Position numbers and translations under genes: made by a program | Part shown: positions 1 to 20,000 of the stretch, in pieces | Numbering within the stretch: the first letter of the stretch is position 1 | How the letters are laid out: each line of letters begins with the position of its first letter | From: Raillietiella orientalis | Lineage: Eukaryota | DNA: 20,000 nt | Direction of reading: 5' to 3' | NCBI GenBank assembly: GCA_036172245.1 | Contig: JAYWIR010000053.1 | Coordinates: 982,006-1,002,005 of the forward strand | Notes under the pieces: model-generated | Seen by the model: the letters and a program-made list of their open reading frames with translations, nothing else | What the model was told of the DNA's origin: nothing | The model's database searches: none

Positions 1-189
1 CTGTTAAAACAATTCCCCAGTTATTTGAGGCTCCAGTGTCTTGATGAAGTAACAACCAATTCCACCCTAATTTGAGGGTTTTCAATCCGGCAAGCAATGG
101 GATAATTGAAGTCAGTAAACTAATTCGAAAACTACAGATATGGATGAAAACAGAACAAAACAAATTAAACCAGAATTATCCACTTTTCA

Positions 190-3100
190 TATGTTCCTTC
201 CTTATCAGAGATTTAGCGCCAGAGGGAATGCCTCTTCCATGAATTCTGACTTCCGAACGAGTTTCCGCATCTTGGTTGGTATCATGAAATTCCTTCTCTT
301 TGACTTCTGCCTTTTTTTAATATACATATTCATTCAAACAGCAGTCCCTTTGATTCTACATGTGGTACTTGCTGATGGATTTGAAGCAAAGCACTTTTTC
401 CATGTTGTCCAAAATGGGTGGCTTGCACATGGTTACCTGAGACGCACTGCCTCCTTCCTACACTGAAATATTCCATATCCATACGAACAAGATTCACCAA
501 CTCTTAATTAGTTTAGCTGATCATACTGGGTGTAGTTGGTTCCCTTGAATCCCTTCCTTCCAGTTTCCTTCCCAAGTAGAAAGAGCCCTTTCTCATGCCA
601 GATTTTCCAGTCTTCTTTCATTTACACACTCTTCAGCTGATAACAAGGAGCAATTGGACAAATTTCCAGAGGATTTGCTCATCCTTTTTGGAGTTTGCAT
701 TTCTCCAGGACTGGTGCCACTACTAGACTCTGGTTGCCAGGCATTGAGGAGAAATTGCTTTCTGTTAGCCTCAGTTCGCCAAGACCTGTATTCTATATTC
801 TCCTGGTCTAATGGTTTCTGCAGTCTTTTGCTTTTGTAGGCCCTACAGCCCTGCGAAAGTAGCATCACTATGTTTGGCATAATGAAATGCTGAGTGCTAA
901 GTATCCTTGCTTACCATATTTACTGCAGCAACCTTTCATGTAAGATGCAACCAAAGGCTGAGAGATCCTCACAAGTGTCTGGCTATTACCCGTAGATTGC
1001 CTGTTGGAAGAAGGTGGGAGTGGTTCGTTTGTTAAGGTGTGGCAGGGAGTTTTGGAGCTTTGAAGAAACTACGACACCAAATATGCCTTCCTGAACAGAT
1101 GTATAACTGTGAGAGTGCTGTCTTTGACATGCCTAAGTATGCTGCCATTCAAGTTGATGTCTCAATCCACATAGGTCCTTAGGAGAGCAACGCCATCAGT
1201 GTAAACGGGAAAACTATTCACCAAAGGCTCGATCGCCTAACGGATGAAGTTCGGGTCCTTTTGATTTAAAGAAAAATTAATTTCCCTCCTTGTGCCATTA
1301 TAAATGAATTCTTATTTCAAATGAGATCATTCCAACCCCAGGTCCAGGAATTGAATCATGGTCTCTACATTCCTGGTTTCCCTTTTCAATTGAGACTTTT
1401 TTCACTTCCCCCATGTAGTCTGCTTAAGTGGTCTACGCATAAGCTGCTGGTTTTGGTGATTTGAGCACTGTAACTTAGAACACCACCGGATTGAACGCTG
1501 CCAAAGCTGCCATCGACACGATTCTTCGTGTGCAGTGTGGACCACTGCTGACAGCAATTCCACTGTACACTTTACACTACATCGTATTGTCACGGAGACC
1601 TCATCAGTTACGAGACTGCCATTTCTGATAACATCGGTTCAACATATGTAAACAAACCTTTTAGAAACCAAAGCAAAACTCGAAATCCAGCGATTCCAAA
1701 GTTGGCTTTGTTAAAATCACCGCTCATTTCTCCTTAATTAAAGTGTATTCCGAGTAAAACTCCAGTCAGTTGATAGATTCATATCTCGTTTCATTATGCT
1801 GAAGCAAATCGTTCTCAGCTCAGGGATAATTCAACGATTCTGTGAATTACTTGGATTTCCAGTGTTGCGATTTCGTAAAGTTTACTTTCCCTGAGGGTTA
1901 CTAATAATCCATTTCGAAATGCAATAAAAAAAATGTTTGTGGCTTCAGTTGGCCATACAAAGAGGTAGACAGTCATGAAGCATTTCTGAAAATTTGGCTA
2001 AATAGGATTGCACATCGGAATCCCACATCTCTTGGCTAACTGTTTCTTGCTCTTTTGCCTTATTAATGGCTTAAGCGTGCAGTTCAAAAAAGTCTCAGAA
2101 AAAAAAGGAAAATCCATCACTTTATACGCATTTCGTGAATCACAGCTTGCAAACGCTTTCCTGCATATAATTCATCTTGAAAATCTCTGCTGTCTGTCGG
2201 TAACTCGGACTTGAAAGAGGGCTACAGTTTCTCCTTCTTACTTTTGACAATCTTTTAATTTTTCATATTTATGTATACAAACACATTTATTATAAGATTA
2301 TGAACAACGAAGATTACGAATAGATGCACCGTTTTCGGTTAGTTTTCTAATAATCTGGTAATAGATTATTACTACTTTAATTCCTACTTGAATTTGTTGT
2401 ATTCTGTATCTAATAATCTGACTGCTTTTTCCTACGGTAGTCAAGGACACTTGTCATTGCATAAAATAGGCATTTATTCATGAATTTCTTTTAAAAAAAA
2501 TTCTCCATGTTCCGCTTGCTAATGGTTCGTCTGCATATTATTATGTATTCTGAAATTCACACCTGAGGGGAATTTTAATACCAAAATTCTTGTGCCTGTT
2601 CACGGTTTCCTGGGTAACAACTGCTGCATCTGGAACAAGGAGACCCTCTTGTGCCTGGTTTGCAATGCTGAGAAAAATTTGAATTCCCAATTTGAAAGCA
2701 GTGAATCACCACAGTATGTTCATCTTCTACAACTGCTTGTTCGTGTCGAATATTCTCCAAGGGGATTTCAGTTTGCTTTCAAACCATGCTAAAATGAAAA
2801 TGGTGGTATTCTTCTGTGTGTATTCGTTTTCTATATAATTTTATTGTACACTTCCTTGTCCAAAGGACAATCTCACTCTTTCCTATGGATCGAGATGTCC
2901 TGGAACTGCCATGCTCTTAACACACTTTATCACAGGAATATCAGCTTTTGAGCTTTCATTATTTATTTTAAAAAATATTAAACAGCTATCAGTTTGCATT
3001 CCATTCTTCTTGATTATCTTAACTTTGACTGCTGCACATGCAGTGGCCTGCAAAGAGAAGACACTTCTGGAGCATCTTGGATCGAACAGCTTCTGACGCC

Positions 3101-5450
3101 TGAATTTCATGAAATGGTATCAGTGGAATTCGCGTTCCTGGGTTTGATCCCTGCTACTTTAAACGCAAGGCGCCGAGAGCGTCCCTGCACTTTCTCTTCC
3201 TTTTTTTCTTTGAATTTGATCTTTTCCTATTACTTTCAAATTTGTTGACAATACCCACTTCGTGATGACTGCATTCGTTTCACATTGCTTTCTGGTCCAA
3301 TGAGATGAGGGATCGCAAAACGACTACTCAATAATTATGCACCCTGCTTTTCTTTGACCTCCAACTTCACTCCTGCGGATATGGTTTCATCTGAGTTTCT
3401 GCTTCTGAACAACAGATGAAAACGTGGAAAGCTGAGTTCTTTAACAAACTCTCTAAAGCAAATGTTTAGAATCCATCGTTTCTACTTCTTGTTGGCCTTA
3501 TTTTCTATGGCTCGAAAGCAATAAAGAATTTACGAAGCAAGAGAACCTGCAGGCCAAGTTCTGTGCCTCTTCCAGCTTCCAGAAGCTCCTTCATCTCTCT
3601 TACAACTTTCTGACTCCCTCTGATACTTTGATTCGTAGATTTCTCAAGAGAAAAAAAATTGCATTCCCTGTTTTCTCGTACGCTCGAAGAAATACTGAAC
3701 GAACAGCCCCTGCTTGCAGTCCCAGTGCTCCTTCACCACTCGGACGGACGACGAACCCTGGACGGAAAAGAACGAGCTCTGGCTTCTTTACATTCCTCGA
3801 GACCTGTCTGGTACCGTCCTCTCGCCGTAATCATTTTCCTGGCGAGCGAGCGCGGAAGACAGCCCAAGACAGGCAAGGTAAATGGGAGCGCACCGACCAC
3901 TCCTTCTCCCGGCCACGTATAACAGCATCTGTGAAAAACAAGCAGCCTTATTCTCTTCCTCCATGCGTCATCTCCTGCATTTTGGATCGACTGCACTGCA
4001 GGGCACGCGTGTTCCAGTTCCGTTTCCGCTCTTCACATCGACAGGAAGCTGCTCCCGTTGCCTCGCTGTTGCTCCATGCGACACCACACGTGCCCTGTCT
4101 GCACGCTGCTAGCATCGCGCGTTCCTCCTCAGCATTCCAGCGGCATAAGCAGATCGGGATCTGCCCCTCGAGGGACTATAGAGGATTCATCAAAGCGCCT
4201 CCGTGAGTCCGCGATTGAAAGAGCTTCGGCTTCCTGCTGTGCGAACACGTCAGCATGACTCTTCGGACCTCGGATGTCGGCAACAAAGGGGCGAGGACTT
4301 CGTCTTGGTCTCCTGGAATCCGATGCGAGATCCTGCCTTTCTTCCAGCTACTCTTGGACGACCTGCCACGGCTGCTCCTCCTTCCTGCAACGGGCAGAAC
4401 CAGGGACCCGTTCTGGCACGCGGAGCTTTTCTTTCCCAAGAACCCGCATTCCGTCCCGTCTGTCGGAAGGCTCACCAGACGCCCAGCGAGAGGATCTGCC
4501 TGGACCGGCAGGGAAGCTGACCCAGCAGCAAATCAAGCAGACGCGCCAATCTTGCCACTTTGTTTGGCGTGCTGTCTGCTCGAGTCGACGCCCTGATGGG
4601 CACGCGGCAGGGAAGCCAGCTCGAAGACCGCATCGCGCCTTCCGCTGGCATCCGCAGTTCGCATCCATCTGACCCGGTGGCCTGCTCATGGTGCAGCTCG
4701 CACAGCGCGCCTCCCACGCCGCGCACTCGTTCGTCACCCGCCCAGGGCGACGGCTCCCCGATTCCTGCCGCTTCGCCCCACCCGGAAAGAGCGGGATCTC
4801 ATCCGGGTGACTGCCCAGGTTGGAACGGGAACACGGAAGTGCGCGAGAGGGACTCGCGTCGGTCTTTTTTCGTCGCAGGAGGAAACGACTGTTGCTGGCA
4901 GTTCCCTTCCCACTTCTTTCCACGGACGAATGGTACGTCTCGATCTTTCGGATACGGAACGCCACGTGGCCAGAGACTGAGCGGCAGCCTATCTTCGGCA
5001 TCCCCTCCCCCCTTTCCATCTGCTCATCCTGGAGGCGGCGAATCCCCGCGGATCCCTTCTGGTGCCTGCGCGAACCATCGCAAGTCGGAACTGAAGAACC
5101 TCCCGACCGTCACTGCGCTGCATTCCCTTCCTGGAAGGGAGCGAAGCCGCTTCCGCTTGGAAATCCAGGAAATCTCCCTTCCAGGAATCCAAAAAAATTG
5201 GACGCCTTGTAGAGTCCCTCCCTTCGAGCCGAATGTGGGACGGCAGCCGAAAGTGTGACCCTTTCTCTACCGCGGTGCGAATCTTCCTTTCCTGCTCCCG
5301 GGACACCCCACGCGCCCGGATCTCTCGCCAGGAGCGTGGGGTCGTCTCGTCGAAGGAAGGGCTTTCATTCGACAAAGAATTCCGCGCTCCCGCGGCTCTG
5401 CAGGTGCCGGTAGCCGGTTGCTTAGAAACCAGTTCCCATCAAAATGTGGC
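190..5450. repeat. Highly diverged direct repeat of ~13190-17080 (remainder of the tandem unit)
   Basis: Short collinear anchors: CC.CATCTTGGTT (265/13269), CCCTGAGGGT (1889/14776), CCTGAGGGGAA (2562/14953), TTGGCCT.ATT (3491/15931), GCTGC.CCCGTTGC.TC (4048/16415), GAATTCCG.GC.CCCG.GG (5377/16964). Offsets step from ~13000 to ~12400 to ~11600. Individually weak, collectively consistent. Confidence 0.65.
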
Positions 5451-6151
5451 AACCCTACAATCTTTGCATCCGCCGACGGATGCGTTTTCTCATCTGGGAA
5501 GAAAGATCGCAAGTAGCGCTGGAATCGACAAGCGAAGTAAAAAACCTGTCGGATCGCTTCTCGGTACTCTTTGGATTCGGCTGCTGCACCACGCTTTGGA
5601 ATGCCTCATGCTTCAACAACCTTTTAGCGTTCGCAAGAGTTACCATGAAGGAACATGCAAAGATTGCGAGGTGAAATTTCGGCTCTCGATTGGGTCGCTT
5701 GTGGCAAAAGTTCACGTGAACTGTAGTCCAAATAGATTCGAGAAAGCATCTGGAGCTATCCTCAAGAAATCCGCGAGTACGTGAGTGGTTGATTCTATTC
5801 ATGCGTGCTTTTCTTGCATGCAACTGGGCATCTGATCCTTGCGAGCGATAGTGACAGGAAAGTCTATGAAGAGCAGCGACTGCAGCTGGAAAACCACCTG
5901 AATTTAGTGACAGTCAAATTCGTTGAGTCGGTCCAAGGTGCCTTGCTTCCTGCATCGAAAACTAAATGGGCTGTCCGTCTAGACCTAGTGAAAGATAGTC
6001 CCCAAGGATGGCATCAGCTACTATGTGGAGCCGGAGAACGATCTCAATGATGCAGAAGAAGAGTAAAGGAAAGAGGCTGCCTTTCTGAAACGCAAGAAAA
6101 GGAAAAAAGTCAAAACAATCCCCTATTGTCTTCTTCCTGTCATTTGGAACG

Positions 6152-9130
6152 AGCCTTAAGATCACTTTTTGAAAAATCAACGGGATTTGGAACCAGCAAA
6201 AGCGAAGGCAGATCACGTGGATCATCAGGTATGACGATATCGTGTGTCTGCCCAAGATTCACGAGACCGACCTGCCTCGAACTCGAGAGACACCAGACGC
6301 CTAGCGGTTCGTAAGCGGAGGTCATGAGAGGAAGGTGGTGGCGATCCTCGTGAAGAACATCGCGCACCATCCTCGAGACGTTTTCTTTGTAGTTTGGTAT
6401 CAGATCATCGGATTCAGATCCGGAAGTGTCCACTACTTCCTGGTGAAGATGTGCGGAAGCTGCCCAGACCCTCCTGCTCATCAAGGTCGCACCAAAGGAC
6501 ATATATATGCCATTTTAACGTTCTGGGCGACGTCATCCACTCCAAAGATGCCCCGGAAGGATGGCGTGCGTTTTACTCGAAGTGCTGGGACCAGAACGAG
6601 AGGCCGACGTCTTCCGAAACATCAAGTGAGGAATCGGCGCGCTGGAGAAGAACATCTTCAAGGATGCGCTCTAAATGCAGTACGAAGACCAAGTTTTGCA
6701 CACGTAGGGAGGAATCGTAAAAGCTTTCCAGAAGCACTGAACTTCCTACTTTCCACAAGATCTCTGCCCAGCAGAGCACAGGGTCATCATGCACCAGCTG
6801 TACAGAAAATTGATCCAGCTGCAGCAAGCTTGGCTCGACGATGAAATTTCCATGGAAAAAGTGAAGAGCGCGCTCGCAGGTCTACGCAAGGACGTGGCGG
6901 CAGGCCTCGATCGTGTGTCCATCTCCCACTATCAAAGGTACCCATACGCCTGCCTACGTCGGTTCCAGGAACTCACACTATGCATCCAGGAAGAACACCG
7001 GCTCCCGGCTTTGTTTACCGAAGCAGGATGCGACTATTGCCCAAGACAAGCGAACTGACGAAAGTCATCCTGTAGCGGCCAATCTACGTTCTCCACTCAG
7101 ATGCCAAGAGATCTGGTATAGCCGCTTGAGTGCGCTTTCACCAGTGCTCGTCTCTCCAACCTAGACGTGCGCGTTGCCAGGATGCCTCGATGAGAAGTGT
7201 GCCTAGCAAGCCCCGGTTACAGCCGGCATATTGGCGATGGCCTGGTTCTGGGCTTCCCGTATATAGAGAAGACCTTCGACACTGTAGACCATAGGATACT
7301 GCTCAAGATACTGAAGAAATTGGGCTTCCAGAGATACTTCAGCCAGCAAGCGGAGAGAATACTCGAGGAGCAGTGCTTCGGGATCTCAACGAACGGATCA
7401 GACACAGGCACAATGCGGATAGGGAGGGGAATTTGCCAAGGAGACGCCCTCAGTTTGATACTGTTCGTCATATGCCTGGAGGCTGTGTCGTCGCTGGTAG
7501 AGACAGAGGCGGTCGCCTTCGAGGAATTTCCAATGATGAATGCAGACTGACTCATCTAGGGTAAACAGACGATCTTCTCTTCTTCCTCAAGGACGAGAGG
7601 ATCAGCTGCGTTCCTCGGTGTAATCAATTCTGTGGGAAAGTCCTTAAGATCAGTGCCCAGATGTTGCAACTCTTATTCACCAGGATCCTGGTTTTCTGCA
7701 CATTAAGGGTGAAGGGAGTTCGAGTGGCGAATGGAGTCAATTATCTAAGAATCCACATCAACGACATCTCAACCGCGCACATTTTGTGGAAAGAAATCCC
7801 AGAGAAAGCAGGAGAAGCATCAGCAAAGTACATCCAGGACGACTTTGGCATGGAGCAAGCGCCAACTTGCGGAATGGCGTTCGATTTCCCAAGGTGCTCT
7901 ATGGAGCAACCTTCAGCCCAATGCACAAGACTCGGATGGAAGTGGAACCGTTGCAGAGAAAGCTTCTGTAGAGACACTGTAAACCGGGGTGAAGCTTGTA
8001 TCATCCTCAAGGTGATAGAATGAGGTCTCTGGCACACTCTATGGAAATCATGTACCCTGGTAACTCCTGAATCTTACTCAGCGATTGGGGCAGGTGGCCA
8101 TTTGCTGTGCACAGCACCCACTCGAGGTTGCTGAGCGGCTCCAGTGGCTTGAAGCAATCACAGGCCAAACAGAAGTGGGTGAACATCGATCCCACGTGGG
8201 AAAGAAAAGACACTGGTGAAAATTTACCAAGTCAAAATGGCGCCTAGGAGCACAGAGCCATGAGAGGAAGAACTGGCCTCGGTAATGCCTTGCTCCCTTC
8301 CCATTCCACGGAAAACGTGGTATGGATAAGCGAAAATCCTAGGCTGAAAATCCGGGATTACAAGCAGTTCGTTAACAGTGGCAACTTTTGTCAGATGCGA
8401 CAGTTCAGATACATCCAGCAGGTGAAAGGAAGATACAACCACAAGAGGCATGAGCTTTGGAAGAATCTTACATCTTGTGCGTGGATGCTGATCACGAAAG
8501 CTAACATTCGGGATGAAATCTTGAATGCACACAAGGACAACTCCCTCGCAATGTGAACCTGCGAGCGGTTGGAGCGACCGTTTGGAGGAGTGTCCACGAT
8601 GCCCTGCTTGTCCTTTACCACGAAGCCGTCCTGAGAGGTTCCAGGACAAAACATCAGAAGGAAAATCTGCAAGATGAGATCTGCGTGGCGTTTTTTTGGA
8701 GACAGGGAAACCCAGCTCCACGTCCTCAGCTCCCTGACGTTGCAATGATATTGGAAGGCACTCAAGGCAATGACAGATCTGCAGAGCAGCACGAGGATGA
8801 CGATCCCGGCAGGACTGTTTAAAAGGAGACGGAAATGTTTCTCGATAAATCCCACGGCCAGAACAAAAGTCGCTCACTTGATCACGAGCATCGTGATCAC
8901 AAGATGGAAGCAACAGAAAAATGCAGCTCCAGCAATGAAAATAGTGAATGAAGAGCTCCTGAAAAAGAGATAGGACTTAAAAGCTGCGCAAGAATCCAAG
9001 CCTAAACAAAACTGAAGAAAACTTCCACATGCGAGGGAACTCCAGTGTCCCCTAGTGCAAACCGTCACACCAAAGCCAACCAATATAAAGTGTAATATGA
9101 AGTGACCCGAGTGACGCCAACTCGCCGTCG
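6152..9130 (+). mobile_element. Degenerate non-LTR retrotransposon (LINE, L1/Tx1-like) ORF2 remnant with internal deletion
   Basis: APE start SLKITF*KINGIWNQQKRRQI...DIVCLPKIHE (6152-6265) and VVAILVKN. RT: EISMEKVKSALAGLRKDVAAGLDRV, IEKTFDTVDH, GICQGDALSLILFVICLE, THLG*TDDLLFF (7550-7585, YADD-equivalent with Tyr to stop). C-terminal zinc-knuckle remnant GDRETQLHVL...YW (~8700-8755) and ITRWKQQKN. Many stops and frameshifts. The 5' boundary and ORF1 are unresolved and may extend to ~5600. Confidence 0.92.
6830..7780 (+). pseudogene. Reverse transcriptase domain of the LINE, frameshifted
   Basis: Ordered RT motifs equivalent to KAPGxDG, DxEKAFDxVxH, GxxQGxxLSxxLF, YADD and YLG (VNYLRI) across several frames. 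Confidence 0.9.
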
Positions 9131-10625
9131 CTCCAAATTATTACGTGCATTGCCGGTTTCTCTCTTGCACCGTAAACATTTCGCCTTCAAGTAAAACCAC
9201 TTCACGGATATGCGGAAAATTGTGACCTTCGGACGAGCATACGGATGAGGAAGCTGTATTCTATTGCTGTCAGGTAGACAAGACTGCAGCGATGTCCAGC
9301 AAAAGATCGTGACGAGCGCAAATTCGATTTTGCTTCACTTTTCTCTGGAGTCGTCTGCAAATTAAGTGAGCACATCATTTCGGGTGCTTACGATTTCAGA
9401 GATATCTGGCAAACAGGCAGCTTTGTCTTACTCTGAATTCTCTTCAGGGCAGCCTTGTTCAGGGGGAAGACTCCGTTGAATGGGATGTTTCCAATGAGCG
9501 CTGACGTTGGATTGTAATGAAAACAGAAGACGGGAACGGATACAACTTTTTAAAGTTTTGAAGATACCACAACCCATGTACGAAAGAAGAGTTTTCTTCC
9601 CCATCTTGAAAAGAATAAAGGGTTGGAAGCAGCATGCAATCCAAGTTGCTCTTTGATTTGCTTCGCTGCGTCCTTATTGCTGACGCCAATATATGACGAG
9701 CTTACTTGGAACCCATCGGCTCGTTTTGGGCACGTTTGGTTTGCGTTGACACCGATGAGGTGCACTTAAAACCACGAAGTTGGTTTTCTTTGCACGGATT
9801 TTCTGACCAAAGTTAGGTGTAAAGGCAGGCTGCTGAGCTGTTCTCCATAGAAAAAGTGTTTCCATCGTTGGGGCATCAGTAGGTGAAAGAATACCTACTG
9901 CACACCCCGAGGAACACTTGGAGTCTATTGCCCATGCCTCGGAATGCGTCGTGCTTGGGGCAAAATCCCCAATCTTGTCACTGATGTTCGCAAAATACAG
10001 CGAATACATGTTCTATTTTGTGTGTTGCGTGTTAATCGCTACCTAACTCCCTTATCCCATTGTCTTTCAAGGGGATTCCCATGTCGTTAGCAGAGTCAGC
10101 GATGGGAAAGCTAAACGACGGAATAGAGGGGGGAAAGCAAAATCTAAAGCGTGTTCTGAAGCTGCAAATTCATTGGAAGATGTGGAAGAAAAATTCATAT
10201 TTCGTAATGCAGAGGAACTCTGCTGCCAGGCAGCAAGAACCTGGCACGTTGCGTATACAGTATCTTCCTGAAGTCTCGAGTAGGGTTACTCGAGGGCAGT
10301 TACTGAGTCGTTCAGTGAAAACGCCCTGGTGCAGGACACATGGGAGGATTCATAAAACCAGAGCTCGTTTCGATAACTGAATTGCGCGGCTGCTAGATGA
10401 AAAAAAAAAGAAGCTGACACTTCATCTTCACTTATCCAAAGCTGATCTTCCTTAATATCTCTGTTATAACGAAGGATCAATTTCAACATCGGCTGAATGA
10501 GTGCAAAAGATATGATAAATACGAGCATGAACAAACGAAAATGGGCTTGCGAACGGTTATTTCTACTGATGTGCTTTCCTTATTTCGTATTCCAAGGTGA
10601 CACGAAAAGAACTAAGAATCGGAAA

Positions 10626-11583
10626 TTACCCAATGCACCATGAGAAATGAACAGCATACGAGCATATTCGACATGGTCTCATTTTAATAGCTAGGCAACA
10701 GCCCTGGTATTTGGAATCGAAGATGATTCCATTCTTCAGTGATTCTATGAAGCCGTATTGCACGTGCCCCACATCATCTTTTGTGAAGTCGACGACAGTA
10801 ATTCGCTCTCCGTTGTATAGGTGGGCTGCATCAGCCTTCCTACAGGAGTGCATGTATATTGCGTCCTTTTTCAGAAATAAAAACGGGGCCATGGTTGTTT
10901 TGCCAGTGTTGCCACAGGTATCGTGACACCAGTGGATTTTTCGTGGATTGGCTTTGCGGCGGATGATGTCCACAATATCCATTTGCCGCTGTTTGAGTTG
11001 GAGCTTTGCCATGGGGTTAGGGTGTTGTCTGGTCCTTGACAGCCGAAAGCACACTTTTATGAAATTTACATTTTTCGAGTAAAACTGTGTGTGATTTTTT
11101 AAAATGTAGAGCTCGTCTGCTCCGTTTTCGATGAGTTGCAGGATCTGAAAGAGGAGAATTTGATTTTATCGTCATCGGTTTTTGGTAACGAACCTGTTCT
11201 TGGTATGATTTTGGTTCGGTGCTTTCGTTGAGAGATCCGTGTGTCCAAGGATTCCTATCTTCTTTACTGCAGTACCGAATGTCGCTCTGTGGCGTGCCTT
11301 CTGCTCGCTCCAAGTGAGTCTTATGGAATGGTTTGCGGTGCGAACCGGGCAAAGTTCTCGGTCCCTTGAGTTGCCTGGAGCCTTGCAAGTGAGGCGTCCC
11401 GGTCTCAGCTGGTTCGCGTCCAATGCAGGCGGAGCAGCACTTCAGTCGGCACCATCGCTTGATGTCTTTGGATTCTTGCTCGGTGCAATTGCAGAAAGTG
11501 ATGCACCAATTGAAGTTAAGTGCGTAAGGCACAGTGACGTACGCGAAATTCACTGAAGGTAAGACTGCGGTGTGGAGGTTCAT
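10626..11583 (-). CDS. rep: CRESS virus replication-associated protein (HUH endonuclease + SF3 helicase); predicted exons 11583-11194 and 11144-10626; C-terminus probably truncated or host-derived
   Basis: RCR motif I WCITFCN, motif II TPHLQG, motif III YCSKE. Walker A in IHWCHDTCGNTGKTT, Walker B ITVVDF, then YGFIESLKNGIIFDSKY (nanovirus/alphasatellite-like helicase segment). The two frames join in phase if GTTCGT...TTTCAG (11193-11145) is spliced: 130+172=302 aa with no stops. No recognisable motif C (h-h-h-x-N) after SKYQG. Confidence 0.88.
11145..11193 (-). other. Predicted 49-nt spliceosomal intron in rep
   Basis: CAG|GTTCGT donor, ATGAC branch-like motif, TTCTCCTCTTTCAG|ATC acceptor. 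Removal joins ...KSYQEQ to ILQLIENGADELY... and deletes the two stops in the downstream frame. Confidence 0.65.
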
Positions 11584-11626
11584 GGTGGTTTATATACTGG
11601 CTAACTGCGCAGTATTTTGTGTTAGC

Positions 11627-11654
11627 GCGATCTGGTCAGTATTACCCACATTGC
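11627..11654 (+). promoter_or_regulatory. Rolling-circle origin stem-loop with nonanucleotide CAGTATTAC (11637-11645)
   Basis: GCGATCTGG-TCAGTATTAC-CCACATTGC: 9-bp stem with one mismatch and one G-T pair, NAGTATTAC in the loop, about 45-70 nt upstream of the rep ATG. Confidence 0.85.
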
Positions 11655-11902
11655 ACAGTAATCATCCGACACCGTGGGAAGCTGTTATGTAAGCATTTTC
11701 ATTTTGAGTGCCTGGTTTTTTTTATCCGCAGTCGTGGAGGACTTAGGGATGCGCAAAAGCGATATGCTTTCCAGCTCAAGTGTCTGGTTTCACCCGACCT
11801 CGTGGAAGGCTAGTGTAGTCGGGTGGGCATGGCCCACCAGCTCAGAGTTGAGAGGGGTGGGGGGATCGAAAAATCCTCAGCAAGCTTTCTAGAAGCCGAA
11901 CG

Positions 11903-12265
11903 GTGGCGCTACGTCGTTTTGTCTCTCGAAAAACGAAGGCATCGAGTCATTCGAAATCGTGGAAGCGTCGTCGACTGACCAGATTGTGGTCCGGTCACGA
12001 CACGTCTAAAGGGAGCCCTCGATGGAATCGCCGTAGGAAACGAGTGCGTTTATATCGTACTCCTCGTTGGAGAACTGTCGTGCTCTTCGTGTAGTGGAAA
12101 GGGATGTTTTGGTCGGTGCTGATCATTACGCGTGTCTGAGAACTGCTGATAATGATGATGCAAATTGTTCGTGGATGTTTGCGTATATTGAGGATTACGA
12201 GAATTTGAGCACGTTATTGAGAACATTAAATTTGGAACAGTATGCGCGTTATTATCGTTATGTGA
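11903..12265 (+). pseudogene. Possible capsid gene 5' remnant (Arg/Lys-rich N-terminal arm), disrupted and truncated
   Basis: ORF 11903-12094 (GTG start) reads LRRFVSRKTK...KRRRLTRLW...RWNRRRKRVRLYRTPRWR. It is divergent from rep across the origin, and another frame continues ...LNLEQYARYYRYVK up to the junction. Based on composition and position only; no family-level match recognised. Confidence 0.45.
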
Positions 12266-12701
12266 AGTTTTCACTTGCGTGCAAGTGATTTCTCCACTTT
12301 GCCATTACGTACCTTCCTTGTTCCGCAGCACCTGAGGTTTCTTCTCGCATTCCCTTTTCCTCTTTCGTTTGTGGTTCAATGAGAGAGACATATTGAATAT
12401 CCGCATGTAAGCCTTTTTCACGAAACAGACATAGAGACAAGTACCAAACTCTAAATAGAATTCAACTAAAAATCTGATCGTTCCGCAACATGTGGTGGTA
12501 ACATATTCCACCGTCAGAAACCTCTATGCTCGAAACCAGTCAGGGAATGCTGAATAACCACGAAGTCGGAGAGGAGATCTGGAGATGACTCTGACAATGT
12601 ATGCTCACCCTATCTGCAGCCGATATCAAAAGATTTTCAGCTCACAAATTCCCTCAACAGTAGGAAAAAGAAAGTCGACAAACAAAATTGCCACCAGCAT
12701 G

Positions 12702-12822
12702 AGGTTGGGTCATACCACGCTGACAACACCGTCTCTCTTTCGATCGGCGAAGTTAAGCAACGTCGGGACGGTCAGTACTTGGATGGGCGGCTGCCTGGGA
12801 ACCCCGGGTGCCGCGAACGCAT
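12702..12822 (+). rRNA. 5S rRNA-derived sequence (probable pseudogene), metazoan type
   Basis: CATACCACGCTGACAACACCG...CGATCGGCGAAGTTAAGCAACGTCGGG-ACGGTCAGTACTTGGATGGGCGGCTGCCTGGGAACCCCGGGTGCCG closely follows the invertebrate 5S consensus. Box A ~12751, box C ~12780. Terminal helix is imperfect and there is no immediate T-run. Confidence 0.9.
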
Positions 12823-13189
12823 CTCCGAACAACAACGCTTCTTTCTGAAAGTCAGAGATGCTGATACTCCTTAATGCCTGGAACAGCAACCACTCTGGCA
12901 TTCGAAATGCCTTTTGCAAACGATTCTTCCGCAAATTTCCAAGACACTGTAACGAAAGATAAACAATACACTTGATGACAGACCACAGGAAAAAAAAAGA
13001 AACCGAATACCACCTTGAAATGCTACATGCCCCCATCATGCTAAAAAGGAAACTCTTGTTACAAGAGCAGCGGAACCAAAGAAGGCCACACTAGGCATGC
13101 TTCACACCAGCATGCACTCAAACATTCCAGCCCAGGAACACACTCCCCACTCAAACCATTCCTCGACATTGCGTGTTCGTGGCAAACAA

Positions 13190-16100
13190 TGCAGTCTTTT
13201 CTTCATCATGCTGAAAAAAATAACATCCCTTACGTGAAGAAAATCCAACAACGTTGATTCTGATGCAACCACATCTTGGTTTCCAAGGCATCCGTCAGCT
13301 TTAGTCCCTGCAAGACCATCTCAATTTGGATGCTTCAACACGGTTTCCTTACCTTATTTGCACAAAGAGGAAGCACCCATGCATTGTCCCACTCACATGG
13401 CCACTTTCATCAATCTTCGGATCCTCAACGGCGCAAAAACCAAACTCATTTCGGTCCTTTCATCAGCGATATATCGCAACGAGTTCAACCGAAATTCCAC
13501 GTGATTCACCATTTGCGGGATCCCACATCTTCGACGGTGAAAATCCCTCTTCCAAAGGTTCATCGCATCGAAATGCATCCCATGCTAAAAACAGAGGAGC
13601 ATAAGTACCCACCACCAAGATAACACAACCACGCAAGAGCAATCATAGGCAGGGAAGGGTTGCAATTTCAGAATAACCATCAACAGCAGCGCTCTGACTG
13701 GGGCGGTATTCCTTCATCACAGTCAAACAGCTCGAATGAAAATCGAAATGGAAGCATAAATTCAAAGCACTCGCGAACTGCACCTTCCTTCATACTGCTG
13801 CAAGCCGACGGTCCACGCAACGAAACTTCAGGCTCACGGCGAATGGGACATCGAGGCGTGGCGACCACCGCGGGGGACGACGGACTTTCCTCACAAAACG
13901 TAGGAATTCTGCGTTCCAAATCAGCACACGTCCGCACAGCGTTTTCCCACCGATGAAACGTCCACCCAGTCGGCACACCACTCCGCCACGACACATCTTC
14001 TTACTCTCCCGCTCGCCCGCCGTCACGCGCTTCGTCCCGTTGCTCGCGGCTAACCCACTGGCCACAGTCCAGCGGGATGGCCCACGTATGGTCCTCGACC
14101 TCACCAACCTCCAACTGAACGCAAAAGAGCCGGCGCCATTTTGCGAACACGGCTGTAGCCGAAGAGGCCTCCCAGACGAATGTGCAGCATTGAGGACGCG
14201 ACCGTCAACCGCTTCTGCCCTTAAATTGCGGGAAACGCCTGAAAAGTGCACGCACGTTTGTCTCCAGGTACTGCAAGCACCACACTTCGGGACACCCCGT
14301 GAGCAGAAAGCAGCTCGGAGCTCTCCGCAAGCGCCATACGCAGAGACGAAGTTCCGTAAGCAGCAAGAAATGCAAGTCTTTGGCTCTTCCTCTCGAGGGA
14401 CGCAAAGCGTGCGGATGCACTCCGTTTGGTGCCATCCACTGCAACACCATTCTGTGTGAATTGCTGGACGAAATCCAAGCCACAATTCGCACCCACGACG
14501 CGGCGTCAAGAAGGACTGATGGAAAACGTGGTTTTGGTGTAAACTCAAACTCCAATCTTTTGCAAAAGATGTCGGTTCCAGTTGGGAGAAAGCTTTGCAG
14601 AGCCGTCAGCGAAAGGCCAGACACGGACATCTCTTCTGATGTGTTCTCACATCGTCTGCATTTTCAGCAGATGAGCCGATGAGTTTGCCCAATAAACTTT
14701 AAAGACGGTTCGTGTTAAGCATTTATTTCCACAGCACTTTCTCCGTTCACAGTATCTGAACACCGTGATCAGTTCTCCCTGAGGGTGAAACCAATCTTGT
14801 TCTTCCCCACGTCGATCCTCACGGTCACTCTTTCGAAAAACATGGTGGACAAGTACCAGGTCAGTCCATCCACGGATTCTATAAACTTCAAGTAGCAATT
14901 CCCGGAATGCTAAACCAATGAAAAAGCGATTCACCATTTTGCACTTGGTATTCCTGAGGGGAAAGGTACGTTTGGTCTGCTACTGAAGGAAAGGATTTTC
15001 CGGTTCCATAAGGGTAAGATGAGTGAAACAAAGATGGGGGAAACTTTTCGCCGATTCCTCTCTGTGCAGCATCGAACGGAAGCTCTCGCAGTGTCGCTGC
15101 CAAAGTTAAAACGCTTTCTTGCGAAATACCGTGAGCCTTCGAAGAGTGGACATGCAAAGTGGAAGGAGATGTGGCCACTGTGAGCGAAGAAGTTCTTTTT
15201 CGCGCGAGCGCACCGGAAGTCGTGCCATCTCTAGACAACTGGCTCCAGAGGCGCAAATTGCTCTTCGCCTCAGAAAAGAGGACTCGAAGGCAAAGCGAGA
15301 CAAGGCACGAACGAGGAGAACTCAAAAGTAGACTTGCACCGGTATGGGCGCTTACAAGGGAGGGTGTGGGGGAAGGGATCACAGATATGAAACTGCATCT
15401 CGTACGACAAATGTACCGGCGTCGTATCAGAAAGAAGGTACACGGAACTATTCGCGAACTTTTTTTTTTTGGAGGCGGAGCACTATCAAACAAATCACGT
15501 ACCTTCCAAATGTAATCTTCGGACTTAAGAAGCAATTGGAAATTCATACTTAATTTCACAGCTATGTCTATAAAGCTGTCAGGGCTACAGGGCACCTGGA
15601 ATAACAGTTTAGAAAACTAGGTTCGATGCAAACCGTGGACTACAAACCTTATACAGGCTTTCCCCTGCATCCTTGAAACCATTTAATTTCTGGACGAGTG
15701 TTTCAAGGAAGAAAGGTGGTATCCTAGCAAGCGGGGATTCTAGCTCCAGTATTCCAAGTGCGGTTGTGAAGTCCGCCACTGGTGCCTGATTCTTCTTGAC
15801 GGCTACACTGGAACATACGAAAGGGTATGCTACCTGAAGAAATACATATCTCTACACACAACCCTGTTTCGACTGTGGCTAGCCAATAACAGACATTTAT
15901 AAAGCGACGTGCTGCTCAAACGAATCCTCTTTGGCCTAATTGCAATCGCAGCCGAACCACGCAATGGTGTGACTTTTACGGGGGTCACCGAGATATAAGA
16001 AGGCAACCGGATGACTTCCATCACGATTCCCTCCCGCCAGTTTGAACTCTTGAAGCGCCCATTACACGCCAAACTAGTTCGCCTCGATGCTCTCGAAGGA

Positions 16101-17080
16101 GGGCCCTCGAGGCCTCCCGAGTCCAGCAGCATCCTTCAGCACACTCACGAGGCCACCGATCCGGAATCCACGATTCCCGGAGACGAAACCTCACCGCGTA
16201 AGACATGAGGGAGCAGCATGGACATCAGGGCATACGCTCCTTTCCTGAAATGTCTGCGGACCACAACCACGGTAAGTCACCGTTGTGGCTTGCGTGCGAA
16301 ACGCGCTTTCCCCTTCGAAGGCGGTCAGCATTCAGGTGGTCGTCAAGCGAGGGGGACCACCGGAATATTTTCCCCTCCGCGTGCCGACAGTTCCAAACTC
16401 GCAATTCCTTGAATGCTGCACCCGTTGCTTCCTTTTCTGTCTATCCATTTCAAATGGCGGAAAATTTCCCAGAGTCACGCCAGCACGACTCCAGAATGAA
16501 GCCCTTTTCGATGTGCTCTGCTTTTCCTTTCAGCGGTCTTCGGCGGGAGAGCCATCGCGCCATCAACAGCGAACATTTCCCTCTACTCTCACTCGATTCC
16601 TGGTTCCCCATGGGGAAGCTTTCTCAGCTGCTTGGCGCCGCATGACGCGTTCTTTCGAGCTTCGGATTGCGTTGTGCGCACGCCTTTGGTGCATCATGGG
16701 AACCTCCATTCGGCGTCCAGACCTCTGGTTGACTGGACCAGGTCATGGGGGCACGCGCACGTGCGAGGAAAATTCCCGTGGAGCCTTCTTGCTACCATCC
16801 AGATCTCCTCACCTTCCATCGGTGATTACGTGCTCACCATTTCGAAGCACGGAAGTGTCCTTCCGTTGCGGGGTAATTCGTTGCTGCACGGATCACTTCA
16901 TCTCTTCCAACTTCTCTCCGGCACTTTGAAACGAAAGTCCCCCGGCCTTCCGTTTCACCCAGGGAATTCCGAGCACCCGTGGAAGGGACCCATGCAGTAC
17001 CTTCATTTCCTGGATTGCACTTGAAGGACGCAGGCGAAGAGAAATTCACCGCAGTCAAGGCGTCTGCTGATGCAAAATGA
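13190..17080. repeat. Highly diverged direct repeat of ~190-5450
   Basis: See anchors listed for 190-5450. Confidence 0.65.
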
Positions 17081-17479
17081 GGAATGGGGTTACGGCAGGA
17101 AAACCAGGAGACCGCCTCCTTTCATTCGAACATCACTTCGCGTCCTCTTTTCTCGATGAAACCAAAATGAGTTTTTCGTTGCACGTTCTGATTCGATCTT
17201 CATGATTCCGATGGATTCCAACTCCTCCCTCGTTTCTTCCCGTGGCAACCCGAAGAAAAGGGTAATTACGTCTGGCGATCAGTTTCTCTTCAGTGTGAAC
17301 GGAAAAGCGACTGTGTCCACTCTACCAAAGAACGAACTGTGCTCCGCAACCATCGCACAAACGAGTGGACGGCCACGTACGCTATGTGGTTGTTACCTCT
17401 GAATTGGAAACTTGAAAACCTCTCGATCCTCAGAAAGAGGAAGTGTGATAGCGCCCACTTCGGCATCCTTGTCGAGGAA

Positions 17480-19400
17480 TTGAATTTTGCCTCCATTTTT
17501 GCTGGAATGTTCTGCAAAATAAGTGAGCACATCATTTTGAGTGCTTACGATTTCAGAGATATCTGGCAAACAGGCAGCTTTTCGATTTTGCCGATTGTCT
17601 TCAGGGCAACCTTGTTCAAGGGGAAGACTCCGTTGAACGGTATGTTACCGATGAGCGTTGACGTTGGATCGTAATGAAAATAGGTGACAGGAATGGACAT
17701 AAGTGTTTCAGTTCCTGAAGATGCCACAAGCTTCACCTGAAAGAAGACCCCGTTTCGCCATCTCAGTAAAAATAAAGGGTTTGAAGTAGCATCCATCCAA
17801 GTTCTTCTTTGATTTGCTTCACTGCTTCCTTAATGGTGCCGCGAATATGTGTCTACTGTACTTTGAGCGCACCGGCTCATTTCGGGCAAGTTTAGTTTGT
17901 GTTGACACCAATGTGATCATCTTAAGACCAAGCGAGTGGATGCTTGATAAATGGACACTCCACTGCAGTGCAGTCTGTCCACACAGAACTTCTAAAATGC
18001 TCGTACCTTAGACGTATCTGACGCCACCTTTCCGTCCGCCGGAAATCCGAAGAAGTTGGCTTTCTTCTTGCTGGTGTTCTTGGCAACCTTGGAATCAAAG
18101 GCAAACTTCTTGCGGTGTGCTGTACAGCGAGAATTCGTTTCCATCGTTCGCTGATGAGAAGGAAGGAATACTCACTGCACCACGTGGAGGAGCACTGGGA
18201 ATCGATTATCCACGCTTCGGAATGCGTCGTGCTGGGGGCAAGTTGGACAGTCTTGTCATTGATTTTGGCAGATAACGAGTACATGCCCTGTTTTGTGTGA
18301 TGCATGGTAATCGCTATTCAACTTCTTTACCTCGTTGTTCTTCAAGACAATTTCTTTGATGTTACCAGCGTTAGCAATGGGAAAGCTGAACGGTGGAATA
18401 TGGAAAAAGAAACAAAATTTAGAGCGTTTATAAAACTGCAAAATTTTTGGAAGATGTAGAAAAGTAAGAGGTCATACTTCGTAGTGGAGAGGAATCCTGC
18501 TGCCAAGACGGCAAGAACCTGGCATGTTGAGGTCAGCATCTTCGTTCTGCGACCTGAAGTTCTCTTTTCTCGACGGTTGTTACCGAGTGGATCAGCGAGA
18601 ATTCTTTCGTGCTGGACTCATAAAGGCTAAACCTGAATTTATAGTTCTCTTTGATAATTAAATTGCGCAGCTGCTGGGTGAAAAAAAGCGAAAAATAAAA
18701 AGCAGATGGAACGCGGTGACGATCTTTCTTAATATCCTGGTATAAGTAAGGCTGAATTTTTACATTAACTAACTGGATGGAGAGTGTATAGAGTGTCCGG
18801 GAGTGTATGGTTGGTGATCAGTAATTTCCACTATGTTTTCCTTATTTCATATTCTAAGGTGTCACGAAAAAAACTCACAAATGAAAAATTTACCTGATGC
18901 ATTATGGACAAGAAGCCGAATTTGACAGGACGTATTTCGTCCAGTCAAATTCAAATAAATGCGTCTACCTCTCTCAACTGTCATTTTCATTTGTATGCAA
19001 ATGATTTTTCTCTCTCCCCCATGTGTTTCGTTCCTTGTTCCGCGGCATCTGCGGTTTCTATCTCGCATTCTTGCTTGAGCTTTCGTTTGTGGTTCAATGT
19101 GGGAGACCTTCTGAACATCCATGTGTAAGCTCTCTTCCCAGGAAATGGTCGTAGAGACCGGTAACACCCTCCCGTTAGAATTGAAGTGAAAATTCGATCG
19201 CGCAGCAGCATGTCGTGGTACCACATTCCAGCGTGAGAAAACTCCTTGCAGGAACCCTGAAGTGGAAGTGGGATGACCACAAGCTAGGAAAGAAAATATG
19301 AAGATCACCCCGACAATGATTTCTGCCCTCTCCAGCCGACCTCAGAAGAGTGGCAGCTCGCCAATTCACGCAACATTGGGGAAGAGAATGTCCGCATAAA
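17480..19400 (-). pseudogene. Decayed protein-coding region of unknown family (unit copy without virus)
   Basis: Peptides conserved between copies: LH.D.Q.VS.IEPQTK, AAEQG, NHLH..EN, TCQVLA, APSTTHSEAW.IDS.CSS, FHY.PTS.LIGNIPFNGVFPLNK.ALK, LPVCQISLKS. In LIGNIPFNGVFPLNKVALK, 5 of 6 substitutions are synonymous in the minus frame. Stops and frameshifts present. Confidence 0.7.
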
Positions 19401-19429
19401 AGACTTCCGCTATGAAGGTATTTGGCAAC

Positions 19430-19548
19430 TTCCCCGGCCACATCACACCGAAAGCACCGCCTCTCGTTCAATCGAAGGATTTAAACAGCATCAGGCCAGA
19501 CCAGGAATTGCATGGACGACCGTCTGGAAACCTAGGGTGCTGCAACGT
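19430..19548 (+). pseudogene. Second, more decayed 5S rRNA pseudogene
   Basis: GGCCACATCACACCGAAAGCACCGCCTCTCGTTCAATCGAAGGATTTAAACAGCATCAGGCC...GCATGGACGACCGTCTGGAAACCTAGGGTGCTGCAAC is collinear with 5S, is followed by T6, and sits at the position paralogous to 12702-12822. Confidence 0.8.
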
Positions 19549-19551
19549 CAC

Positions 19552-19557
19552 TTTTTT
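19552..19557 (+). terminator. Pol III terminator-like T6 run after 5S copy 2
   Basis: TTTTTT about 4 nt after the 5S 3' end. Confidence 0.6.
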
Positions 19558-19681
19558 GGCCGTACGTGCGTCTCTGAGCATGAAGAGCTATGGCGGAAGA
19601 CCTGAGATGCTTATTTTCAATCCAGCCTGGACAACAACCCTTCTGGAATTTGGTTTCCTTTTTGCAAAGATTTTTCCGTTG

Positions 19682-20000
19682 TAAGGAGACTGATGAGGAA
19701 TGGCACGTGCCATCCGCCTAAGCGCAAAGCACTTCGTCCTTTGCGTCCTTGCTAGGCCGAGCAGAAGAATGGTTTACCATCGACCCCACCTGCAGGAGGA
19801 AACAGCATCTGGTGCGAAAACACCAACTGAAGATCGTTCCAAGGAGCAAGGAACTCTGGAAGGAGGAATCCATCCTGGTGATCCAGTGGATGCTCCCAGT
19901 GCCTCGCGACACGAGGAGCTGGATCTACCAGCGGCTCAGGGTTACCCTGCAAAGAATTTAAGAATGGAGGCAAGGAGGATACCCTCACCACTCCCGGGTC
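19682..20000 (+). mobile_element. Second LINE fragment (post-RT region), related to but diverged from the 6152-9130 element; runs off the window
   Basis: EEWFTIDPTCRRKQHLVRKHQLKIVPRSKELWKEE...LPVPR aligns with KQKWVNIDPTWERK/LVKIYQVKMAPRSTEP*EEE...LPIPR at ~8165-8315. Begins where unit homology stops (~19678). Confidence 0.75.

Follow-up and report, generated by a model that had tools for sequence, protein, structure and literature searches.

The window, by which we mean the whole 20,000-nt stretch analysed, contains a CRESS-DNA virus segment of about 1.62 kb at positions 10643-12266, lying within eukaryotic non-coding DNA. The analysis confirmed it as a real endogenous viral element, of the same kind as known CRESS-derived elements. 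With a probability of roughly 0.85, we consider it to be an integrated CRESS virus, a piece of the replicative form that was joined non-homologously after the host segment had been copied, and that brought with it rep, the origin and the probable start of cap. The following features were recognised.

10643-12266, no strand: whole viral insert, about 1,624 nt, bounded by the homology of its flanks to the sister unit
10644-11144, minus strand: viral part of rep exon 2, comprising linker and SF3 helicase (phmmer to the helicase halves of relatives)
10785-10796, minus strand: Walker B VVDF, in rep exon 2
10893-10913, minus strand: Walker A GNTGKTT, in rep exon 2
11145-11193, minus strand: putative 49-nt spliceosomal intron in rep, phase 0, with donor CAG/GTTCGT and a pyrimidine-rich tract followed by acceptor TTTCAG/AT
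11194-11583, minus strand: rep exon 1, HUH rolling-circle endonuclease domain, 130 codons from the ATG at 11583 (Pfam, PDB, HMMER)
11263-11274, minus strand: motif III YCSK, in rep exon 1 (sequence reading)
11380-11394, minus strand: motif II PHLQG, in rep exon 1 (sequence reading)
11488-11505, minus strand: motif I CITFCN, in rep exon 1 (sequence reading)
11600-11626, plus strand: second small hairpin, 6-bp stem 11600-11605 / 11621-11626, loop with CAGTATTTT (repeat search and sequence reading)
11627-11654, plus strand: origin-like stem-loop, arms 11627-11635 / 11646-11654, loop of T and the nonamer CAGTATTAC (sequence reading and architecture control)
11852-12094, plus strand: Arg-rich frame, stop to stop 11852-12091, listed ORF 11903-12094 (composition and position)
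12037-12266, plus strand: cap-like arm, second open frame, not in frame with the Arg-rich one and truncated by the right junction (ORF list)
18906-18983, plus strand: sister site matching the insertion point (blastn and pairwise alignments)

The first minus-strand frame of rep (11583..11194) matched Pfam Viral_Rep (PF02407) at E 6.5e-7, with 30 bits against a cut-off of 26, and the circovirus Rep nuclease structures in the PDB (best 7kii_A, E 1.4e-7). A HMMER search with this exon among 1.84 billion representatives returned 1305 proteins at E<=1e-3, the best of them at E 4e-20 and 43% identity. The second minus-strand frame (11144..10629) continues into the host flank and ends with a stop at 10626-10628. 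In phmmer its scores to the helicase halves of the relatives already matched by the nuclease domain were 60-92 bits. Pfam RNA_helicase aligned to it over profile positions 8-87 of 105, below the cut-off (E 0.053), a PDB search with the helicase half gave a chance-level match only and no circovirus Rep, and a PHROGs search returned nothing useful. The Rep motifs reported in the preliminary description are thus real, on the evidence of the two nuclease matches, the Walker A and B motifs and the helicase scores.

Conservation in Rep was assessed in an alignment of 40 relatives. Thirty-four of the 44 columns conserved in at least 90% of them were kept, including HLQG, YxxK, GxxGK and the Walker B aspartate, and HUH motifs II and III as well as Walker A and B are intact. 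Among the 41 conserved positions that are present, seven are changed. Motif I is there with three conserved positions altered (F>I, N>C and Y>C), and in motif C a Val stands where the relatives conserve an Asn. The tail that follows Walker A has 89 aa (median of the relatives 120.5, 5th percentile 98), and the conserved S, D and R columns after motif C are absent because the gene is cut. As read from this alignment, rep is truncated at its 3′ end and the Arg-finger region is gone.

We interpret the break between the two rep frames as an intron. Removal of the putative intron fuses the frames into one open frame of 297 codons. A one-base frameshift in a decaying pseudogene, with no intron at all, would account for the break as well, and we judge this somewhat unlikely. 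There are 12 GT-AG pairs that could restore the frame, so a single good-looking pair is not rare; against this, the 11193/11145 pair has the best splice signals with the best donor, and is the only one with a long pyrimidine tract (11 of 14). Similarly, the first frame stays open for 58 codons past the putative donor, but the second has two stops inside the 49 nt. The distance from motif III to Walker A would be 109 when spliced, close to the median of 110 in 196 relatives, whereas the unspliced distance of 125 is reached by only 4.6% of them. In favour of the frameshift, the length of the linker region is variable among relatives. The ends of the exons are collinear with the uninterrupted relatives P0089 and L035, which also speaks against a frameshift. 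No intron-like split of rep was seen in 80 related loci, a point in favour of the frameshift; two-frame HSPs occurred in nine of them, and all represented wrap-around at contig ends or a second copy. Conversely, rep introns are reported in PMC6186406 for some arthropod-associated CRESS genomes. The preliminary description did not mention an intron.

The origin-like stem-loop precedes the rep ATG by 54 nt and is on the other strand from rep, with the nonamer CAGTATTAC at 11637-11645 of the plus strand. The sequence AGTATTAC was found once in the window, against 0.13 occurrences expected, and at least once in 23 of 200 shuffles. Of the nine positions of the arms, seven form Watson-Crick pairs, one is a G-T pair and one is a mismatch. 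The free-energy fold of the origin region was not better than shuffles (z -0.42), and for this reason an architecture-specific control was used for the hairpin, in which 474 of 39,781 positions (1.2%) matched or beat it. A NANTATTAC hairpin was present in 63 of 68 related genomes of <=3 kb, with perfect stems of 7-15 bp, relative to which the stem here is degraded. The hairpins of relatives mostly have 1-4 nt before the nonamer and none after it, and the origin here has the same architecture. Among 67 hairpins in related genomes, 16 read CAGTATTAC and 26 were antisense to rep. The second hairpin belongs to a 17-nt direct repeat (11600-11616 and 11627-11643, the latter in the origin arm; 76% identical). 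The hairpin proposed in the preliminary description therefore stands as to its nonamer and arms, with a stem that is imperfect and does not stand out by free energy. The element is unable to replicate in its present state: its Rep has no Arg-finger region and has altered positions in motifs I and C, and its origin has a damaged stem.

On the other side of the origin, the divergent Arg-rich ORF that had been noted earlier does exist at 11903-12094, with a GTG start and no ATG. The 60-aa window from 11897 contains 23 R+K, the highest count among 7028 stop-free 60-aa windows in the six frames of the window. From its composition and position only, this frame is probably the disordered N-terminus of a capsid protein, and the second frame (12037..12266) is possibly the start of the capsid core. 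The largest non-Rep ORF of the 68 related genomes, which in 56 of them is oriented against rep, usually has a basic N-terminus, its first 60 aa having a median of 15.5 R+K and a maximum of 24. Pfam revealed no capsid homology in the cap-like arm. In tblastn to the 80 related loci the Arg-rich frame had 0 matches and the second frame one (E 0.55), phmmer and cluster HMMs of 68 putative capsids gave a best E of 0.14-0.16, and an ESM Atlas search with the arm found no match. The cap-like identity suggested before fits in composition and position, but capsid homology was not found in these searches.

The relatives used for comparing layouts were 80 loci fetched from IMG/VR, mostly of 2.0-2.5 kb, 68 of which had <=3 kb. 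The best identity to Rep anywhere was 43-45%, over the nuclease domain. Among the best 20 of the 1305 representatives, one had an informative name, a cyclovirus Rep (P0005), and one other was a “hypothetical protein”. No close relative was found in IMG/VR viral contigs with exon 1 as the query, in JGI metagenome contigs with exon 2, or among longer proteins in a word-based protein search with exon 2. The nearest named viruses were Anicreviridae (Mulpavirales), with a whole-Rep identity of <=33% over 276 columns. The helicase half scored 82 bits to the Rep of the tentweb spider virus, with 39% identity over 112 helicase columns, and it is of the same helicase type; its separation from the circovirus-type helicases was supported at 100 by the full tree and at 99 by the SF3 tree. 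The insert has its nonamer on the strand of the cap-like arm, and a nonamer on the cap-coding strand is what we take “type II” to mean. According to PMC6186406, the genome of the tentweb spider virus measures 2127 nt, carries TAGTATTAC and is laid out as “type II”. Features that set the insert apart from Anicreviridae are its putative rep intron, of which no equivalent was seen among the 80 related loci, its integration and truncation in place of a free circle, and a cap-like arm in which no capsid similarity was found.

With the Rep of Circoviridae (PCV2 and related; PDB 2hw0, 7lar and 7kii) the insert shares the HUH fold family, and HLQG and YxxK align at E 1e-7 to 1e-5. In contrast, its helicase half had no PDB match to circovirus Rep, and 12 Reps with circovirus-type helicases fell on the opposite side of the fully supported split. 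The four named anicreviruses formed one supported group, and in both the full and SF3 trees the insert Rep was outside any well-supported subset holding them. Its branch was long (2.69, median 0.72), with no supported position inside its clade. By score, Anicreviridae are nevertheless the nearest named relatives of this Rep, which is at most a candidate member of the family. The lineage had been called unclassified at first; there is indeed no supported family position, but with Anicreviridae as its nearest named relatives it is not wholly unclassified.

The extent of the insert was determined from a sister unit 8.2 kb downstream, a diverged copy of the flanks (69-79% identical) without the insert. 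The unit measures 1.9 kb, with a 5S-like sequence at its end. The flanks correspond to it in four blastn segments.

9321-9774 and 17478-17930: left flank and sister, 79% identical
9858-10406 and 18137-18687: left flank and sister, 71% identical
10551-10637 and 18816-18901: left flank and sister, 78% identical
12268-12819 and 18984-19547: right flank and sister, 69% identical

In blastn and pairwise alignments, the homology stops at 10642 and restarts at 12267. The right edge of the insert is at 12266/12267, and the left edge somewhere in about 10643-10700, a junction fixed only to tens of bases because there is a single paralog, 69-79% identical, with 76 unmatched nt. When 267 fetched Rep proteins were used in tblastn, all 407 HSPs were inside 10593-11631, with no second Rep fragment elsewhere in the 20-kb window. 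Many of these alignments stop at 10653, and the left edge is therefore nearer 10643-10653 than 10690, where the preliminary description had placed it, too far to the right. In the sister, the flanks are 76 nt apart (18907-18982), and this stretch has no counterpart in the filled unit; a forced global alignment placed only 2-12-nt matches of it in the insert. The near-contiguous flanks that had been described thus hold as regards the sister and its collinearity, with the junction at 18906/18983 and 76 unmatched nt instead of at about 18960/18985. Collinearity of the flanks with the sister unit, on which the integration had been staked beforehand, was found by both blastn and pairwise alignment. 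There are two copies of the host segment as had been supposed, but they are not strictly tandem, since about 4.6 kb of unrelated DNA separates them.

The surrounding 18 kb contained a degenerate LINE-type RT fragment, 5S rRNA and snoRNA-like sequence. A Pfam scan of the 140 stop-to-stop frames (>=65 aa) that do not overlap the insert, out of 151 in total, produced only a sub-threshold RVT_1 and a sub-threshold EGF_laminin. A word-based protein search with the RT fragment had no match, and in the ESM Atlas the fragment was near eukaryotic RT clusters whose few labelled members (3-4) were nematodes, a weak lead. Allowing for up to 3 mismatches, the window contained no nematode SL1 leader motif. 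The CpG content was not vertebrate-like.

Both ends of the viral piece are cut, rep having no 3′ end and the cap-like arm ending after about 120 codons. Decay is visible in the defects of the hairpin, in the changed Rep positions and in a cap-like arm that has no ATG and extends over two frames. With the cut viral ends and with junctions collinear with an insert-free paralog, this makes integration into host DNA, as first proposed, the best reading. We also considered that rep may be maintained by the host as a transcribed and spliced gene for a truncated Rep, with nuclease and P-loop and no arginine finger, which could for example interfere with related CRESS viruses. We find this distinctly unlikely. 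Its 297 codons without a stop or frameshift after intron removal, next to a broken cap-like arm, are suggestive of it, as are the intact HUH motifs II and III, the intact Walker A and B and the good splice signals. However, an open frame is also expected if the insertion is recent, as 297 codons would stay free of stops with a probability of 0.64 at 1% neutral divergence, 0.42 at 2% and 0.11 at 5%. Furthermore, the changes at conserved positions and the loss of the Arg-finger region do not favour a maintained gene, nor does the presence of a single copy in the window.

CRESS viruses are common contaminants of sequencing samples, and reads of an exogenous one could have been misjoined into a host contig. 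In the assembly as given, the viral sequence has host DNA on either side in one molecule. The open rep would fit a misjoin, being what a live virus would have. Such a chimera is nevertheless very improbable: judged from the paralog, it needs two false joins at collinear points of the host segment, and neither end of the viral piece is complete, rep and the cap-like arm both being cut short. A live virus would also seldom carry such changes as N>C and Y>C in motif I, the altered motif C position, the stem mismatch and a cap-like arm without ATG.

The insertion was probably later than the copying of the host segment, in agreement with the preliminary description. The sister lacks the insert, and an open rep is improbable at the divergence of the flanks. 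The duplicated flanks differ by 21-31%, implying about 10-15% divergence per copy, and the probability of no stop in 297 codons drops to 0.008 at 11% and 0.001 at 15% neutral divergence. That the insertion predates the duplication, with the sister later losing it by deletion, is most improbable: an insert of that age should have stops in rep, with a probability of at most 0.008 for none at 11% divergence or more, and the deletion would have to remove almost exactly the viral DNA. It does gain something from the 76 nt of the sister that have no counterpart in the filled unit, so that this is not a clean empty site.

Under integration after the copying, the parent would have been a virus of Cressdnaviricota of about 2.0-2.5 kb, with a nanovirus-type helicase, and the insert would amount to two thirds to four fifths of its double-stranded replicative form. 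The circle would have opened in the region of convergence of the 3′ ends of rep and cap. This region would have been lost, as would about 76 nt of target DNA, and the viral DNA would have been joined to host non-coding DNA by non-homologous recombination. Left in the window would be a minus-strand rep with its own 49-nt spliceosomal intron and without the helicase end, an intergenic nonamer origin, and probably some 120 codons from the start of cap. Integration presumably took place at the DNA level, since no one mRNA copy could include a putative intron, an origin between genes and portions of two genes that diverge; a retro-copy of a viral mRNA was rejected on the same grounds. A Helitron or other Rep-bearing transposon was also rejected, as the helicase is of the nanovirus-type SF3 and not of a transposon type, and the nonamer origin and the 2-kb relatives favour a virus.

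In kind, there is nothing unusual about the insert: CRESS-derived endogenous elements are on record in their hundreds (PMC3198968). Besides defining a nanovirus-like clade, Liu et al. 2011 listed 302 Rep-like and 3 capsid-like sequences from 35 species (PMC3198968); Dennis et al. 2019 stated that most fixed circovirus sequences come from rep (PMC6372831), and Rosario et al. 2018 included a cyclovirus-like element in a nematode (PMC6186406). Like the endogenous nanovirus-like and circovirus-like Reps, the insert is a Rep sequence of a circular ssDNA virus in a eukaryotic chromosome, outside established families. What appears to set it apart from them is that it retains the origin nonamer with a remnant of the hairpin and a putative rep intron, probably keeps the 5′ part of cap in its native divergent arrangement, and is accompanied by a paralogous insert-free site in the same 20 kb. 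The term “stem-loop” has 0 occurrences in Liu et al. 2011 (PMC3198968). More of the virus layout is kept here than in most such viral fossils, and the preservation of layout that had been claimed was borne out, with rep, origin and a divergent second arm all present.

Of families such as Anicreviridae, almost nothing is known but sequences “associated with” animals (PMC11945456; PMC6186406), so that the true hosts are mostly a matter of deduction. Direct evidence that a virus of the wider Anicreviridae-like group replicated in the past in the nucleus of this organism or its ancestors comes from an integrated copy that has host DNA on both sides, an insert-free paralog and a putative intron of spliceosomal type. 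As rep, the origin and the probable start of cap are in their native arrangement, the genome layout of the lineage is recorded as well, a lineage whose sampled exogenous relatives do not exceed about 45% in the nuclease domain. Should rep prove to be a living host gene, its viral intron would place the replication of the ancestral virus in a host whose spliceosomal introns are short, and the gene would provide a direct host link for an anicrevirus-like lineage known mainly from metagenomes.

As assembled, the insert is a real endogenous fragment of a CRESS-DNA virus, with the following features.

Features of the insert (window coordinates)
11583..11194 and 11144..10629, minus strand: rep, in two frames, start ATG at 11583
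11583..11194, minus strand: first rep frame, 130 codons, HUH rolling-circle endonuclease domain (Pfam, PDB, HMMER)
11193..11145, minus strand: putative intron, 49 nt, GT..AG, donor CAG/GTTCGT, acceptor TTTCAG/AT
11144..10629, minus strand: second rep frame, Walker A (GNTGKTT) and Walker B (VVDF), recognised from helicase halves of relatives
11600-11626, plus strand: second hairpin just upstream of the origin, 6-bp stem (11600-11605 / 11621-11626) enclosing CAGTATTTT
11627-11635 / 11646-11654, plus strand: arms of the origin hairpin, loop formed by T and the nonamer
11637-11645, plus strand: nonamer CAGTATTAC, antisense to rep, 54 nt from the rep ATG
11852-12091, plus strand: Arg-rich frame divergent from rep, 23 R+K per 60 residues
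12037-12266, plus strand: continuation of the cap-like arm in another frame, ending at the junction

The first rep frame matched PF02407 (Viral_Rep) in Pfam (E 6.5e-7, 30 bits, cut-off 26, profile 4-82 of 82), and among solved domains it matched circovirus Rep nuclease structures (E 1.4e-7 to 1.5e-5). A HMMER search of 1.84 billion representatives returned 1305 proteins at E<=1e-3, 16 at E<=1e-10 and none at E<=1e-30, the top match having 43% identity (E 4e-20). Helicase halves of these relatives matched the second frame with 60-92 bits, and the Pfam RNA_helicase profile stayed under its cut-off there (E 0.053). When the window was searched by tblastn with 267 fetched proteins, all 407 HSPs lay inside 10593-11631, in the two rep frames, and no further Rep fragment was found elsewhere in the window. 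Aligned with 40 relatives, rep kept 34 of the 44 columns with at least 90% conservation, including HLQG, YCxK of motif III, GxxGK and the Walker B aspartate; the Rep motifs listed in the preliminary description are indeed present. Motif I had three substitutions (F>I, N>C, Y>C), valine occupied the asparagine position of motif C, and the conserved S, D and R columns past motif C were absent. The tail after Walker A was 89 residues long, a handful of them from the host flank, against a median of 120.5 and a 5th percentile of 98 in relatives. Given this short tail and the missing S, D and R columns, the 3′ end of rep was lost at the left junction.

Judged from its sequence, the 49-nt gap between the two frames is probably an intron. 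It begins at a codon boundary, its excision yields a single open frame, and a pyrimidine tract (11/14) precedes TTTCAG/AT at the acceptor; among 12 frame-preserving GT-AG pairs, 11193/11145 had the best signals. Spacing was measured in 196 relatives, those among the 267 fetched for which a regex detected every motif. Between the motif III tyrosine and Walker A the spliced product spans 109 residues (median 110 in relatives), and the unspliced one 125, a length reached by 4.6% of them. The related Rep protein P0089, which is uninterrupted, was collinear with the rep exons (exon 1 residues 25-119 with 9-103, exon 2 residues 4-152 with 117-264), and at the related locus L035 both exons matched within one frame. 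No intron-like split in rep was seen among 80 related loci; some arthropod-associated CRESS genomes have been reported with Rep introns (PMC6186406). That the gap is a simple frameshift is unlikely.

One copy of AGTATTAC occurred in the 20 kb, where 0.13 would be expected; at least one was present in 23 of 200 shuffles. The origin region was not singled out by free-energy folding (z -0.42); we therefore compared it with the hairpin architecture of relatives. In 63 of 68 related genomes of at most 3 kb, a perfect stem of 7-15 bp carried NANTATTAC in its loop; 1-4 nt preceded the nonamer and, with few exceptions, none followed it. The nonamer was TAGTATTAC in 39/67 of these hairpins and CAGTATTAC in 16/67, on the rep strand in 41/67 and on the opposite strand in 26/67. 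The nine arm positions of the insert comprised seven Watson-Crick pairs, one G-T and one mismatch, which was equalled at 474 of 39,781 control positions (1.2%). The stretch 11627-11654 is a decayed origin hairpin; the nonamer-bearing hairpin described earlier thus stands for its nonamer, but its stem has decayed.

A 17-nt direct repeat (11600-11616 / 11627-11643, plus strand, 76% identical) links an origin arm with part of the second hairpin and brings CAGTATT to two places spaced by 27 nt, the upstream one in the loop of the second hairpin. This hairpin may be a partly duplicated origin, or chance. The motif CGTGGRRG, a pattern picked after seeing the sequence, occurred on the plus strand at 11733, 11801 and 11958, three of six matches in the window (1.78 expected window-wide), with a near-copy carrying one more G at 11666. 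It lies inside two 23-24-nt direct repeats spaced by 68-72 nt (11696-11743, 11768-11811). The repeats in 11666-11965 could be iteron- or promoter-like.

The Arg-rich frame was the most basic of 7028 stop-free 60-aa windows (runner-up 20 R+K). In 56 of the 68 related genomes the biggest non-Rep ORF runs opposite to rep; it has a median of 280 aa, and its first 60 residues contain a median of 15.5 R+K (maximum 24). Because position and composition are as in those genomes, the frame suits a capsid N-terminus, and the cap-like arm is probably the 5′ end of cap. The divergent Arg-rich ORF claimed before was thus recovered, but it lacks an ATG, and searches with Pfam, tblastn, capsid profiles and the ESM Atlas found no homology for the arm.

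A collinear, insert-free copy of the flanks lies downstream, separated from the filled unit by about 4.6 kb of unrelated DNA.

Flank alignments between filled and sister units (blastn)
filled 9321-9774, sister 17478-17930: 79% identity
filled 9858-10406, sister 18137-18687: 71% identity
filled 10551-10637, sister 18816-18901: 78% identity
filled 12268-12819, sister 18984-19547: 69% identity

In the fine alignment, homology stops in the left flanks at 10642/18906 and resumes in the right flanks at 12267/18983, which corrects the earlier boundaries of 10690..12265. The sister flanks, previously described as almost contiguous at ~18960/18985, are collinear but separated by 76 nt without counterpart in the filled unit. 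These extra nucleotides, and the lack of any visible target-site duplication at the insert, fit a non-homologous insertion that deleted a little of the target. At about 1,624 nt the insert is shorter than most relatives, which have 2.0-2.5 kb; what it lacks is the stretch in which rep and cap run towards each other with their 3′ ends.

Divergence between the host copies is 21-31%, which corresponds very roughly to 10-15% for each of them, and an insert as old as the duplication would be expected to have a rep riddled with stops. The 297 viral rep codons contain none after intron removal. With 132 of 2673 single-base changes creating a stop, the probability of finding none is 0.64, 0.11, 0.03, 0.008 and 0.001 at neutral divergences of 1%, 5%, 8%, 11% and 15%. 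Either constraint held rep open, or the insertion took place long after the duplication. We favour the late insertion, which agrees with the order of events first proposed, because changes have already reached the origin stem and several of the conserved residues.

Outside the insert the window looks like non-coding eukaryotic DNA.

Features of the host DNA (window coordinates)
7194-7547 (wider region about 6000-8900), plus strand: degenerate LINE-type reverse-transcriptase fragment, RVT_1 E 7.6e-6, 26.2 bits, cut-off 29.6
12703-12819, plus strand: 5S rRNA ending the filled unit, Rfam 67 bits, several non-canonical helix I pairs
13662-13726, minus strand: box C/D SNORD31-like sequence, Rfam full model, 34.3 bits, E 2e-4, gathering score 40
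19430-19548, plus strand: degenerate 5S-like sequence ending the sister unit, Rfam 24 bits, below threshold

Of 151 stop-to-stop frames of at least 65 aa, the 140 free of overlap with the insert were scanned with Pfam, giving solely RVT_1 and EGF_laminin, both sub-threshold. The closest ESM Atlas clusters to the reverse-transcriptase fragment were eukaryotic fragments of the same kind; their few labelled members were nematodes, at best a faint pointer to the host. Each unit terminates where its 5S or 5S-like sequence has its 3′ end; the duplicated segment, roughly 1.9 kb and stopping exactly there, may be a 5S rDNA spacer unit in decay or some repeat linked to 5S. The first 3.5 kb had a CpG observed/expected of 0.54 and a lower GC (39.5%, 1-3500), and elsewhere the ratio was mostly 0.83-1.08; this CpG content differs from that of a heavily CpG-methylated vertebrate genome. 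Blocks of 56-63% GC at 3500-5500, 14000-14500 and 16000-17000 have long open frames on both strands, which gave no Pfam match.

Rep sequences of circular ssDNA viruses are already well known as endogenous elements. Liu et al. 2011 reported 302 Rep-like and 3 capsid-like sequences from 35 eukaryotes and set up a nanovirus-like clade that belongs to no established family (PMC3198968); rep was the source of most fixed circovirus sequences in Dennis et al. 2019 (PMC6372831), and Rosario et al. 2018 described a cyclovirus-like element in a nematode genome (PMC6186406). A profile (A3) from an alignment of 12 relatives matched 3355 proteins at E<=1e-10, chiefly on contigs of 1.1-3 kb. The first four named relatives were all Anicreviridae, of the order Mulpavirales, which also holds Nanoviridae. 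In a 63-row tree the query grouped with 51 Reps of its helicase type, apart from 12 with a circovirus-type helicase (support 100), on a long branch (2.69, median 0.72) and with a top identity of 33% over 276 columns. The SF3 domain tree repeated this split (support 99) and placed closest the tentweb spider virus (39% over 112 columns), a type II genome of 2127 nt with TAGTATTAC (PMC6186406); the HUH tree, with a top identity of 45% over 89 columns, did not resolve the placement. The domain phylogeny envisaged at the outset thus gives no firm family; by score the nearest named relatives are Anicreviridae, yet the query falls inside no well-supported subset of the 63-row tree. From this virus the insert retains a 3′-truncated rep with a probable intron, an origin in decay and, as a probable third part, the 5′ end of cap.
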